DNA from: a virus
DNA length: 64,000 nucleotides
Virus record (IMG/VR): IMGVR_UViG_3300028874_000370
Coordinates: 1-64,000 of that record
Direction: 5' to 3' (one strand)
Shown: piece after piece, positions 1 to 64,000 of the stretch
Layout of the letters: each line of letters starts with the position of its first letter
Position numbering within the stretch: the stretch's first letter is position 1
The notes under the pieces: generated by a model
What the model saw: only the letters and a program-made list of their open reading frames with translations
The model's database searches: none
What the model was told of the DNA's origin: nothing
Program-made: the position numbers and the translations under genes

Positions 1-228
1 TTATTTTGCTTTGTTAAATGCTTTGTTGAGAATCTCAAAAATAGTTGGGGCCGATCTCTTGAGATAGGCAATTTCATCTTTCAAATGTGAATTACCAGTC
101 AAATCGTCTTTATCACCCAAGAGTAAAGGAAATGCATATTCTTTTAGGCTTTCAATGCAATCATTAAATACCTTCATCTCTTTTTGATTATCTGCAAACT
201 TACCTTCAAAAACTTGAATAAGTTTCAT
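1..228 (-). CDS. hypothetical protein (possible head internal protein)
   Basis: 75 aa ORF, AGAGG SD, TATAAATA at 256-263, N-terminus MKLIQVFE. Confidence 0.6.
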   Translation of the reverse strand: MKLIQVFEGKFADNQKEMKVFNDCIESLKEYAFPLLLGDKDDLTGNSHLKDEIAYLKRSAPTIFEILNKAFNKAK

Positions 229-265
229 ATTAACCTCTTGATATCTTTAGTAAGATATTTATAGA

Positions 266-670
266 TTAATTTCCTGGCATTAGCCTAATTTCGCCAGTTA
301 CTTCTTTTGGTGCATTATTTTTATCTGTTTTACCTAGATATGGTTTACCAGTACTTCCATTTTGGTAAAGCATTATGAACGAATACTTGATGACTAGAAC
401 ATCATCACGTAAAGCTTCAGCAACACAATAATCTTCATGTTTAACACCATATAAATTATTGTTGAATTCTGGTTTAGCTCCATGATATGCTAATACCATA
501 TCTCTAATCTCATATAAAGCTTTGAGTTGTTTTTTGTTATGTGGAAGACCTTTGCACTCTCGCAATATATCCTGAAGATCATTAGCTTGAAGCATAACTT
601 CAGCCCACGGAGCTTTATTCAGCTTCAGTTGGAATGTTTTCTTGATAGCCGCAATATTTTGAGTAAGCAT
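266..670 (-). CDS. hypothetical protein
   Basis: 134 aa ORF with AGGA SD, co-oriented with neighbours. Confidence 0.65.
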   Translation of the reverse strand: MLTQNIAAIKKTFQLKLNKAPWAEVMLQANDLQDILRECKGLPHNKKQLKALYEIRDMVLAYHGAKPEFNNNLYGVKHEDYCVAEALRDDVLVIKYSFIMLYQNGSTGKPYLGKTDKNNAPKEVTGEIRLMPGN

Positions 671-679
671 TTTGATTCC

Positions 680-1318
680 TTATTTCATTGCTAAAAGAAT
701 ATGTTCGCCTGATTGATCTAATCCAGCAGTCCAGATTTTTGCATCATCGATATTTTTTGCATCATATCGAATAGGAACGCCTGACTTATCAACTTGAAAG
801 CCGTATTCATCGTCGAGAACAAATATAGTGTATGATTCAGCATGAGCTTCTCTAGCCATCTTCTTCCAAAGCATTTTCCCGTCATCAAATTGTGAAGTAT
901 CTGATAAGACAAGATAGCCCGCAGCCACAAGTGAAGCGTAAACAAATGAAGCAATACCTTCACCTTCATAATCACCATGAATTGAAACACTGTTCACTTG
1001 AAGAATTTTTTTTGTACCGAATTCGTTTGGGATCTTAACAAGAGTATGTTTATCTTTGAATTGTAAAGAAAAAATAATCTGGTTTGTTTTTTCATTGGTT
1101 TTTGGCTTAACGCCATCAACAACACCAATAACTTTACTATGTGCTTTATTTAAAAAGAACTTAACATCAGTTCCTACTGATGCATGCTTTTCACAAAGCA
1201 TTTTTTCATACAACCGCTCTAAAGAACTTGATGAAGTAAAGCTAGTAGTAAAATCTGGCTTCTTCATAGATCCTGGATGATGATATGGCATTTCTAATAA
1301 TACTTCTTTAATTTTCAT
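680..1318 (-). CDS. GNAT-fold acetyltransferase-like protein
   Basis: VSIHGDYEGEGIASFVY resembles GNAT acetyl-CoA motif A, followed by LSDTSQFDDGKMLW; GGAG SD. Confidence 0.55.
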   Translation of the reverse strand: MKIKEVLLEMPYHHPGSMKKPDFTTSFTSSSSLERLYEKMLCEKHASVGTDVKFFLNKAHSKVIGVVDGVKPKTNEKTNQIIFSLQFKDKHTLVKIPNEFGTKKILQVNSVSIHGDYEGEGIASFVYASLVAAGYLVLSDTSQFDDGKMLWKKMAREAHAESYTIFVLDDEYGFQVDKSGVPIRYDAKNIDDAKIWTAGLDQSGEHILLAMK

Positions 1319-1405
1319 GTTAATAGCTCCAAAGCGCTATATGCTTTATAGTTTAATTATACCAAGAATTTATGATCTTGGATACCCTAATATTTATTTT
1401 AGATA

Positions 1406-1439
1406 GAAAAATAGGAAGCAAAAATGCTTCCTATTTTTC
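1406..1439. terminator. intrinsic terminator hairpin
   Basis: GAAAAATAGGAAGCA-aaaa-TGCTTCCTATTTTTC perfect 15 bp inverted repeat including A/T tails. Confidence 0.8.
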
Positions 1440-1455
1440 AACGGTCAATGATTTT

Positions 1456-1791
1456 TTATTGTTCTTCTTGGATACTAGGAACATCAGCAACTAGATCCCA
1501 TTGTTCAAAAAGTCTGTTCCATTGGTAGACTTCAACATTATCGCCAACCTGTAAAAAATGAACATGCTCATTTTGAATAAAATCTTCGGATGGTAGAACT
1601 GGACCAAATGAGGTATTGTCGAAATCAATAGCAAAATTGCTATTGATTTCTTGATCATATTCCCAATAATCTTGAACACAATCAATAGTAAAATAGATAC
1701 CAATGATAAGTGTGAATACCCCGCTTGTGATATCGCCAGATGAAAATAGAGAGACACTACATACTATTGCAGCAAGAACTAAAAGGTACAT
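1456..1791 (-). CDS. hypothetical membrane protein
   Basis: 111 aa with two N-terminal hydrophobic segments. Confidence 0.6.
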   Translation of the reverse strand: MYLLVLAAIVCSVSLFSSGDITSGVFTLIIGIYFTIDCVQDYWEYDQEINSNFAIDFDNTSFGPVLPSEDFIQNEHVHFLQVGDNVEVYQWNRLFEQWDLVADVPSIQEEQ

Positions 1792-1801
1792 TTTATTTTT
1801 C

Positions 1802-2149
1802 CTATTGGATACTACGTTTATTTTGTATTACATCACGCAAATGGCCAAGGTATTCTAATGCTTCATCCACATCTTCAAAAATCATACACGATGATTTTTT
1901 ATTACCGGACAAGTTGTAATCTGCGGTCCGTATAAATGAAATTGATCCATCTACCAGTTTGAACAATAGTTCGGCACCTTGATCTTCAATAAGACACCCC
2001 GCCCTAAGTGATGTGAATCCGTTCAATCGTTCAGTGACCAAATAATAATCTTGACCAACCACTAAATCATCATACTTGACATTCGGGGTCGATAAACTCT
2101 TGATGAAATTAGCAGCAGCTTTAAATCTATTAAAGTTTAGGAATTCCAT
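1802..2149 (-). CDS. hypothetical protein
   Basis: 115 aa ORF. Confidence 0.6.
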   Translation of the reverse strand: MEFLNFNRFKAAANFIKSLSTPNVKYDDLVVGQDYYLVTERLNGFTSLRAGCLIEDQGAELLFKLVDGSISFIRTADYNLSGNKKSSCMIFEDVDEALEYLGHLRDVIQNKRSIQ

Positions 2150-2187
2150 ATTATTATGAGGGCCAATTAGAAGATTTATAAATTATA

Positions 2188-2574
2188 TCATATTGCTAAT
2201 TCCGCCACCGCATTTTTAATATTATAAAATCTGGAAGATTTTACTGCTCGGAATTTATTAATCCACAATTGTTCTTTACGTTTTAATTCTACTTCATCTT
2301 GGACATATTCAAGAATGACTCTCTTGAATTTAGTGATCCCATAATATTCGAAGACTCGTTTAAACCTAGACCCCGAGCCTCTATATTCATCTACTACGAT
2401 CCCTTTATGCGATCCCAGGTAGTATTTGTCTTCAGGAATGCATTTCCATATGTATATAAACCCAGCATAGTCCCTAGGACGTTCCTGCACATTCAGGGCC
2501 TCAAAGTTTTCTAATAAAGGATTTGTATGTGTTGTGATAATTGGTTTGAGCATAATGTATGAATAAATATCCAT
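2188..2574 (-). CDS. GIY-YIG (Seg-like) endonuclease catalytic domain, no C-terminal DNA-binding region
   Basis: GFIYIW..DKYYLGSH..YRGSG..E..I..FYN matches the T4 Seg-type GIY-YIG module. Confidence 0.75.
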   Translation of the reverse strand: MDIYSYIMLKPIITTHTNPLLENFEALNVQERPRDYAGFIYIWKCIPEDKYYLGSHKGIVVDEYRGSGSRFKRVFEYYGITKFKRVILEYVQDEVELKRKEQLWINKFRAVKSSRFYNIKNAVAELAI

Positions 2575-2593
2575 ACATATTTATGATCTCAAA

Positions 2594-3394
2594 ATGTCAA
2601 ACTCTTTTTTTTGCAACCTTCATCAATGGGCGGGGAATGATCCTAACAAGGAACTTCAGTGGTTTAGTACTGATAACCAAGAATCTTATATTCCTTCCAA
2701 TAGCATTTACACTCCAGAATCATTCACTTACAAATTCAATGAAGCAAATTTCAGATGCGATTCGTTTGACATGACCGGCAACTCGAGTATCATGTTTATC
2801 GGTTGTTCATTTACTATGGGTGTTGGTTTACCAGTTGAACATTGTTGGCCATATCTTTTATTAGACCAAATTAAAAAAGACACCGGATTATCCATCCCAT
2901 ATTGGAATCTCGGAATAACAGCATCCGGAACAGATTCTCATGTTAGAACCATATATCAATATATAGACAAGCTCAAACCAAAAATTATTTTTTTATTAGC
3001 AGCGAGTGCTAGAGTTAGAGATATTCCAACACATGAATTAATTTCTATGTGGGGCCCAACTTATAAATCCAACAATGTTCCGAAAGAAGCCGAAACCATT
3101 TTATGCAACGACCATTGGATTAAATACCAAGTAGAGAAAAATATGGCATTCATTGATCTCTTAGTTCAGAAATCTGGTGCAACATTGATTTGGGATCAAT
3201 GGGGAAGACGTGATAAAAAAGAATACGAGAATGTTTTAACTCTTCCATCATTCAAAAATAAAGTGAGCGAACAATTCATGACCTATGAAACCAAAGATGC
3301 CAGAGATGGAAAACATTTTGGATATTCCTCTAACCTGGCATATAAAAATTCAATCTACTCAGAATACAAAGATCTAATATTAAGCAGTCTATAA
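2594..3394 (+). CDS. SGNH/GDSL-hydrolase-like protein
   Basis: block I FIGCSFTMGVG, block II WNLGITASG, C-terminal DGKH. Confidence 0.6.
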   Translation: MSNSFFCNLHQWAGNDPNKELQWFSTDNQESYIPSNSIYTPESFTYKFNEANFRCDSFDMTGNSSIMFIGCSFTMGVGLPVEHCWPYLLLDQIKKDTGLSIPYWNLGITASGTDSHVRTIYQYIDKLKPKIIFLLAASARVRDIPTHELISMWGPTYKSNNVPKEAETILCNDHWIKYQVEKNMAFIDLLVQKSGATLIWDQWGRRDKKEYENVLTLPSFKNKVSEQFMTYETKDARDGKHFGYSSNLAYKNSIYSEYKDLILSSL

Positions 3395-3481
3395 TTACCA
3401 AATATTTCTATTTTGATTTTTATGATGATTCTTTGGAGGTTTTTATAAATAGTAAGATCAATCCTTTAACGGAGAAATACA

Positions 3482-4126
3482 ATGACAACAATTTCATTAG
3501 CTTTATTTTACAAACAGTTTGGTGAAGGTAACCTAGAAGTAGGAACCGAAGATAATGTAGTAGTTTTTAATCAAACTTCTGCTAATGCGCCAACTCCATC
3601 ATTTACTGCTACTGTTCCAACTACTGTCACATCGGCCTTGCCTCCATTGACAGTAACTTTTACTGATACATCAACAACTCCAGGCGGAACAAGCATTTCG
3701 GCTTGGCTTTGGAATTTTGGTGATAGTGTCACATCAACTTCACAAAACCCAACTCATATCTATACAGATATGGGCGTATATGATGTTACATTAACTGTAA
3801 CAAATGCAGATGGTTCTGCTTCAGTGATCCAATCTGGGTTAGTTGATATCTGGGATACTAAGCAAGTTACACCAAGCCAAACCATCCTAGGGACACAGAA
3901 TACCGTAGCTTCATTTACTTCTGTTGCTACAGCACTATCAGTTGCATTTACTGATACTTCAACTGGTTCGCCATATGAATGGACATGGGATTTTGGTGAT
4001 GGTAATAAATCACGTCTTCAAAACCCAACAAATGTTTATGCTTTGGCCGGAACATATACCGTAACACTATCAGCACAAAATGCTGGTGGTTCTGACATTT
4101 CATCGACTACAATCACAGTAACATAA
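3482..4126 (+). CDS. PKD (Ig-like) repeat protein, probable virion decoration protein
   Basis: two PKD signatures WNFGDSVTSTSQNPTHIY and WDFGDGNKSRLQNPTNVY; TATAAATA late-type motif at about 3444-3451; GGAG SD. Confidence 0.85.
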   Translation: MTTISLALFYKQFGEGNLEVGTEDNVVVFNQTSANAPTPSFTATVPTTVTSALPPLTVTFTDTSTTPGGTSISAWLWNFGDSVTSTSQNPTHIYTDMGVYDVTLTVTNADGSASVIQSGLVDIWDTKQVTPSQTILGTQNTVASFTSVATALSVAFTDTSTGSPYEWTWDFGDGNKSRLQNPTNVYALAGTYTVTLSAQNAGGSDISSTTITVT

Positions 4127-4146
4127 ATCGATGTAAAGTTTTAAAC

Positions 4147-4180
4147 AAAAAAGGAGACTCGCAATGAGTCTCCTTTTTTT
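4147..4180. terminator. bidirectional intrinsic terminator between convergent genes
   Basis: AAAAAAGGAGACTC-gcaat-GAGTCTCCTTTTTT. Confidence 0.85.
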
Positions 4181-4379
4181 ATTGCTGGATATAATGAAGA
4201 TGTTCAATATATCTTGATAAAGCCATAAGTAACAAAATACTTAAAATTGGGCCAAGCATTCTAGTAGCAATATGTATTTTTGATTTACTAAAATCGATGG
4301 TTTCAATTAGTGCCACACCGATAGCACTAATTATCAAAGTAGCAAGACACAGCAAAACTGGCCCGGTTAATGATACCAT
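4179..4379 (-). CDS. small two-TM membrane protein
   Basis: 66 aa, two hydrophobic helices, AGGA SD. Confidence 0.55.
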   Translation of the reverse strand: MVSLTGPVLLCLATLIISAIGVALIETIDFSKSKIHIATRMLGPILSILLLMALSRYIEHLHYIQQ

Positions 4380-4867
4380 TATTCTTTCCTATTTGAGTGG
4401 TGATAATCATAGCTTAAATGTCGGCCTAACACTTAAGAACCTATCGAGAGCTCTAAGAATATCACGAACTTTCGGCAAACGACAGGGATCATTCTACGTT
4501 TCCATCTTTACAAATGGAACACCGGGTCTCTCCGGCCTGAACTTCTATGAATATCAATGAGATGTTTCCAGTTTTATCCAACATACTGGTTTAATTTTCG
4601 GGCATTGGAGACCCTAGTTAGTTTTGCACAGTTCTTATCCGTGAACTACTAACAAAAATCGTCTGGTCATACTTCTCTAAACCGATGTTCTTTAATTATT
4701 AATTTGTACTAATGCAACTGGAGTAATAGTCCCGTCATCATTTGTCCAAGTTGATTGGATGATGTCATAAGATCCAAACGGCAAACCATCATCTGATTCG
4801 ACTAATAAATCCATTTCGGGATTTAGCAATTGCAATTTTAAAATTGATTGAGCAACAGTAAGTGGTT

Positions 4868-5140
4868 TCATGCTACAAGTGGTCCATCTTCAGGTGATTG
4901 TTCTGGGGTGTCTACAACAGGAACTACATCAACAGGATATTTTTCTGGGTGATGAAACGAATCCGCCAATAGATCAACACGCTTTTTCATTTCGATTGAA
5001 ATTTCAGTAGTGTGTTCAAGTAAAGATTTAAAAACAATCCAACTTGATAATTCTGAAGCAGCAAGAATAACACTTTCATTTTTCGTCTTAATGCCATGAC
5101 GACACAGATCCAACAACGAATTAGTTGAGATTAAAGACAT
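4868..5140 (-). CDS. hypothetical protein
   Basis: 90 aa, TAAGGT SD; first gene downstream of the ncRNA block. Confidence 0.6.
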   Translation of the reverse strand: MSLISTNSLLDLCRHGIKTKNESVILAASELSSWIVFKSLLEHTTEISIEMKKRVDLLADSFHHPEKYPVDVVPVVDTPEQSPEDGPLVA

Positions 5141-5164
5141 GTTTACCTTATTATTTTTATGCTG

Positions 5165-5226
5165 AAATCGGACGGCGGATAAGAATCACGCTGCTCTGTG
5201 ATTGTTATGGAACGCCTCTTCCGAAT
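5165..5226 (-). ncRNA. putative structured RNA element 4 (interrupted hairpin)
   Basis: UCGGA/UCCGA, GGCG/CGCC and AAUCAC/GUGAUU nested helices. Confidence 0.4.
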
Positions 5227-5230
5227 TATT

Positions 5231-5446
5231 GAAAATACATTTTGCTGAGAACTGCTAATCTGTATAATATTCCAACACCCATGCATAGGCAAAAAGGAAC
5301 AGAATCCAAATTATAACCCGATCTTACTGGTTCGGATAACTTACCACGCACACCCGGCACGTTGACTAGACTAATGCGGTGTACAACTTCATGGCATCAC
5401 TTAATCAGTCGAAATTAAGCAATTGTTCTCAGCAAAATATATTCTC
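5231..5446 (-). ncRNA. putative structured ncRNA 3 (about 216 nt)
   Basis: terminal stem 5231-5252/5425-5446 (22 bp, 2 G.U); internal helices AUUGCUUAAUU/GAUUAAGUGAU, GUACACC/GGUGUGC, AUCCGA/UCGGGU, UCUGU/ACAGA; no ORF of 60 aa or more. Confidence 0.7.
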
Positions 5447-5456
5447 TTGCTTTGAT

Positions 5457-5723
5457 ATAAAAAATATTTTGTTGGAAGCCTGATGTAACTTTCGTCTTGA
5501 CTAGTGGTAGTGCACTGCACTAGACGTCTTGAAAATTGCATTGATATTCTCTTCGGTATATCAATCTACCGTACAACTAGCGCACCGGCTTTGCCGCACT
5601 GCCCGTCCATGACAAATAGAGGAACAGTACTTAGACGCCACTCTCAGTGGAGGCGTGTTCGCTGATCATCGTGAAATAGCTGTCCACTACTACCAAATTG
5701 GCTCCCAACAAAATATTTTCTAT
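5457..5723 (-). ncRNA. putative structured ncRNA 2 (about 267 nt)
   Basis: terminal stem 5457-5480/5700-5723 (24 bp, 2 G.U); internal helices GGUAGU/ACUACC, GGACAG/CUGUUC, ACGCC/GGCGU, AUUGAUAU/AUAUCAAU. Confidence 0.7.
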
Positions 5724-5724
5724 T

Positions 5725-6252
5725 TAGAAATCATTGTGTTAGACCTTCATGTCCCGAGCATGAAGGCCACTACGTCTATTTTCGGGCTCTGGATCCCTAG
5801 ATCAATTATGGCATGATCGAAAATCCGGTGGCAAACCAGTTTATACTATCCACATATCTAGCCTTGATATGGGCTAATACAAAGCAAGCCGTAGACCTAT
5901 ATCTCGCTAGAAACTATAGGGTTCTTGCTAGGTGAATGCTGTACAAATCGGCGATTATCTCTCTCAAATTTTGTCTCTTGTCCTTATTGGACAGTTACTA
6001 TAGCTAGGTAAAGGGCATCATTTGGGTCATTCCCAGTGTGGTAGTTGAGGCGTGGCATCGATACATAATATACCGGAACGCCTCTATCATAAACTACGGA
6101 TATGATTAATCATTAGTTCACGCTGCATAATCCGATTCACGGATTGGCAGCAATGATTGATTATCACTCTCAATAGGACCTCGAAAGAATCCTACTCACT
6201 TCTTACTTCTTACTGTGTGTTGGCATTTAGTGATCCAACACAATGATTTCTA
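5725..6252 (-). ncRNA. putative large structured ncRNA 1 (about 528 nt)
   Basis: terminal stem 5725-5743/6234-6252 (19 bp, 1 G.U); many internal hairpins (GCUGC..AAUCCG/CGGAUU..GCAGC, GAGGCGU/ACGCCUC, UGUCC/GGACA, CCUAUA/UAUAGG, CCUUCAUG/CAUGAAGG). Confidence 0.75.
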
Positions 6253-6258
6253 TTTTGT

Positions 6259-6292
6259 TTTTAAAGAGCGTTGCTGTTTTGTGTTTCACAGC
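6259..6292 (-). promoter_or_regulatory. boxB-like hairpin plus boxA antitermination element
   Basis: GCUGU-gaaacacaaa-ACAGC followed by CGCTCTTTAAAA (boxA consensus (C/T)GCTCTTTAACA, 1 mismatch). Confidence 0.65.
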
Positions 6293-6302
6293 GTATGAGA
6301 TG

Positions 6303-6331
6303 ATTATACATAGGCCCTTTTTATTTGTACA
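6303..6331 (-). promoter_or_regulatory. sigma70-type / T4-early-like promoter for the ncRNA block
   Basis: TGTACA-17 nt-TATAAT; the same architecture recurs elsewhere in the window. Confidence 0.7.
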
Positions 6332-6339
6332 TAATTATT

Positions 6340-7608
6340 TTACATTCTCCAAACTTTAATTTTTGCTTCTTCGAATAGTGTTCTTTCCATCTTCCCTTTG
6401 ACATCTACGAAAGTTCCGTTGTTTTTTATTTTGGACAAGATTTGGTTCTCTCCAAGATTTAAAAGTTCACGGTGTGGAGTAGCAAGAACTACGATGTCAC
6501 ATTGTGGAATAGCTTCAAAGCTAACACCAGTCACTGCATAATTTTTAATTACATCGTGAACATCTGCAATCGGATCATGGATATAAAGTTTTTTGATTCC
6601 GGATCTGGCGAATTCGAGGACTAGATCTTCGACTTTAGAATTTCTCATGTCCTTACAATTTTCTTTGAATGTCAATCCAAGTATAGCAACAGTCAAGGTA
6701 TTTGGATCTTTATCCTTCAAGGCTTCACTTACTATAAATGATGCCATTCCATTATTTACCTGACGGGCATGTTTTAATAACTTGGCATCATACTTAACCG
6801 ACTCTGCCTTACTGATTAGATAGTATGGATCAACCCCAATACAATGGCCGCCAACTAAACCAGGACGATACCCAACAAAATTCCATTTCGACGAAGCAGC
6901 ATCTATCACTTCATTTGTGTCCAAACCGAGCTTATTAAATATCATAGAGAGTTCATTCATTAGCGCAATATTCACATCTCGTTGAATATTTTCTATAACC
7001 TTTGCAGCCTCCGCCACGCGTATGCTAGGAGCTTTATAAATTCCGGCTGTAATGATAGATTCATATAGGTGAGCCACGGCGTCTAGGGATGCCTGAGTGT
7101 CTCCTGCTACTATCTTTTTAATTTTAGTTACTGTTCTTTCTTTGTCGCCTGGATTGATTCGCTCTGGTGAATATCCAATATTAAAATCTTGAAGCCAAGT
7201 CATTCCAGAATGTTGTTCTAGAACAGGAACACAGATTTCTTCAGTGGCTCCTGGATACACGGTTGATTCATAGATCACAACTGATCCACGTTTCATGTGT
7301 TGTCCTACCAAAGCACTAGCGTCGATTAAACAAGTGAAATCTGGAACGTTGTGTTGATTGACCGGTGTTGGCATTGCTATGATAATGAAATCGGCTTCAT
7401 TGATCATAGCAATATCGGTGGTTGGAATAAAATAAGATGAGCTTAAAAAATCCTGAGAATCTAGTTCTCCATTAGGATCGATATGCTTTTTATATGACTC
7501 GATTTTTGACTCTGAAATATCATAGCCAATTGTTGTAAATTGTTTGCCAAATTCAATGGCGAGCGGAAGGCCTACATAGCCTAAACCGATGACTGCAATC
7601 TGTTTCAT
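6340..7608 (-). CDS. UDP-N-acetylhexosamine/nucleotide-sugar 6-dehydrogenase (WbpO/TviB/WecC family)
   Basis: GLGYVGLP Rossmann motif, YESTVYPG, SPERINPG, catalytic GGHCIGVDP, GLTFKENC. Confidence 0.9.
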   Translation of the reverse strand: MKQIAVIGLGYVGLPLAIEFGKQFTTIGYDISESKIESYKKHIDPNGELDSQDFLSSSYFIPTTDIAMINEADFIIIAMPTPVNQHNVPDFTCLIDASALVGQHMKRGSVVIYESTVYPGATEEICVPVLEQHSGMTWLQDFNIGYSPERINPGDKERTVTKIKKIVAGDTQASLDAVAHLYESIITAGIYKAPSIRVAEAAKVIENIQRDVNIALMNELSMIFNKLGLDTNEVIDAASSKWNFVGYRPGLVGGHCIGVDPYYLISKAESVKYDAKLLKHARQVNNGMASFIVSEALKDKDPNTLTVAILGLTFKENCKDMRNSKVEDLVLEFARSGIKKLYIHDPIADVHDVIKNYAVTGVSFEAIPQCDIVVLATPHRELLNLGENQILSKIKNNGTFVDVKGKMERTLFEEAKIKVWRM

Positions 7609-7680
7609 TTTGATCTTTGGCCGAATTAGTTATACTTGTATTTATTAGGCAAATCAAAACGGAATGCAGTAAAACGCAGA

Positions 7681-7703
7681 AAAGGACCATAAGAAGGTCC
7701 TTT
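7681..7703 (-). terminator. intrinsic terminator
   Basis: AAAGGACC-7 nt-GGTCCTTT followed by T run on the minus strand. Confidence 0.55.
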
Positions 7704-7800
7704 CCTTATCCAACTGGAACTGTCATACGAGGCGACAGCATCACCCATTTCATTTTGTTCATGCGATTCTCCGTTATAACGATAATGAGGATATAACAAC

Positions 7801-8193
7801 TTAAAAACAACAAACTACTTCACCAAATAAACTTTTTTCAAGTACTGATAATCCTTCAATAGTTGCTACATGAATTTTTGGATTTACTGAAGAAAGAAAT
7901 GCAGCACCCGGTATATGTTCGAGCCAATAATCGGCCGATTCACTAAGATAGCTAAATTTTAACTTATGCATAACATGAACAGATTTTACCAATCCATGAT
8001 GGAATGCCAGAAGTGTAGACATTGTGATTTGGTGATATCCACTCGGGGCATAGAATAAACCATATTTCCTATCATACACGAAAGGTATTGATAAATCAGC
8101 TTCGTCTAACGGGACCGGATCACTGCAATTGCAATCACACAAAGCCCAGTGTTGATGATCTGAAAATAGTGCGGACATATCAATCCATTTCAT
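7801..8193 (-). CDS. hypothetical protein
   Basis: 130 aa ORF overlapping upstream stop. Confidence 0.55.
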   Translation of the reverse strand: MKWIDMSALFSDHQHWALCDCNCSDPVPLDEADLSIPFVYDRKYGLFYAPSGYHQITMSTLLAFHHGLVKSVHVMHKLKFSYLSESADYWLEHIPGAAFLSSVNPKIHVATIEGLSVLEKSLFGEVVCCF

Positions 8194-8603
8194 TTAAAAC
8201 ATTAAGAACTGAATCTCGACCAGCTTTGAATGCCTCATCATATAATGCAGTGAAGGCTAGTCTAGCAGTATCACTGGAACTATACTGGCCGTTGTACTTA
8301 TAATACTCATTCATTTCTTGAGCTATTCTTGTAAAGCTGGCCAATTCATGGCGACCGGTCGGGTCTTCGATCTTGGTTGGCATCACAGATTCATGTCCAG
8401 AAGGGATCAAAAGGGATCAACCCAATTAGGCGCAGCTCGTTAATTCTATCAGAGTCCAAGCGAACAGCGACGAGGGTGTAGTTGCCAATCATCTCGCCGA
8501 TCGAGATAACACTATCACCTAGGTCATGTTTATTCACGGTTTCTTGGACATCATACCAATTTCCACAAATTCTTAAAATTACAAGCTTCATCTTATTCTC
8601 CAA
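8180..8603 (-). CDS. two small hypothetical proteins (8391-8603 and 8180-8410)
   Basis: adjacent overlapping 70 and 76 aa ORFs in operon orientation. Confidence 0.45.
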
Positions 8604-8612
8604 AATCTCGGT

Positions 8613-9662
8613 TTAGGCAGTCAGCGTATAAAGTGCTTGACGTTCCCAGTTTGGTTTATTGCTCTTGCAGAATTTAACAGTGTCTAGCAAAGACCGAAGA
8701 CTCAGGTTAGTTGCGACATCTATATGTTCTTCAAGAAAATTCACTGCCATTTCTTTGATCGAAAATTCGATGCCCGGAGCGAATGAATCTTGTTCAATGA
8801 TATGACGCATCCGTTCGATCTTCTCGGAAGCAGTCATAGTCAAATCAACTCGCATGCATCGGGTCTTCAGATTTGGATCGATGCGATGTTGTGACCAGTT
8901 CGAGATAAACATAACTCGGCCAGTGAATTTGAAAGTTTGTGGAAGATCACCTGAATTTCTACCCATCTCTGCATTCCAGGAAATCCAACGATCATCAGAT
9001 GAATCCAATGCACCTTTCAAAATATTCAATGCATTAGCATCTTTCAGAATCGAATCGCAATCATCAAAGACGCAGAGCTTGCCATTATTTTCATACAACG
9101 TCCGGAATAATCCTTTGGCCGATGAATAACCTTTGACGACATGGCATTGACCTGGATTCACCCAAACCGGAATTTCTTCCTCTTCTTGGGCTTCATCTGG
9201 ATCTGCATCCGGGTCTTTTTCTGCCTTTTCTGGAATTGGAGGCGGCGAGAAATCTCTTGTGTAGGTCAGGCCCGCCTTATTGATTTCATCGAAGACAGTA
9301 TGAGTCTTACCAAGGCCACCTTCGCCTGTGACAAGGGACGCTACCGCAGTCCCTTCAATGGTCATCTGAGTTAAATTACTCAGGAATTCAAATCGTTCAT
9401 TGATGGTGAAATACGGCTTAACAGGCATTTCAAACCCGTTAACTTGAAGCAATTCACCAACATTTCCAGAATTCAGTTCAGTTACATGAGTCACACCACA
9501 TGCCTTAGCTGTTTTATTCAAGCCACGGGAAATAGTGTCGATGATGTATTTCCGGTCTCTGGACTTAGCGAGAATTTTACCTTGATATGTTGCTGTCCAT
9601 TTCCCATCGGCTGGATCTAGTGTAAGGTCTGCAGCAATATTATTTTGAGATTGCAGTTCCAT
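8613..9662 (-). CDS. AAA+ ATPase (phage family with FDDCD Walker B)
   Basis: GEGGLGKT Walker A, CVFDDCDSIL, PQTFKFTGRVMFISN; start moved to MELQ (AAGGA SD). Confidence 0.8.
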   Translation of the reverse strand: MELQSQNNIAADLTLDPADGKWTATYQGKILAKSRDRKYIIDTISRGLNKTAKACGVTHVTELNSGNVGELLQVNGFEMPVKPYFTINERFEFLSNLTQMTIEGTAVASLVTGEGGLGKTHTVFDEINKAGLTYTRDFSPPPIPEKAEKDPDADPDEAQEEEEIPVWVNPGQCHVVKGYSSAKGLFRTLYENNGKLCVFDDCDSILKDANALNILKGALDSSDDRWISWNAEMGRNSGDLPQTFKFTGRVMFISNWSQHRIDPNLKTRCMRVDLTMTASEKIERMRHIIEQDSFAPGIEFSIKEMAVNFLEEHIDVATNLSLRSLLDTVKFCKSNKPNWERQALYTLTA

Positions 9663-9741
9663 TTCTCTATTCCTTGTAACGAGGTTTCGCATCACAAGAG
9701 TAATTCTATACTGCCGAAAGACTTTTGTAAACCATATTCTT

Positions 9742-10032
9742 TTAAATATCTGAGGTGCCTTTACCTTGTATGGCCAAAACAAGACGTCGAATATCTTTTA
9801 AAAATTCCCGAGTACCAGCATGAGACATTTGACATAAACCCGCTTGAGCTTTGATATCAATGGTATCCATGAGTTCGTTGACTGCTTCTTGATCGTATAG
9901 CGGAGCGTCATGGAGCTTTGTCTCTGTTGAAATTACAACAGCAGAGACATACAAAGAATCGGTTTCTGTTTTAATCCGATCGATGCAGGATTTATTAGTC
10001 CAAAACACAGGAACAAACTTAGCTTCTGACAT
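9742..10032 (-). CDS. hypothetical protein
   Basis: 96 aa, GGAG SD. Confidence 0.55.
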   Translation of the reverse strand: MSEAKFVPVFWTNKSCIDRIKTETDSLYVSAVVISTETKLHDAPLYDQEAVNELMDTIDIKAQAGLCQMSHAGTREFLKDIRRLVLAIQGKGTSDI

Positions 10033-10057
10033 GATTTCTCCGATGAAATTAAGAAAA

Positions 10058-10079
10058 GGATCTGGCTTTCACCAGATCC
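10058..10079 (-). terminator. intrinsic terminator after DUF932 gene
   Basis: GGATCTGG/CCAGATCC stem then TTTTC on the minus strand. Confidence 0.65.
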
Positions 10080-10087
10080 AATTTGAT

Positions 10088-11131
10088 TTAAACCATATCC
10101 ATTGCGAGCTCATAAGCTTTGTTCTTCATGGATTCGGTAATACCAAACCATGAGTTCCAGAGCTTGTTGTCATCTATTTCGCCAATGCGATGGTCTGCAT
10201 ATTCTGTGACTGCATTCAATGCTCCCCATAGGGTTCCGGTGGCCAAATCAGCTCCCATCCCAGTTCCTTTGTACATATTGAAGATGGTATCGAGTTTGGA
10301 TTGAACCCGTGAATGGACTTTGCCGCCTTCGGTATTCTCAAACTCGGCAAATTGTGCTTTGTTGAGCATGATCTCAGCGATATACTGCTTGACATCGAGA
10401 TCAGTGACCTTCTTGGCGGCCATGGATTTGATATTCGTCATAAAGGTATCCCAGCCAGAATCGATCAAACCAAGTGCTTCCTTGATTTTCTTGGGATCGA
10501 ATGTTGCGCCATGGGTCACACGAACTTGTTGCTGGTTGGAGGCTGATTCACCCATGGCGACCTTGAGAGTATTATTACATACCACCCGTTCAGCGACCAA
10601 TTTACTGGTTGTTGCCAGGGTTCCATCACAGCTCGAAACCAGAAGCAATCGGCATTTGATCCGGTCGTTCTTCAGGACGTCTTCTTCGCGATTGGTATTC
10701 GCCATTGCCCAGTAACGAGTTCCACCAAACAAAGCACCTGCGGTTTCGAGGTACATCTGGCCGCCACCTTCTTGGACCAGATCACGGAAGAATTCCAGAA
10801 CTTGTGCGGGCTGGACGATTCGATAATCATCCGACACAATCGAAAGTTCTTCATGTGTATCACCACGATACAGAACCCGGCGCCGATTGTAATTCTTCGT
10901 TTCGACTTCCGGGGTATTAATCCCGAGCGCTTTCAACGTGGTGCTGGAATTTTCTGACGGAATATCGAATTTGACTGGTGCTGACTTGATCGGATAATCC
11001 AGACCGGCTTCTTTGGACCAGGTTTCGATTGAGGCATCCTTGGTCAGACTTTGACCAAGACCATGCCAAGGAACATCACCAACAAATGCAATGGAAGCTT
11101 TATTACCAACGAATGCAAGTTCATGTGCCAT
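10088..11131 (-). CDS. DUF932 / phage-plasmid-like protein (TIGR03299 family)
   Basis: MAHEL..VPWHGLG, ETAGALFGG, SSCDGTLAT, RVVCNNTL, GTLWGALNAVTEYADH. Confidence 0.85.
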   Translation of the reverse strand: MAHELAFVGNKASIAFVGDVPWHGLGQSLTKDASIETWSKEAGLDYPIKSAPVKFDIPSENSSTTLKALGINTPEVETKNYNRRRVLYRGDTHEELSIVSDDYRIVQPAQVLEFFRDLVQEGGGQMYLETAGALFGGTRYWAMANTNREEDVLKNDRIKCRLLLVSSCDGTLATTSKLVAERVVCNNTLKVAMGESASNQQQVRVTHGATFDPKKIKEALGLIDSGWDTFMTNIKSMAAKKVTDLDVKQYIAEIMLNKAQFAEFENTEGGKVHSRVQSKLDTIFNMYKGTGMGADLATGTLWGALNAVTEYADHRIGEIDDNKLWNSWFGITESMKNKAYELAMDMV

Positions 11132-11209
11132 GTCATTTCTCCGAAAGTTAAAAATACCTGCCATAAGAACCATATTATCAAAAGACTCCAGAAAAGTAAC
11201 TGGAATTTT

Positions 11210-11524
11210 TCAAATATATAAAGAAGGATCATCCCATCCTGGTTGGAGTGGATTGATACAAAGAAGGAAATCTTGTTGATTCATCATTGCAATCGTGATC
11301 AATTCGTCAACAGACCAGAATTTCGAATCGTCTAGTTGATTCAGGATTTCTTGACCGAGTTGAGGCCAGGATTTTTCAGATTGCATTGTTGGGTATTCGG
11401 CTGGATCAAACTTACCAATCGGGTAAGTTTTACCGAAGAACGTGAATTGAGCAATCAAATCTTCTAACTTGATTTTAATACCCATTCCAGTATAGAGGTC
11501 ACCATTTGATTCTTGTGGCATGAT
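11210..11524 (-). CDS. hypothetical protein
   Basis: ORF with AGGAG SD just before ..IIMPQES; start approximate. Confidence 0.55.
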   Translation of the reverse strand: MMPQESNGDLYTGMGIKIKLEDLIAQFTFFGKTYPIGKFDPAEYPTMQSEKSWPQLGQEILNQLDDSKFWSVDELITIAMMNQQDFLLCINPLQPGWDDPSLYI

Positions 11525-11811
11525 AATCACTCCTATTTGTTCATAAGAATGATTATATACCAAAGACTTTAGAAATATAAAATTATTTAAGTGACTGCAG
11601 GCGCATCACTTCCTTTCTCACTAAGAAGCCATTTTTCAGTTAATGCTTTAATCTGTTCATATGACTGTTTATCATAATATCCAATGATTTTACCATGCGG
11701 CCACATAGAGGCTCGCCATTTTGTGGACCAATGCAACAACATCCACCACTGCCGACACATGGGACCGCTTTAGATAACCACTGGCGAATTGCTAGTTGTT
11801 CTGGATACATA

Positions 11812-12168
11812 TTATTTTCCTGTCATTCGTTTATATTCAAGACCTTCAATTTCTTCTCGTATAGAAAAATACTTATTAGTCCATTTGGGATCATCAGGCT
11901 TAAATCCAAAACCATTGACTTGGCAAGTATGCATTGTACATGAGGGTCTTAAGTGCGGGGCTGCTATACATCCATTAGGACCCATCAATGGTAACTTTGG
12001 GTGGTCTGTTCTTTCAAGAATTGTGTTCCATGATTCTTTTGCATACTCTATTGTAGCTTCACAATATTCACCAGAGCAACAAGAATGCGGAAGACGACAC
12101 TTACCGCATTCCGGATTAGTGAGGTCATATAATGACCTATACAATTTTACCAGGTGTTCTTCAGCCAT
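11812..12168 (-). CDS. Cys-rich protein, CxxCxxxxxCC (YkgJ/FliB-like metal cluster)
   Basis: CGKCRLPHSCC...GC...RPSC..HTC. Confidence 0.55.
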   Translation of the reverse strand: MAEEHLVKLYRSLYDLTNPECGKCRLPHSCCSGEYCEATIEYAKESWNTILERTDHPKLPLMGPNGCIAAPHLRPSCTMHTCQVNGFGFKPDDPKWTNKYFSIREEIEGLEYKRMTGK

Positions 12169-12180
12169 TATATTCGCCTA

Positions 12181-14160
12181 TTAAATATGGCCTATTGATT
12201 GGCGATTCAGTTCATTAATACGGTCACGAAACTTAGCGGCCTTTTCATACTCTAGATTTTTTGATGCATCCTTCATAAGCCGCTGAAGTTCTTTGACTGA
12301 TTTATTATACAAAGATTCATCAAACGGGATATCAACTAATTCCTGATCAAGCATAGCCCTGATTTGATTTGACGCATTAACCGGATTTATTTTGTGTTTC
12401 TTATTATGCGCCAATTGTTTTGTCCGGCGGCGATCGGTTTCTTCTATTGCAGCAACCATAGACTTAGTTGTTTTGTCTGCATAGAAAATAGCATGGCCAT
12501 TAATATTTCTGGCAGCTCGGCCAATGGTTTGAATCAAGCTCCTAGCATTGCGTAGGAACCCTTCCTTGTCCGCGTCCATGACTGCGACTAGAGATACTTC
12601 AGGTAAATCAAGACCTTCCCTGAGAAGGTTTATACCGATCAGAACGTCAAATTTACCTAGGCGGAGATCTCGTAAAATTTCAACACGTTCTACTGCTTCA
12701 ACATCGCCATGGAGATATCGTGCTTTCAATCCATTGTCATGATAAAACTGACAAAGTTGTTCAGCCATTTGCTTTGATAATACGGTCACTAGAACTCGTT
12801 CGCCAACCTTTGCTCGGTCAGTAATCTCAGACATTAAATCATCAACTTGATATTTAGCAGGCCTGATTTCTATTTCTGGATCAACAATTCCAGTTGGCCT
12901 AATTACTTGTTCAGCTATATCAGTCCCAGACTTTGTTAATTCATATTCGCTTGGCGTAGCAGAAACAAATATGGTTTGGCCTAGTTTTGATTCTATTTCT
13001 TGAAAATTTAATGGGCGTGCATCATATGCTGATGGAAGACGGAATCCGTTATCAACTAAAACTTGTTTACGTGATTTATCACCAGCAAACATAGCACCTA
13101 ATTGAGGAACAGTAGTATGGCTTTCATCTATAAACGTAATAGCATTATCCGGAAGATAATCAAGAAGAGTTGTAGGCGGTTCACCAATCGCTCTATCGGA
13201 GAGGTGCCTTGAATAATTTTCAATCCCTTTACAATATCCGAGATTTTCCATCATTTCTAGATCAAATACAGTCCGTTCAGTAATCCGTTGGGCTTGGATA
13301 TATTTGCCTTCACTCATAAATTTTTGAGCTTGTGCTTCCATTTCTAAACGAATTGCATCAAGAGCAGGACTCATTCGTTCAGCACCAACCACATAATGGG
13401 ATGCAGGAAAAATAGTGAATGAAGTTAATTTTTGTTTTGTGACTCCGGTAATGGAATCAATCATTTTGAGTTCTTCGATAGTATCACCAAAGAACTCAAT
13501 TCGGATCGCATAATCTCCGGATTCAGCTGGTTGAATAGTTAATGTATCACCATTCTTTTTGAATTCACCCGGGCTTAAAAGCTTATCAGATTTAATAACT
13601 GTATATTGAGCTTTAATAAGCCTAGAGACTAAATCACTTTGTGACTCTTGGCTATTAGCTTCTAGCATAATGGCGTGTGATTCAAGTTCATATGATTCAC
13701 CAAGGCCATAAATTGCTGATACGGTAGACACTATAATCGTATCTTGGCGAGTCAAAATGGATTTGGTCGCAGCAAGCCTAAGTGTTTGCAAATAAGCATT
13801 AACCATCGAATCTTTATCAATGTATTTGTCTTGTGCCGGAAGATATGTTTCTGGTTGATAATAATCAAAATATGAAACAAAATATTCTACAGCAGCATTC
13901 GGAAAGAATGCTTTCATTTCCGAATAGAGTTGTGCACATAAGGTTTTGTTTGGGGCGATTATGAGGGCGGGCCTATTTGTTTCAGCAATGACTTTAGCCA
14001 TTGTGTATGTTTTTCCGGTCCCGGTTGCGCCAAGTAATGTTTGAAATCCTAACCCATCGGTTAGCCCAGTCACCAATTGTTTGATAGCCGCCGGTTGATC
14101 GCCGGCCGGCGAATGAGGAGTATGAATCCGGAATGGCTCTTTGGTATAGTTGATAGACAA
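12181..14160 (-). CDS. uvrB: excinuclease ABC subunit B
   Basis: PAGDQP, LGATGTGKT, FVSYFDYYQPE beta-hairpin, CKGIENYSRH, GINLLREGLDLPEV, C-terminal UVR motif. Confidence 0.95.
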   Translation of the reverse strand: MSINYTKEPFRIHTPHSPAGDQPAAIKQLVTGLTDGLGFQTLLGATGTGKTYTMAKVIAETNRPALIIAPNKTLCAQLYSEMKAFFPNAAVEYFVSYFDYYQPETYLPAQDKYIDKDSMVNAYLQTLRLAATKSILTRQDTIIVSTVSAIYGLGESYELESHAIMLEANSQESQSDLVSRLIKAQYTVIKSDKLLSPGEFKKNGDTLTIQPAESGDYAIRIEFFGDTIEELKMIDSITGVTKQKLTSFTIFPASHYVVGAERMSPALDAIRLEMEAQAQKFMSEGKYIQAQRITERTVFDLEMMENLGYCKGIENYSRHLSDRAIGEPPTTLLDYLPDNAITFIDESHTTVPQLGAMFAGDKSRKQVLVDNGFRLPSAYDARPLNFQEIESKLGQTIFVSATPSEYELTKSGTDIAEQVIRPTGIVDPEIEIRPAKYQVDDLMSEITDRAKVGERVLVTVLSKQMAEQLCQFYHDNGLKARYLHGDVEAVERVEILRDLRLGKFDVLIGINLLREGLDLPEVSLVAVMDADKEGFLRNARSLIQTIGRAARNINGHAIFYADKTTKSMVAAIEETDRRRTKQLAHNKKHKINPVNASNQIRAMLDQELVDIPFDESLYNKSVKELQRLMKDASKNLEYEKAAKFRDRINELNRQSIGHI

Positions 14161-14235
14161 AATGAACCACCTATAGAATTAACATTAATAAAGTATATTA
14201 TATCACAGGTCTCCGGCAAAAGATACCACACAAGT

Positions 14236-14678
14236 TCAATCGTCAAAACCTAGATTTTGTTCTCTACTCCGGATTTCATTAAGTTGTTCTTGAAGGAATT
14301 CATTCTTTTCTTGTAAACGACAAATACAAGTTGCTACATCAGTCAAGAATTCATCCATGCTTTCATTACAATCAACAACAACTTTATTGGCATAGAGTAA
14401 AACTCTAAGTTCTGATTTATAAAAATCTAGGTCATTTTTCGGCATCGGTCTTTCCGTTAAGTATAATTTGCGAGCTGCACACCAAGCCATAATAGTAATA
14501 CTATGACCAGGAAAAAAGTTAGGATAAATCCAATTTTGAAGACCCAAATAAGGGCAAATGCCACTGTCATCGAGAGAATAGTGAGTAGAATGGCAATGCG
14601 GAATAATCTAATCATATTAATAAGTTTGTTAGTCATGATTTCTTTCACTATCAGAATTGTAAACGGTCTTTGAACCAA
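14236..14678 (-). CDS. two small hypothetical proteins (one membrane, one coiled-coil)
   Basis: ORFs 14457-14678 and 14236-14547; true starts probably internal. Confidence 0.4.
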
Positions 14679-16282
14679 CCAGGCAATTTAGATTTTGCAT
14701 TATTATAGAAATATAAAAATGATGAATCTAAAATATAGGTTGTTGAATAATCTTCTTCACTTCGTGTGGCTCGACCACTGGCTTGGAGTATTTCCATAAA
14801 CATTTGTGATGTATACCAATATGGAAATACTTCAGCCTTTCGTTTGATCCGAGCATCACCTAGAGAAGCAAACGGGAGTTTAACTATAATCTGGAACCTT
14901 GCCATATCATCGGCTAAGTCAATCCCGGTTGTCATGCTCGGTGAAAGTAATACTGTTGGTAAATCAGTGCCATAATGAGATTTTAAAAGATTAGCATTAT
15001 TAATTTTTGTTTTACCCATATCACGAGCAATCAATCTAGACTTAGTAGAAACATCAACTCCATCTAGGATCTCTTTTGCAATTCGATAATTTCCAGTATG
15101 AATCAAACCCTTTTCATCTTTATGAGTTTCAAGAATGGCTTCAATAGCTTCAACAATTCTAGGAATTGTACTATCCAATTCCTTATAATTCATCTTTCCA
15201 ACGGGAAGTAAAATGATAGGTGATTTAGTTGGTTCAAATGGAGTTCCAACTTCGATGTAAAACATTTCAGATTCATCAATTCCAAGCTCTTTACAGATTT
15301 CATTCTTAGGAGGTAATGTCGCAGAAATAAAAACAAACTTTTCTGCAAAATCTTCCATCATGAGTTTGAATAGATATTTTGCTGTTAATGGAGAAAGAAT
15401 AATTGAGTTGTCTTCGAAATTAACAGATTCAACCCATGGACTATCTTCAAATTCTCGAGTGTCAACATAAATACTGATTTTAGAAACAAATCCTTCTAAT
15501 ACGCTTTTCTTTGAAGTGATCTTACGGATTTTCTCTTGGACATTTTTAGGAATTGATTTAGGTCCCTTTTTCATGATTGCGCCTTCATTGAAGATTTCAA
15601 CAATCTTATCAGCCATTTCTTCAATCTTGGCTTCCATTTGCTTCATGATCAAATCAAGCAATTTAAGATTTTCTAATGGATCATTACTAAATCGCCATTC
15701 ATCACTTCCGATCCCAAAGGTAGCCCAAAGATCATTGAGATTGATTCTAACTTCGGCCATCGAAATCAAATGCTTTTCTAGATCATGTGCTTCATCCATA
15801 ATCATAGATTCGCGTTTTAACCATTCAGTATCTTCATCTGCATTAGAAGTACATGTTAGAAAATACGCATAGTTTGTGATCATCATTTGAGACTTCAATG
15901 CTTTAGTCTTTTGATTATAATAATCACAAGTATTAGCCCTAATGCAAGATCCTTTAAGTTCTTTATTAGCTAAACACGGAGCTTCATCAACTGTAAAAAG
16001 TGGATTAATATTGCATTGATAATTTGAACGCCCTTTTAAGTCAACAACTTTAGAACTTGATTTTATGTATTGTTCTTGGAGATTCTTAGTTCCAGTCAGA
16101 AGGTACGATTGTTTTAATGCATCCGCGATAGCTAATGCAACATAAGTTTTACCAACACCCGTTGGAGCCGCAATCGCGAAATACTTGTAGTTTTTCCAGA
16201 CAATATTTAGGGCTTGTAAAATTTCTGTTTGTTGCGGTCTTGGTTTTAATTTCTGTGTATCAAAGTATTCTTCGAAATTCAT
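14651..16282 (-). CDS. DinG/XPD (Rad3-like) SF2 helicase
   Basis: RPQQ Q motif, APTGVGKT, LKGRSNYQC with further Cys, DEAH, SAT, QASGRATRSEED. Confidence 0.9.
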   Translation of the reverse strand: MNFEEYFDTQKLKPRPQQTEILQALNIVWKNYKYFAIAAPTGVGKTYVALAIADALKQSYLLTGTKNLQEQYIKSSSKVVDLKGRSNYQCNINPLFTVDEAPCLANKELKGSCIRANTCDYYNQKTKALKSQMMITNYAYFLTCTSNADEDTEWLKRESMIMDEAHDLEKHLISMAEVRINLNDLWATFGIGSDEWRFSNDPLENLKLLDLIMKQMEAKIEEMADKIVEIFNEGAIMKKGPKSIPKNVQEKIRKITSKKSVLEGFVSKISIYVDTREFEDSPWVESVNFEDNSIILSPLTAKYLFKLMMEDFAEKFVFISATLPPKNEICKELGIDESEMFYIEVGTPFEPTKSPIILLPVGKMNYKELDSTIPRIVEAIEAILETHKDEKGLIHTGNYRIAKEILDGVDVSTKSRLIARDMGKTKINNANLLKSHYGTDLPTVLLSPSMTTGIDLADDMARFQIIVKLPFASLGDARIKRKAEVFPYWYTSQMFMEILQASGRATRSEEDYSTTYILDSSFLYFYNNAKSKLPGWFKDRLQF

Positions 16283-16297
16283 TTATTCTTCTTATTT

Positions 16298-16813
16298 TTA
16301 TTTTCGTACATATGTTATGAAATTATATCCATATTCATTATCAACATCGGCTTGATATTTTTCTTCTGCTATTTTCTTCCAAATCGACATATCAATAGTT
16401 GGAAAGAATGCATCGCCTTCTAATTCAACATCAAGTTCAGTGATATATAAACGAGCTGCGTATTCCATTGCTACTTCATAAATCTGTGCGCCGCCAATTA
16501 CAAATAAATCCGAATCCCGTACTTCGCATGTTTGTAGATGGTATTTAGCATCAGAGGCAACATAATCAGTATCACTAACAGCGACATTCTGCCAGAATCT
16601 TCCATGAAATAGTTCATCTCGAGATACTACAGAATTGTATCGTCCTGGCAATGGCTTTTGACCAATACTATCCCAAGTCTTTCGACCCATCAGGACTTCA
16701 GCACCATATGTCAAAGATTTAAATCGTTGCATATCATTCCGTTGTTTCCAAGGAAGAGTATTGTTTACACCAATGACATTATTTTTTGTTTTTGCTGCGA
16801 TGATTGAGATCAT
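16298..16813 (-). CDS. folA: dihydrofolate reductase
   Basis: MISIIAA..VIGVNNTLPW..D..F..LMGRKTWDSIG.KPLPGR..IGGAQIY..GDAFFP. Confidence 0.95.
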   Translation of the reverse strand: MISIIAAKTKNNVIGVNNTLPWKQRNDMQRFKSLTYGAEVLMGRKTWDSIGQKPLPGRYNSVVSRDELFHGRFWQNVAVSDTDYVASDAKYHLQTCEVRDSDLFVIGGAQIYEVAMEYAARLYITELDVELEGDAFFPTIDMSIWKKIAEEKYQADVDNEYGYNFITYVRK

Positions 16814-16814
16814 G

Positions 16815-17243
16815 TTATTTTTCTGTTTGGGCTTTGATATCGGATAATGCAACAAGTAATGCATGGTACAACAAAACGCAATACACTCTGGTATGGGTTT
16901 CAAATTCTAAGACCGGGGTTTCGTAAATATTTCCGTTAATCATGAATGATGCTTGCCAACCGAGAATATTATCTAATGTATATCCTGGACTGAGCAATGA
17001 AAATTCAAAATTAGAACCTTCTTCTAGCTCAGCAACAGCATTTCGATCCGAGAGCCAATCAATTTCGGGCTCTCTGAATTTTTCAGCAATAAACGAATTT
17101 AAAGTATTTGCTTCAGCATGAAACATCCACTGAGAGAATAGTCCTTCACTGGCTTGGGCAAAGGCTTCTTCCTCTGTAGGAGTTCCTAATTTTAGTTTTG
17201 GTTTCTTACTACGAAATATATTTAAATTTATCAGGCGGCCCAT
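16815..17243 (-). CDS. hypothetical protein
   Basis: ORF; start placed at MGRLINL, directly after a short upstream ORF. Confidence 0.55.
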   Translation of the reverse strand: MGRLINLNIFRSKKPKLKLGTPTEEEAFAQASEGLFSQWMFHAEANTLNSFIAEKFREPEIDWLSDRNAVAELEEGSNFEFSLLSPGYTLDNILGWQASFMINGNIYETPVLEFETHTRVYCVLLYHALLVALSDIKAQTEK

Positions 17244-17396
17244 TTCAAATAACTTCCCATATTTGCCAATAGCCACCATACCGCTTTGATAACGCTATTG
17301 CTAAATTGTGTACTCTTGTTTCGCACTTCAAAAGAAATCTTTCTGATGTCATTAAAGCATCATCACCTTCACATGCTATAGGCTCGAATTCATGCC

Positions 17397-18203
17397 TCAC
17401 AAAGATGCATTCAAACATAGATCGATCCTTAAAATAGGGTCAAAGTCTTTATTCAATTCTGAAGGATAATACCCTCGCGGATTACAAATTACTTTGCACT
17501 GGCCAATATCATAGTTAGAAGAATTATGCATATGGCCATGAAACCAATATTTGATTTCATGATAGTCTAATATTATTTCGCTTAAATCTGAATGGTATGC
17601 ACCATTATCATGATAATCATTATCATATATTTTGGATGTGCTCAAAGAATGCGGCGCATGGTGTGTCATCACAATGACTTGATAATCAGGATCCTTCTTT
17701 AATTCTTCTATTAAGAATGTTTTGAATTTAAGATGCTCACCAATAATCACGTTTGGATGAAGCTTGCGGCTGTGTTGATTGTGCCGAATGTATTTGTAAT
17801 CACTCATTTTAGTTTGAGCTGTCCACATTGTGACGGGATGCCCTTTATTAAAATCAGTCCAACATGTTCCACCAACAATCTTGATTTGATGTCCTGGAAT
17901 TTTAAATACATCATTATCAAGAACATGAACATTCGTCATGCCCAATTCGGATAATGCGAGTTTTATTTTATTAGCCGTGACATCGATGCTGGATCTATAG
18001 TGTTCATGATTACCAAGGATATAAACAATATCATGAAATCTTTCACTAAGATTTTTTATCCAATCTTTTTTAATTATTCCTGTTTTAACATGGATATCAC
18101 CAGCTAATAAAAGGATTGTTTCTTTATCTGTGTCTAGAGTAGGTACCTCGTAAGCGCCAAACTCCAAGTGAATATCACTGCACTCTCGCAAGTACCTAAT
18201 CAT
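17397..18203 (-). CDS. calcineurin-like metallophosphoesterase
   Basis: SDIHLE, AGDI, GNHE, THHAP, HGHMH, NPRGY. Confidence 0.9.
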   Translation of the reverse strand: MIRYLRECSDIHLEFGAYEVPTLDTDKETILLLAGDIHVKTGIIKKDWIKNLSERFHDIVYILGNHEHYRSSIDVTANKIKLALSELGMTNVHVLDNDVFKIPGHQIKIVGGTCWTDFNKGHPVTMWTAQTKMSDYKYIRHNQHSRKLHPNVIIGEHLKFKTFLIEELKKDPDYQVIVMTHHAPHSLSTSKIYDNDYHDNGAYHSDLSEIILDYHEIKYWFHGHMHNSSNYDIGQCKVICNPRGYYPSELNKDFDPILRIDLCLNASL

Positions 18204-18213
18204 TTTTTATGTC

Positions 18214-18828
18214 TTATAGAAGAAGGTTATTGTTGTGCCATTCCAGAATACACGCATTAAGCAATCCAACATTTTCTCTGAAATATTTTTTATCATTATA
18301 GATATCAAGAATGAAAGATAACAGATTGTTATTTTCTTCTTGTAAATGTTGAAGCTCAATACGTTTGCTCATGATACTCCTCCTACAGTTGTATAGGTAT
18401 TTACCATGAACACGCAATTCTTTAATTCTAATATTGGGATTTTGAAGCAGAAAGATAAATAGGTACTCTATCGCAGAATACCTATTTTTAGAGAGGTTGA
18501 TATGGTTGTTCAATCTCTATTCACTACGCTCCCTGATGTGATCCTACACAATCAGGGAGCCATCTGATTACTCCCAGACTACGTCCTGTTTTGACACGAT
18601 CGAGTCGATAACGACAATGATAAACTTCTTTGTTGGGTCGAGGTTTGCAAGGCGCAAAGCTTCGGTTTTTGCTGCGCCAATAGTACTATGCGTGATCGGA
18701 TTTGCCGAAAAGCTGATGGCGCTGGTTGTTTTGTGAATACTTCCAACCATGTACCTACCTTTATGGGCGGCAATGGTCGATGCGTCATTAATAACGGACA
18801 TATTATTTTCCTTAACAAGTTGAACCAC
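18214..18828 (-). CDS. two hypothetical proteins (18214-18513, 18568-18828)
   Basis: co-oriented ORFs separated by a GCTCCCTGAT/ATCAGGGAGC hairpin (18528-18560). Confidence 0.5.
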
Positions 18829-18833
18829 AAAAA

Positions 18834-20246
18834 TTATTCCAGATCGGTGACTGCTTTAATTGCTGCATCGAATTGAGCAATAACCTTTTCAAGCGTATCC
18901 GCTTCAGTTTTGTCATGCCGGATTTCAATATGACGCGGCAAAAACAATGAATATGTTTGTTTATTTCTGGCTGGCTCCAACAAGAAATTTGATCGGACAG
19001 TCATGATCTTATCAATCATTGTATCACGTTCAGCAGAAAATTTCTTACGGACATCATCTTTAAATCCGGATACATTGACTACGATTTTCCCATCTTCACT
19101 AACACATTCAATCGAGCCAAACAGTTTTTCATTCTTGCCATTACCAGGATTAAACTTTTTAATCCTGAGTTCACAATCGGCTTCCAATTTAAGCTTGACT
19201 TGGAATTTTGAAGTTGTATCTTCCCAAATCATATCTGGATGCTTGACTACAGTTCCTTCTAAGCCACGTTCCAAACATTCTTTATAATGTTCATAGGCTT
19301 CTTTCATTGATCGAACCATCTTGTATTCAATGACTCGAAGAACAGGACTGTTTATTGTATCATCTAAACAGTCTAGAAGTTTTTCAAATCTAACACTATA
19401 TTTGACATTGTACTTATTCTTTGGCCGGCATTCTGAAAGCGGAACAAGATCCCATGCATCATAGACTGCAATGCATCCTTGATCTTCTTCTTCAAGAACA
19501 CCTTCCTGTGCAATCTTGTTAAACATCCCATTACCAATTTGTCTTGGCAAGATCTTTTTGTCTGACAAACGGAGCATCAGCAATTCGCCATTCAACCGAT
19601 GGCCAAGAGGAACTTTATCCTTAACTTCGAGAATTAGTTCTTCAAAGAATTCTAGTGGGAATGGAGCACCAGCACGGCTAATGATTGTGACAGAACCATC
19701 ATCATGATGATCGATGTTTGCAAACATCCCATCGGCTTTGATCTCAGAATAAATTCCTCTTGCCCAAGGCCAAGTTTTTAGTTTGGCTTCTTTTGGAAGA
19801 CAACACCGCATATACGGAATATCAGTAATCAATTCATTCCATACTTTGTTGATCGTAGAAACATTGAAGCCCGATTTGACATCGCGCCCAATTAGTAAAT
19901 CAAGGAGTTCTTTTTCCCAGTCATGTTCTAAACCAACTCGGATATTTGCGAGCCAGGTTTTTGCAGCATGACCAGTAATCTTTCTAGCAGAAAGAGTATC
20001 TTGAATTTCGATCAACAATTCATTGGTAAGTGAGAGCGTTCCTGGTTGGGCTTGCCCATCAGAAAAAGATTGATCGATTTTCGATACGAAGAAGTTGACT
20101 CGTGGTTCATATGCCAGTCGCAAGAATTCTTTCAATTCGAGGTTATGTTCTTGTACTCGAAGAAAGTTTTCTTTAGCAAGTTTGCCTGAATCATTCCGAC
20201 ATGCGATGATAGCATCAAAGGCATCTCGCATTGATTGGTTGTGCAT
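18834..20246 (-). CDS. ATP-dependent DNA ligase (T4 gp30-like)
   Basis: EIKADG adenylation motif, NGEL, EGTVVK, VKLK, SLFLPR. Confidence 0.92.
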   Translation of the reverse strand: MHNQSMRDAFDAIIACRNDSGKLAKENFLRVQEHNLELKEFLRLAYEPRVNFFVSKIDQSFSDGQAQPGTLSLTNELLIEIQDTLSARKITGHAAKTWLANIRVGLEHDWEKELLDLLIGRDVKSGFNVSTINKVWNELITDIPYMRCCLPKEAKLKTWPWARGIYSEIKADGMFANIDHHDDGSVTIISRAGAPFPLEFFEELILEVKDKVPLGHRLNGELLMLRLSDKKILPRQIGNGMFNKIAQEGVLEEEDQGCIAVYDAWDLVPLSECRPKNKYNVKYSVRFEKLLDCLDDTINSPVLRVIEYKMVRSMKEAYEHYKECLERGLEGTVVKHPDMIWEDTTSKFQVKLKLEADCELRIKKFNPGNGKNEKLFGSIECVSEDGKIVVNVSGFKDDVRKKFSAERDTMIDKIMTVRSNFLLEPARNKQTYSLFLPRHIEIRHDKTEADTLEKVIAQFDAAIKAVTDLE

Positions 20247-20291
20247 AATTATTTTTCCATTTGGATAGAAAATAATTATAACATAAATCAA

Positions 20292-20857
20292 TTAGGCAAT
20301 GTACATATGAAAATACCATTTCAAAAAATCAAATGTAGACTTTTTTGAAATTGCATTTTTTGCTAGTTGTTCATCAACTTGTATTTTTGTATTGATTAAG
20401 CCTTTCTTAATCAATACAAGTTGATCAACTTCAGCGCTGATTTCAGACTTCAAAGGATTAGCATATGGTCCTTTGAATTGAGTAAACATAAATTTGTTAT
20501 GTTCGATCATAGAGTCAACCAGGGCAATCTTACGCTCTATTGTGGGGATCCCATCAAGATTAAGTTTACCCATGATCTTTCTCCAATATTTTAAAACATG
20601 AATTCACCAAAAACTTCGTTATACCAAGATGTGTATTCGGTCGCAAATGCTTCACCAGAATTATCAACTAAGACATCATAAGTCTTAGCAAATGTGTATG
20701 GCCCAAGGCGAGCGTACGATTGATTCAGTTCTTCGATGGTCTTGAACCATTTCAAGACTTTTTCAACCATCGCTGGAACTATTACTGTTGTCATGATTTT
20801 TACATATTCGTTGTTGTCGTTAGGATTATTATAATCAGTATTCCAAGGAATGTACAT
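20292..20857 (-). CDS. two hypothetical proteins (20292-20573, 20591-20857)
   Basis: 93 and 88 aa ORFs; the first has a GGAG SD. Confidence 0.55.
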
Positions 20858-20917
20858 ATGTTTCTTGAAATAAATCCTAAGATAAATACCTGTATAAGAT
20901 CATAAGGAATACATAAA

Positions 20918-21400
20918 GTGTCAAAGAAAAATATACCGCCACTCATTTTAGAAGAATTACAAGACAAAGCAAATTATCTATATTTGACGCTTTTGGAACA
21001 TAAAAAAGAACGATATCTAGCTATCATTGATAATATCAGAGGAACTGACATCTCAGCCTATGTGATTGATTATGCTGAAGCTGAAGGTGTAGATGTTACG
21101 TGGTTCTTAAGTGTTGCAAATATCTGGTATTATAAATCTAGTGACAAATACCCGTTATCTTTTGAATTTGCAAAACTTGGAGTGAAAGATAAAGTTGAAC
21201 CGCTGTTAAGAACATTCAATTTAGATTATGTGTCTAGAATGATAGGCAAACTCTTTGTGTATGATATAGATGCAAAACCTAGAATCAAACGGAAACGGGT
21301 CAGTGTAATTCCTTCTTCAGTAGAAATCAAACTAAAAAAGAATAAAGAAATTTCTATCTTTAAGTCTGGTCAAGATATCGATTATTCTGGTGAGGAATAA
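20918..21400 (+). CDS. hypothetical protein
   Basis: 160 aa, GTG start with AAGGA SD, ATAAATA motif upstream at 20882. Confidence 0.7.
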   Translation: MSKKNIPPLILEELQDKANYLYLTLLEHKKERYLAIIDNIRGTDISAYVIDYAEAEGVDVTWFLSVANIWYYKSSDKYPLSFEFAKLGVKDKVEPLLRTFNLDYVSRMIGKLFVYDIDAKPRIKRKRVSVIPSSVEIKLKKNKEISIFKSGQDIDYSGEE

Positions 21401-21437
21401 TGTCTGAAGAAATACTAAAAAAATATGATTTACTATA

Positions 21438-21471
21438 ATTAAAAGGTTCCAGCTGACTGGAACCTTTTAAT
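21438..21471. terminator. bidirectional terminator
   Basis: ATTAAAAGGTTCCAG-ctga-CTGGAACCTTTTAAT between convergent genes. Confidence 0.85.
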
Positions 21472-21480
21472 ATTTCTTTT

Positions 21481-22866
21481 TTATTCTGGAACAGACACGC
21501 CGTAGCTTGAATTCAAGCTATCGATGTTGCCTTGGTAGGGAATGATCCAATTCAGCCACGATGATCCATTCGAGAAATTCGAACTTCCCGCCCATAGCTG
21601 GGTGTTAGTCGATCCCGAAATTCGTTCGATGTCACTGAATCCGTAAGCACCTGTTGAAGTCAGATGAACGTTCGTCGTGTAGATATTGCCGTTCACAAAC
21701 AGGAAATCCAACAGCACTCCGTATTGCGAGTTGTACGGCAACTGCGCGACGTTCGATTGCGAATAGGTGTTGGTGCCGCTGTTGTAGAAAATCGTCGGCA
21801 CCCAATTGCCATACATGTTATCGGGGGCAGTGCCACCTAAGAGCGCGTCGTATTTTCCGATCCCTTTTATATCGATCAGTTCGACCGAATAGATCTGCGG
21901 CGAGCTGCATGAAGCACAATTCGTTGTTTGTGTTGCGCCGGCCGGCGTTTCTGGAACAACCAGTGGCAGTCGCGTAAAATTCTGCGAGAACGTGCCATCC
22001 TTGTTGTTCACTAAGAAATACGGCGTTCCGACAACATTTGGATCGGCAACGAGAATATCGTCATAGCCATTGCCATTGAAATCGGCGGCAGATGCGCCAT
22101 GGAAATATCCCGTGAACGGGAGCATCACATTTTTGTATGTGCCATCCGGCTGACTGAGCAGCATATGCGGCTGTTCACCAGAGAACGGTGCAGCATCGAA
22201 ACCATGACATGCAAAAAATACGTCCGGTTTGCCATCGCCATTGAAATCAGCAACGATGGCTTTTCTCGGATGCAAACAGCCGACAGTGTTCGACAAGATA
22301 TCGGATGTGTGATCGACCCAAACGCCATTCACTTTTTTGTAGAAGTAAATCGAGCCATAATCAGTTGCTGTCGATGGATCATTCACGTTGTAGACGAGAG
22401 TATTCACCACCATCGACTCTGTGCCGTCTTGGAAGAAATCACCATACGCGATGGCATCTCCGTACTGCGATGTAGGTGATTGAGGTCCGATTGCATTCGC
22501 AGCAGCGATCTTATTTTGATATGACGAAGCTAGTACCGGCATCGGCACGATGAGTGTGGCAGCTTGTGCCGTTTGTCCACCAGCACCAGAACATGACAAC
22601 GTGAATGATTCGGGTCCACCGGCTGTTGGAGTTTCAACAATCGATCCCGATGATGGCTGTACGCCGCTCCATGCGCCGCTTGCAGTACAGGACGTGGCAT
22701 TCGTTGCTGTCCATGTGAGAGTCGATGTTTGGCCGACGGCAATCTTTGGCGAACTGAACGACATCGTGACTGCTGGCGCTGGCGTCGAATTTCCGCCACC
22801 ACCACCACCACCTCCACATGCCGACAGCAACATGATCATCAAAATTAAAACTAATAAGTTTTTCAT
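21481..22866 (-). CDS. lipoprotein with FG-GAP/VCBS repeats
   Basis: MKNLLVLILMIMLLSAC lipobox, poly-Gly linker, Ig-like segment, ADFNGDGKPDV and ADFNGNGYDDI repeats. Confidence 0.85.
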   Translation of the reverse strand: MKNLLVLILMIMLLSACGGGGGGGGNSTPAPAVTMSFSSPKIAVGQTSTLTWTATNATSCTASGAWSGVQPSSGSIVETPTAGGPESFTLSCSGAGGQTAQAATLIVPMPVLASSYQNKIAAANAIGPQSPTSQYGDAIAYGDFFQDGTESMVVNTLVYNVNDPSTATDYGSIYFYKKVNGVWVDHTSDILSNTVGCLHPRKAIVADFNGDGKPDVFFACHGFDAAPFSGEQPHMLLSQPDGTYKNVMLPFTGYFHGASAADFNGNGYDDILVADPNVVGTPYFLVNNKDGTFSQNFTRLPLVVPETPAGATQTTNCASCSSPQIYSVELIDIKGIGKYDALLGGTAPDNMYGNWVPTIFYNSGTNTYSQSNVAQLPYNSQYGVLLDFLFVNGNIYTTNVHLTSTGAYGFSDIERISGSTNTQLWAGSSNFSNGSSWLNWIIPYQGNIDSLNSSYGVSVPE

Positions 22867-22935
22867 GTCTTTCTCCATTCAACGTTAAGTTAAATGGATA
22901 ATACTGTAATCTAAAATACTAGTAACTGGAAATTA

Positions 22936-24000
22936 TTAGTTAAAGCACTTATAAAAATACCGCATCCAACCTTTAAGCCATACTTCAAAATACTCATCCA
23001 TTTCTGCAGTTCTTCTTGGAAGAACAGTTGTTTCTTTGATTTGATCGAGTTCTGCAAACAAGTTCACCAAAATAGCTTCTACTTCAGCAAATGGCAGTTC
23101 ACCATGCTTAATAGACAATAACAAATCAATTTCTTTTTTTGGTAATGGGAATACAAGAAAACCATTACTAAGAATACGAATGGCTTGCATTGTGATCCGG
23201 ACTGCATGACTTGTAGCTTTCCAATCTACACCTTTAGCATTTTCTGCATCTTCAGCTCTAGTGCCATATTTACTAATTAGCTTTTTGACTCTATCAAAGG
23301 CTTCACCAACTGTAATATTTACAGGATATAATTTTTCAAGAATACTAATAGCAGGTAAGGTTTGATCCATATGTTCGTAAGTCGTCATGAACATATACTT
23401 GTCCGTATGATCATTAACCCACTCTACACATGTTTCTAATTTGCTTTCTGACAATGGTTTACCATCAAGTAGAACTCCAGAAATAGACAAAATTCCGGCT
23501 AAGTAATCATGAAAATTTCTAACGGAAGCAAGTCTAGATCCTTTGATCCCATAGACCTGGGCTTGATTCATTGCATATCCAATCATAGCTTTGATATTTG
23601 ACGTCAAAAATGATTCAACCAATTCCCGAGTGAATAGAATAAGATCTTTTTTACCTGTGACGTGTTCACTTAGGAATTCTTGGCCGGCTTTAAAATCACT
23701 TGATAGAATAGCAAATGCTAATTCTACAGCATATGTTTGGCCGCCAATGAAGTCATTCGCAAAAACCTGAATTGGAATGAACTCTTGATCAACATCATCT
23801 TTAGTATTACGAAGTTTATCACCACCGGTTGAAACAACTACATTGGTTGGTTTCTTTCCGATTAATAGATTTTCCAGATTTGGCAGAAATAATTCTTTCC
23901 AATCAATATCTGAAGTCGGTGTATTGGTTCCATATAATCTGGAACCAAACATAGTTTTGAATAAAGGGGTTCGACCCTGTAAAGCTTTATGATTTGACAT
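22936..24000 (-). CDS. nucleotidyltransferase (Pol-beta superfamily, T4 NrdC.11/RlaP-like)
   Basis: FGSRLYGTNTPTSDID (GS..DxD), DWKATSHAVR, LLSIKHG. Confidence 0.8.
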   Translation of the reverse strand: MSNHKALQGRTPLFKTMFGSRLYGTNTPTSDIDWKELFLPNLENLLIGKKPTNVVVSTGGDKLRNTKDDVDQEFIPIQVFANDFIGGQTYAVELAFAILSSDFKAGQEFLSEHVTGKKDLILFTRELVESFLTSNIKAMIGYAMNQAQVYGIKGSRLASVRNFHDYLAGILSISGVLLDGKPLSESKLETCVEWVNDHTDKYMFMTTYEHMDQTLPAISILEKLYPVNITVGEAFDRVKKLISKYGTRAEDAENAKGVDWKATSHAVRITMQAIRILSNGFLVFPLPKKEIDLLLSIKHGELPFAEVEAILVNLFAELDQIKETTVLPRRTAEMDEYFEVWLKGWMRYFYKCFN

Positions 24001-24011
24001 TATTTTATTTT

Positions 24012-24602
24012 TTATAAATCAACTCCAGCTGAAATTAGATGGAGCTGTAAAACAATAACCATTGCATATGCAATAGCATGACCTCGTTTAAAACTGTAAG
24101 TTTCATCTGTTAGGTCATACAATAAATTACGAACTTCTTGTTTGTTTGTTAAATATTTTTCGACCATGTGAGATTTACCTGGCCTAATTAATGCAATAGC
24201 ATCAGCTAAATCGTTAATCGATTTTGGTTGTAGCTTTCTAATGAGCTCGAAATGTTTGCTGATCTGAAATAGTTGCGTAACAACCGATTTCATTTTTAAG
24301 AGGTCCCATTCTGGCTCTAACTCAAGAAGTGCATCTATTTCTTCTTTAGATTTGAAGTGGCTGTATACCGAATTATGAAGCATATCAATTTTGAAATACC
24401 CAAGTGCTGCTGCATCCCTATGAGGGATTGCGGCCAATCCGGATAATGGATCAACCGGAATATTTTGTGGATAAATTCCACATGGATGCTTCATCGCCCT
24501 TGTATTTCCATCTTTGTCTGATAGTAATTGCATGGCAAGAGGCCAGCCAGCAAAAATCTTTGAAATCGGTGTTGACGATTTCAGATCGATGTCTACGTCC
24601 AT
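24012..24602 (-). CDS. DNA polymerase III alpha-like module, catalytic C-terminal piece
   Basis: MDVDID (DxD), KHPCGIY, GYFKIDML (third Asp), ALIRPG, YSFKRGHAIAYA. Confidence 0.85.
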   Translation of the reverse strand: MDVDIDLKSSTPISKIFAGWPLAMQLLSDKDGNTRAMKHPCGIYPQNIPVDPLSGLAAIPHRDAAALGYFKIDMLHNSVYSHFKSKEEIDALLELEPEWDLLKMKSVVTQLFQISKHFELIRKLQPKSINDLADAIALIRPGKSHMVEKYLTNKQEVRNLLYDLTDETYSFKRGHAIAYAMVIVLQLHLISAGVDL

Positions 24603-24605
24603 ATT

Positions 24606-25325
24606 TTATTCTTCTGGTGTATCAGACATTTGTTGAAGCATCCAACAAAGACGCCTATAGTCTTCGTATTCTGCTTGGTTCATATCTTTGATTAGAACTT
24701 TACAAAATCCTATCCTGACCAGTTGTTCATTAAATTTTAAACGCGAGAACATTTGACCGAAGACGATTCGAGATAAACCCTCAAAATCGTCTTCAGCATT
24801 AATCACATCACTCATTTATTCTGCTTATTAGATTGTGTAGGAGATGTGTATTGAGTCAATAACGTTTTCAACAAATAATTCTCTTCTACGAGGGAATTAA
24901 TGATGTTGTTGAGTTGTTGAATATCACTTTCTAGACGCTTTGATGTCTTGTTTACTTGCGACATAATAAACCTCCTACTGTGGAATTGTAAGGTTGAAGC
25001 TAAATTTATTTATAGGTGGATTTCATTTTTTCACTTTAGGTGTAACACATTCTCCGATAAAATTAAGCGCATCTTGCTTATCAACAAAAAACTTTACTAT
25101 GTCTTTATTTTTGCGCCAGTTGACTACATAGTCACCAATTGTCCGAAACCCCGGAACTCTTTTATAAACACTATAACCCCAAATTACCGGACTTGGTATT
25201 AAGTCACCAGAATCTTTAATGATACAACACATGATGGATGGGAAATCTTTATACCCATAGACACACCAAATAGGTTGGTCCGAACATACTATATTTAGTT
25301 CGACTTCTCCTTTTACTGTTTTCAT
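24606..25325 (-). CDS. small hypothetical proteins (24606-24815, 25023-25325)
   Basis: co-oriented short ORFs. Confidence 0.45.
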
Positions 25326-25500
25326 TATATTTCCAATTTGAGTTTATCAATCAGGGCTTCACAGGCTAAAGTCTTGCGTTGAAGTTCATTAACATATCGC
25401 TGGTCATTGTACTTAATAGCCAGTAGACTATCTCTATAATATGAGGCTTGTGCATCTCGAAGAGCAAACATCAATGTTGCTATTTCGTCTTGTGATAGTT

Positions 25501-26169
25501 TCATATTCCTAACTCTGTTGCAATCAATTTCATATTTTGGACAATTGTCGGATTAGCTTCAAACTTATCAGCCCAATATGCATATCCAATTACATTAAAT
25601 AAATTCTCGCGGTCTATATCAGATACGCCAACTAAAAATTCTTTGAATGTTTTTGAACAAAGTAAAAGCCAAGGACTCAATTGCCGTTGCCTAATCAAAT
25701 GAACAACTTCATTAGGTTCAAGTACTGAGAAAATTTTATTGACTGGTAATTCGGCAGCTTCGGCTATTTTATAAATCGTTTCCACTGTGATCGCCGCTTG
25801 ATCGATTGGATCTTGTTTACGGTCAATCCATTCCAAATACATTGAATAAAATTCATCGCGAGACCAAAGCATAGGCGAGATTGTATTCTGAACCATGAGC
25901 TTAACAAACGAATCAGTCGATGGCAAATTCAATCTTTTAGCGTGATGAAAAAATCTAACAAATGATGTAAAATATCTAGAAGTCGAAAATGTTTCTATCG
26001 TCGGCACTTTTCTTTTTTGGAGCTTCATCCAATTTGAATAAATTGCATAGGCTGCCATTCCTTCTATGGTATTGATATCCTTAGCTCGTTTCATCTGAGG
26101 ACATTCATGCTTCATGAATGAAGCCTCATGTTTAAAAATCTTAAGGCAATATCCACATTCGAATGCCAT
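25501..26169 (-). CDS. conserved phage protein with N-terminal C2H/C zinc finger
   Basis: MAFECGYCLKIFKHEASFMKHEC. Confidence 0.65.
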   Translation of the reverse strand: MAFECGYCLKIFKHEASFMKHECPQMKRAKDINTIEGMAAYAIYSNWMKLQKRKVPTIETFSTSRYFTSFVRFFHHAKRLNLPSTDSFVKLMVQNTISPMLWSRDEFYSMYLEWIDRKQDPIDQAAITVETIYKIAEAAELPVNKIFSVLEPNEVVHLIRQRQLSPWLLLCSKTFKEFLVGVSDIDRENLFNVIGYAYWADKFEANPTIVQNMKLIATELGI

Positions 26170-26561
26170 TATTTTCTCTCGTCTGGTACACCACAAAATA
26201 TACAGCTATCATCAGTTTCATATTTACTATTATGACCATCTGGCGCATCAACTAATTCGCCAGTAGCCAATTTAACCCGACCATTATCTTCTGTATAATA
26301 ATGGCACGCATGATCTAATGATTCCGGACAGTAATGACCAAAATGGAGATCGCAAATTGTACAATATGTACTACCTTCCATACCCCAGGGTTCTTGTCGT
26401 ACTACATATCCAATAGAATGTGTGCATGATGATTTGCGATCATAATATTCGTTTCTTGCTTCATCCATTGCATCGTGTAGATCATTAATTTCCTGTTTAA
26501 AGGCTTTCTGTTCTTCAGATAAAGGTAATTCAACAACTTGTTTTTTATTCTTCTTAGCCAT
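26169..26561 (-). CDS. Cys/His-rich hypothetical protein
   Basis: CTIC..YCPESLDHACHY..CIFCG. Confidence 0.55.
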   Translation of the reverse strand: MAKKNKKQVVELPLSEEQKAFKQEINDLHDAMDEARNEYYDRKSSCTHSIGYVVRQEPWGMEGSTYCTICDLHFGHYCPESLDHACHYYTEDNGRVKLATGELVDAPDGHNSKYETDDSCIFCGVPDERK

Positions 26562-27021
26562 TATTTTTTAATTCCTTTTTTAACTTGGACAGAGCGTCTT
26601 TTTGATATCCGAGATCTTCAGCCATTGCTATGATATCTTCCGAAGATAATAATTTTATTGCTGCAGTCGCTTCACGAACACCCCAATCGTAATATTCCAT
26701 CACGATATCCAGACCTTTAATTTTTTTAGTTTTACTTTTAGAAGCGGTCCAAGAATATCGCCTAGGAATTCCTGAACTGGCCGCGCATTGGAGTTTATAC
26801 AATAGCTCTGGGTGTTTTCCCAGATTGAAGACATACCTATTGACTAGTTCATTAACATGTAAAATTTGTTTAGGATCATTACATCCGGTCGACCACCTCA
26901 TCGCAATCAGTGGAGAATATCCTTTACGTTGTTCTGGAGTTAGCTTACTAAAAAATGAAGTGTCTTTTTTATCGATGGCCGCTAGGAGTTGCCAGATATC
27001 TAATGCAAATTCTTTTGACAT
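26554..27021 (-). CDS. probable clamp loader small subunit (gp62-like)
   Basis: size, position near the RFC-like gene, YSPLIAMRW and MEYY..REA..LLS patterns. Confidence 0.55.
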   Translation of the reverse strand: MSKEFALDIWQLLAAIDKKDTSFFSKLTPEQRKGYSPLIAMRWSTGCNDPKQILHVNELVNRYVFNLGKHPELLYKLQCAASSGIPRRYSWTASKSKTKKIKGLDIVMEYYDWGVREATAAIKLLSSEDIIAMAEDLGYQKDALSKLKKELKNNG

Positions 27022-27079
27022 GTTATTCTTATGTTGTATGTTTTATTTTACTACAACTCAATCTATCTTTGGTCTTGAT

Positions 27080-27352
27080 TTAAAACAATTCCAATTGGAT
27101 AGGATCTTTTCTCTTTCGAAGTGTCCTGATTGACACTTCGCATGGGAGAGCATCCCCAAAAGGTAGCAGACATAGGTATTCATCTTTACCATGAGAATAT
27201 ACTTCTTCATAGATATGTAGTGAATTTCTAGTTTCTATAGGGTGTGAATGGAGTAAAACCTCCAGATAAAAAGCTTGAGCATGACCAAGCGGGAGAATCT
27301 CGTAGTCATATTTACCCAAGACTTCATCTAAGAATTCATCTAACATATTCAT
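27080..27352 (-). CDS. hypothetical protein
   Basis: start at MNMLDEF overlapping the stop of the clamp loader gene. Confidence 0.5.
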   Translation of the reverse strand: MNMLDEFLDEVLGKYDYEILPLGHAQAFYLEVLLHSHPIETRNSLHIYEEVYSHGKDEYLCLLPFGDALPCEVSIRTLRKRKDPIQLELF

Positions 27353-28281
27353 AGTGCGTCCAAACGAATGCATAATGCAGCAAAATTTAATTCTTGATTT
27401 GCCATCATGCTGTTTTTGTATAGATAATCCGCAATTAAAACAATAGCAGATTCTTGTATTTCTGGTGTCCAAGATTTGATAGCATCAACATTTTCGTACA
27501 TAAATGAATACAAATCTTCATATTCATCATTGCTAACATTTTCACTGACTACTTTTCGTGCTTCTCGGAGATTTCCTCTGCCAAACAATTCTAAGAGTTT
27601 GAATTTGTAATCATGACTGGTTGCTGATTCTGGTTCGGTCAATTTCCCATCGACCGAATTATCTTGAAGTGTCATGAGGAGAGCACGAAGATCTGGATAA
27701 CAGGATCTGATATATTTTTCCAACAAATCAATATCAAAATCAACACCTTCATTGACTAGGATATTTGCTACTAAAACAGCAGAGTCTTCAAAGGCCGGAG
27801 CTTTAAAAACATAATGGGTTAGGCGAGATTTTAAAGCTTGAGTGATCTTGTTTGCATGATTACATGTTCCAATGAACCGGACATGATCAGAATAATCTTC
27901 AGTGATTACACGAAGAGCATCTTGTGCAGCTGGTGAGAGACGATCCATTTCTTCTAATTGAACTGCTTTGAATGGGCCGCATGCATAGGATTCAACGAAG
28001 TTGGATATTTTCTCTCGCATAACGTCCACACTATTTTCTTTAGATGCATTGATTCGAAGGATATCAATAGGATCTAAATTAAATTCTGCAATCAGCGCAT
28101 TTGAAATTGATGACTTACCAGAACCAGGAGGACCGGATAAAAGTAAATGTGGGAATACTCCATCATTGACATATTTGTTAAATTTACTTTTTTGTGAAGG
28201 ATTTTGAAATACAACCTCAGAAAGATTCTTTGGCATATACTTCCGAACCCAAAGCTGTTTGATGTTACTAGATTTTGCCAT
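27349..28281 (-). CDS. clamp loader large subunit (gp44/RFC family)
   Basis: LWVRKYMPK, HLLLSGPPGSGKS, INAS, LEEMDRLS, ALKSRL, YPDLR. Confidence 0.92.
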   Translation of the reverse strand: MAKSSNIKQLWVRKYMPKNLSEVVFQNPSQKSKFNKYVNDGVFPHLLLSGPPGSGKSSISNALIAEFNLDPIDILRINASKENSVDVMREKISNFVESYACGPFKAVQLEEMDRLSPAAQDALRVITEDYSDHVRFIGTCNHANKITQALKSRLTHYVFKAPAFEDSAVLVANILVNEGVDFDIDLLEKYIRSCYPDLRALLMTLQDNSVDGKLTEPESATSHDYKFKLLELFGRGNLREARKVVSENVSNDEYEDLYSFMYENVDAIKSWTPEIQESAIVLIADYLYKNSMMANQELNFAALCIRLDAL

Positions 28282-28314
28282 ATATAAATTCAGTATAAAG
28301 TTAAAAAGAGAAAA

Positions 28315-29787
28315 TTACTTCTTGTCCACATATTCTTCAAGAAGTTTTGGATTTATCCAATGCGGACCAAGGAAGGTAAACCCAGACCCATTCATGTTAT
28401 CCAATGAAATAGGATCTAGCAAAGATGCACTAGGAGTGACGACAGCGGCTTCGTTCTCATCAGGCACATATTCCTCTTCATCTTCCTGAACAGGTTCGCT
28501 AGGAGGTTCCTGGTGATCTCTGGCGCCAAATATCCGATCAAGAGCAAGGTCTAATCGAATTCGTTCTTCGTCAGTTAGATTACCTTCTGGATTAACTGTT
28601 AGAATTTGTCTAAGAACTTCATCAAGATGTTCTTTAGTTGTTTGGGTTAATTCAGGAACTATAGGCTTTTGAACTTCTAGAGTGTTCAATACTTCATTAG
28701 GGATACGAACCGGTTCCCAATCTGGTAGATCAATTGATTTGCCCGGGACCGGATCTTTTGAAACTGGCCAAGGCCAAGGTCCTAAATCAACTAATGGTTC
28801 TTCAGAATCAACTCTAGAAGTTTTAATTAATTCATTGAGCTGTTCAAAGCTTTTTCTGGCTTCATCTTCGGTATTATATTCGGGTTCAATCTCTTCAATC
28901 CTAGAAATTTCTGGCTCTGATAAAACTTCAGAAGATTCTGAAGTTTTATGAGTTTCAATATCGATAGGATTTTGTTTATAAGTGAAATCATGAAGTTCAA
29001 AATTTTGAACTGGTTCTTGGCCAGGAAGTTCTGTAACACGAGAACCTTTACCTTTTCCAGGCCCATCAAAAATATAGGTTTTTATATTATCTTCTTCCGG
29101 TTTTGATTCTTCTTCACGATACACCATCAATCTATTTCCAGTAATTAGGAATGCTATTGATAATGGATCGAATACAAAGATGATCAATGCAATGACTACG
29201 GACACAGCTTCATCGGGTGTTATACCGAGTGCTTGAGATAAGAACATGACCGGTCCTACTGCAGTGTGCAATTGGACTTGCTGTGTTTGCAGTTTTGGAA
29301 GCTGCAGGTCAATTTCACTTAGTCTTGCATTGATTTTATCTTCTTCTGGTTTAAAAGTTTTAATAAGCCGTTGGCGGCCTGCTACCAAATTAGAAGGAAG
29401 TTGATCAATTTGTTTATCAATTTCAGTTTTTCTATTTTCTAAAGTAGTTTGTTCTTTAAGAACATTATCAAGGACAATTTGATTTCCTTGATTAGGCAAC
29501 ATCGCTTTTTGAAATGAATTTGACAAATACCCAGCAATACCAGAAGATGTAATTACTGCTAAGACTAATACCGCAGCAATCAAATACCCTTTAACTGCAG
29601 TATTTAGATACGACCATTTTTTAGCTAATACACTAACTGCTATAATCTTGCAGAAATCGAGAATAACCGCCATCAGCATAATGACTGGATCAGCAGCAAA
29701 AGTTGCTGCCAAACCAGTCACCGAGATAAAAGTTCCGATTCCTTCCAATGACAATGCTGCCATGAAAAGCAATAGGACTAAAAACAT
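28315..29787 (-). CDS. membrane protein with coiled coil and acidic C-terminal tail
   Basis: three N-terminal TM helices, ITSSGIAGYLS, coiled coil, LIIFVFDPL TM. Confidence 0.7.
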   Translation of the reverse strand: MFLVLLLFMAALSLEGIGTFISVTGLAATFAADPVIMLMAVILDFCKIIAVSVLAKKWSYLNTAVKGYLIAAVLVLAVITSSGIAGYLSNSFQKAMLPNQGNQIVLDNVLKEQTTLENRKTEIDKQIDQLPSNLVAGRQRLIKTFKPEEDKINARLSEIDLQLPKLQTQQVQLHTAVGPVMFLSQALGITPDEAVSVVIALIIFVFDPLSIAFLITGNRLMVYREEESKPEEDNIKTYIFDGPGKGKGSRVTELPGQEPVQNFELHDFTYKQNPIDIETHKTSESSEVLSEPEISRIEEIEPEYNTEDEARKSFEQLNELIKTSRVDSEEPLVDLGPWPWPVSKDPVPGKSIDLPDWEPVRIPNEVLNTLEVQKPIVPELTQTTKEHLDEVLRQILTVNPEGNLTDEERIRLDLALDRIFGARDHQEPPSEPVQEDEEEYVPDENEAAVVTPSASLLDPISLDNMNGSGFTFLGPHWINPKLLEEYVDKK

Positions 29788-29796
29788 TTTAAACCT

Positions 29797-30108
29797 TTAG
29801 TATGAGTGTTGCGGAGTATCGGAAACCATCATGACTTTATCTGAATCCGTCTTCCAAAATTTAATACCATCAAAATCAAATCCTGGTGTCCAGCATAAGC
29901 TCTCAACTAGAATATAATCGCCGACTTTAATTTCGTCATCACAGTCAGGACCAGTTAGGAAAACTTTGCCCCATTTTGGTTCTCGATTGACATCAACGTT
30001 TTTGTTCGTGAGAATGATCCCACTAGCATGGCTTGGAGTGAATCGGCCTTGAGATACTTCTTCTAGAAAAATGAAGATAATATTTTTGCCAAGAGGTCGT
30101 AAATTCAT
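29797..30108 (-). CDS. GroES-like co-chaperonin
   Basis: MNLRPLG..SGIIL..GKV..GP..IKVGD.IL. Confidence 0.85.
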   Translation of the reverse strand: MNLRPLGKNIIFIFLEEVSQGRFTPSHASGIILTNKNVDVNREPKWGKVFLTGPDCDDEIKVGDYILVESLCWTPGFDFDGIKFWKTDSDKVMMVSDTPQHSY

Positions 30109-30137
30109 TAATTACCTATTTGTTATATTGTTATTTT

Positions 30138-30359
30138 TTATTCGTTTGAATTCTCAAATTCATCAGGTGATTCACCCATTGAAATATTGATTGGATCTAA
30201 AAAAGTATCCTTTACTGGACGACCAGCTTCCTTATCATCAATATATTCACGGCGTGCTGAAACAGCTACTGGAGCTGGAGCATTTGCTAATTGCTGGCGA
30301 ATTGCTATCAAATCAAAATTCACTATTCTACCACGTGCACTTCTTGCCATCTTTGCCAT
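30138..30359 (-). CDS. hypothetical protein
   Basis: 73 aa, AGGAG SD, TATAAATA upstream (about 30408-30415). Confidence 0.65.
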   Translation of the reverse strand: MAKMARSARGRIVNFDLIAIRQQLANAPAPVAVSARREYIDDKEAGRPVKDTFLDPINISMGESPDEFENSNE

Positions 30360-30431
30360 CAGTCAATCTCCTATAATTATCGGTTTATGCAACATCAACA
30401 AGTATAGTATTTATAACTGACTTTCAGAATT

Positions 30432-30977
30432 TCATTTAAAAAATTCTTCTAATGGAATTTCATATTTAACAGAGTCAACAGAATGTACTTCCAATAGAAA
30501 TAATATGTATGAAGCACAGCTAGATCCGCGGCCAACGCCCCAAACGACTTTATTTTTCTTGAACATATCGACTACATATATCAAAACACGCAGGACATCT
30601 AGAAGATTTCTATCGGTATATTCTTTTAATTCTTGAGTGATTCGATCATACCGAATTTTTAAATCTTGGCCAGAATACCAAGTTAACTTTGAAACAGTCA
30701 ACGCTAAAATATATTTCTTAACATCTATTTCTAAATATTCCCCGGGAATATTCCAATTAAAATTGATCAGATCAACATCTATTTCATTTTTTAATTGAAT
30801 CTTATTCTTAGCAAGCTTATTATATTTTTGAACATCTTGATTGATTTCGGAAACAGCAATCCGTCTTGGATCGACCCCTTTAAGGAATAGATCCTCCAAT
30901 CTAGAAGGATCTATTTCCACAAAGCCATCGTACCAAAGAATATACTCTCCAAGATCAGTTTTGAACTCGGGATACAT
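30432..30977 (-). CDS. DNA polymerase III alpha-like module, N-terminal piece (GRGS motif)
   Basis: RITQEL..VVWGVGRGSSCASYILFLLEVHSVDSVKYEIPLEEF matches DnaE GRGSaagSlv.y.L.it.vDP.kydL.FERF. Confidence 0.85.
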   Translation of the reverse strand: MYPEFKTDLGEYILWYDGFVEIDPSRLEDLFLKGVDPRRIAVSEINQDVQKYNKLAKNKIQLKNEIDVDLINFNWNIPGEYLEIDVKKYILALTVSKLTWYSGQDLKIRYDRITQELKEYTDRNLLDVLRVLIYVVDMFKKNKVVWGVGRGSSCASYILFLLEVHSVDSVKYEIPLEEFFK

Positions 30978-30986
30978 GTATCTCCT

Positions 30987-31289
30987 TTAAGCCACCAATG
31001 TAATCCGTGGTGACTTCGGTACTGTAGCAGAACCTTGCGTAGTCGGTTCAATCGCCGATTTCTGGAGAATTGTATCCAAATCGAGATGACCATCTGCCTC
31101 GACTGCTTTAGCAGCCAATTTAAACATGACCATCGATGGGATACTGGTGAACGGCCATTCGACTTCAAAATTGATAGGCCATTTTTGGGTACTCAAAAAC
31201 ATCACATACGCCGTCCGATGATCTGGATTGTCAGCATCGAATTTTTCAGTCTGCGGCAAGCGAAGACGCGTCGGACGTGAAATCATTTG
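30987..31289 (-). CDS. hypothetical protein
   Basis: start MISRP with AGGAG SD; promoter TGTACA-17-TACAAT at 31320-31348. Confidence 0.6.
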   Translation of the reverse strand, partial: QMISRPTRLRLPQTEKFDADNPDHRTAYVMFLSTQKWPINFEVEWPFTSIPSMVMFKLAAKAVEADGHLDLDTILQKSAIEPTTQGSATVPKSPRITLVA

Positions 31290-31352
31290 GTAACTCCTAA
31301 AATCATTAATATGAGATGTATTGTATATCAAAAATCAAATGATGTACATATT

Positions 31353-31790
31353 TTAAAGCGGAAGATGTTCGACTTCGATTCCTGCTTTTTCAAGTAACTC
31401 TACACCAGCCAAATCTCGATATGGAGTACCATATTTCACTTTAGTAATCCCGGATTGAATAATAGCTTTAGCACATTGTACACACGGCGAAAGAGTAACA
31501 TACATAGTTGATCCTTCACCACTTTCAGTTGATCTAGCTAACTTACAAATCAAGTTCATTTCAGAATGAATCACATCTGGTTTTGTTACGCCATCTTCAT
31601 CTTCACACGAGTTATCAAAGCCGGATGGTGTGCCATTCCATCCCATAGAAATGATTTGTCCATTTTTTTCTAAAATAGACCCTACTTTATTTCTGTTAGC
31701 ATGAGACATCAATGATACACGTTTAGCTAGATCCATATAAAGTTTATCAAACTTTAGAGTTTTTACTAACGAGTCCTTTTCTAAGTCCAT
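31353..31790 (-). CDS. dCMP deaminase
   Basis: GWNGTPSG, HSEMN, TLSPCVQCAK. Confidence 0.92.
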   Translation of the reverse strand: MDLEKDSLVKTLKFDKLYMDLAKRVSLMSHANRNKVGSILEKNGQIISMGWNGTPSGFDNSCEDEDGVTKPDVIHSEMNLICKLARSTESGEGSTMYVTLSPCVQCAKAIIQSGITKVKYGTPYRDLAGVELLEKAGIEVEHLPL

Positions 31791-31858
31791 TAGGAATTTC
31801 CTCAGATATTATTCTTATTAGGCTGTGACAATATTATACCACAGCCTAAGTACGGAAA

Positions 31859-32296
31859 TCATTTGTTTGTGGCCCAAACCTTTGTGAATTTTTCTGCGAA
31901 TTCTGCTGTGATATGAATCATTTCTGCACAATTTAATTCTTCATGCAATTCATCATAGACTTCTCCACCTTCATCACTATCATCTTTCTCAGCAATTTTC
32001 AATAGATCACGAATCTTAATAGTGGTTTCACGAGTATGTTCATATGTGAATGTTACTTGGTGATAACTTTTGTTTTCATTAATTGTTTTTTCATACAGCT
32101 CATATTGAAAAACGAGTTCTGCTCCAGTCGAGGTTTTGACCGGAAGATCAAACTTTTCAGGAAAGCCTTCACTCTGTACTTTTTCAGCTAGCACATCTAG
32201 TATTTTGGAATCCTTCAACATTCCAGCTTCAAGTGCTTTTGAGATTGTAATTGCTTTATCTTCAGCGATAAATTCTTTGAATACTTTGAATTTCAT
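31859..32296 (-). CDS. hypothetical, probable head internal protein
   Basis: N-terminus MKFKVFKEFIAE resembles the T4 capsid targeting sequence; ATAAATA upstream. Confidence 0.55.
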   Translation of the reverse strand: MKFKVFKEFIAEDKAITISKALEAGMLKDSKILDVLAEKVQSEGFPEKFDLPVKTSTGAELVFQYELYEKTINENKSYHQVTFTYEHTRETTIKIRDLLKIAEKDDSDEGGEVYDELHEELNCAEMIHITAEFAEKFTKVWATNK

Positions 32297-32352
32297 AATA
32301 GTTCCACATAGGGAGAATTGTTATACATATTTATCATTAAGCTAATCTATAT

Positions 32353-32805
32353 TCAATCATTTCTTATTAATGCAAATGCTTTAACTTTTCTGCCAAAAAT
32401 ATGTTTATCTGATATATCATAAGTATACCCAGATACTCTAAAGCGCTTCAGCATTCTAGCGTATAATCGTGCCCTATTATCAGAATCATTTTCCTTTTCG
32501 GCGGTAAATTCTATTAGCTTTGGTTTATATTTTTCAATGAATTCCAATAATGAATCTTTGACCATGGAAAACACTTCTAATTCATTTCCACTCCCAGTAA
32601 TATCATATGTACTACTTTCGCCATCTTCACTTTTCTTAAATTCTTCAAAAGTCACATACCAAAAATTTTCACCTTTCTCATCGTCATGATCAGCTCTAAA
32701 TACAATATCCCTATTCCCAATAGTTGCCCTGGTAAAAAAAGAATAGTGGTTGGCTTTCTCTACAGTGTATTTAACTTTTTTATTTAGTATTTCTTTAAGT
32801 AGCAT
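32353..32805 (-). CDS. tandem paralog 4 of uncharacterised ~150 aa family
   Basis: MLLKEILN..TGSGNELEVFSMVKDS..KYKP..RARLY. Confidence 0.75.
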   Translation of the reverse strand: MLLKEILNKKVKYTVEKANHYSFFTRATIGNRDIVFRADHDDEKGENFWYVTFEEFKKSEDGESSTYDITGSGNELEVFSMVKDSLLEFIEKYKPKLIEFTAEKENDSDNRARLYARMLKRFRVSGYTYDISDKHIFGRKVKAFALIRND

Positions 32806-32810
32806 AATAT

Positions 32811-33248
32811 TCAATCATTTCTTATTAACTTAAACAAACTTACTTTTTCATCTATATTTTTTGGTTGGTGATATGTATATCCTGGTATTTTAAACCTGCT
32901 CATCATACGGTCATACAATTTTGATCTACTATCAGAATCGTTTGATTTTTCGGAAGTAAAATAGATTTCTTTTGGATTGTATAGCTCAATGAATTCTTCA
33001 ATAGATGCTTTGATCATACTGAATACTTCTAGTTCATTACCACTTCCTGTTTTCTTATATGTGCCTTTAGAATGCCTATCATTGGCTTGGTATTCGGTAA
33101 ACTCTACTGCCCATTCATCATCAGTATTGATAGATGCTGTAAATTTTATATCACGACTGCCAATTCTAGCCATTGTCGAGAATGTAGAAGCATTTTGCTT
33201 AACAATATCATAAATCACATTCTTATTTAATATTTCTTTAAGTAGCAT
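32811..33248 (-). CDS. tandem paralog 3
   Basis: MLLKEILN..TGSGNELEVFSMIKAS..RSKLY. Confidence 0.75.
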   Translation of the reverse strand: MLLKEILNKNVIYDIVKQNASTFSTMARIGSRDIKFTASINTDDEWAVEFTEYQANDRHSKGTYKKTGSGNELEVFSMIKASIEEFIELYNPKEIYFTSEKSNDSDSRSKLYDRMMSRFKIPGYTYHQPKNIDEKVSLFKLIRND

Positions 33249-33249
33249 A

Positions 33250-33693
33250 TCAGTCTTTAGTAATAGAAAAGGTTTCTTCATTATCACCAGGCATAATGCC
33301 GCGATGGACAGTATACCCAGGAAGTTTAAAACGATTTATCAATCGTTCATATGTATCAGCTCTAGCTGTTTTTAATTTGCCACTATCACTTTTTGCTTCG
33401 AATGTAATCATCCCAGGATCATGTTTTTCAATAAAAGCAAAAATTGAATCTTTAACAAAAGAGAAAACTTCTAATTGATTCTTATCATTAGTCGGAACAT
33501 ATGAAAGTCTTTGTAGACCAATATCATTCTTTTGCACATCACCAAAAGCGATACCCCATTTTCTACCACCCATTTTCACAGCAGCAAAATTAAATGTTTT
33601 ATTGCCAATTTTAATTTCTGTAAAATATTGTCTATCATTATCTTTAATCACAGAGAATGATGATTTTTTATTTAAGATTTCTTTAATCAACAT
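33250..33693 (-). CDS. tandem paralog 2
   Basis: MLIKEILN..NQLEVFSFVKDS..RADTY. Confidence 0.75.
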   Translation of the reverse strand: MLIKEILNKKSSFSVIKDNDRQYFTEIKIGNKTFNFAAVKMGGRKWGIAFGDVQKNDIGLQRLSYVPTNDKNQLEVFSFVKDSIFAFIEKHDPGMITFEAKSDSGKLKTARADTYERLINRFKLPGYTVHRGIMPGDNEETFSITKD

Positions 33694-34129
33694 CGTTTGG
33701 ATCCTTTTTGATAATGAATACATCTTTGCGACGACCTTTTAGGCGCTCAACATTATATCCAGGAATTTTGAATCTAGCTAATAATTTATCGTACAATTCA
33801 GCTCTAGTATTACGAGGCTTATCGATATCATCTTTCATCGCAGAGAATTCCATCTTCTCAGGTTTATACTTTTCGATGAATGCCAATAATGAATCCTTTA
33901 CCATAGCAAAGACTTCCAATTCTTTACCACTTCCGGTTTGTGTAGAATCTAAATGCCCATCTACTCCACGCTCATGAAAAGAAATATCCCAATACTTTAC
34001 ATCATCAAAATAATCAGCAATGAATTCTATTTGGCGCCCATTTATAGTCGCTATAGTCTCAAATCTAGTTTTATTAGATTGAAGAACTTTAAACTTAGAA
34101 GATGTATTAAGGATTTCTTTAATTAGCAT
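33683..34129 (-). CDS. tandem paralog 1
   Basis: MLIKEILN..TGSGKELEVFAMVKDS..RAELY. Confidence 0.75.
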   Translation of the reverse strand: MLIKEILNTSSKFKVLQSNKTRFETIATINGRQIEFIADYFDDVKYWDISFHERGVDGHLDSTQTGSGKELEVFAMVKDSLLAFIEKYKPEKMEFSAMKDDIDKPRNTRAELYDKLLARFKIPGYNVERLKGRRKDVFIIKKDPNDVD

Positions 34130-34228
34130 TATTTATAATTCTCATTGTTTAACAAGCACAATCTACTATTGTCAGTAAACATTTTCCATTCTATTTTTTT
34201 ATTAAATATTTCACATACTAACATACTA

Positions 34229-34257
34229 AAATACCTCCAAGTTCTGGAGGTATTTAT
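34229..34257 (-). terminator. nrdA terminator overlapping an ATAAATA late-type motif
   Basis: AAATACCTCCA/TGGAGGTATTT inverted repeat. Confidence 0.65.
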
Positions 34258-34281
34258 CTATTTAGTTAGGTTAAATAGCTG

Positions 34282-36498
34282 TTATTGACAAGCTATACAT
34301 TCTTCACCTTTACTACCAGATACACCAGCTTTAGAATAGATGTAATAAAGTGCATGAATCATTTCATCTTCAAAAGCTATTTGATGGATACGTGCAATGT
34401 ATGCTTCATCCGCATCAGCACTAAAGAACAGATTAACCGATTGTCCTTGATCAATAAACCTTTGGCGTTGAGATGCCATTCTGAGAATTGCTTCTTGATT
34501 AATTTCAAAAGCTGTTCTGAATACCATCTTTTCATAATCATCAAGCCAATCAACACCTTGAACAGAACCCTGTGACTCGACTAGTTCTTGCCAATGTTTA
34601 CGATCATAGACCCCTTTCTTCTTCATCAAAGCAAGAAGGATTGGATTAGCACGATCCACTTCACCAGCTGCAGTCAATTGGGTAAAGGTCATTGCTGGAT
34701 CCGGGTTAATCCCTTCCGAAACTCCACCCATGATCAAAGCAGTACTCTTGGTTGGTGCTACAGCCATCGTGTGGGTATTTGCGAACCCGGTACCTTTACA
34801 CCATTCAGGCTCACCGAACACGGTCGCTAGGAACGCAGAGGCGGCTTTAGACTTTTCTTGAATGCCTTTGAATAAGATGTTGTTAAACATCATTGCTTCA
34901 AGACTTTCAAATGGAATCATTTGTGATTGGAGGTATGTATGAAAGCCGCATACTCCTAAACCAAGTGCCATTCCTTTTTCTGTTGCGCGAACTGCTTTTT
35001 CGAGACCTTCAATACCTTTTGCTTTCTTTATGAATTCTAAAGCTACACAATGTAGGAATACAGTGGCTACAAAAACAGCATCCGTATCTTTCCATTCTGG
35101 ATATTTTGAAGCATTCATCGAACTCAACACACATGTAAAGGTGTGGTATGAATCAGAGAATAATTCTATTTCCGAACAATTATGAACTAATACCCCTCTT
35201 GAAGTTAAATGTTTGTCATCTTCAGATCCAGTAATAATGTAAAAAGAATGACTATCATAATTGTCAGCTTCAACAGAAAGATCATAAACATCTTCTATTC
35301 CTGCACTAACAATAGAAATAACACTCAATCCTTTGTACTTCAACATACTATTTTTATATGTTGCAAATGGTTCTAATTCCAGCCCAACACAATATTGTGC
35401 TTCAACCCATTCGCCAGAAACAGTTGCTAATGGGTGATCTGGAGTACACTTAAATGTATCGCCATTTGAAAGAGTGAGCTCGATTATTTCACGGATTCCG
35501 GTTTTGAAAGCCTTTGCTTTTTTAATATCATGTTTCCAATTTGATCCTTCTAGAAGACCTCCACCTCTAATTCCTCTATTTTTAGCTTTTGATTTATTTG
35601 CAGAGTATACTTCAAATTGTACATTTTCTTCAGCCAATTGTTTGATTGAAACAGCATTACGTCCATCAGCCACTGCTACTTTTGTATCACCACTAAAACA
35701 AAGATTTGATGCGGTTACATATAGATTATTATTGATATATGCTTGTGGTCTATATCTATTAACCTTATCGATGAAATGATAATATCCTTTCCCAGTAACC
35801 ATCTTAACTTTCTGGGTCTTTTTAAATCTACGATGATATTCTGGATTACCGTCATTCAATCCTTTAACAAACTCATCGGTAATAGTCCAACCTAGATTTG
35901 CATCATCTGGATTGGATTCAACAAAGTGAATGATTTCATCAAAGTCACCATGAGTTGGTTTGAAGTATGCAGCAAATGATCCACGTCTTGCTGTGCCTTG
36001 TGCGACATCTCGCATATCTTGGATAAAGCCTTTGAATACTGGTAATGGCCCAGATGCGGTTCCACCAACAGATATATCTGAGCCACGGGCACGAATATCA
36101 TTTAGATAACCAGATGTCCCAAATCCATGTTTAGTCAATATAGCTGTTTCGTGGCGGGATTTATAAAATTCATTAATAGAATCGCCGACATATTGACCAG
36201 AACATGATACAGGCATACCGCGATTTGTTCCCATGTTAGCTAGGATTGGGGTTGAACATGAGACCCAGCCTTTCCAGAGAATTTCAAAGAAACGAGCTTC
36301 CCAATCATTACCATCTGGCATATGAGCGGCTGCAGTTTTAGCAATCCGTTGGTATTGTTCTTTTACTGTTTTTGCTTCATACAAGTATTTAGATTTGAAC
36401 ATTTGCCACGATCCAGTTGAAAAAAATTCTGGCATGGTTCCATCTAATTGCATTTGCTTACGTTCAGCACTTAATTCTTCGTATTTATTCTTTGCCAT
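34282..36498 (-). CDS. nrdA: class I ribonucleotide reductase alpha subunit, intein-containing
   Basis: STPILAN, PVSC, SNL-intein-CSEI, VAPTKST, DQGQSVNL, LYY, C-terminal CIACQ. Confidence 0.95.
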   Translation of the reverse strand: MAKNKYEELSAERKQMQLDGTMPEFFSTGSWQMFKSKYLYEAKTVKEQYQRIAKTAAAHMPDGNDWEARFFEILWKGWVSCSTPILANMGTNRGMPVSCSGQYVGDSINEFYKSRHETAILTKHGFGTSGYLNDIRARGSDISVGGTASGPLPVFKGFIQDMRDVAQGTARRGSFAAYFKPTHGDFDEIIHFVESNPDDANLGWTITDEFVKGLNDGNPEYHRRFKKTQKVKMVTGKGYYHFIDKVNRYRPQAYINNNLYVTASNLCFSGDTKVAVADGRNAVSIKQLAEENVQFEVYSANKSKAKNRGIRGGGLLEGSNWKHDIKKAKAFKTGIREIIELTLSNGDTFKCTPDHPLATVSGEWVEAQYCVGLELEPFATYKNSMLKYKGLSVISIVSAGIEDVYDLSVEADNYDSHSFYIITGSEDDKHLTSRGVLVHNCSEIELFSDSYHTFTCVLSSMNASKYPEWKDTDAVFVATVFLHCVALEFIKKAKGIEGLEKAVRATEKGMALGLGVCGFHTYLQSQMIPFESLEAMMFNNILFKGIQEKSKAASAFLATVFGEPEWCKGTGFANTHTMAVAPTKSTALIMGGVSEGINPDPAMTFTQLTAAGEVDRANPILLALMKKKGVYDRKHWQELVESQGSVQGVDWLDDYEKMVFRTAFEINQEAILRMASQRQRFIDQGQSVNLFFSADADEAYIARIHQIAFEDEMIHALYYIYSKAGVSGSKGEECIACQ
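35179..35700 (-). mobile_element. mini-intein (174 aa) at the RNR active-site cysteine
   Basis: starts CFSGDT, block B CTPDHP, block F VYDLSV, ends VLVHN followed by Cys; no LAGLIDADG motifs. Confidence 0.9.
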
Positions 36499-36499
36499 A

Positions 36500-37501
36500 T
36501 TATTTTAATTCCCAGGTAAAACCTTCTTCTTCCCACTCTCTATTATATTGATTGCCAACTCCAGAAAAGAAATCATTGAATGCAAATGAATTCGTGCCAT
36601 CGTAGTACCATTCGGCTATTGGGTTGTACGTGACTTCATAAATCTTTTTATAACCAAGATTGGTTAGACAGATATTGATTCGACTCTGGACGAAGTGTTT
36701 AAGTTGTGTTTCAGTGATGTTTTCGATCTTGCCTTTTTCAAAGAACATTTCTATAATCCGGCATTCATGTTCATAGACTTGTTTAGCAATTTCTACTATG
36801 TTTTTTTCTAAGTTTTGTTCTTGTTCTTCAGTTAGATAAACTTCTGATTTATGAGTTTTGAATAACCAAGCACCAGCTTCAGCGTGGATGTTTTCATCTC
36901 TGTTTGAGAAGTTAACACCACGACAAATGTTGACATTTAGATTTTTACCGTTTGATTGGAAGTGTTTCAGAAAAGCGAATGAGCTATTTAAAACTGCGCC
37001 TTCGATAAATGTAAACCCACCTAAAGAAAGAAGTTCATCTTCATGATTTAAGATACTGTCAATAAATTCCATTCTAGCTTTTAATACAGGATCATTAACA
37101 TATGAATCATAAAATTCATCTGTGGCAATCCCAAGAACTTCATTGATTTTGCTATAGAATGGAGCATGTATATTGAGTTCAAAAAAACTAAAACAATTTG
37201 CCATACGTTGGATATCAGGACGAGGATACCGTTTTGCTATTACGCCGCCCCAATATTCTTGTCCTACAATAAGTTCATATTTGGTAAAGAGTTTTAGAGC
37301 AGTGATAGTAGCATGTTGCTCTGATAGAGTTGTATTGACTTTAAGATCTTGAATATCTTTTTCAACTTTGATTTCCGTCGGTGGCCAGAAAATCGAATTT
37401 TGAAGATCTGCAAATGCAATGGCTTGTGGGTAGTCGATTGTGTAGGAAGTCTTCTTTTGCTTTATGCGCGGAATCTTCCCGTCTTTTGTTGTGTAAATCA
37501 T
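36500..37501 (-). CDS. nrdB: ribonucleotide reductase beta subunit
   Basis: FWPPTE, ELNIHAPFY, IEGAVL.SSF, RDENIH, DFF. Confidence 0.93.
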   Translation of the reverse strand: MIYTTKDGKIPRIKQKKTSYTIDYPQAIAFADLQNSIFWPPTEIKVEKDIQDLKVNTTLSEQHATITALKLFTKYELIVGQEYWGGVIAKRYPRPDIQRMANCFSFFELNIHAPFYSKINEVLGIATDEFYDSYVNDPVLKARMEFIDSILNHEDELLSLGGFTFIEGAVLNSSFAFLKHFQSNGKNLNVNICRGVNFSNRDENIHAEAGAWLFKTHKSEVYLTEEQEQNLEKNIVEIAKQVYEHECRIIEMFFEKGKIENITETQLKHFVQSRINICLTNLGYKKIYEVTYNPIAEWYYDGTNSFAFNDFFSGVGNQYNREWEEEGFTWELK

Positions 37502-37570
37502 TTAATCCCCGAATTTTTATTTTTATTTTGCGGGCCCGATATCCGGGTCATGCCGTGTTACTTTTTTATT

Positions 37571-38146
37571 TTACTGCGATGATACCCAAGCTTGGAGTGC
37601 ATTGACTCGATTTGTCCAACCAGTTAAAAATTTAGCATCACCTGGATTAGAAGCAACAATCGAATTGTAATGAGCTTGGCGTACATTTAGATAGACGATA
37701 CAAAGACCAGGAATATCAGTACATGCAGATAGAGCGGCAAGAGTTGCTGGTCCGATGTTACCATCAGAAACAACACCTAATGCAGATTGCAGAAATTTAG
37801 CAGCTGTTCCAACGCCAAGATTAACCGCAGAATCGAAATGAATCGCACTCAATGGAATAGACATATTAACACATTGTGCCACTGTCCAGTATTGATTGAA
37901 ATAAATATTTTGAGCTTGAGCAAGGGTTAAAGTGCTTACATTAACTGTAGGATTATTATTCTGAGAGATACCAAATTTAGTTGTGCCACCAGAATCACCT
38001 TGGATATTTATATACCCACAAGCATATCGATGCTGTTGAGTATCAATTAATCCTTGGATTACAGCTGGGTCGGTGATATTAAAAAATGGTCCTACTTCTG
38101 ACTGCATTGTTAACATAAATGCAGTAATAAAATCCGTGCTAAACAT
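37571..38146 (-). CDS. glycoside hydrolase family 108 lysozyme (endolysin) with PG-binding C-terminus
   Basis: E..GY..DSGGTTKFGI, FDSAVNLG, DGNIGPATL, KFLTGWTNR. Confidence 0.85.
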   Translation of the reverse strand: MFSTDFITAFMLTMQSEVGPFFNITDPAVIQGLIDTQQHRYACGYINIQGDSGGTTKFGISQNNNPTVNVSTLTLAQAQNIYFNQYWTVAQCVNMSIPLSAIHFDSAVNLGVGTAAKFLQSALGVVSDGNIGPATLAALSACTDIPGLCIVYLNVRQAHYNSIVASNPGDAKFLTGWTNRVNALQAWVSSQ

Positions 38147-38156
38147 TATACACACT

Positions 38157-38214
38157 CTCCAATTGCGGCTCATTCCTGACCAAAGTATTTATAGTCAGGA
38201 ATGAGATTTTGGAG
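38157..38214 (-). promoter_or_regulatory. late promoter inside an SD-sequestering hairpin
   Basis: CTCCAA..CTCATTCCTGAC-TATAAATActttg-GTCAGGAATGAG..TTGGAG. Confidence 0.7.
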
Positions 38215-38224
38215 TTTAATGCGA

Positions 38225-38740
38225 TTAATAAAGTAGTTCAGCAGCACTCATATCTTTGAGATATTTTGAATAAAGATCATGCGGGCCAATCATCACACAT
38301 AGAATATTTTCGATATCATCACGCCTAACTTCGGGGCCTATTGGGTGACACATCATTGTTCCTTTAGCGACCATTGGATGATAACATGAATACACTGGAT
38401 GTAAATCAACAACACGAATTTCACCCTTTCGGATTTTAGAATCATGTGCAGACATCAATAAAACTTTATGGCTACCAGTAGCACAATTTGAAATAGGAAC
38501 AGTATCAATCGTAGTTGTCTCATCATCAACAACCAAAATATTCCAAGATGCAGGGATTATGAAAGTAAACCCTTCTACCATAACTTCAATAGAAGGACCT
38601 TTTGTTTCCTCAATATATGGGATAGTTGAAAGTTTAAAATCTTTCATTGATCCTGAAAGAACCCAATGGTGTCGAGTCACCAAAGGTGTATCCAATGAAT
38701 CCACGATAAGTGGGCGGGCGTAATCGGTGAAAATCAACAT
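38225..38740 (-). CDS. hypothetical protein
   Basis: 171 aa ORF. Confidence 0.7.
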   Translation of the reverse strand: MLIFTDYARPLIVDSLDTPLVTRHHWVLSGSMKDFKLSTIPYIEETKGPSIEVMVEGFTFIIPASWNILVVDDETTTIDTVPISNCATGSHKVLLMSAHDSKIRKGEIRVVDLHPVYSCYHPMVAKGTMMCHPIGPEVRRDDIENILCVMIGPHDLYSKYLKDMSAAELLY

Positions 38741-38745
38741 CAGGT

Positions 38746-39718
38746 TTAGTATCCTAGGGTTACAGCAAGTGCATCTGACATTTCTTCTAGCTTTTGTGAT
38801 TCATCAATTTTAGGATTCATAGCTCTTTGAAGTTCATCAAAATTAAATGGAGTCATATACACAAAATTAGACGGTTTGATTGGATTTATTGACAGACGGA
38901 TATCACGATGTTCGATATCGAATTCTAAGGAAAAGCCTTGTATTTGATTAGATAAAACTAGTTTATCTAAGTCATTTTTCATATCTTGTAGTGTAATATC
39001 GTCCATAGGTTCCATCATGTATTTAGTTAGGAGTTGGCATCTTAAACTTAGTCTAAGACGCTCAACATTCATTTTGTTGAGCGCGGTCATATTAAATCCC
39101 CAATGCACGCACTAAGGTTTCTGGCATTTCTTTGTATGTTGGAGTATTCATTGAAAGAATCGCCCCAGACATTTCTGCTTCTAAATCAATCCCGGTAAAC
39201 TTACCAACTTCGAGTTCATCGTCTGTTTTCTTGACCTGCCATGCCCCACCCGATAATGAAACATCTGAAGTGTTCTCCACTGAAGCTTTTATATTTTCTA
39301 AGAATTTCTCAATTGCAAATTCTATTTCACTACGAACGTCAATAGAAAACACATTGCGTTCAGGTATTGCATCGACTGTAGCTTTTCGTTGAAAGAACAG
39401 AATGCTGATATCCGGGTTATATCCGTTAATACCAGGAGCAATTTTAAATTCGCCAGTAAATGAAAAATTATCTAATACAAAAAGAGCATCGATATTCAAT
39501 TGTCCTTTGTCAACAACTTCACTTGGATTATTTGATTCATCGCAAATTACTATAGCTGAACGAGTTTCTTCAAAGCCATAAAGGTATTCGGTAATCAATG
39601 CGGTGATTGTTTCTCGTGTATCTTCATCATTGTAATAACCGACTACATGTTGAAGTAAATCTGTTAATTCAAAATGAATTTCTTCTACGATGACTTCTAT
39701 TCTTGCTGGAATGTTCAT
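38746..39718 (-). CDS. two proteins with tail-sheath C-terminal-like motifs (38746-39108, 39092-39718)
   Basis: VICDESNNPSEVVDKGQLNID and IRLSINPIKPSNFV. Confidence 0.5.
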
Positions 39719-39733
39719 TATTTTTATCCTTAT

Positions 39734-41140
39734 TTAGTAGACGACTTTTCTTGGCTTAGAACGTGGATAGCCTGCTTCGTCATACCATTTGATACGTTCT
39801 TTCATATGTTTCTTCGAATACTTCAACGAAGAAGAAACATCTTTAACATAGATTTTCTTTTTGTCTGATGCTAATCGTAATCCGCGCCCTAGAGATTGGA
39901 TAGCTTTAATAAAAGATTTACCGGCATCGATTAGATACAAACAAAAAATCCGGTCAATAGAAATCCCAGTTGATGCAATTCCGGATGTTGCAATAACAAT
40001 CACATCATTATGATCTTCATAGTTTTTATAATTATCTTTACGAAGATCTTTATCACTTTCCCCAGAGAGGAAAACAGAATCTGGAATTAGCTTCTGGAGT
40101 TTTCGACCGAACTGAATACTATTTACAAGAACTAAAGTGTTCCCGTATTTGTTCATATCATTTTGAATTTCTTCTGCTAAATAATCAAGACGATCTTCAG
40201 CTCTAGCAAGATATGATTTTTCAGAACTATAATCAGGGAGGTCTACAGATTCTTGTGTTTGACTAAGATCAATTTCAATCTCGGCTAAGTAACCATTTTC
40301 AATTAGCCATTTTGATGGTATTGTTTTTAATATTTGGCCAATAGAACATTTCAAACTCATTTGATCTATAGGAGCTTTAGGGAATGTTCCTGTTACTCCA
40401 AATCGAAATGGGATATGGGACCCATGATCGTTAATTAGAGATTTTATCACCGTTGCAGCAGCTCCATGTGATTCATCAATGATCACAACTTGGAATAATT
40501 TCATGATATGAGGATTATTCTGAAGACTTTGCCACGTAGCAATCATATGAGTTGTATCTAATTCTTTTTTATCTCCAGAATATTCGCCAACATCCATTCC
40601 ACACATCCGATAAGTGTCCGCTGTTTGCGTTACTAGGTCCCCAGATGGCACGATGACTAGAGTCTTATAACCACTGCGGCCATACACTTCGGAGAGCCCT
40701 GCGGTCATAATTGACTTACCTGCCCCAGTTCCGGCGATAACAAAGCCAGAGCCTTCTTCGACTAGAGCATTAATAGCATCAACTTGATATTGTCGAATTT
40801 CTAGTGGTTGATTTTTATATCCGATGATGTGGCCGAACATATCAGTTGTTGCTCTGATAGTTGGATGGAGTGCAGATTTACGGTGATCTTCTAAAGTGAT
40901 ATCATATTCCCATTCTACTAGATAAGGAACAATATCAGGAAGTAAGCGACTAAAGGTTTTGCCAGTGGCTTCGAAAAATCTGATTCTACCATCCCACCGA
41001 CCTAACTTAACAGCAGGAAGAAAAACTGCACCCTCAACTAGAATACCGAATTTGTTATACAGAATTTCTGTATGGGCTTTAGTGAGGCCTGTAATTGTAC
41101 AAACTACTTCGTCTTTTATTGATATTTTTGCTGATGCCAT
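39734..41140 (-). CDS. uvsW: UvsW-like SF2 helicase
   Basis: GRWDGRIRFF, RQYQ, GTGAGKS, DESH, GVTGT, STGISI, QSLGRGLR. Confidence 0.9.
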   Translation of the reverse strand: MASAKISIKDEVVCTITGLTKAHTEILYNKFGILVEGAVFLPAVKLGRWDGRIRFFEATGKTFSRLLPDIVPYLVEWEYDITLEDHRKSALHPTIRATTDMFGHIIGYKNQPLEIRQYQVDAINALVEEGSGFVIAGTGAGKSIMTAGLSEVYGRSGYKTLVIVPSGDLVTQTADTYRMCGMDVGEYSGDKKELDTTHMIATWQSLQNNPHIMKLFQVVIIDESHGAAATVIKSLINDHGSHIPFRFGVTGTFPKAPIDQMSLKCSIGQILKTIPSKWLIENGYLAEIEIDLSQTQESVDLPDYSSEKSYLARAEDRLDYLAEEIQNDMNKYGNTLVLVNSIQFGRKLQKLIPDSVFLSGESDKDLRKDNYKNYEDHNDVIVIATSGIASTGISIDRIFCLYLIDAGKSFIKAIQSLGRGLRLASDKKKIYVKDVSSSLKYSKKHMKERIKWYDEAGYPRSKPRKVVY

Positions 41141-41469
41141 TACACATATTTTTATTTTTATTGTTGTGTTTCATAGCAAAATAAGGAACTTCTTTGAGTC
41201 CCTTATTAGGTACTACTGTAGAAACTTATTTGATTAGCACCAGAGTATGATGCTAACGAAAATGATGATACACCAAATAACGAATTTCACTGCCCAATAA
41301 GCCAGACCTAAAAGAAAGGTCCCAAGAACAATTATCGCAAACCATTCAAACAAAGACGGGGTTGGAGCCTTGGCTGGTTCGCGTTTTGCTAATGTGGTTC
41401 TCATGATGTTCTCTTAATTGGAGTAGTTAATTCATAGTATCATGAATTAAAGTGAAAGTACACAGTTAT

Positions 41470-41928
41470 TTACACGACTGCATATTCTAATTCTTTAACA
41501 CGGAGTTCAGTAACATGTTTGATTTGGAATCCCATCGATTCTAATCCTTTTGAATAGGCCTCTAATTCTCTGCGGACTAAGAGAATTTCGTGTTTTAATT
41601 CCATCATATCTAGATAATCTTGCTCGCCACCAATATAAGCAATGATATCTTTTTGTGATAGTTTCACATTATAATTTTCGGTATATTTTTTCCAAAGAGG
41701 AGCTTCTACTTCTTTCAATCTAACATCAAATGTATCTTCCAATGATTTCATTTGAGCTAAATGCCTATTAGTTTGCCATACACACTTGGCATGCTCTTTA
41801 CTAACTTCTTCTAATAATCGTCCATAAAAATTAGTACATTCATCAGCTTTTGATAAGTGTATACGCGCCAACTCTATTTGTTTGTTAATAGAATTTATGT
41901 TGGCAAATGCTTCTGTGACAATTGACAT
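41470..41928 (-). CDS. uvsY: UvsY-like recombination mediator
   Basis: helical 152 aa, KDIIAYIGGE..KGLESMGFQIK; synteny with uvsW and uvsX. Confidence 0.7.
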   Translation of the reverse strand: MSIVTEAFANINSINKQIELARIHLSKADECTNFYGRLLEEVSKEHAKCVWQTNRHLAQMKSLEDTFDVRLKEVEAPLWKKYTENYNVKLSQKDIIAYIGGEQDYLDMMELKHEILLVRRELEAYSKGLESMGFQIKHVTELRVKELEYAVV

Positions 41929-41946
41929 AAAATTAATTTAAATAAA

Positions 41947-41976
41947 AAAGAGGCTATTTTGCAAAATAGCCTCTTT
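41947..41976. terminator. terminator (30 bp perfect palindrome)
   Basis: AAAGAGGCTATTTTG/CAAAATAGCCTCTTT. Confidence 0.75.
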
Positions 41977-42174
41977 AGTTGTGTTATTCTTCTTCTTCCA
42001 TACGTTCAACGATAACTAGATCTTGGCCACTATGAACATATTGTTCTGTTCTTTCGCCTTGCTTTAAAGTAGCAAGAATTGAAATCAACAAACCATTTTT
42101 ATCCATTGTGAAAATATCGATCTCATCAGCATGATTGTTATCCGGCAATTCTATTATTACGCGAGTTGTCATTA

Positions 42175-43245
42175 TTATTCCTCTGTATTAGCTTGTTGTG
42201 TTTCTACAATCAAAGCATCTAATTCAGCATCAGCTTGTTCGAAATCTTCTTCCATCTTTCGGATCGTTGGATGTTTAATCAATTTCTGCCAAATCTCGTC
42301 GGTCAGTGTAGATTCTTTAAACTTAAGAACTTCACCATTCACTGTGGTAGTCACACTATGTCCTTCTTTTGTTACGATGCCATCAGATTCTAGAAGTTCT
42401 ACTACTCCGCTAAACTTATTCATTCCTGTTGAATATGGAACTTCAACTTCGGTCTTAGTCTTTGGTTTAGCAAATCGGGACTTATATGATTCAACTCGCA
42501 GTTTGATCCCAATAAAATTAGCATCTTCTTTCAAATTCAATTTAGTAAGTAATGCAATTTGTGATGTTGAATATTTCACACCATTAGTAATGGCCCATGG
42601 GCCATCGCCTAACATCGGATCTTGTGGATATACCTGATCAGTAAACAACATCGGAATATCAAGACGCGCAAAACGTGCTACCAATGAACGAAGTAAATGT
42701 TTTTTAAGCTTTGCAGATTGGCCTTGATCACCAGTCTGAACACCCTTTTCAAATTTCTCATCTTCACCAGCAGTTAATAGATTGCCAAGTGAGTCTAATA
42801 CTATAAGAACATCGAGTGCATCTTTGTTGTAACGTCCAAATTCTTTTTCATATCCAACCAAAAAGTCCGAAAGAACTTTAGTCACATCTTGAATAGTAAC
42901 GACTTGGATGTATTGAAGTTTATCTGGTGAAATATCAACACCAATTTTCTTCATGAATACCGGATCTAATGCATTTTCTGAATCAATAACTAAAATGAAA
43001 GCGCCTTCGTTCTGTGCTTCGCGAATTGCATTACATGTTAGAAATGATTTACCTGATGCTGAAGGACCAGCGAATAGCGATAGGCGACCTGCTGGATATC
43101 CGCGAATATATGAACCGGATAAGACTCGATTGATCGCATAATTGCCTGTTGAATACCACTTCTTTGGCGGTTGGAAAATAGTAGAAACATTCTCCATTTT
43201 GTCCAACTTTTTTCTGAACTCTTTTAAGAAACTAAAGGTTGCCAT
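42175..43245 (-). CDS. uvsX: RecA-like recombinase
   Basis: STGNYAIN..SG, AGPSASGKS, IDSENA, VLDSLG, KSRFAKP. Confidence 0.9.
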   Translation of the reverse strand: MATFSFLKEFRKKLDKMENVSTIFQPPKKWYSTGNYAINRVLSGSYIRGYPAGRLSLFAGPSASGKSFLTCNAIREAQNEGAFILVIDSENALDPVFMKKIGVDISPDKLQYIQVVTIQDVTKVLSDFLVGYEKEFGRYNKDALDVLIVLDSLGNLLTAGEDEKFEKGVQTGDQGQSAKLKKHLLRSLVARFARLDIPMLFTDQVYPQDPMLGDGPWAITNGVKYSTSQIALLTKLNLKEDANFIGIKLRVESYKSRFAKPKTKTEVEVPYSTGMNKFSGVVELLESDGIVTKEGHSVTTTVNGEVLKFKESTLTDEIWQKLIKHPTIRKMEEDFEQADAELDALIVETQQANTEE

Positions 43246-43287
43246 GAGATTTTCTCCTGAGATTATTATTTTATTTTTATGGAGTAA

Positions 43288-43319
43288 AAATCTAGAGATC
43301 TTTTACAATCTCTAGATTT
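43288..43319 (-). terminator. terminator after SSB gene
   Basis: AAATCTAGAGAT/ATCTCTAGATTT. Confidence 0.7.
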
Positions 43320-43358
43320 AATATGCATATGCTAATTACAACTTAGCACAGATATTTC

Positions 43359-44342
43359 TTAGGCAGTTTCAGCTGCTGCGGCAGCCGCTTTATTAGCAGC
43401 AGCACGTTCACGAATTTGAGCTAAGACATCAGTCACTTTACCTGGAACTTGTGCTGAAATAGAGGTGGTATCAACATCAGGAGTTTCAACAGCTTCCATC
43501 ACTGAAGATGAAGAAGTGTAAGCGCTAGGAGTAGCTTCACTAGGAGTTGATTCGTTAGAAGCCTTAGTTGGCAAAACTAGTGGTTGACCGGTGCGATCAG
43601 CAAGAAGTAATGCTTCTACTACAGCTAAATCAGTCTTCCGACTACGAAGAGTTGAAAGATCATACAAATTCAAATTAGCAATTACATCATCATCTAAGTC
43701 TGATTGCTTTGGAGCGAAAGATGACAAGGTGTAATTAGCACTAGTGCCTTGCATTGACTTCTTGATACGGAAATCATATCCGCCTTTTTCTTCGAACGGA
43801 ACATTTTCAAGATCCCCAGAACCAAAAGCAGCTTGGATCAAATTGAAAATTTGAGGTCCTAACTTAATAGGAGCTTCATGTTCATGTCCTTCATTACCAG
43901 CAAAATCAACAGTTGATGATTGGATCTTAACTTGAGCTAAATATTCGCGCTTGCGGAAGTACTTCTTACCCAGTGTGGTCAAAGGACCAGCAAAAATACC
44001 TTTAGCCGGATCTGGTTTTGGTTCGCCAGCAGCTTTTGCTTCGTTGTAATATTGACGGGAGAGTTCGCAAACAGGACATTTTTCACCATACATTTCAAGA
44101 CATGCCACTACACGTGTCTTACCACCGATGTTGAATGAGTGCGTGAAATTTTCTACTACGAATTGGCGGGGATTATCTGGGTTAGCATCGCGGAGGAAAC
44201 GAACGACGTTAGTTTCGCCTTCCAACATTTTCCAAAAATCAAAGTACTGAGTATAAACAATCTCATTCTTTGCCTTTGGCAAAAGTTTTTCTTGTAATGC
44301 TTTTAGTTGTGCTAGCTTTTCTTCGCGGGTTGAATTTGACAT
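43359..44342 (-). CDS. gp32-like single-stranded DNA-binding protein
   Basis: VVRFL, H..CLEMYGEKCPVC Zn site, GYDFRIKK..ANY..SSF; adjacent to uvsX. Confidence 0.8.
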   Translation of the reverse strand: MSNSTREEKLAQLKALQEKLLPKAKNEIVYTQYFDFWKMLEGETNVVRFLRDANPDNPRQFVVENFTHSFNIGGKTRVVACLEMYGEKCPVCELSRQYYNEAKAAGEPKPDPAKGIFAGPLTTLGKKYFRKREYLAQVKIQSSTVDFAGNEGHEHEAPIKLGPQIFNLIQAAFGSGDLENVPFEEKGGYDFRIKKSMQGTSANYTLSSFAPKQSDLDDDVIANLNLYDLSTLRSRKTDLAVVEALLLADRTGQPLVLPTKASNESTPSEATPSAYTSSSSVMEAVETPDVDTTSISAQVPGKVTDVLAQIRERAAANKAAAAAAETA

Positions 44343-44614
44343 AAAATGTTACTCCAAAATTAGTTATTAAAATTTTTATAAAATAGACTACAAAGTTTTG
44401 TCACGTTGCATGACAAGAGTATTTATAGTAGATTTTTGGATGTAACGGAAAACCGAATAAGATTTATTTTGAATAAATCTTAGGCGCATTATTACCGTTT
44501 GTTATTATTGGTTTTGGTTAAGCGTGTATTGTACTACGTATTTTAATTATTCATCAGGATCGGTGAGAGGGTTCACCGTCCTTGAGTTTTTAATATGGTT
44601 TAGACCATGAAGCT

Positions 44615-44643
44615 ATTCTACTACGGGACCAACGGAATGTACA
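44615..44643 (-). promoter_or_regulatory. early-type promoter upstream of SSB gene
   Basis: TGTACA-17-TAGAAT; late motif TATAAATA at 44420-44427. Confidence 0.65.
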
Positions 44644-44660
44644 ATAATATGTTCTTGGTA

Positions 44661-45860
44661 TTATTGGATTTTACATTTTGTTTGGCCATCAACATTAGTC
44701 ATAACAAGTTCTACGTAATCTGTTTCTTTGCCTAACCAAGGCATAGAAATTCTAGAATACTGATCCATCACAGCGACCATAGGTACACACTTATCTGTGC
44801 GGGCCTTTTGGCGACCCGCCAATTCTTTACGAGTGATAGGAAACAAAACACAAACAATGTCATATCCGCTTTTTTTGGCCTCATAGATATAATCACCCCG
44901 AGCATCACTTGATACATTAGTGTTATCTACTATGATTGACACATTAGATTTAACAAGATCTCGGAATATTCTATCAGCGTATTGCCTAAATGGTCCGCGA
45001 TGCTTGCCACAATATGCAAAGGCTCTTCCATATGCATCAACAGGATTACTTCCTTTGACTCCATTATCCGCAGCGTATGAAAGCCTAGAGGCATCTAATG
45101 AAAAATATGATGCTCCATCTTTAATTTTTTTATCAGAATATGTTGACTTACCGGATCCAGAGGCCCCGATTAATACATACAGTTTAGGAGCACTACACCC
45201 AAGAACTTGAAGATCAGATCTCTTAAGAGAATAATTAGCTTTAAGTTTTTTAATCCCATCAACAAAAGCAAATACTTCGGCCAAGTTCTTTTCATGATCA
45301 TCCGAAATCCGACCAGATTGATCGGAAATAATTTGGTCATAATATACATTAGCTAACTCACCAAATTCAAATGGCTCTGAATCAAGTTGATTGCGAATAT
45401 GCTGCAAATCTTCTGGAGTATCCAGATCATGAGGCAAATGGTTTTCTATGATCCATGAGATCACATAGATATCAGAATCTTTAAGACCAAATGTCTTCTT
45501 CAATTGTTTCCATTTGTTCCAATTCTCGACAGCGTATTCTTCCCACAAACGAGCAGACTTATGTTCATGGCCACCAAACGAAGTATATGTTCCTCGAGAT
45601 TCTGAAGTCTTTGTTTTAGCTGCACTAGGTTTTCCCGTATCATGAAAGACCACGGATAGAAAGGTCAAGGCTTGCTGGCGGTCAGTCCGATGTTGAGCAA
45701 AGTTCTCGAAGTAATGATCTAAGATCATTTCAACATGTTTTGAGACAGAAGATTCCCGGTGCCAAGGTGAATTTTCGCATGTGGCTTCCATATCTGTCCA
45801 CAGCTTAGTAACCTTGAATTCATCAAGGAATTTTTGAAATTTTGGTAACATGATATCCAA
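44661..45860 (-). CDS. HD phosphohydrolase fused to P-loop (polynucleotide kinase-like) domain
   Basis: PWHRE..H, FHDTGKP, GHE..SA; IGASGSGKST, IVDNTN. Confidence 0.8.
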   Translation of the reverse strand: MDIMLPKFQKFLDEFKVTKLWTDMEATCENSPWHRESSVSKHVEMILDHYFENFAQHRTDRQQALTFLSVVFHDTGKPSAAKTKTSESRGTYTSFGGHEHKSARLWEEYAVENWNKWKQLKKTFGLKDSDIYVISWIIENHLPHDLDTPEDLQHIRNQLDSEPFEFGELANVYYDQIISDQSGRISDDHEKNLAEVFAFVDGIKKLKANYSLKRSDLQVLGCSAPKLYVLIGASGSGKSTYSDKKIKDGASYFSLDASRLSYAADNGVKGSNPVDAYGRAFAYCGKHRGPFRQYADRIFRDLVKSNVSIIVDNTNVSSDARGDYIYEAKKSGYDIVCVLFPITRKELAGRQKARTDKCVPMVAVMDQYSRISMPWLGKETDYVELVMTNVDGQTKCKIQ

Positions 45861-45934
45861 CTTATTATTATTTTATTATTGAGGATTGTTGCTCCTCTTT
45901 TATTTCATTGTAATGTAGTTGTGGATATCCGTAA

Positions 45935-46279
45935 CTAGATAAATGGATTCCACGCAAACATTTTCTTATATCCCGGTTTTACTACATCTTTGTTTCGCCA
46001 AGTAAATAACCAAGTTGGTCTACAAGGACTAGTCTTATCAATACAATCCTCAGGACATGTATACGTAACAGTTTTCTTAAACGGGAGTTCTATCCGGATA
46101 AATGTTCCTTCTTGAACAGGCATTCTATGAAAAGCAGAAACATCTCTACCGTCTTCACTCCGCTTAATCTCTTCTACATCCATATTACGGTGTATTTTAC
46201 CAAAGGCAAAAATGATCCCTAGTTTATATACATCGCCATATGCCGATAAATTTATATCATATTTCTTAAATAATTTCAT
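45935..46279 (-). CDS. hypothetical protein
   Basis: 114 aa, AAGGA SD. Confidence 0.6.
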   Translation of the reverse strand: MKLFKKYDINLSAYGDVYKLGIIFAFGKIHRNMDVEEIKRSEDGRDVSAFHRMPVQEGTFIRIELPFKKTVTYTCPEDCIDKTSPCRPTWLFTWRNKDVVKPGYKKMFAWNPFI

Positions 46280-46290
46280 TATAGTTCCTT

Positions 46291-47817
46291 TTAAAATATC
46301 ATTGGTGCAGCTTCATTACCATAAGGATCATCGCTATCAAGAAGATCATCATCCTCAGTCGAATACATCATCTCAAATACTGATTCTTCATAATCCGCTG
46401 CTTTCTTTAATACATTCATAACAATCAACATGGCTGCTACTAAGTCATCTGTTGCACCGGGTTTAGCATGATATGTTGTCTTACCATTCGAAATATAATT
46501 CTTGAGTTCCATCAATAGTAATTCAGAATTAACAGTGAGACCTCCAGTAGTTTTTTCTATTAATCGTTTTAATTCTAGGCAAGCTAGTAATTTGGATTTG
46601 GCTGAAGTATTCATTCCAATCCGATCATCATCGCTAAGCAGGACGGCGTCAGGGAACTTGTCTTCATTTTGGTATAGTGCAACAATAGAAGCACCAACGC
46701 CGTTGTTCTCGAAGCTCCAGTAGACCTCAGGGGACTTTCCTCGATCAGTCTTAGGTGCCTTTAGATAAGTCAGTATCCATTTGATTCTGGCATACAATTG
46801 TTGCGGTGTAATTGTATTAGATCTAAATTCAGCGAATTGTTTCATTGATGGAAATTCAAGAACTTGGATAGTCGAATAATCCCCAGAGACGCCTACTGAA
46901 ATATCAACACCAACATAGTATGAATTTCTGACATCGACCTCACCCCAGAATTTAAATCCGCGATCTTCCATAATAGGCATAGAAGATTTAAGTTGTTGGA
47001 GCTTAATTGAATTAATCAATAATGGATCCGATGATAAAAATTCACATCCATACTCTTGGCGAAATTTCAATTCGCCAATTTGGCCAATCATTTTATCTTT
47101 GAACGTCGCATCTCTTTCCGGATGTGCATCCCACGAAGTTTCGAATGGAGTAAACCCATTTGTCCCAAGAACTGCGCCGCGCCATAAGGTAGCAAACAAT
47201 TCATTATCGCCATTAGGCGTTGATGAAATAATTAAATCGCCACCAGTTGATAATGTTGGCGCCATCGAAGTCCATAAATCTTCCTGAATAGATTTACGAA
47301 CGAAAGCAATTTCATCAATGAAAATTTTAGCACAAGCAAGACCACGACCAGTATTAGCTGTTGTCGCTTGTGATATCATTCTAGAATCATTATCAAATTC
47401 TATTGAAGTCTTATTGTAGCTCTTAACACCCGGTTTCAGCCAATGTGGAAGTTCTTCATACGCATATTGAATTCTCTGCATAATTTCAATAGCATTACTG
47501 AATTTATTACTAGCAACAAGAACCAATTTATCCGAATGGAAAATAGCAAACCAAAAGAAATAAATTGCAACAGTCAATGTTTTACCTTGTTGACGCCCAA
47601 CTTTCAGAATATTAAATTTATTGGCATGCAGTTGTTTAACCATATCTATTTGATATGGGTATAAAATAAACTTTACTTTCCCTCTTACCGGATGTTGTAT
47701 GTAAACATAATTCTCCATAAAGTACACAGGATCTTTCTTACACTTAACTAATTCTTGGATTAATTCTGGTGTATATTCAGAAAGAGCATTTGGCGCTTTT
47801 AAATAATCATTCGCCAT
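46291..47817 (-). CDS. terminase large subunit (T4 gp17-like)
   Basis: KCKKDPVYF, LYPYQ, GRQQGKT, IFIDEIAF, SSTPNG, FRQEYGCEF, nuclease GVDIS..DYS..DDLV. Confidence 0.93.
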   Translation of the reverse strand: MANDYLKAPNALSEYTPELIQELVKCKKDPVYFMENYVYIQHPVRGKVKFILYPYQIDMVKQLHANKFNILKVGRQQGKTLTVAIYFFWFAIFHSDKLVLVASNKFSNAIEIMQRIQYAYEELPHWLKPGVKSYNKTSIEFDNDSRMISQATTANTGRGLACAKIFIDEIAFVRKSIQEDLWTSMAPTLSTGGDLIISSTPNGDNELFATLWRGAVLGTNGFTPFETSWDAHPERDATFKDKMIGQIGELKFRQEYGCEFLSSDPLLINSIKLQQLKSSMPIMEDRGFKFWGEVDVRNSYYVGVDISVGVSGDYSTIQVLEFPSMKQFAEFRSNTITPQQLYARIKWILTYLKAPKTDRGKSPEVYWSFENNGVGASIVALYQNEDKFPDAVLLSDDDRIGMNTSAKSKLLACLELKRLIEKTTGGLTVNSELLLMELKNYISNGKTTYHAKPGATDDLVAAMLIVMNVLKKAADYEESVFEMMYSTEDDDLLDSDDPYGNEAAPMIF

Positions 47818-48559
47818 TATCTAAGTCCCACTCAAACTCTCTATACCAGGCTTTCTGTCCAAGTACAGCCATCATATTTTTTTTGAATTCTTGTCCTCTT
47901 TCAGGATGCTCATCCCATCTAATATGACACTGTTCCAATATCGAACTATCACACAGTGTTTTAGCGATTTCATCATCATCAGACATAGTAGATAAGATTG
48001 CAACACTGCCACCTCGGTCATAAGTTAAACCAATATTACCTAGTAAATATTGCTGAACAGATTTCCTAACAAATAAAAATTCATCAAAAATTAAATATGA
48101 TACTTTAATTCCTCTACCAAAATTATCGGAGGAGCATGCATTAGATATAATCCTGGAACCATTAAAAAATTCCAGTTTTTGCATTGTATTAATATTTACT
48201 TTTGGAATTAACCATGTTGGCAATTCCTTGAGTGCGATTCTAATAATGCTCATTATGTGTTGTGCATTATTGACATTGATTGTGCCAATCAAGATATTTT
48301 GGCTGGGCCAGAAGATTGCTAACCAAAGAGAAAATAGTGCAGAGATAAGAGTTTTACCAACCTGTCTTGGCCCAATAGAAATAATATTGCCACGATGCAT
48401 AGCATTGATTAAATCAATTTGGTATGGGTATAGATTGATAGACACCAATCCATTAATTGGATGTTGAAACTTGCAATACTTGTTGATGAAATAAACTGGG
48501 TCTGTTTCGCAGAGGAAAAACTCATTAATAAGTTCTTCAGAATACCCTATTGGTAGCAT
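47807..48559 (-). CDS. terminase ATPase-domain-only paralog
   Basis: CETDPVYF, LYPYQ, GPRQVGKT, LIFDEF, LST, WDEHPER; ends before the nuclease domain. Confidence 0.8.
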   Translation of the reverse strand: MLPIGYSEELINEFFLCETDPVYFINKYCKFQHPINGLVSINLYPYQIDLINAMHRGNIISIGPRQVGKTLISALFSLWLAIFWPSQNILIGTINVNNAQHIMSIIRIALKELPTWLIPKVNINTMQKLEFFNGSRIISNACSSDNFGRGIKVSYLIFDEFLFVRKSVQQYLLGNIGLTYDRGGSVAILSTMSDDDEIAKTLCDSSILEQCHIRWDEHPERGQEFKKNMMAVLGQKAWYREFEWDLDNGE

Positions 48560-48594
48560 ATAAATAAATCCTTTTAGATAGATTTATTTATATG
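48557..48594 (-). promoter_or_regulatory. late promoter within a start-codon-sequestering 14 bp hairpin
   Basis: CATATAAATAAATC-10 nt-GATTTATTTATATG (ATG = start of the 48559 gene). Confidence 0.65.
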
Positions 48595-48677
48595 GCAGGA
48601 AAGTGATGTCAAAAATTGATGTACATTCCAAAAATATCAAGTTATAATTTCTTTAACTTAAACATGGAGTTCAATCA

Positions 48678-48812
48678 TGAAAGAATTAAAAGCCATTGCT
48701 CGTGACTTCTGTCTTGGTGTTGGTATTGTTGTAGTCATTGCTTCGATTGGCAATCAACTGGATCTGTGGAATGCAACCTTCATGATTTGCTTCCATCATT
48801 TGACTTGTTAAA
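48678..48812 (+). CDS. small hydrophobic protein (44 aa), not in ORF track
   Basis: MKELKAIARDFCLGVGIVVVIASIG..; GGAG SD; promoter TGTACA-17-TATAAT at 48620-48648. Confidence 0.55.
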
Positions 48813-49055
48813 ATAAATTCTAATCAAAGCATTCGATTAGAATTTCATTTCATTACTTTCATTTATTTTCCACTTTTCTTTTTTAAACGGTTCATCAGAG
48901 TGTCATACTCTTTATGTGCGTCATCTGTGATTTTGACTTTATCGATTGCGGGGATGCCTTCTTTTTAGTACTGACAATCTTACTGGCATTTTTACTGACT
49001 TTAGCTAAATATTCTGGAAGATGGGCTTCAAGATACTGGTATAACATATATGCTC

Positions 49056-49472
49056 TTAATCCGCTAGCAACTTTAGCCTCATGTTCTGTTTGGTTTGCTG
49101 TACTATGCCAATCTTAAACATATCTGGAAGATGTTGATATGCGATTTTTATAATTTCCATCATGTAAACTGATGCATGAAAATTATGTGCGCCTAATAAA
49201 ATATTTTTTTCGTAGTAAAATATCGCATACCAAAGAGCAAATAAACATTCAATTGTCGTCTTACCAAACATTCTTGGAGCCTCAATGATAGCATTTCCTT
49301 CTTGCATTGCACGAATCATTGCTATATGAGAGTCATTCAAATTAATAAAATCTAAACCTTTATCTCTATTTACTATTTTGCAATACTTTGAAATGAAGTG
49401 AACTGGGTCAGCTTGACATTTGCGAAGCTCATTTATTGGCAGTCTTGTGTATTCTATATTTTCCATAAACAA
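49056..49472 (-). pseudogene. truncated terminase N-terminal paralog
   Basis: KCQADPVHF, APRMFGKT, IKIAYQHLP; stops before Walker B. Confidence 0.6.
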
Positions 49473-49512
49473 TCCTTAAAAAGATTATTTATGGATCCTG
49501 AAAGACATCAGT

Positions 49513-50223
49513 TTATTCTGCTGATTCACCAAACTTTTGTTTCTTAAGTTGTTTTAACGAATCAACTAGATTTTTTAAGAATGCTGTAATTTCATCGATA
49601 GTATCTTCACAAGCTTTCCAATTTTTGTCAAGTGTTTTTGTTGACTCGCCTGCTGTTTTCATTTTTTCTAGTCTATGAGACATGACTAGATTGTCTGTAG
49701 ATGGAGAAATCGAATCAGCTTCCGTTTTTACCTTGTCGTATTGTTCTTTTAATTCATCTACTAATTTCGATAAAATTAATTCCGGATCATTAATTTTTAC
49801 AGTCTTTAACCAATACTCTAACAGGCCGTGAGCATCATGTCTTTCAGAAACATCAATAACAGTTGATAGATCAGAAAGCATTTTGTCAATTCTAAATTCT
49901 GCTCTATCTACTTTAGGTAGATATTTGCTTAGTAATGATTTGATAAAATCTTCTAGATATGCTTCTAATGCTTTTTCTATAGAACCTTTATCTGAGTATT
50001 TGCTAAATCCTTTTAATGCTAAAGATTTTGGCATATCGCCATCATTGTAATAACGATAGTATGCTCTAAAGATCGAATCCTTTTTAGCCTTTTCGCCCTT
50101 TGTAAGAATGTCTTTGTCATACATCCATGCTAAAAGCGCATCAATCTTTTTCAATTTGCCTTCCCAAGCTCTTCCAGCCGTTGAAGCTTCATTCAACAAC
50201 AATAATTCTTTAACTAATTCCAT
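49513..50223 (-). CDS. hypothetical helical protein
   Basis: start MELVKELLLLNE; RAYYRYYNDGD motif. Confidence 0.65.
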   Translation of the reverse strand: MELVKELLLLNEASTAGRAWEGKLKKIDALLAWMYDKDILTKGEKAKKDSIFRAYYRYYNDGDMPKSLALKGFSKYSDKGSIEKALEAYLEDFIKSLLSKYLPKVDRAEFRIDKMLSDLSTVIDVSERHDAHGLLEYWLKTVKINDPELILSKLVDELKEQYDKVKTEADSISPSTDNLVMSHRLEKMKTAGESTKTLDKNWKACEDTIDEITAFLKNLVDSLKQLKKQKFGESAE

Positions 50224-50272
50224 TTTATAAAAAAAAGATGTAAAAATGATACTTAAGTGTAATTGATACAAA

Positions 50273-50713
50273 TTAATGCCAGTATTCCATGTCGTTAATC
50301 TGACTCAATGTAAAATGAATACTCTGTTCAAGCAGCAAGCTTAGCATTTCTTCAATGACCTTAAGTTTATCGTGCATCAGTTTGTTCATGATTTCAAACT
50401 GTTCATCAGTATAAATAGTGCGTTTTGGAGCTTGCCCATAGGGCACCTCAAATGCCTCTCCAGTTTGTCCATTAAATGTCACCCCATAAATAATATCGGG
50501 GGTCATGATGGTCGCCAGTTTTTCCTGTTCACGTTTAAGTTCACGCCGCAATGCCTTAGTCATTTTGGCAGCAATGGCGGGATGTTTGGAATTATCAAAA
50601 ATAACTTCAAAGGCATCTTGAAGATCGAGCAGTTTGCCTGAAAAAAGTGCAGTTTTTTCAACCTTCGCCGGTTGAGCCAGAACACCACTAAACTGGTAAC
50701 GATGAATGCTCAT
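50273..50713 (-). CDS. hypothetical protein
   Basis: 146 aa, GAGG SD. Confidence 0.6.
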   Translation of the reverse strand: MSIHRYQFSGVLAQPAKVEKTALFSGKLLDLQDAFEVIFDNSKHPAIAAKMTKALRRELKREQEKLATIMTPDIIYGVTFNGQTGEAFEVPYGQAPKRTIYTDEQFEIMNKLMHDKLKVIEEMLSLLLEQSIHFTLSQINDMEYWH

Positions 50714-50786
50714 GTGTGCCTCTATAAATCAAATGGAATAGTCCATTATACCATACATATAGCAATGTATCATGATAAAAAATAAA

Positions 50787-50814
50787 AAAGCCTGCAATGA
50801 GAATTGCAGGCTTT
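50787..50814 (-). terminator. intrinsic terminator
   Basis: AAAGCCTGCAAT/ATTGCAGGCTTT with T run on the minus strand. Confidence 0.75.
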
Positions 50815-51463
50815 AGTTCATATAAAAATTTTTTAAATGCTTAAAAAAATTAGACTCATAAAAGTTACACTCAAATCCATTGAATTCCTGAATTTTGAAA
50901 ACCACAGTTTGTCCTAGTATAAGGCTACTTAGTTTTTCAACCAGTTCAAGTTTGGCACTCAGTGCATCATGTTTTTCCTGCATTTGTTCAAAACTATAAA
51001 TCGTGGGAGCAGGGCTATAATCATCTTTAATATTCCACACACCACTTACACCATTAAGGCAATCACACAATTCATTTTGATTACTGATAATGCTGCGCAC
51101 CTTCCATGAATCTTTTTGCAATTCATTTAAAGTAGTATCACTCACCAGAGTCTTGATTTTATCATGCTCTGCATTGTCAAGATAGGCAACCTCGCCAATT
51201 GCTCCAAGTGTCCGGCCAGTTGTAGCATCAACATGAACCATGATCTTACCATCACCCATATCAGTGATCTTAATATCCTCATATCCGGGAATTTTCATAC
51301 TAACATCACCAGAGGTAATTGCAGTTTTGCGACTAGGACCCCATCCGTTACCAGTAGCCTTTTCTATAGCCAATGGCCAATTTGGAAGCTCCATTTTTTT
51401 CATATATTCAGATGCGGTTTTTACATCTTTGAACATGAGGTGGGTTGGATGTTCTTCAGCCAT
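50813..51463 (-). CDS. hypothetical protein; frame stays open upstream to about 51616
   Basis: 216 aa ORF; upstream in-frame codons lack ATG. Confidence 0.6.
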   Translation of the reverse strand: MAEEHPTHLMFKDVKTASEYMKKMELPNWPLAIEKATGNGWGPSRKTAITSGDVSMKIPGYEDIKITDMGDGKIMVHVDATTGRTLGAIGEVAYLDNAEHDKIKTLVSDTTLNELQKDSWKVRSIISNQNELCDCLNGVSGVWNIKDDYSPAPTIYSFEQMQEKHDALSAKLELVEKLSSLILGQTVVFKIQEFNGFECNFYESNFFKHLKNFYMN

Positions 51464-52235
51464 CTTAGCTAATTTTTCTTTGGCTTGTTTCTGTAGCTTA
51501 GTTAGGACATCTTTAGAAAATTCATGATCATTCTTAATATCATATATTTCCCCAAGAACTATTCTGGCCTTGTACTCACCGCTCTTAGCCCAACTCGACC
51601 ATATGGTCGAGTTGCTTCAGATAATATTTCTGTTACTTTAATTTATGTTTAATTTATGTTTCTTTTATTTATTAGTATTTTCGGGATAGCCGAGCTTCTT
51701 CTCTATCACCTATAATAGAAAGAATATAGGATGAAAAAGTTCAGAATCAAAAAGATTCTGCTACGAAATTCTATTGACAAAATGGTCTGTGGTGAATAGT
51801 CGTAAAGCGGACGACAGTATATTTCGACTTACCGAAGGTCGAATTTTGGCCGCCAATTATCAGCAGTGGAACGTACCACAATGAATACCCGTTAGGGAAG
51901 GATTTAAAGAGTTTTGCTGTTTATTTCTGATGCGCTTACATCAGTGTGCCCCGAAGCTCGGATGACTTTAGTTTTTATAATGTCGAGAGGGCCGCCATAA
52001 TTTACTATTACTAGTGTGCTAAGGCCTGTAGCACATACGCTTTCATACTCCACGCACGCACATATTGAACGTCTTAATTAAAGGGTTGGAGTCCCTAAAA
52101 AATTTCTTAAATTAAGATCATGAAAGAAAGATCACAAACAGAAGTGTTACAAAAATGCAGAGATACAAATTCGATATCATAAATTTATTATTTTAATTAT
52201 GTGAATATTATAACACAAAAGGTATTTTACGTTTG

Positions 52236-52661
52236 TTATTTTTCTAAGATGGCCAAGAGTTTTCTGTATGTTGCTTTATCATGTGGTTGGCCATGCCCAT
52301 CACCGCCGCCAACAGCAGATTCATGGCCAGCATCGTCTTCATATGTGCTTGTATGAAAATTAGAGCCTTTATTGAATTTGACTGGTTGGTATTCATATTT
52401 GTCATTCAGTTCGCCTTGCCCATCATAGAGTTTGCCATTATACTTGACTACGATATGAGCTAAGTTTTCATCTTCATCATCACTTAGAATTCCATAGTAC
52501 TCGAACTCAGAATTAAGGAGATGATACATGAATGCGGCATCTCCACATTCTCCACCATCTAAAGAATTACCAGTTTCTTTATACAATTGAGTGAAAGCTG
52601 CAATAACTTGTTCTGGAGGATATTGTTTACTTTCACTCAAAAATTGTTTAAATGTTTTCAT
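52236..52661 (-). CDS. papain/transglutaminase-like fold protein with capsid-targeting-like N-terminus
   Basis: MKTFKQFLSE; GGECGDAA..AHIVV..LYDGQG (Cys-His-Asp order). Confidence 0.5.
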   Translation of the reverse strand: MKTFKQFLSESKQYPPEQVIAAFTQLYKETGNSLDGGECGDAAFMYHLLNSEFEYYGILSDDEDENLAHIVVKYNGKLYDGQGELNDKYEYQPVKFNKGSNFHTSTYEDDAGHESAVGGGDGHGQPHDKATYRKLLAILEK

Positions 52662-52671
52662 ATTGATACTT

Positions 52672-53127
52672 TCATTGGTTGGCGTAGCTCTTAGCAAGTT
52701 CAGCAATACTTTCTTCTAATTTTTTATTAGCTTCGTCGGAAGTATGTATGACTTCAAGTAATTTTTGTTTGGCTACATTAGTAAAAGCAATACTCATTTT
52801 AGATAATACAGCAGTCACTTCTTTTATTTTGTTGTTCATTAAATCTCTATGAGTAGATCTTAATTCTGCTAAAGATTCACTATTAAACTTTTTTCTAGTT
52901 TCTTCAAGTTCTTTATCCGAAGCACCATTATGCTTCATAATTCTTTCCAATTCTTTCCAATTTTTATCTCTAGAGTCAACATATACATCAAATGTATCTT
53001 TAAATGGATGTTCTATTTCTGTTGGAAGTTCACTACCAAATCTTAATGTAATATTGTCCATGGAAGAAAATATTGTTAAGGGGCTAGTTCCATATGTATT
53101 AACTTTAAATGCTTTGTTTTCACTCAT
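52672..53127 (-). CDS. hypothetical coiled-coil protein
   Basis: 151 aa, GAGG SD. Confidence 0.6.
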   Translation of the reverse strand: MSENKAFKVNTYGTSPLTIFSSMDNITLRFGSELPTEIEHPFKDTFDVYVDSRDKNWKELERIMKHNGASDKELEETRKKFNSESLAELRSTHRDLMNNKIKEVTAVLSKMSIAFTNVAKQKLLEVIHTSDEANKKLEESIAELAKSYANQ

Positions 53128-54305
53128 TATACTTCCTCTATTTGTACAACTTTAGCTTTACTTGCATCTATTAAAATTTCTTTTTCATTGTAAGCAGTAC
53201 CAAGTATATATGTTACTAATACAATCGAATTAAAATCAACTTCATATTCAATTAGATAACCAAGTTCAGAACGTCGTACTGAATCTAGATGTCCTTTTTG
53301 AAGAGCAAAATTCATTGCAGCATGTTTACTTGGCGAGGTAGCAACAACTTTTTCTTTTTTATCTAATAATACTGCTTTGGCTGATGAAATGGTACGTTCG
53401 TCTTTATCAGCCGGAACTCCACGATAAACTGTTTTAATTTTCTTTTTAGCCTTATTATTAGCATCCCGGATTTCAGGATGATCTTCAATATAAGACATAA
53501 TTTTAGGAATCAAGGTCTTATTATTTGATTGAAGATAATTTTGAACTAGATCCATTAATGTTTTATATGAATCACTACCTGCTTTAGATAACATTAAATA
53601 TTTTCTAAATTCATCATTACTATCAATTCGTTTTGGCTTATCAGTGGTTGACAAATTGAGCATAAATGCGATAAGATATTTTAGATTTTCAGCCATCTTA
53701 TTAACTGGGAAATTTGTGTATGTAAAAATATCACTTGTGAAATCAAGTTCGATAATCTTTTTATACATATTGCCATCAATGATATCTATAATATCTGTTG
53801 ATCCACCACTAAAGAAACCCATATTCTCTCTAGTGAAAGTTTGTTTCATTTGGCGTTTTGCTTTCTCGTTGACATCTACGTGTGCATCTATTTGATCTAA
53901 TAGTGCACCTAATGCAGTCGAAACATCATGAACTTTATCTAAATCTCCAGCTAACATAGCAGCAAGAATATCATCTGAATGTTTATTCATCTTAGTTCGA
54001 TGCTTAACCATATTCTCACGAGCTTGTCCCATCTTACCAAATGCAGAAATACAGTCTTCTAGTTCTTTGATAGCATGGTCCATAAATGTGAAACGTTTGA
54101 ATTTTTTAAGGGACCTAATTAATTCTTTAACATGTTGATCGGTCCATGATTCTTTTGATTTATCACCAACAATATAATCATGGATAACTGAACATAGACC
54201 TTGGAATTCTTGAGCTAGTTTAGCTTCCATTTTATTTAATGGACGAGCTAGGACTGTCATAATTTCTTTAGATTCGGCAAGGAGAAAAATATCTGATACT
54301 TTCAT
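53127..54305 (-). CDS. ADP-ribosyltransferase (R-S-E clade, Alt/Mod-like)
   Basis: C-terminal VYRGV, ATS..AAMNFA, NEKEIL; start MKVSDIFLLAE with ATAAATA at 54331-54337. Confidence 0.65.
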   Translation of the reverse strand: MKVSDIFLLAESKEIMTVLARPLNKMEAKLAQEFQGLCSVIHDYIVGDKSKESWTDQHVKELIRSLKKFKRFTFMDHAIKELEDCISAFGKMGQARENMVKHRTKMNKHSDDILAAMLAGDLDKVHDVSTALGALLDQIDAHVDVNEKAKRQMKQTFTRENMGFFSGGSTDIIDIIDGNMYKKIIELDFTSDIFTYTNFPVNKMAENLKYLIAFMLNLSTTDKPKRIDSNDEFRKYLMLSKAGSDSYKTLMDLVQNYLQSNNKTLIPKIMSYIEDHPEIRDANNKAKKKIKTVYRGVPADKDERTISSAKAVLLDKKEKVVATSPSKHAAMNFALQKGHLDSVRRSELGYLIEYEVDFNSIVLVTYILGTAYNEKEILIDASKAKVVQIEEV

Positions 54306-54333
54306 TGGCGTATTATTATAGTGTGCCAAGTAT

Positions 54334-55449
54334 TTATCGTATAGCAAAAAGAAATCTTTTCAAATCTTGTTCAGAGGGTTCACATTTAAATTCCATAGCA
54401 TGATTTCTAACATCAGTTAATAACAATCTAACTTGTCTTTCAGTAGGAAATAATCCAAGCAACTCATAGGCTTTACGAATACCCTGAGACCCAGAATGCT
54501 TACCAAGTACTATCGAATGTGTCCGGCCAAGTTCAGCCGGATCGAATCCTTGATATGTCAAAATATTCTTAGCCAAACCATCAGTATGAATTCCAGCCTC
54601 GTGAGAAAAGACTCCAGCACCTACAATGCTCTTATTAGTCGCTACACTGCGCCCTGAGGCTTTCTCGACGAGCCGTGATATACCAAGTAAGGCTTTTGGA
54701 TCGATCCCACTATCGGTGTTATAGAGATGCTTAACGCCCATGACTATTTCTTCTAGTGCAGCATTACCGGCACGCTCGCCAAGTCCATTTACTGTGGTAT
54801 TAGCATGAGTAGCTCCAGCTTTTAAAGCTGCCAAGGTATTTGCTGTTGCTAATCCAAGATCATCATGAGCATGAATTTCAAGCTCAATATCAACAATCTC
54901 TAATATTCTAGAAATACTTTCATAGGTAGAAAATGGATCTAAAACACCTAGAGTATCAGCAAACCGAATTCTGGAAGCTCCAACCTGTTGAGCTCGTTTA
55001 GCAACCTTGATTAAAAATGAAAGATCTGCTCTTGATGAATCTTCAAGACCTAGGGATATTTTATATCCTGTCTTGACTGCTTTACCAATAACCCTGGTAA
55101 TTTCATCAAGAACCCATTCTCTAGATTGTCTGAGTTTATATTGGAGATGAATATCCGATACAGGAATAGAAAGATGGATAATGTCTGGTGTACATTGTAA
55201 TGCCGCATTAAGATCCGAATCTGTTAGACGACCCCAGACCATTAATTTGGAATTGAGATTTAATGAAGTGATAGCTTGAATACATTCAATCTCATCGTCG
55301 CCCATAATAGGAATTCCTATTTCTAATTCTGGAACTCCAGCATCAGATAAAGCTTGAGCTATATCACATTTTTCTTTTGTTGTGAAGGCTACACCAGCAG
55401 TTTGTTCACCATCACGAAGAGTTGTATCATTAATAATTGGATTTTGCAT
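54334..55449 (-). CDS. nifV: homocitrate synthase (NifV-like, DRE-TIM family)
   Basis: [74 protein letters not shown]; no LeuA regulatory domain. Confidence 0.85.
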
Positions 55450-55486
55450 AACTTGTATTGTAAGTATATGCAATATTTATATGCCC

Positions 55487-55514
55487 GAAAAGAGACCTGA
55501 TCAGGTCTCTTTTC
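55487..55514. terminator. terminator (28 bp perfect palindrome) just upstream of TATAAATA (55474-55481)
   Basis: GAAAAGAGACCTGA/TCAGGTCTCTTTTC. Confidence 0.7.
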
Positions 55515-55549
55515 TAGAAATTATTCTGGCTTTCAACAAACAAAGATCA

Positions 55550-55909
55550 TTATTGATTGACGAATTCATTCAGAAAATCAACAATCAACATACTAAGGCT
55601 GCGTGGCCGATTAGAGATGAACGCAATGCCGCGCTGTTTCAAATGTGTTTGTAATGCAATACCATTCGCATCATCGGTAACACCGCCGCTGCTCATCATT
55701 TTGAGGTACACCATCTTTTTTGTATAATCTTCTTCATCTTCATCATAATCAATTTCGATAGATGGGTGGCGTCCAGGCGGTTTGTGGGTCAAAATCATCC
55801 CAGGCAATGCCATAATCGATTTTTCTGCTTGAGCCCATATCGGCTCAGCTTTTTCAGATTCGACTAAAACATCAAATTCTTTAACTGTAAGATTCGTTTT
55901 ATTTGACAT
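55550..55909 (-). CDS. hypothetical protein
   Basis: 119 aa with upstream TATAAT promoter. Confidence 0.6.
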   Translation of the reverse strand: MSNKTNLTVKEFDVLVESEKAEPIWAQAEKSIMALPGMILTHKPPGRHPSIEIDYDEDEEDYTKKMVYLKMMSSGGVTDDANGIALQTHLKQRGIAFISNRPRSLSMLIVDFLNEFVNQ

Positions 55910-55969
55910 GATATTTCCAGGATTGTTGATGTTGATTCATTATATACTATATCTTGAAAAAGTAAAACT

Positions 55970-56401
55970 TTATTTTGTGTCATCCCATTTAGACAAGATG
56001 TCTTTAATATCATTAGCATAAGCTTCACGTTTGTCTGGGGTTTCGGAATGATATGCACCAACTGCGGCCCAAGTATTCCCGTGTTTTACCATCTTTTGTT
56101 TAAGAAGCCAAGCCGCAACATAGACATTGGTGCACTCATTATACAGTTGATCTGATTTAATACCATACTCAGAAAGTTCTGAGAAATGAATTGAATTAAT
56201 CTGGGATATACCAATGTCGACTGAGCCATCATCATTTTTATGAATGGCATCAGGTTTATTATGGGATTCTTTCCATGCAATAGCTTTCAGTAAAAGCTGA
56301 TTGACATGTTGATAATTAGCTGCCTCTTCAAAGCAATCGGCATTTGAAGAGGCACTAAATAATAGACAGAATAAAGTAATACAAATTTTCAGGCAGTCCA
56401 T
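55970..56401 (-). CDS. secreted soluble lytic transglycosylase (IagB/EtgA-like SLT)
   Basis: signal peptide, CFEEAA, AIAWKES, DIGISQINS, AVGAYHS. Confidence 0.85.
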   Translation of the reverse strand: MDCLKICITLFCLLFSASSNADCFEEAANYQHVNQLLLKAIAWKESHNKPDAIHKNDDGSVDIGISQINSIHFSELSEYGIKSDQLYNECTNVYVAAWLLKQKMVKHGNTWAAVGAYHSETPDKREAYANDIKDILSKWDDTK

Positions 56402-56468
56402 GATAAACACCTTTAAATAAGTCAACCATACTTTATCTTACCAAAAACTTTTAAAAACGAAACTGGAA

Positions 56469-57206
56469 TTATTTCTTTTCGGCGCGGTTGAGATTTTCCA
56501 TTGCATCCCAGAGTGCATCGCCCCACCGAATTAGGCCATTCCATTCACAATACTCGCGAAATGCTTTTTGTGGATCCATATCTGCAATAGCCTCGAGCGA
56601 GTGGCCTCGCTCTTGCAGATCACTGATAATTTGTTTCGGGATGTGAGCAATATTGAGTGCCATGATTTCACTTCCTTATTTAGCTTTTCGACCTGTTATA
56701 GCTACGTAAGTTTCCTTACTTGTATTGAGTCCATAGAACGGAGTCATAATGATTTCATGATCTGCCGGATATCCAGCATCAACCACCATTTGGCGCGCTT
56801 CTTGAACAGTATCGCCAGTCGCCATACCGATCCACCAATCATTCCGCCATAGATCAAAAGTCAGCTTTGACAGTTCAACCCATTCAACCCGGCCACTTTC
56901 GGCTTCTTCTGTTATAACGCCTTGAGATGCAATACTCATGATTTTATTTCCTTATTTAGCAACAGTTGTTGGGAGTGCACTAGCACCTTTCCACTTGCAC
57001 ACTATTTGACGAGTCCCAGTCATCACGATGTCACGAGTAATGCTGCTGATTGCTCCAGATGGAGTGAATAGTATCCAGTCCGGATATACATTGTTTTTAA
57101 TCACCAAATCTCCATCCCAACACGTGAAGTGAAAGTTCATCGCTCCTTCCTTCTTGAGCTTACGAATTTGAGCAATGAAGGCTTTCTGTTCGGTGGTCAG
57201 TTTCAT
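56469..57206 (-). CDS. three small hypothetical proteins (56469-56663, 56676-56939, 56952-57206)
   Basis: each with (A)GGAA SD, downstream of TGTTATAAT at about 57238-57246. Confidence 0.6.
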
Positions 57207-57291
57207 GATTTACTTCCAAGTTCGTTACGTTAGAATCATTATAACATAAACTTAAAGAATGTGTAGGAAAAAGTGTAACAAAAAAGGAGAC

Positions 57292-57435
57292 TCATTGCGA
57301 GTCTGGATCAATGTCCGCGCCTTTGTGCAAGATGTCAACGCATACCTTTATTGCGCCGGCATTACCATTTGCCATTTTCAAAATAGCATCCATTGCACTA
57401 TCTTCTAGCATAATACGAGTTTTGGCCATTTGCAT
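57292..57435 (-). pseudogene. 47-codon ORF running into a half-deleted terminator
   Basis: MQMAKTRIMLEDSAMDAILKMANGNAGAIKVCVDILHKGADIDPDSQ*, AGGAA SD. Confidence 0.5.
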
Positions 57436-57495
57436 TTCCTATTTTTTAATTTTGGAAATGCAATTATACACAAATCACACTCCTAAAAACTAGAA

Positions 57496-59160
57496 TTACA
57501 TGTAGATTACCAATTCTTGCCAATTTTCCGCGCCTGATCTGACAATGTCCAAACCTTTTACAAATTCTCGGATCGTCACTACATCAAGGATTTTCTTTTT
57601 ATTGAGATCTAAAAGAACACCTATCAATTTTTCTTTGTCTTCGATAGAAACATCAGTCCCGCCAAGTGTAGGAAGAATAGAACGGATACGAACTAGTGTT
57701 TCTTCTGGTGTCAATGACATATCAATCTTAGCAGAACGTGAAAGAATAGCTTTATCGAATTCTTCTTTCTTAAGATTTGAAACGAATACTACCCGCCCTC
57801 TGAATTCGAAGGTAGACGGGAATTTCATTTTATCTTCTAGACCGGTATCTCTCTTTGAATCGCCTTCTTCCTCTTCTTCAGTTTCATCTTCTTCATCTGG
57901 CTGAGTCCCAGCTAGATAATGATCCATTGAAGTATTATACTTTTCACGTTCATCATCTGTCCATTTAGATACATTTTTAGTTTGTGCATTTGCCGAAGAA
58001 ATTTCACGAACTGGCGAAGTATCTAATGCAGCTTTTAAATAATTAGCAGCATCTTGATTCTTCCACATTGAATCGCAATCATCAAATAAAATTAAACCAC
58101 CTTTACGAAACATAAACAATGTCTTATACAATTCAGTAGGAGTAATCTTACCAGAAAGTTTAACATAATCTTCACCTTTAACTAATCCGGCTGCCTTGAT
58201 AGCTTCCATAATCGTAAAGGTTTTACCAGTCCCTGGCCCGCCATATATCAATAACGCTTTAAGTTTATCTTTACATGCTAAGGTCACTAATTGAAATAAG
58301 TGACCATATAGCATATCGACATCACGCATTTCCTCTTCAGTTGGATTAGCAGCAAGCTTATCTTGGATTTGATTATATAGAGCTTGGGCTTGTTTATTTT
58401 CACCAGCCGAAATAAATCGTTTTGTTACTGGGTCTTGCGCAGTAACTTTAATATAAAGAATTGGTTCCGCTTTACCTGAAGATTTAGAATCTGGTTTATT
58501 TGGTTCATCTGATTTCGATTCTTTTTCTGATGAACCGCCAGGAATTAGAGACCAACGACCGCGACCAACTTTCTGGCCATCAAGATATTTTTTGCTTGGA
58601 ACACCAACATTATTATCACGAGCAATTTTAACAATCTGATCAAAGGTAACATCTTTAACTTGGGCATCACTCAAGTCTTTCTTAGCAAGCTTTAGAAATT
58701 CTTCAGGAGAAACACCTTTAGCTTCAAATAGATCAGCACCAATCTCTAGTGAAATAGATTTAGCTTCTTCTACAGCAGTAATTTCTACTTTGCCTTCTTT
58801 AGGAGATTTAATCAATTGAGCAATCTTCTTTAGCTCGGACGCAATTGCTGCAACACTGAGATTTTCAGTGTGAATTGTGTAATCTGCTGTTGCATTCATT
58901 CCGTATTTTGTCCATACGTCAAATGCAATAATTGTACTTCCTTTAGTTCTGATTCTGAAAGCTTTTCCCTTACCAAAGAAATACAAATACCCGACTCCAG
59001 ATTTTAGTTGTTCGGTACCATCTTTACCGCCGAACCTATAGAGCTTAGTATTTAGTAATGCTGGTAAACGTTTTTCGATTGCATTAAGAACACGATCTAG
59101 ACCTGATCCATGTTCTTTGTCTTCTACAACGAATAGCTTAAATGATGATAGTGTTGACAT
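57496..59160 (-). CDS. AAA+ ATPase, paralog of 8613-9662 with long N-terminal extension
   Basis: YGGPGTGKT, ILFDDCDSM, PSTFEFRGRVVFVSN. Confidence 0.8.
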   Translation of the reverse strand: MSTLSSFKLFVVEDKEHGSGLDRVLNAIEKRLPALLNTKLYRFGGKDGTEQLKSGVGYLYFFGKGKAFRIRTKGSTIIAFDVWTKYGMNATADYTIHTENLSVAAIASELKKIAQLIKSPKEGKVEITAVEEAKSISLEIGADLFEAKGVSPEEFLKLAKKDLSDAQVKDVTFDQIVKIARDNNVGVPSKKYLDGQKVGRGRWSLIPGGSSEKESKSDEPNKPDSKSSGKAEPILYIKVTAQDPVTKRFISAGENKQAQALYNQIQDKLAANPTEEEMRDVDMLYGHLFQLVTLACKDKLKALLIYGGPGTGKTFTIMEAIKAAGLVKGEDYVKLSGKITPTELYKTLFMFRKGGLILFDDCDSMWKNQDAANYLKAALDTSPVREISSANAQTKNVSKWTDDEREKYNTSMDHYLAGTQPDEEDETEEEEEGDSKRDTGLEDKMKFPSTFEFRGRVVFVSNLKKEEFDKAILSRSAKIDMSLTPEETLVRIRSILPTLGGTDVSIEDKEKLIGVLLDLNKKKILDVVTIREFVKGLDIVRSGAENWQELVIYM

Positions 59161-59219
59161 GTTTATAATTATTATTAGTGGATAAAACTATTTATTCATA
59201 ATTTGAATTGCTTCTTACT

Positions 59220-61004
59220 TTACATTAACAATCCATACCTGGAACCATTGAAGTCTTGTGATGTTAAAAGAGTTCCATCTGAACCAATAACAACAATATT
59301 ATTCTTTCCTACTACTATTTGGACATATGCAGCCGCAAATGGCATCGCATAACTTTTCCAACTCTTTCCATCATAGCTGAGAAGCATAGTTGATCCAGCT
59401 GTTGCGACTGCCATGAATGAACCAAATACGAATTGTAAATTTGACCAAACTGCACTAACCGGTAATGTAACTGGATTCCAAAATAATCCATCAACAGAAA
59501 CAGCTCCAGCTGTAGTAGTATTCATAGCAACAAATACTCCTCGTCCATATGCTATACACCCCCAAGTTGTTGATGACGGCATTGCACCCGCTCTCGGAAA
59601 AGCGTTCTGTGGTGTTCCAGTTGATGAACATACCGATGTTCCGGTTGTTATCCCAGCAAATAAATTATTCCCAAATGTATTAACAGAAACACCTGTGGCT
59701 ACTTGAGATCTAGCATACCATTCTATTCCATCTGTACTATACATTGCCTGTGCAGCGGTAGCACCAGTAGCAAGAAATCTACCATTACCGTATGCAATAC
59801 ATGCGCCTGCCGTTAATGTGGTTGGTAACGTAATAAGTGTCCATTCAACTCCATTTAATGAAACCATACCAGTAGTTCCAGTTACCGGAAAGGCGACAAA
59901 TATTCGGCCGCCCCATATAATAGAACTCCAAATTTGAGAAACAGGTAATGGGATTTGTTTCCATGTGGATCCGGTGCTTGATATAAATGCATTACTATTA
60001 TTGTTAGATAGAATTACATAAGTTGAATTACCATATGCTCCACATGCATATTGTTGTGCATAATTATTAGCAGTCCAAACAGAAGCAGTAGGACTAGATA
60101 CTGATAAAACACCAGTACTAAATACAATAATGAATAAACCAGATGTTGGTAAATATGTAATTCCACTAGCACCGGTATATGATAATGTTGTTCCGTAAGT
60201 ATTTGCAATACCATTTGTACTAAATTCATTATCACCAGATGTTGCACAAGCCATGAACATACCATTACCATAGCAAATACTAGTGTAATCATCATTATCC
60301 CAGGCTTGTGCTGTCCAATTGATCCCATCTGGGCTAGTATTAATAGTTGCAGCACCATTTGATACACAGACAAATAACCCGCCGCCATAAGTAATGGACC
60401 ACCATTGTGATGTAGTCGTCATTGTACTAGTTGTCCATGTAGTTCCATTTGAACTATATGCAGCTATTGTTGTATCAAATGCACAACATACGAAAATACC
60501 ATTACCAAAAGTTAATGCTTGCCAGGCTTGTGAACTTGGCATAGACATCAGCGTCCAATTGATCCCATTTGGTGAAGTTGCTCCAACCGAATTTCCATAT
60601 TGTATAGCAACAAAGGTACTATTTCCGTATGCTATATTAACAGCCCCAGTAAGAACACTAGTCGCTAATGCCCACGTCATTCCATCTGGTGATGAAATGA
60701 CATTTGTTGTAGTACTACTAACAGCTACGAAAATACCATTGCCATATGTAATAGAAGACCAAGTATCACTAACTGGTAAAGCGACTAATTGCCAGTTAGT
60801 ACCATTTGATGTAATAGCACCTTGTGCAGTTCCGCTAAATAGAGTAACAGCTACAGTTCCATTATTAGTAATACATGAAGCATTAGCTGAAGTAAATGGT
60901 GCAGAAATATTACTAAATTTTGGAGGTTGCTCCCATACATAATCAATACTCTCTGATTTCACTGGAGGATTTATTGAATTGATTGGAGTATGAAACATTT
61001 CCAT
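59220..61004 (-). CDS. beta-propeller (Asp-box/BNR-like) repeat protein, tail/receptor-binding related
   Basis: many W.SI.YGNG.FVA and S.DG.NW repeats. Confidence 0.7.
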   Translation of the reverse strand: MEMFHTPINSINPPVKSESIDYVWEQPPKFSNISAPFTSANASCITNNGTVAVTLFSGTAQGAITSNGTNWQLVALPVSDTWSSITYGNGIFVAVSSTTTNVISSPDGMTWALATSVLTGAVNIAYGNSTFVAIQYGNSVGATSPNGINWTLMSMPSSQAWQALTFGNGIFVCCAFDTTIAAYSSNGTTWTTSTMTTTSQWWSITYGGGLFVCVSNGAATINTSPDGINWTAQAWDNDDYTSICYGNGMFMACATSGDNEFSTNGIANTYGTTLSYTGASGITYLPTSGLFIIVFSTGVLSVSSPTASVWTANNYAQQYACGAYGNSTYVILSNNNSNAFISSTGSTWKQIPLPVSQIWSSIIWGGRIFVAFPVTGTTGMVSLNGVEWTLITLPTTLTAGACIAYGNGRFLATGATAAQAMYSTDGIEWYARSQVATGVSVNTFGNNLFAGITTGTSVCSSTGTPQNAFPRAGAMPSSTTWGCIAYGRGVFVAMNTTTAGAVSVDGLFWNPVTLPVSAVWSNLQFVFGSFMAVATAGSTMLLSYDGKSWKSYAMPFAAAYVQIVVGKNNIVVIGSDGTLLTSQDFNGSRYGLLM

Positions 61005-61005
61005 T

Positions 61006-61416
61006 TTAGTAATTACCACCAATAACGGATACCGCATATCCGGCTGCAACAGTTGTACCGATAGTTACCGCTAATGTATATCCAGCAGGCAAAGCAAATC
61101 CCAAATAAATTTCCTGATTCAACAACTGGGTAGTTTGAGATAGTGTTGTTGCTGGTAGTGTTATTTCTTCCCATAAAATATTGTTTGTTGCAGTAGCCAA
61201 AGTGGACCCATTATTAATGAATACCCGTGCCACTGTTGCAACGTTTGTACCAAGTGCACGAAATCGAATTTTCTCAACTCGACTTCCGTTAGATCCCGCA
61301 GTAAAAACGTTTGTTGCACCAACACCAGTTACCGCGGTTACTGCGGTTACTAGTGCGGCTGTCGCCCAGCTTATATTTGCTGATACACTATAAATCGGAG
61401 CTGTATTTGCTGTCAT
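61006..61416 (-). CDS. tail-associated structural protein
   Basis: 136 aa Thr/Ala-rich beta protein between fibre genes; AAGGA SD. Confidence 0.6.
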   Translation of the reverse strand: MTANTAPIYSVSANISWATAALVTAVTAVTGVGATNVFTAGSNGSRVEKIRFRALGTNVATVARVFINNGSTLATATNNILWEEITLPATTLSQTTQLLNQEIYLGFALPAGYTLAVTIGTTVAAGYAVSVIGGNY

Positions 61417-61428
61417 TTGTAATTCCTT

Positions 61429-64000
61429 TTACATGAAAGTGTTTGCTGTTAGTAATGCTGTTAATAATCCTAGTGAAGGCCCAGTTGGAGCTGTTGCACT
61501 GGTTAATACTGCTGTGAAATATGTATTTGTCGCTACTGCGCTTAGTGCTTGACCAGTAGTGACATAACCCCATAATTCGATATAATCCGATGATCCATTT
61601 AAATAAACTACAGATGAAACTGTTCCGGTTGTTGAAGATGCGGCTTGAACACCAGCAGAAAAACTAGATCCGTTTTTATAAATTGCACTAATTATTGCTG
61701 TTGTTGAAGATCCAATAGTTATTGCACCAGACACACTGTAATAACCTGCAACCAATGGCTGATACCGATAATTTGTTACATTATCAAATGCCACAGTTGT
61801 ATCAAAAGTTTTTGTCTGTAACTGAATCTTAGTAAACGTAGTACTAGAAAGAGTTTGTGCAGAACTTTGATATGCACTGAAAGCTACTGGTGTTCCAATA
61901 GCTGCAGCAATTGCCGTAGTGACGTATTTGGTACTTGCTATTTTATCTGTACTATCGCCAAGTGATGCCAATGGAGTAGTATTAGAAGATGCAACCATCC
62001 CAGTAGAACCTAGTGATATAATCTCTTGGCTTCCATTCTGATCAACTGTAGTAATATTTGAACCAGAACCATTAGTAAGGATTAGTGAATATCCACCAGT
62101 AGTACTGTTATATATAGTCCACTGTCCGGACGTTGGAAATGTCAATGTTGCATTACTAGTTAATGTTCCAGACACTACAATAATAGCACAGCCATATTGG
62201 GATGCGCTTAATATCGTAGCTCCGCCAGTTGTACTAACTGATGAACTTACTTGAGTTGCATTATATACGAAAGCAGTAGATGATACTTGGGTTGTATTAT
62301 TCCCTAATGAAGCTGTTGTCGTTGTTGGTGTTCCTGATAATGCTGGGCTAGCTAACAATGCATACGGCGATAAAATAGAAGTAAGTGCAGTATTTGCACT
62401 CAACGAAGTATTAATCCATTTAGAACTTGATGAATTATATGTAAGCACTTGTTGGTTTATTGGACCAGATACTGAAACATCACCAAGACCTATAGCAGCA
62501 GATCCAGCCGAACTAGCCCAGGCAGAATATCCTGAAGGTATAGTTTCGGTAAATGATCCAGCTAAATTGATAGTCCATACAGAAGCAGAATCAGAACAGA
62601 ATGCCGGATAGATTGTTGCGGTTCCACCAATCGGGATACCACCAGTATCAGTTGCTGGATTAGCCGTTCCGCTACCATTCCAATTACCTGTCCCAGTTCT
62701 AAACCAAACTAATCTATTTGTAGCATCAACAGCAACACAAACTATATTTCCTGCTGTTGAAAAGTTTTCTGCTGTACCATCAGCAGTTCCGCCATTATAG
62801 TAAATATTACCAGATGTTTGGAACACACCAGTGCTTCCAACCCCATCATTATATCCGATTTGTGCTGTCAAACTTTCTGTCTGTGGAACAACACCAACTG
62901 CGGCATTACTACTGGATGTCCCAGAAACAAATGTTAGTTCATAATAATATTTACCACCAGTTAAACCAGTATTACCGAGTGTTACGCAAACGCCAGTGCC
63001 ACCAGCAAATGTTGCTGTTAAATTACTATTTGATAATGTAATCCCGGCTTCTGTATGAGTTGGATCTAATGCAGGTGTTGCTGCAGACCCTAGAAGAATA
63101 GAGAAATTACCAAGAGTTGAATTGCTGTTATAACCAATCGCAGTACTTGCCATAGAGGCAATACCAAGTGCAGTTGCAACATCTGAGGTTGTTAATGTAA
63201 TAGCCCCGGTTCTTGTATTAAATGCTGTTACACCGGAACTTATTCCGGATATAGCAGACATGACATATGCGGTTGTTGCTATTTGAGTTGTATTAGTCCC
63301 AGATGTTGCTGTTGGAGCCAACGGAGTTCCAGTCAATGTTGGTGAGGCCAACGGAGCATAGGCGGATATGCCAGACATGACATATGCGGTTGTTGCTATT
63401 TGAGTTGTATTAGTCCCAGATGGTGCTGTTGGAGCCAATGGAGTTCCAGTCAATGTTGGTGAGGCCAACGGAGCATAGGCGGATATGCCAGAAATATCAG
63501 TTGTTGATAACACAACTGTGCCAGCGCGCCCGGCTACAGTTTGGACATTTGCACTTAACGAACCTGAACTAATAGTTAAACCGGTACCTACTATAATCCC
63601 ACCAGATGTTGTAGTTGTTGCAGCTGGAAGTACATAAGCCGCTGTACTAACAGCTGATGTAACATATGCCGTTGTTGCAATTTGTGTTGTATTAGTGCCA
63701 GGCGTTGCTGTTGGGGCTAATGGGACTCCGGTTAATGTTGGTGAAGCTAATGGAGCCACCAATGAAGCATTAGCCGGTGTAAACCCTAAAGCCGATGAAA
63801 CATCAGAAGACATTAAAACTACTGCGCCAACTCGTCCAAAAACTGAAGATACTTCAGTTGACTGACCGTCTATTTTATCCCATGTAGTTCCATCAAACGC
63901 AAGCATATCGCCAATATTCCATGACGAAATTCCATCGACCGTTGTAGTCCCAGCTACAGAAACTTTATATAAACTTCCTTTGGTCCCTGTTCCAGATGTG
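61429..64000 (-). CDS. tail fibre protein (5' end outside window) with SPRY-like and C1q-like domains
   Basis: frame open to the window edge; LASPTLTG.P.APTA..GTNTTQIATTAYV repeats, GKYYYE..GNIVCVAVD (SPRY), PVAFSAY..LNGSSDYIEL (C1q-like). Confidence 0.8.
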   Translation of the reverse strand, partial: TSGTGTKGSLYKVSVAGTTTVDGISSWNIGDMLAFDGTTWDKIDGQSTEVSSVFGRVGAVVLMSSDVSSALGFTPANASLVAPLASPTLTGVPLAPTATPGTNTTQIATTAYVTSAVSTAAYVLPAATTTTSGGIIVGTGLTISSGSLSANVQTVAGRAGTVVLSTTDISGISAYAPLASPTLTGTPLAPTAPSGTNTTQIATTAYVMSGISAYAPLASPTLTGTPLAPTATSGTNTTQIATTAYVMSAISGISSGVTAFNTRTGAITLTTSDVATALGIASMASTAIGYNSNSTLGNFSILLGSAATPALDPTHTEAGITLSNSNLTATFAGGTGVCVTLGNTGLTGGKYYYELTFVSGTSSSNAAVGVVPQTESLTAQIGYNDGVGSTGVFQTSGNIYYNGGTADGTAENFSTAGNIVCVAVDATNRLVWFRTGTGNWNGSGTANPATDTGGIPIGGTATIYPAFCSDSASVWTINLAGSFTETIPSGYSAWASSAGSAAIGLGDVSVSGPINQQVLTYNSSSSKWINTSLSANTALTSILSPYALLASPALSGTPTTTTASLGNNTTQVSSTAFVYNATQVSSSVSTTGGATILSASQYGCAIIVVSGTLTSNATLTFPTSGQWTIYNSTTGGYSLILTNGSGSNITTVDQNGSQEIISLGSTGMVASSNTTPLASLGDSTDKIASTKYVTTAIAAAIGTPVAFSAYQSSAQTLSSTTFTKIQLQTKTFDTTVAFDNVTNYRYQPLVAGYYSVSGAITIGSSTTAIISAIYKNGSSFSAGVQAASSTTGTVSSVVYLNGSSDYIELWGYVTTGQALSAVATNTYFTAVLTSATAPTGPSLGLLTALLTANTFM
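63255..63492. repeat. 117 bp tandem duplication in tail fibre gene
   Basis: 63255-63371 vs 63372-63488, 2 mismatches. Confidence 0.9.

Follow-up and report, generated by a model that had tools for sequence, protein, structure and literature searches.

Bacterial rRNA operons and the intervening sequences of 23S rRNA carry long flanking stems that are cut by RNase III. In phage T4, the stable RNAs C and D (species 1 and 2) belong to a tRNA gene cluster and arise from a polycistronic precursor, and to our knowledge their function is still unknown. Circular forms of archaeal pre-rRNA and of archaeal tRNA introns are made by the splicing endonuclease together with RtcB. We know of no protein-only route to a covalently circular ncRNA described in bacteria, and of no established substrate for phage RNA ligase 2 in the cell. 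Our literature search found no relevant work on large-phage RNAs that are circular or closed by a stem.

Many gene-free stretches of large phages are unexplained, and the one described here is a case in which RNA-level selection can be demonstrated from sequence alone. It lies in the window, by which we mean the whole 64,000-nt stretch that was analysed, part of a 102-kb IMG/VR record; the source is an uncultured phage from peat soil. The best reading of the locus is that its three units are released as stable RNAs, possibly circularised, which are co-transcribed with a small acidic protein, and we assign a probability of about 60 % to the whole chain of steps up to released RNAs that act in trans.

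The gene-free block and its three stem-closed units

No ORF of at least 60 aa was found between positions 5141 and 6339 of the window, the longest in any frame being 53 aa, which bears out the 1.2-kb ORF-free block described in an earlier, sequence-only reading. The block is bounded by the gene of a UDP-sugar dehydrogenase (UGDH; 6340-7608, minus strand, assigned by Pfam), which lies outside the RNA unit and serves as its upstream synteny anchor, and downstream by the gene of a 90-aa protein (4868-5140, minus strand). Three minus-strand units tile the interval. Unit A (5725-6252, 528 nt) has a closing stem of 19-21 bp, formed by the inverted repeat 5725-5743/6234-6252 (19 nt, 95 %), while unit B (5457-5723, 267 nt) is closed by a 24-bp stem from 5457-5480/5700-5723 (24 nt, 92 %) and unit C (5231-5446, 216 nt) by a 22-bp stem from 5231-5252/5425-5446 (22 nt, 91 %). 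Neighbouring units are 1 and 10 nt apart; both these gaps and the three closing repeats were found exactly where that reading had placed them, and the observation of a block tiled by stem-closed units is thereby confirmed. The three repeats are the longest and cleanest long-range inverted repeats of the whole 102-kb record, the remaining pairs measuring 17-19 nt with two mismatches each. All six stem arms of the window follow one common consensus in alternating orientation (repeat families D1 and I4), and their sequence varies from unit to unit with complementarity kept inside each unit. Compared with shuffled sequences, the whole units gave fold z-scores of -4.3 (A), -5.9 (B) and -6.2 (C). 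These low values are mostly owing to the closing stems, since the interiors alone reached only -0.3 to -1.8 and were non-significant on either strand.

The units match no described RNA class. At gathering thresholds, Rfam 15, with models that include tRNA, tmRNA, RNase P, 6S, Y RNA, GOLLD, ROOL, self-cleaving ribozymes and group I and II introns, gave no match in the 64-kb window; at E <= 10, positions 5000-6500 gave just three junk matches (E 4.7-6.6), and nothing usable was obtained for the corresponding block or the extra unit of the related phage described below, in agreement with the earlier view that the units stand outside the known classes. ARAGORN detected no tRNA in the units or the block, nor anywhere in the 102-kb record, and a tRNA-like cargo was dropped from consideration. 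Coding by small ORFs was also dropped: a conserved ORF is absent, and strains differ in unit C by indels of 1, 3 and 4 nt, all of them within predicted loops or adjacent to one; two of the three are not multiples of 3 nt, which argues against a coding constraint.

Conservation in a related phage and selection on the minus strand

One related phage record, G003, carries a block at the corresponding position that is built alike, and the two blocks have hardly any sequence in common. Its TerL scores 72 % to that of the window phage, and both flanking proteins are orthologous, with 56 % identity for UGDH (L025:2791-4062) and 44 % for the 90-aa protein (L025:4981-5271). The unit sizes are not conserved, at 528/267/216 nt in the window versus 302/228/223 nt in G003. 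The closing stems of the G003 units g1 and g2 are 95-96 % paired despite a sequence unrelated to that of the window's stems, and that of g3 is less clean, with 17 Watson-Crick pairs, 3 G.U and 1 U.U. A fourth, single unit of the same style (g4) stands elsewhere in G003, before an unrelated gene and among unrelated neighbours, and tRNA arrays are found 3-5 kb downstream of both G003 unit loci. Closing stems measure 19-26 bp in all seven units, in a cross-phage comparison of two loci.

Beyond G003, few traces of the locus were found. Distant-mode blastn of the block and tblastn of the 90-aa protein family, which has 13 members, gave no match among 50,697 GenBank phages, and when the block was compared with four related IMG/VR records by blastn, only a shared ribosome-binding-site region came up. 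The window UGDH as lone query led to three distant loci, none with a gene-free block, and the 90-aa protein as lone query to no locus. A two-sequence profile of the latter found only G003 among viral contigs and its parent contig among metagenome contigs, and a 13-sequence profile gave no match in 185,579 species genomes. Three small related contigs contained no stem-closed units.

Little is shared by the unit interiors. Common 8-10-mers of the two phages' units were at chance level only, and pairwise local alignment of the interiors was significant only for the G003 paralogs g2 and g3, in which 15 pairs are preserved although both partners have changed. A covariance model built from these two matched only itself in 262 kb of related DNA and none of the window's units. 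Whole units aligned poorly in MAFFT, and only one hairpin was aligned in register.

This hairpin is part of a core common to unit B, g2 and g3. A regular-expression comparison of the units located the motif GGCAAAGCCGG (5585-5595, minus strand), and GGCAA-N(1-9)-GCCGG was present in unit B, g2 and g3 only. The hairpin itself (5542-5563, minus strand) has a 6-bp stem and the 10-nt loop ACCGAAGAGA, with the family consensus RCCGAWGARA. In its alignment (A7), 6/6 pairs have changed on both sides and 100 % of the cells are paired, compared with 7-50 % in slid controls, and 0/500 shuffles were as good. The three units thus display, in order, the closing stem, CAAU, GGCAA-N-GCCGG and the hairpin with the RCCGAWGARA loop, a set absent from units A, C and g1; g4 is without GGCAA..GCCGG and CAAU, and its loop-like GCCGAUGA is located outside any hairpin loop. 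In IMG/VR, the tight core motif had 62 matches with the stem present only in the two of G003, flanking pairing was seen in 0 of about 60 chance matches to the linear loop motif, and no hairpin occurred among the matches listed for the loose motif (80 loci). Judged by these sequence features, unit B, g2 and g3 qualify as a new family, which we call the unit B type.

The closing stems carry a strand signature. The stem arms of the window contain five mismatches, all of which were confirmed on recount to be A.C on the plus strand, and therefore G.U pairs on the minus strand. On the sense strand, the seven closing stems of the two phages together comprise 145 Watson-Crick pairs, 12 G.U, 2 A.C (both in G003) and 2 other, and a binomial test for at least 12/14 gave a probability of about 0.007. 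The folding energy of the whole block is -357.3 kcal/mol on the minus versus -319.4 kcal/mol on the plus strand. The excess of G.U over A.C in the stems and the covariation of the internal hairpin between the phages uphold the earlier proposal of selection on minus-strand RNA.

These data also bear on a reading at the DNA level, in which the block would consist of shufflon-like invertible segments or stacked miniature transposable elements, the arms being the site of one recombinase or transposase. The common consensus of all six window arms in alternating orientation, segments of 200-500 bp, which is a typical inverton size, and interiors that are completely different between the two phages would suit such elements. 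DNA recognition does not, however, predict the strand-specific 12 G.U versus 2 A.C, arms that differ between units yet remain complementary within each, or an internal hairpin that covaries. Furthermore, no additional copies were seen elsewhere in the genome, no serine or tyrosine recombinase gene (PF00239, PF00589) was found in either partial record, and the DNA contigs, which may hide rare variants, are colinear (run X5 over 5318-6040) without any strand-changing joint. Such elements are a very improbable explanation.

Signals around the units were compared between the two phages as well. A promoter-like TGTACA-17-TATAAT (6303-6331, minus strand; 10/12 matches in a consensus scan) points into the block. 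TATAAT-N9-CGCTG is common to both phages, so that the -10 element and its 9-nt distance to a leader hairpin are kept in G003, and the -35 hexamer is not conserved. The promoter put forward earlier is consequently present with its TATAAT retained, whereas promoter-like sites in the region are no more frequent than in shuffles (7 versus 6.9), and we treat it as putative. The leader hairpin GCUGU/ACAGC (6273-6292, minus strand), recognised from sequence and fold, contains ACACAAAAC, which falls within the loop plus one base of the 3' arm, the first; its G003 counterpart (L025:4127-4171) has the same CGCUG(W)GA..CACAAAAC motif, and among 35 matches to the leader motif in IMG/VR the only true counterpart was that of G003. 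The accompanying proposal of an antitermination leader did not hold. Its boxA-like GCTCTTTAA (6261-6269, minus strand) occurs once in the window, where chance alone predicts about 0.77 occurrences, and is missing from the orthologous G003 leader, where only the hairpin is conserved; the leader is therefore without comparative support as an antitermination signal, and the boxA-like site is probably fortuitous. A fourth hairpin had also been described, and the fold does place a trailing hairpin at ~5168-5224 (minus strand), after unit C and before the next gene; it lacks a U-tract and has no counterpart at the same place in G003. A terminator scan found none at this hairpin and, in both phages, none on the way from the last unit to the downstream gene, and the 90-aa gene is probably co-transcribed with the units. 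The shared layout, -10 element and leader hairpin support the block as a conserved unit, in line with the earlier reading.

Unit RNAs in environmental libraries

Two separate studies supplied the RNA contigs, each of which stays within one unit, whereas DNA contigs run across unit borders. The contig from RNA run X23 (164-165 nt, depth 8.8) covers the interior of unit C at 5255-5419, with the minus strand assigned indirectly, as RNA contigs carry no strand information, and on either side it stops 2-5 nt short of the inner edge of the unit C stem (5252 and 5425). The contig from RNA run X24 (174 nt, depth 3.3) reads 5594->5474 and then 5709->5657, and thus represents a 236-nt form of unit B (5474-5709, minus strand) in which 5474 is joined to 5709. 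This same-strand joint goes back 236 positions, has no shared letters and is placed inside the unit B stem. It is either a circle or an end-to-end join that marks the mature ends, and it was observed in one contig of one run, where end-to-end jumping by reverse transcriptase or ligation in the tube could give such a joint. A true circle is possible though doubtful; in a circular fold of the 236-nt form, a 7-bp stub of the stem is kept and capped by GUU. A retron was considered as a source of the joint and dropped, the joint being same-strand rather than a branch and reverse transcriptase (PF00078) not being found in either record. Unit A is without an RNA contig, and the flanking genes are also without cover in X23 and X24; both runs were picked with this very stretch and are represented by contigs, so the missing cover of unit A and the flanks is not evidence of absence.

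The sequence-only reading had the precursor cut into separate RNAs of about 528, 267 and 216 nt. Units as separate contigs agree with this, and the sizes do not, at 236 nt for unit B and about 165 nt for unit C instead of 267 and 216 nt. When the joint is combined with the pairing register, it implies for unit B a 3-nt 5' overhang and not the 2-nt 3' overhang of RNase III, in a single contig for which later trimming is possible. A simple RNase III cut does not account for the observed unit ends; it takes further trimming or a different nuclease to explain them. Taken together, the G.U bias, the shared covarying core, the ends of the unit C contig and the unit B joint point to RNA of the gene-sense (minus) strand, and it is very probable that the block is a minus-strand RNA transcription unit.

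A transcription unit of this kind could also act in cis. The units would then amount to an unusually large folded 5' leader, or to a processing region between cistrons like those cut by RNase III among the phage T7 early genes, controlling how stable the mRNA of the 90-aa gene is or how well it is translated, and the unit RNAs would be by-products. The syntenic order of promoter, units and downstream gene, the lack of a terminator between units and gene in both phages, and interiors that are poorly conserved and not unusually stable are what such a region would be expected to have. However, the RNase III sites between the early genes of phage T7 are single hairpins of about 60 nt, compared with three domains of 200-500 nt here; a covarying internal hairpin with an invariant loop is needless for a cut site; the RNA libraries contain unit interiors and not the mRNA; and the further G003 unit precedes an unrelated gene. 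We therefore consider a purely cis role unlikely and favour the release of the units as stable RNAs.

A possible release route and comparison with known systems

The favoured route would begin with a minus-strand transcript containing, after the promoter, a short leader hairpin, the three independently folding units and the acidic-protein gene with no intervening terminator. A clamp of 19-24 bp formed by the two ends of each unit would let it fold on its own, and a host RNase specific for double strands could cut this perfect duplex of two turns and free the units from the precursor. Once trimmed, the freed RNAs would build up as separate, stable molecules. In the case of unit B this may be the 236-nt species, with its 5' end G5709 joined to its 3' end C5474, for which a covalent circle is the simplest reading. 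Both phages encode an Rnl2-type RNA ligase, and this enzyme, for which a phage gene lies at L064:1168-2268, could seal unit B, since its substrates are 5'-phosphate and 3'-OH ends, the kind produced by RNase III. RNase III and RtcB (PF01139) were not found in either phage record, these being partial. The interiors would represent fast-evolving 'cargo', except in one unit type, where GGCAA..GCCGG and the RCCGAWGARA hairpin make up a small recognition core, a putative contact surface for a protein or RNA partner. The extended proposal, in which phage circular ncRNAs arise by a protein-only route through cutting of both stem strands and Rnl2-type sealing and bind a host or phage factor by the conserved loop, is tentative and on balance unlikely.

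A partner protein is central to a further possibility, modelled on Ro60 and its Y RNAs, in which the stem serves a protein as its handle and encloses a variable cargo or tether, and the partner is the downstream small protein or one encoded elsewhere. The layout of handle and variable cargo, a stem consensus common within a phage and a small protein gene conserved beside the units in both phages would accord with it. On the other side, the downstream protein is acidic and modelled as a plain three-helix bundle with an acidic tail (pLDDT 75) and no fold match, the stem sequences differ between the phages, the extra G003 unit has unrelated neighbours, there is no Rfam Y-RNA match, and TROVE/Ro60 (PF05731) was found in neither partial record (estimated completeness 30 % for the window phage and 53 % for G003). 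Such an RNP is improbable, and released RNAs remain the preferred reading.

The block keeps its layout in two phages and can be seen in RNA from the environment. Should the units prove to be released stable RNAs, they would constitute a new family among the few phage ncRNAs of such size and offer a simple model in which a long terminal stem packages exchangeable RNA 'cargo'. Should the head-to-tail form be a genuine circle, it would count as a rare circular RNA of a bacterial system made without introns or ribozymes, would give phage RNA ligase 2 a natural role and would provide a substrate for the T4-type enzyme. The conserved ten-base loop is a concrete handle for pull-down.

Among known systems, GOLLD and ROOL are likewise large phage ncRNAs of unknown function, often near tRNA genes. 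They differ in having large conserved folds, whereas neither size nor interior is conserved here and no match was obtained at E <= 10. With interiors neither conserved overall nor unusually stable, and with sizes that change between the phages (528/267/216 versus 302/228/223 nt), a large ribozyme-like class comparable to ROOL or GOLLD, as initially suggested, is not indicated. The Y RNAs of Ro60 (Rsr), YrlA/YrlB (RF02553), are also found in phages and have ends that pair into a long stem around a variable module; unlike them, the present units are several in tandem, match no Rfam family, are accompanied by no TROVE gene and vary in stem sequence between phages. The T4 RNAs C and D resemble the proposed unit RNAs as small stable phage ncRNAs that come from a polycistronic precursor and are encoded near tRNA clusters, given the position of the G003 loci upstream of tRNA arrays, and they differ from the window block, which is not located by tRNAs and has larger units (216-528 nt) with long stems. 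With the archaeal circles the proposed route has in common a flank-formed stem, staggered cuts in its two strands that leave 5' protrusions, and an RNA joined head to tail. In contrast to them, the unit B stem is fully paired at 5471-5474/5706-5709 with no bulge-helix-bulge, no RtcB was detected, the ligase is ATP-dependent and of the Rnl2 type, and the host of the window phage is bacterial, judged by phage gene content. In rRNA operons, as proposed for this block, several stable RNAs are carried by one transcript, each within a flank-formed duplex of at least about 20 bp that marks its release; the block departs from them in that its cargo is not rRNA, the ends 5709/5474 are without a 2-nt 3' overhang, and the boxA is not conserved.

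A gene-free block with three stem-closed units

The 64 kb of the window form the start of a 102-kb virus record from peat (IMG/VR). The window's genes, nearly all on the minus strand, are those of a large T4-like tailed phage and include terminase, ribonucleotide reductase, helicases, ligase and tail fibre. The block of 1,199 bases is flanked by two minus-strand genes, one for a UDP-sugar dehydrogenase (6340-7608) and the other for a 90-aa protein (4868-5140). Its longest open frame has 53 codons, which bears out the ORF-free block described in the sequence-only reading. The G+C content is 40-43% in the block vs 31-38% in nearby DNA, and no tRNA was found in the 102-kb record. The dehydrogenase gene is a full TviB/UDP-sugar dehydrogenase-type gene with three Pfam domains and may have a role in surface-sugar or DNA-sugar metabolism.

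Three stem-closed units were confirmed in this block, with all three inverted repeats exactly where they had been claimed: 5725-5743/6234-6252 closing unit A, 5457-5480/5700-5723 closing unit B and 5231-5252/5425-5446 closing unit C. Arm lengths are 19-24 nt with 91-95% complementarity, and neighbouring units lie 1 and 10 nt apart. In a record-wide scan for long-range inverted repeats these three ranked best, all others being 17-19 nt with two mismatches. One gap-free consensus is common to all six arms (repeat families D1 and I4), so alternative pairings enclosing two units are possible. Each unit's 3′ arm is also complementary to the next unit's 5′ arm (5724-5743 with 5700-5723), and A's 5′ arm can pair with B's 3′ arm (I4: 20 nt, 80%). 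The trailing hairpin is present as well (57 nt, 5168-5224), but it is not conserved.

The counterpart in a related phage

Searches of Rfam, GenBank phages and related IMG/VR records found no sequence homologs of the block, and relatives were therefore sought via the neighbouring genes. One IMG/VR record, G003 (185 kb, from a 349-kb contig), was obtained, sharing with the window 72% protein identity in TerL, 62% in a DUF932 protein, 56% in the dehydrogenase and 44% in the small downstream protein. Its layout is the same, immediately downstream of its dehydrogenase gene and on the gene-sense strand: TATAAT, nine bases, a hairpin with the motif CGCUG(W)GA..CACAAAAC, then three tandem units (g1, g2 and g3) of 302, 228 and 223 nt with gaps of 1 and 17 nt, and the ortholog of the 90-aa gene 44 nt beyond the third unit. 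The stems of g1 and g2 are 25 and 20 nt long and 95-96% complementary, while that of g3 is less clean (about 21 pairs: 17 Watson-Crick, three G.U and one U.U). Stem sequences differ between the two phages with pairing still kept, and unit sizes also differ.

A solitary fourth stem-closed unit, g4 (312 nt, 25-nt arms), lies at G003:132510-132821 (L071:4510-4821) with unrelated genes on both sides and no match in Rfam. On its upstream side is a TATAAT-containing hairpin, and immediately downstream comes the ribosome-binding site of an unrelated 94-aa gene. Arrays of at least 10 and at least 11 tRNA genes (L025:10329-12001 and L071:8078-10694, both stretches of G003) were observed 5.4 kb and 3.3 kb downstream of the two stem-closed RNA loci of this phage.

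Selection on the minus-strand RNA

Across the closing stems of all seven units, the gene-sense strand carries 145 Watson-Crick pairs, 12 G.U, two A.C and two other mismatches. A stem selected as DNA only would show G.T and A.C equally often, and at least 12 G.U of 14 would then be expected with a probability of about 0.007 (one-sided binomial, our own arithmetic). The strand argument made earlier thus survives, although its form that all mismatches favour the minus strand is weakened by the two A.C in G003. That the units are invertible or mobile segments acting at the DNA level is very improbable. Serine or tyrosine recombinase, reverse transcriptase, RNase III, RtcB and Ro60/TROVE were all absent from the G003 record and from the window's own (estimated 53% and 30% complete, respectively). 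The block folds better as the minus strand (-357.3 vs -319.4 kcal/mol for the plus strand). Local alignment identifies g2 and g3 as paralogs (z = 11.5). Aligned with each other, they retain 15 predicted pairs, three from the closing stem, in which both partners have changed.

By eye and regular expression, a core was found in unit B, g2 and g3, comprising CAAU directly after the stem, GGCAA-N(1-9)-GCCGG and a hairpin with a 10-nt loop (ACCGAAGAGA, ACCGAAGAAA or GCCGAUGAGA). Aligned in register, 6/6 hairpin pairs are changed on both sides with every cell paired; 0/500 shuffles were as good, and sliding the partner by 1-3 columns reduced pairing to 7-50%. The alignment was chosen by hand, hence IMG/VR was scanned for the linear motif, giving about 60 chance matches with at most two flanking pairs each, and the stem only in the two G003 units. 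This core is the sole interior homology between the two phages: no other unit pair rises above chance, and the window units are missed by a model derived from g2 and g3. The interiors are not more stable than shuffled sequence (z -0.3 to -1.8), the strong whole-unit z-scores being due mainly to the closing stems. The picture is one of clamps enclosing rapidly changing contents, in which a single unit type carries one small conserved motif. An 11-nt GGAACGCCTCT (RNA: AGAGGCGUUCC) occurs in the trailing hairpin (5209-5219) and unit A (6075-6085), and a related CACGCCUC(C/A)ACU in units A and B (repeat D9); either shared contact sites or coincidence could account for these.

Taken together, the G.U bias, the better minus-strand fold, the G003 layout and the covarying hairpin give good support to a minus-strand multi-RNA transcription unit, to which we assign a probability of roughly 85%. 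As for its putative promoter, the TATAAT and its spacing, together with the leader hairpin, are conserved between the window and G003, but the -35 hexamer is not, and shuffled sequence is just as rich in promoter-like sites. The proposed rRNA-like antitermination leader was not accepted, since the boxA-like GCTCTTTAA (6261-6269) is found once, against a chance expectation of 0.77 per window, and is missing from the G003 leader. In neither phage does a terminator separate the last unit from the 90-aa gene, so this gene is probably co-transcribed with the units. That the units are a cis-acting leader for it is unlikely. The 90-aa family has 13 members, from metagenomes only; the protein model is a three-helix bundle plus a disordered acidic tail and gave no fold match. 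Family search, model and fold comparison revealed no RNA-binding features. It has an invariant N-terminal motif, TNSLLDLCRxGI..KNE, and its tail ends in GPxVA.

Probably released RNAs and known systems

The stretch is present in many peat DNA runs and partly in two metatranscriptome runs from different studies, whose contigs were compared over 4600-7000; the RNA contigs carry no strand information, and the runs were picked by match to this stretch, so that empty flanks have no meaning. One run (X23) gave one 164-nt contig (depth 8.8) covering 5255-5419, the interior of unit C; each end of the contig falls 2-5 nt short of the inner edge of that unit's stem. The other (X24) gave one 174-nt contig (depth 3.3) running, in minus-strand sense, 5594 to 5474 and then 5709 to 5657, a joint that goes back 236 without shared letters, whereas DNA contigs are colinear over unit borders (5318-6040 and 5340-5525). 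Among environmental runs, unit C differs by a 1-nt deletion, +CAAC, A>C and +CCC (5282, 5341, 5374 and 5391), in or beside predicted loops; the lengths of 2/3 indels are not divisible by three, which fits non-coding RNA.

The head-to-tail form is genuinely present in the data, in one contig of one run, and under either origin marks the ends G5709 and C5474, within the closing stem of unit B at 14 and 17 pairs from its base. It would fit a 236-nt circle and equally a reverse transcriptase jump between two molecules, off the 5′ end of the first and onto the 3′ end of the second; true circles in the cell are doubtful. In the pairing register of unit B, these ends leave a 7-bp stub with a 3-nt 5′ overhang (GUU), which in a circle would fold into a hairpin with a GUU loop. 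These ends differ from the 2-nt 3′ overhang that RNase III leaves; a central cut by this enzyme, with the 3′ end then trimmed to the terminal CC, is a possible route. Both records encode a T4 Rnl2-type RNA ligase (PF09414; phrog_548 full length, E = 3.5e-68), of 366 aa at L064:1168-2268 (minus strand, about 98.7-99.8 kb of the window's record, outside the window), with a shorter relative of 231 aa at L063:1360-2055 in G003. Rnl2 joins a 5′-phosphate to a 3′-OH, fitting RNase III-made ends, and the ligase is compatible with circularisation but proves nothing. Release of the units as separate stable RNAs is likely, while the exact product sizes first proposed find no support in the observed ends (5709/5474, 236 nt, and 5255-5419).

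We favour trans-acting stable RNAs, in which the clamp would be a processing and stability element and the conserved loop a binding surface. A protein-handle particle on the Y-RNA plan is quite unlikely, with the Ro60/TROVE gene sought and found in neither incomplete record. Our literature search found no published description of comparable stem-closed or circular RNAs in large phages. The suggested new large ncRNA classes of ROOL/GOLLD size are not indicated, since the interiors are at shuffle-level stability and not conserved overall: GOLLD and ROOL have large conserved folds, whereas the stem-closed units here do not.

What the first reader, a model, noticed from the sequence alone, without database searches (positions are those of the whole stretch)
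5231..6252. The three closing stems share a gap-free consensus with compensatory changes: a common processing signal
The 5' arms align without gaps: AGAAAUCAUUGUGUUGGA (RNA1), AGAAAAUAUUUUGUUGGG (RNA2), AGAAUAUAUUUUGCUGAG (RNA3). 11 of 18 positions are identical in all three, and each variable position is matched by its own 3' arm, while the enclosed bodies differ in length and sequence. About two helical turns is the known substrate size of RNase III, which releases 16S/23S from similar stems. Inference: a modular cassette design in which different cargo RNAs are flanked by the same nuclease or protein recognition helix. Ligation of the juxtaposed ends into circles is another possibility.
Basis: partly seen in the sequence, partly recalled or inferred. 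Interest (0 to 1): 0.8.

Follow-up and report, generated by a model that had tools for sequence, protein, structure and literature searches.

The report
Stem-closed phage RNA cassettes, possibly circularised
A giant phage from peat encodes three unrelated structured RNAs in a row, each enclosed by the same kind of conserved 21-24 bp helix, and one public RNA data set shows the middle RNA cut inside that helix and joined end to end, as a circular RNA would be.

Summary
On the minus strand of a 1.2 kb gene-free gap lie RNA1 (6252-5725), RNA2 (5723-5457) and RNA3 (5446-5231). Each is closed by a 21-24 bp helix, and 11 of 18 arm positions are identical in all three. Each 5' arm pairs 21/21 with its own 3' arm but only 13-19/21 with the others. 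Non-Watson-Crick pairs are G-U on this strand only.

Two related peat phages carry the same cassettes at the syntenic site with no detectable DNA similarity, giving eight cassettes in all. One soil metatranscriptome contig joins C5474 to G5709, both inside the RNA2 helix, with no microhomology. That fits a 236-nt circle or end-to-end ligation. The implied cut leaves a 3-nt 5' overhang, not the 2-nt 3' overhang of RNase III.

In one relative the array continues into YrlA-like Y RNAs beside a Ro60 gene. This scan has noted phage Y-RNA arrays with terminal stems on other DNA, but a sequence look-up found this cassette type only here. The circle rests on one contig, and the enzymes and function are inferred.

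The parts
6303..6331 (-). Sigma-70-like promoter, TGTACA - 17 nt - TATAAT
   Evidence: Consensus scan scored it 10 of 12. The -10 region and the sequence after it are conserved in relative G006 (sequence read). This is a consensus match only, with no evidence of function.
6253..6296 (-). Leader: a hairpin (6293-6269) followed by GCUCUUUAAAA (6269-6259), which resembles rrn boxA
   Evidence: Read from the sequence. Nearly the same leader stands before cassette U1 in G006. G001 keeps the hairpin but not the boxA-like word.
5725..6252 (-). RNA1 cassette, 528 nt; 5' arm 6252-6232, 3' arm 5745-5725 (21 bp, 2 G-U)
   Evidence: Fold z-score -4.24. By analogy with RNA2 the predicted join is G6239 to 5741 (499 nt); this was not observed.
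5457..5723 (-). RNA2 cassette, 267 nt; 5' arm 5723-5700, 3' arm 5480-5457 (24 bp, 2 G-U)
   Evidence: Fold z-score -5.54.
5474..5709 (-). RNA2 processed form, 236 nt: 3' end C5474 joined to 5' end G5709
   Evidence: A contig of RNA run X24 reads 5594->5474 and then 5709->5657 on the minus strand. The tool reports 'goes back 236' with no letters shared between the two sides (tables 5 and 8).
5540..5565 (-). Conserved hairpin of the RNA2 family: stem, 10-nt loop ACCGAAGAGA, stem
   Evidence: The same hairpin occurs in G001 units B and C and in G006 unit U1. All 6 stem pairs covary, and the loops are ACCGAAGAAA, GCCGAUGAGA and ACCACCGAGA.
5231..5446 (-). RNA3 cassette, 216 nt; 5' arm 5446-5425, 3' arm 5252-5231 (22 bp, 2 G-U)
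   Evidence: Fold z-score -5.60. A contig of RNA run X23 covers 5255-5419 at depth 8.8, which is the body only. The predicted join is G5433 to 5247 (187 nt); this was not observed.
4868..5140 (-). 90-aa ORF that follows the array; a conserved neighbour of unknown function
   Evidence: Homologues of 43-44% identity sit beside or inside the RNA array in G001 and G006. Pfam gave only a sub-threshold match (PF02807, E 0.0071, below its cut-off), PHROGs nothing, and the Atlas no usable hit.

Best explanation
The gap holds one operon: promoter, leader, then three stable non-coding RNAs. Each RNA is a cassette whose flanks pair into a conserved helix of about two turns. The helix has an A/U-rich outer half that begins NARAAA, a special column 14 (G-C in this phage), and a 7-10 bp inner half.

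The helix brings the two ends of each cargo together and serves as the site of excision. The RNA is cut 5' of column 14 on the 5' strand, and 3 bp further in on the 3' strand. The two ends are then ligated. The result is a covalently closed RNA in which the inner helix is capped by a 3-nt loop (GUU in RNA2).

Shown:
- The helices and their covariation.
- Their conservation at the syntenic site in two relatives.
- Contigs that carry these sequences in two RNA-seq libraries. The tool notes that DNA can be present in such libraries, and no silent control stretch was laid, so transcription is indicated rather than shown.
- One same-strand back-join within the RNA2 helix.

Inferred:
- That RNA1 and RNA3 are treated the same way.
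- That the product is a monomeric circle rather than a concatemer.
- The nuclease, which is unknown.
- The ligase. Candidates are a phage ligase of family PF09414 (Rnl2-type) or a host RtcB.
- The function. The RNAs may be exonuclease-resistant scaffolds or decoys linked to the Ro60/Y-RNA and RNA-repair module that a close relative carries in the same array.
For: - Self pairing is 21/21 against 13-19/21 for cross pairing within the window. Across 8 cassettes in 3 phages it is 20-21/21 self against 7-20/21 cross, and many columns show 3-5 pair types.
- There are 14 G-U pairs on the transcribed strand. Only two A-C oppositions lie within the helices, both at the single mismatch column of G001 units A and B; the other A-C oppositions counted lie at the inner ends, beyond the helices.
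- Synteny is kept (UDP-glucose dehydrogenase, then the array, then the 90-aa ORF) in G001 and G006, although blastn finds no DNA similarity.
- Fold z-scores range from -4.2 to -5.6 in all three phages.
- The RNA-run contig carries the join 5474|5709 with no shared letters. By my reading, the cDNA 3' end at that point (...CAAC) is not complementary to the acceptor site, so template switching by reverse transcriptase is unlikely.
- Both RNA-run contigs lie wholly inside the predicted circles. DNA-run contigs cross the arms and spacers.
- The column that is mismatched in the three syntenic G001 units (A-C) is the column of the first nucleotide of the RNA2 circle.
- PF09414 ligase genes are present in G000 and G001.
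Against: - The circle rests on a single assembled contig of 174 nt at depth 3.3, from one library. It covers 174 of the 236 nt. An RNA library can hold DNA, so a rare genomic tandem duplication with breakpoints in the arms is not excluded.
- No junction was seen for RNA1 or RNA3. The RNA3 contig stops short of the stem.
- A 3-nt 5' stagger matches no RNase known to me.
- No nuclease gene was identified.
- The two PF09414 proteins are not orthologous to each other.
- No RtcB, Rnl1 or RNase III domain was found, but the records are only 30% and 53% complete.
- Only three phages carry the cassette.
Confidence: 0.55

Rival explanations
1. The helices are ordinary RNase III processing stems. As in rRNA operons and the T7 early region, they release linear stable RNAs from a polycistronic precursor. 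On this reading the back-join is a minor side product or an artefact.
For: - The helices are 21-24 bp, about two turns, and flank each RNA in a tandem array behind one promoter with a boxA-like leader.
- RNase III leaves 5'-P and 3'-OH ends, which ATP-dependent ligases of the PF09414 family could join after trimming.
Against: - The only ends recovered are offset by 3 bp with the 5' end protruding, not by 2 nt with the 3' end protruding.
- Specific base pairs (columns 2, 4, 5, 6, 9 and 10) are kept across phages that share no other DNA similarity. By established knowledge, RNase III has little sequence specificity.
- No RNase III domain was found in the phage fragments. The host enzyme was not testable.
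Confidence: 0.25
2. The RNAs are Ro60-partner (Y-RNA-like) RNAs. The closing helix is only a terminal stem that protects the ends or docks a protein, and it is not cut.
For: - In G006 a cassette with nearly the RNA2 arms (U1) heads an array that continues into five units carrying the head motif UUGCGUAG...UUACUUC. A TROVE/Ro60 gene lies downstream on the same strand.
- Units with the same head motif in other phages match Rfam YrlA at 44.5 and 38.9 bits and stand directly before a gene that I read as Ro60 in L072 and that matches TROVE in L074's record.
- RNA2 and U1 have GGUAG...YUAY after the 5' arm, and the RNA2 family has CCGAAG in its conserved loop. Both resemble Y-RNA motifs described in PMC4201824.
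Against: - No YrlA match appears in the window even at E = 10.
- No T arm or D arm was found, and ARAGORN run with circular topology finds nothing in RNA1-3.
- No TROVE gene lies in the 102 kb record. However, the contig ends 4.7 kb past the array.
- The RNA contigs lack the outer helix, and one shows ends inside it.
Confidence: 0.12
3. The arms are DNA-level inverted repeats, such as the ends of MITE-like elements or invertible segments, and not RNA helices.
For: Three pairs of inverted repeats with a shared consensus lie side by side.
Against: - Copies of one mobile element would cross-pair as well as they self-pair. They do not: 13-19 against 21.
- Every wobble is G-U on one strand.
- The arms change by compensatory substitution between relatives while staying at the same operon position.
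- The consensus occurs nowhere else in the 102 kb record.
- The observed join keeps the strand, so it is not an inversion.
Confidence: 0.02

Closest known systems
rRNA-operon processing stems cut by RNase III (bacterial rrn operons; phage T7 early transcripts)
   Same: Flanking sequences of each stable RNA in a polycistronic transcript pair into a helix of about two turns, which marks where the RNA is released. A boxA-like leader precedes the array.
   Different: The recovered ends have a 3-nt 5' stagger rather than a 2-nt 3' stagger. The ends appear to be ligated. The helix sequence itself is conserved. The cargos are not rRNA or tRNA.
Bulge-helix-bulge excision and RtcB ligation: archaeal circular pre-rRNA intermediates, circular archaeal small RNAs, and the permuted tRNA genes of Cyanidioschyzon merolae (from my own knowledge; related papers listed)
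   Same: A helix formed by the leader and trailer positions two cuts, and the excised RNA is circularised.
   Different: There is no bulge-helix-bulge motif. The helix is continuous, or has a single 1x1 mismatch in G001. In my reading the stagger has the opposite handedness to a BHB cut. The host is presumably bacterial. No EndA or RtcB was found, although EndA was not searched for.
Y RNAs of bacteria and phages (YrlA, Rfam RF02553; Chen et al. 2014, PMC4201824), encoded beside Ro60/Rsr and in some bacteria next to RtcB
   Same: These are also tandem small RNA genes whose 5' and 3' ends form a long stem with modular payloads. A close relative (G006) has a Y-RNA-like array and a Ro60 gene in the same operon. 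RNA2 shows short Y-like motifs.
   Different: RNA1-3 are 214-528 nt, against 80-130 nt for characterised Y RNAs. They have no tRNA-like domain, no YrlA model match and no Ro60 gene in the recovered fragment. Circular Y RNAs were not found in the papers searched.
Stable RNAs C and D (species 1 and 2) of the phage T4 tRNA cluster (from my own knowledge)
   Same: Phage-encoded stable RNAs of unknown function, co-transcribed in a stable-RNA cluster and released by processing.
   Different: To my knowledge the T4 RNAs have no shared closing helix and no reported circular form.

Membership tests
RNase III processing stem | Double-stranded helix of about 20 bp or more, formed by sequences flanking the released RNA | tested here: met
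   Helices of 21, 24 and 22 bp.
RNase III processing stem | Cuts on both strands that leave a 2-nt 3' overhang | tested here: not met
   G5709 pairs with C5471 and C5474 pairs with G5706, so the retained product has a 3-nt 5' overhang. This rests on one contig, and later trimming is not excluded.
RNase III processing stem | Cleavage depends on RNase III | not testable with these tools
   This needs an in vitro cleavage assay or an rnc mutant host. No phage RNase III domain (PF14622) was found in the fragment.
BHB-dependent circular RNA (archaeal / C. merolae type) | Bulge-helix-bulge motif: two 3-nt bulges separated by 4 bp | tested here: not met
   The helices are continuous in the window. 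G001 units have one 1x1 mismatch only.
BHB-dependent circular RNA (archaeal / C. merolae type) | Excised RNA is covalently circular | tested here: inconclusive
   One same-strand back-join contig for RNA2. A circle cannot be told apart from a head-to-tail concatemer, and no RNase R data are available.
BHB-dependent circular RNA (archaeal / C. merolae type) | Splicing endonuclease and RtcB ligase are present | tested here: inconclusive
   RtcB (PF01139) is absent from G000, G001 and G006, but these are 30%, 53% and 11% complete. EndA was not searched for. The host is unknown.
YrlA / bacterial Y RNA (RF02553) | Match to the YrlA covariance model | tested here: not met
   No YrlA match in window 4900-6600 at E up to 10. 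As a positive control, phage units in L072 and L074 score 44.5 and 38.9 bits.
YrlA / bacterial Y RNA (RF02553) | tRNA-like domain with T and D arms | tested here: not met
   No T-arm motif lies in RNA1-3. ARAGORN run with circular topology finds nothing in them, but it does find unit P4 of G006.
YrlA / bacterial Y RNA (RF02553) | Encoded within about 4 kb of a Ro60/TROVE gene on the same strand | tested here: inconclusive
   No TROVE gene in the 102 kb record, but the contig ends 4.7 kb downstream of RNA3. In relative G006 the TROVE gene lies about 5 kb downstream of cassette U1 on the same strand.
YrlA / bacterial Y RNA (RF02553) | GNCGAAN0-1G motif near the 5' end (PMC4201824) | tested here: inconclusive
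   The RNA2 family has ACCGAAG in an internal hairpin loop, not at the 5' end. RNA1 and RNA3 show no such motif.

The most novel reading that the evidence does not exclude
A clade of giant phages makes covalently circular non-coding RNAs from DNA-encoded cassettes. A conserved, sequence-specific helix formed by the cassette flanks is cut with a 3-nt 5' stagger by an unidentified nuclease and sealed by an RNA ligase. Unrelated cargos, including Y-RNA-like and tRNA-mimic modules, can be swapped in. This would be a natural bacterial-virus counterpart of archaeal BHB circularisation and of engineered stem-plus-ligase circular RNA designs.
Probability: 0.4. Interest if true: 0.85.

Novelty: new variant of a known kind. 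Interest (0 to 1): 0.7.

Why it matters
Circular RNAs made by dedicated processing are well documented in archaea and eukaryotes. In bacteria and their viruses I know of little beyond intron circles. The papers I could search gave no report of circular RNAs encoded by giant phages, or of circular Y RNAs.

A short portable helix that suffices to excise and close any cargo would be a new RNA-processing signal and would imply an unknown nuclease. It could also be useful for making stable circular RNAs in bacteria.

The cassettes also extend the family of phage RNAs that travel with Ro60 and RNA-repair genes. This points to a role in the conflict over RNA integrity between phage and host.

Tried and rejected
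- **Rfam.** The whole window at gathering scores and the locus at E up to 10 gave only chance-level matches. The same held for G001 and G006.
- **ARAGORN on linear DNA.** No tRNA or tmRNA in the window or in G006.
- **blastn against 50,697 phage records.** No match for the locus or for U1. tblastn of the 90-aa ORF also found nothing.
- **More distant UDP-glucose dehydrogenase homologues (38-48% identity, L007-L009 and L043-L053).** No arm consensus in L007-L009, and L007, the only one read, is densely coding downstream; L043-L053 were not examined. The gene is not a reliable marker outside this clade.
- **Arm-pattern scans of viral contigs.** L028 and L054-L067 (except L061, which is G006) are chance hits in coding DNA without a downstream complement.
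- **The 389-aa neighbour as a query.** No relatives found.
- **The 90-aa ORF.** Only G001 turned up in viral and metagenome contigs. Pfam gave only a sub-threshold match, PHROGs nothing, and the Atlas no usable hit.
- **A reading I withdrew.** I first took the G006 units P1-P5 for circularly permuted tRNA genes. I dropped this once the same head motif turned up in front of Ro60 genes with YrlA model matches. They are YrlA-like Y RNAs, whose tRNA-like domain is permuted by design.
- **Enzyme searches.** RtcB, the RNase III domain and Rnl1 were not found in the fragments. The Rnl1 search had no positive control. The PF09414 protein of G000 has no relative of solved structure detectable by sequence.
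The 8 contigs that hold the identical 90-aa protein could not be fetched.
- **Stretches without cover in the laid runs, and runs with small word shares,** were not used as evidence of absence or of habitat.

Full report
**What is there**

The window is the first 64 kb of a 102 kb IMG/VR record. It is a fragment, estimated 30% complete, of a giant myovirus. Its large terminase is 52% identical to that of Ralstonia phage RsoM2USA and about 40% identical to those of other jumbo phages. The DNA is found almost only in peat metagenomes.

Between a UDP-glucose dehydrogenase gene (7608-6340, minus strand) and a 90-aa ORF (5140-4868, minus strand) lies a 1.2 kb stretch without ORFs. On the minus strand it holds three units in tandem:
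- RNA1, 6252-5725 (528 nt).
- RNA2, 5723-5457 (267 nt).
- RNA3, 5446-5231 (216 nt).

The spacers between the helices are 1 and 10 nt. Each unit is closed by a helix of 21, 24 and 22 bp.

**Check of the observation**

Over 21 aligned columns each 5' arm pairs 21/21 with its own 3' arm, but only 13-19/21 with the 3' arms of the other two units. The variable positions are therefore compensated unit by unit.

The consensus occurs without mismatch only at these three sites in the whole 102 kb record. The units fold far better than shuffled sequence, with z = -4.2, -5.5 and -5.6. The bodies share no detectable sequence similarity. Rfam and ARAGORN recognise nothing.

**Comparative evidence**

A relative at 72% terminase identity (G001, 185 kb) keeps the gene order around the locus. 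Between its dehydrogenase and its 90-aa ORF it also has three stem-closed units, of about 300, 230 and 227 nt. blastn finds no DNA similarity to the window.

A second relative (G006, 40 kb; dehydrogenase 69% identical) has one such unit, U1 (340 nt). Its arms are nearly those of RNA2, and it sits behind a promoter and leader that match the window's. G001 has one more cassette elsewhere, at 132.5 kb.

Across these eight cassettes:
- Self pairing is 20-21/21 and cross pairing is 7-20/21.
- Most columns show three to five different pair types.
- A few columns are nearly fixed: A-U at columns 2 and 4, A/G-U at column 5, and U-A at column 10 in seven of eight.
- Wobble pairs are G-U on the transcribed strand 14 times.
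- Within the helices there are only two A-C oppositions.

This rules out DNA-level inverted repeats. It shows selection on an RNA helix that also carries sequence information.

**RNA evidence**

Two metatranscriptome runs hold parts of the locus. Laid on the window, run X23 (peat) gives one contig at 5255-5419, depth 8.8. That is the body of RNA3 without its arms.

Run X24 (soil) gives one 174-nt contig that reads 5594 down to 5474 and then continues at 5709 down to 5657, on the same strand. The tool reports 'goes back 236' with no letters shared between the two sides. In RNA sense, C5474 is joined to G5709.

Both positions are inside the RNA2 helix:
- G5709 is column 14, the first conserved G after the U-run (AUUUU|GUUGGG).
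- C5474 pairs with G5706 (UUCC|AACAAAA).

The joined form is a 236-nt molecule in which the inner 7 bp of the helix are capped by a GUU loop. The cDNA end at that point is not complementary to the acceptor site, so template switching is unlikely. That last point is my reading of the sequence.

DNA-run contigs cross the arms and spacers normally.

Caveats:
- This is one assembled contig at depth 3.3.
- An RNA library can contain DNA, and no silent stretch could be laid as a control, so transcription itself is indicated rather than proven.
- A circle cannot be told apart from a head-to-tail concatemer.
- No junction was seen for RNA1 or RNA3.

**Mechanism**

The offset of the two ends (3 bp, 5' end protruding) is not the 2-nt 3' overhang of RNase III. 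It also lacks the geometry of a bulge-helix-bulge cut, since the helix is continuous. Either an unknown nuclease cuts across the helix, or a first cut is followed by trimming before ligation.

The U|G at the 5' site is kept in the window cassettes and U1. The G001 cassettes have a mismatch exactly there.

No RtcB, RNase III domain or Rnl1 was found in the fragments. G000 and G001 each encode a PF09414 (Rnl2-family) RNA ligase, but the two are not orthologous. Jumbo phages of this kind often carry several such ligases, and some carry a Ro60/TROVE protein (PMC7824862). The nuclease and ligase are therefore inferred, not identified.

**What the cargos are**

RNA2, G001 units B and C, and G006 U1 form one family. 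They share a hairpin whose six stem pairs covary completely around a 10-nt loop: ACCGAAGAGA, ACCGAAGAAA, GCCGAUGAGA and ACCACCGAGA. RNA1 and RNA3 have no demonstrated homologues.

In G006 the array continues after U1 with five smaller stem-closed units. These carry the head motif UUGCGUAG...UUACUUC and T-arm and D-arm motifs. One of them (P4) has a perfect 7-bp acceptor stem with an encoded CCA, and ARAGORN finds it only when the sequence is treated as circular.

I first read these as permuted tRNA genes. The same head motif then turned up in other phage contigs. In two small ones (L072, L074) the units stand directly before a gene that I read as Ro60 (TROVE confirmed in L074's record) and match Rfam YrlA at 44.5 and 38.9 bits, below the gathering score of 69. 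G006 itself encodes a TROVE/Ro60 protein downstream.

These units are therefore YrlA-like Y RNAs, whose tRNA-like domain is permuted by design (PMC4201824). So the window's cassettes belong to an operon type that, in a close relative, also carries Ro60-partner RNAs.

RNA2 and U1 have short Y-like words: GGUAG...YUAY after the 5' arm, and CCGAAG in the loop. RNA1-3 nevertheless fail the YrlA tests. They have no model match and no tRNA-like domain. No Ro60 gene lies in the recovered fragment, although the contig ends 4.7 kb past the array.

**Relation to earlier notes of this scan**

Other windows were reported to hold phage Y-RNA arrays beside Ro60, with one handle, interchangeable tRNA-mimic payloads and terminal stems. 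This agrees with what I found independently in G006. A sequence look-up found the present cassette type only in this genome.

**Verdict**

The shared closing helix is a conserved functional RNA element of a modular cassette. The single pair of mapped ends lies within it and is joined, which favours excision followed by circularisation over simple RNase III release.

My confidence in the cut-and-ligate reading is moderate (0.55), because it rests on one contig. The enzymes and the biological role remain inferred.

Noticed in passing
window 4380-4690 (minus strand): A fourth non-coding stretch lies downstream of the 90-aa and 59-aa ORFs. It is strongly conserved with G006 7500-7790, with blocks such as AUUAAACCAGUAU..UGGAUAA.ACUGGAAACAUC and GAAGUUCAGGCCGGAGA..CCGGUG, followed by CGUAG. 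Rfam has no convincing match. It is probably another structured RNA of the same operon.
   Followed up: partly
window 6259-6331 (minus strand): A promoter-like TGTACA-17-TATAAT, a leader hairpin and GCUCUUUAAAA (like rrn boxA) are nearly identical in G006 upstream of cassette U1. G001 keeps a hairpin but not the boxA-like word.
   Followed up: partly
L042 4245-5400 (= G006 minus strand, about 8450-7030): Five tandem stem-closed units (P1-P5) have the head motif UUGCGUAGGUAAGAGUUACUUC plus T-arm and D-arm motifs. P4 has a 7-bp acceptor stem and an encoded GCCA. ARAGORN calls it tRNA-Gly only with circular topology. P1 and P5 join the T arm almost directly to the D arm. A TROVE/Ro60 ORF of 541 aa lies at about G006 2130-3722 on the same strand.
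   Followed up: partly
L039 / G001 132510-132821 and 66300-152000: G001 has an extra cassette with a 25-bp closing helix beginning UAGAAAAC. ARAGORN tRNA genes in G001. One call, at c107830-108178, has a 257-nt 'intron' and was not examined.
   Followed up: no
G000:C1:98703-99803 (outside the window) and G001 125760-126455: Each phage encodes a PF09414 RNA-ligase-family protein (366 and 231 aa). They share no pairwise similarity. The G001 gene lies about 6 kb from the extra cassette.
   Followed up: partly
L073 11523-12057 (a 345 kb phage contig that also has Ro60): Three stem-closed units (161, 254 and 150 nt) whose 20-22 bp arms overlap, so that each 3' arm doubles as part of the next 5' arm. 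The same locus mixes ordinary tRNA genes with Y-RNA-like units.
   Followed up: no
window 5374 and 5391 (RNA3 body): A freshwater metagenome contig (run X20) carries a variant with A>C at 5374 and a CCC insertion after 5391, and it spans the RNA3-RNA2 boundary. So a close relative of the phage also occurs outside peat.
   Followed up: no
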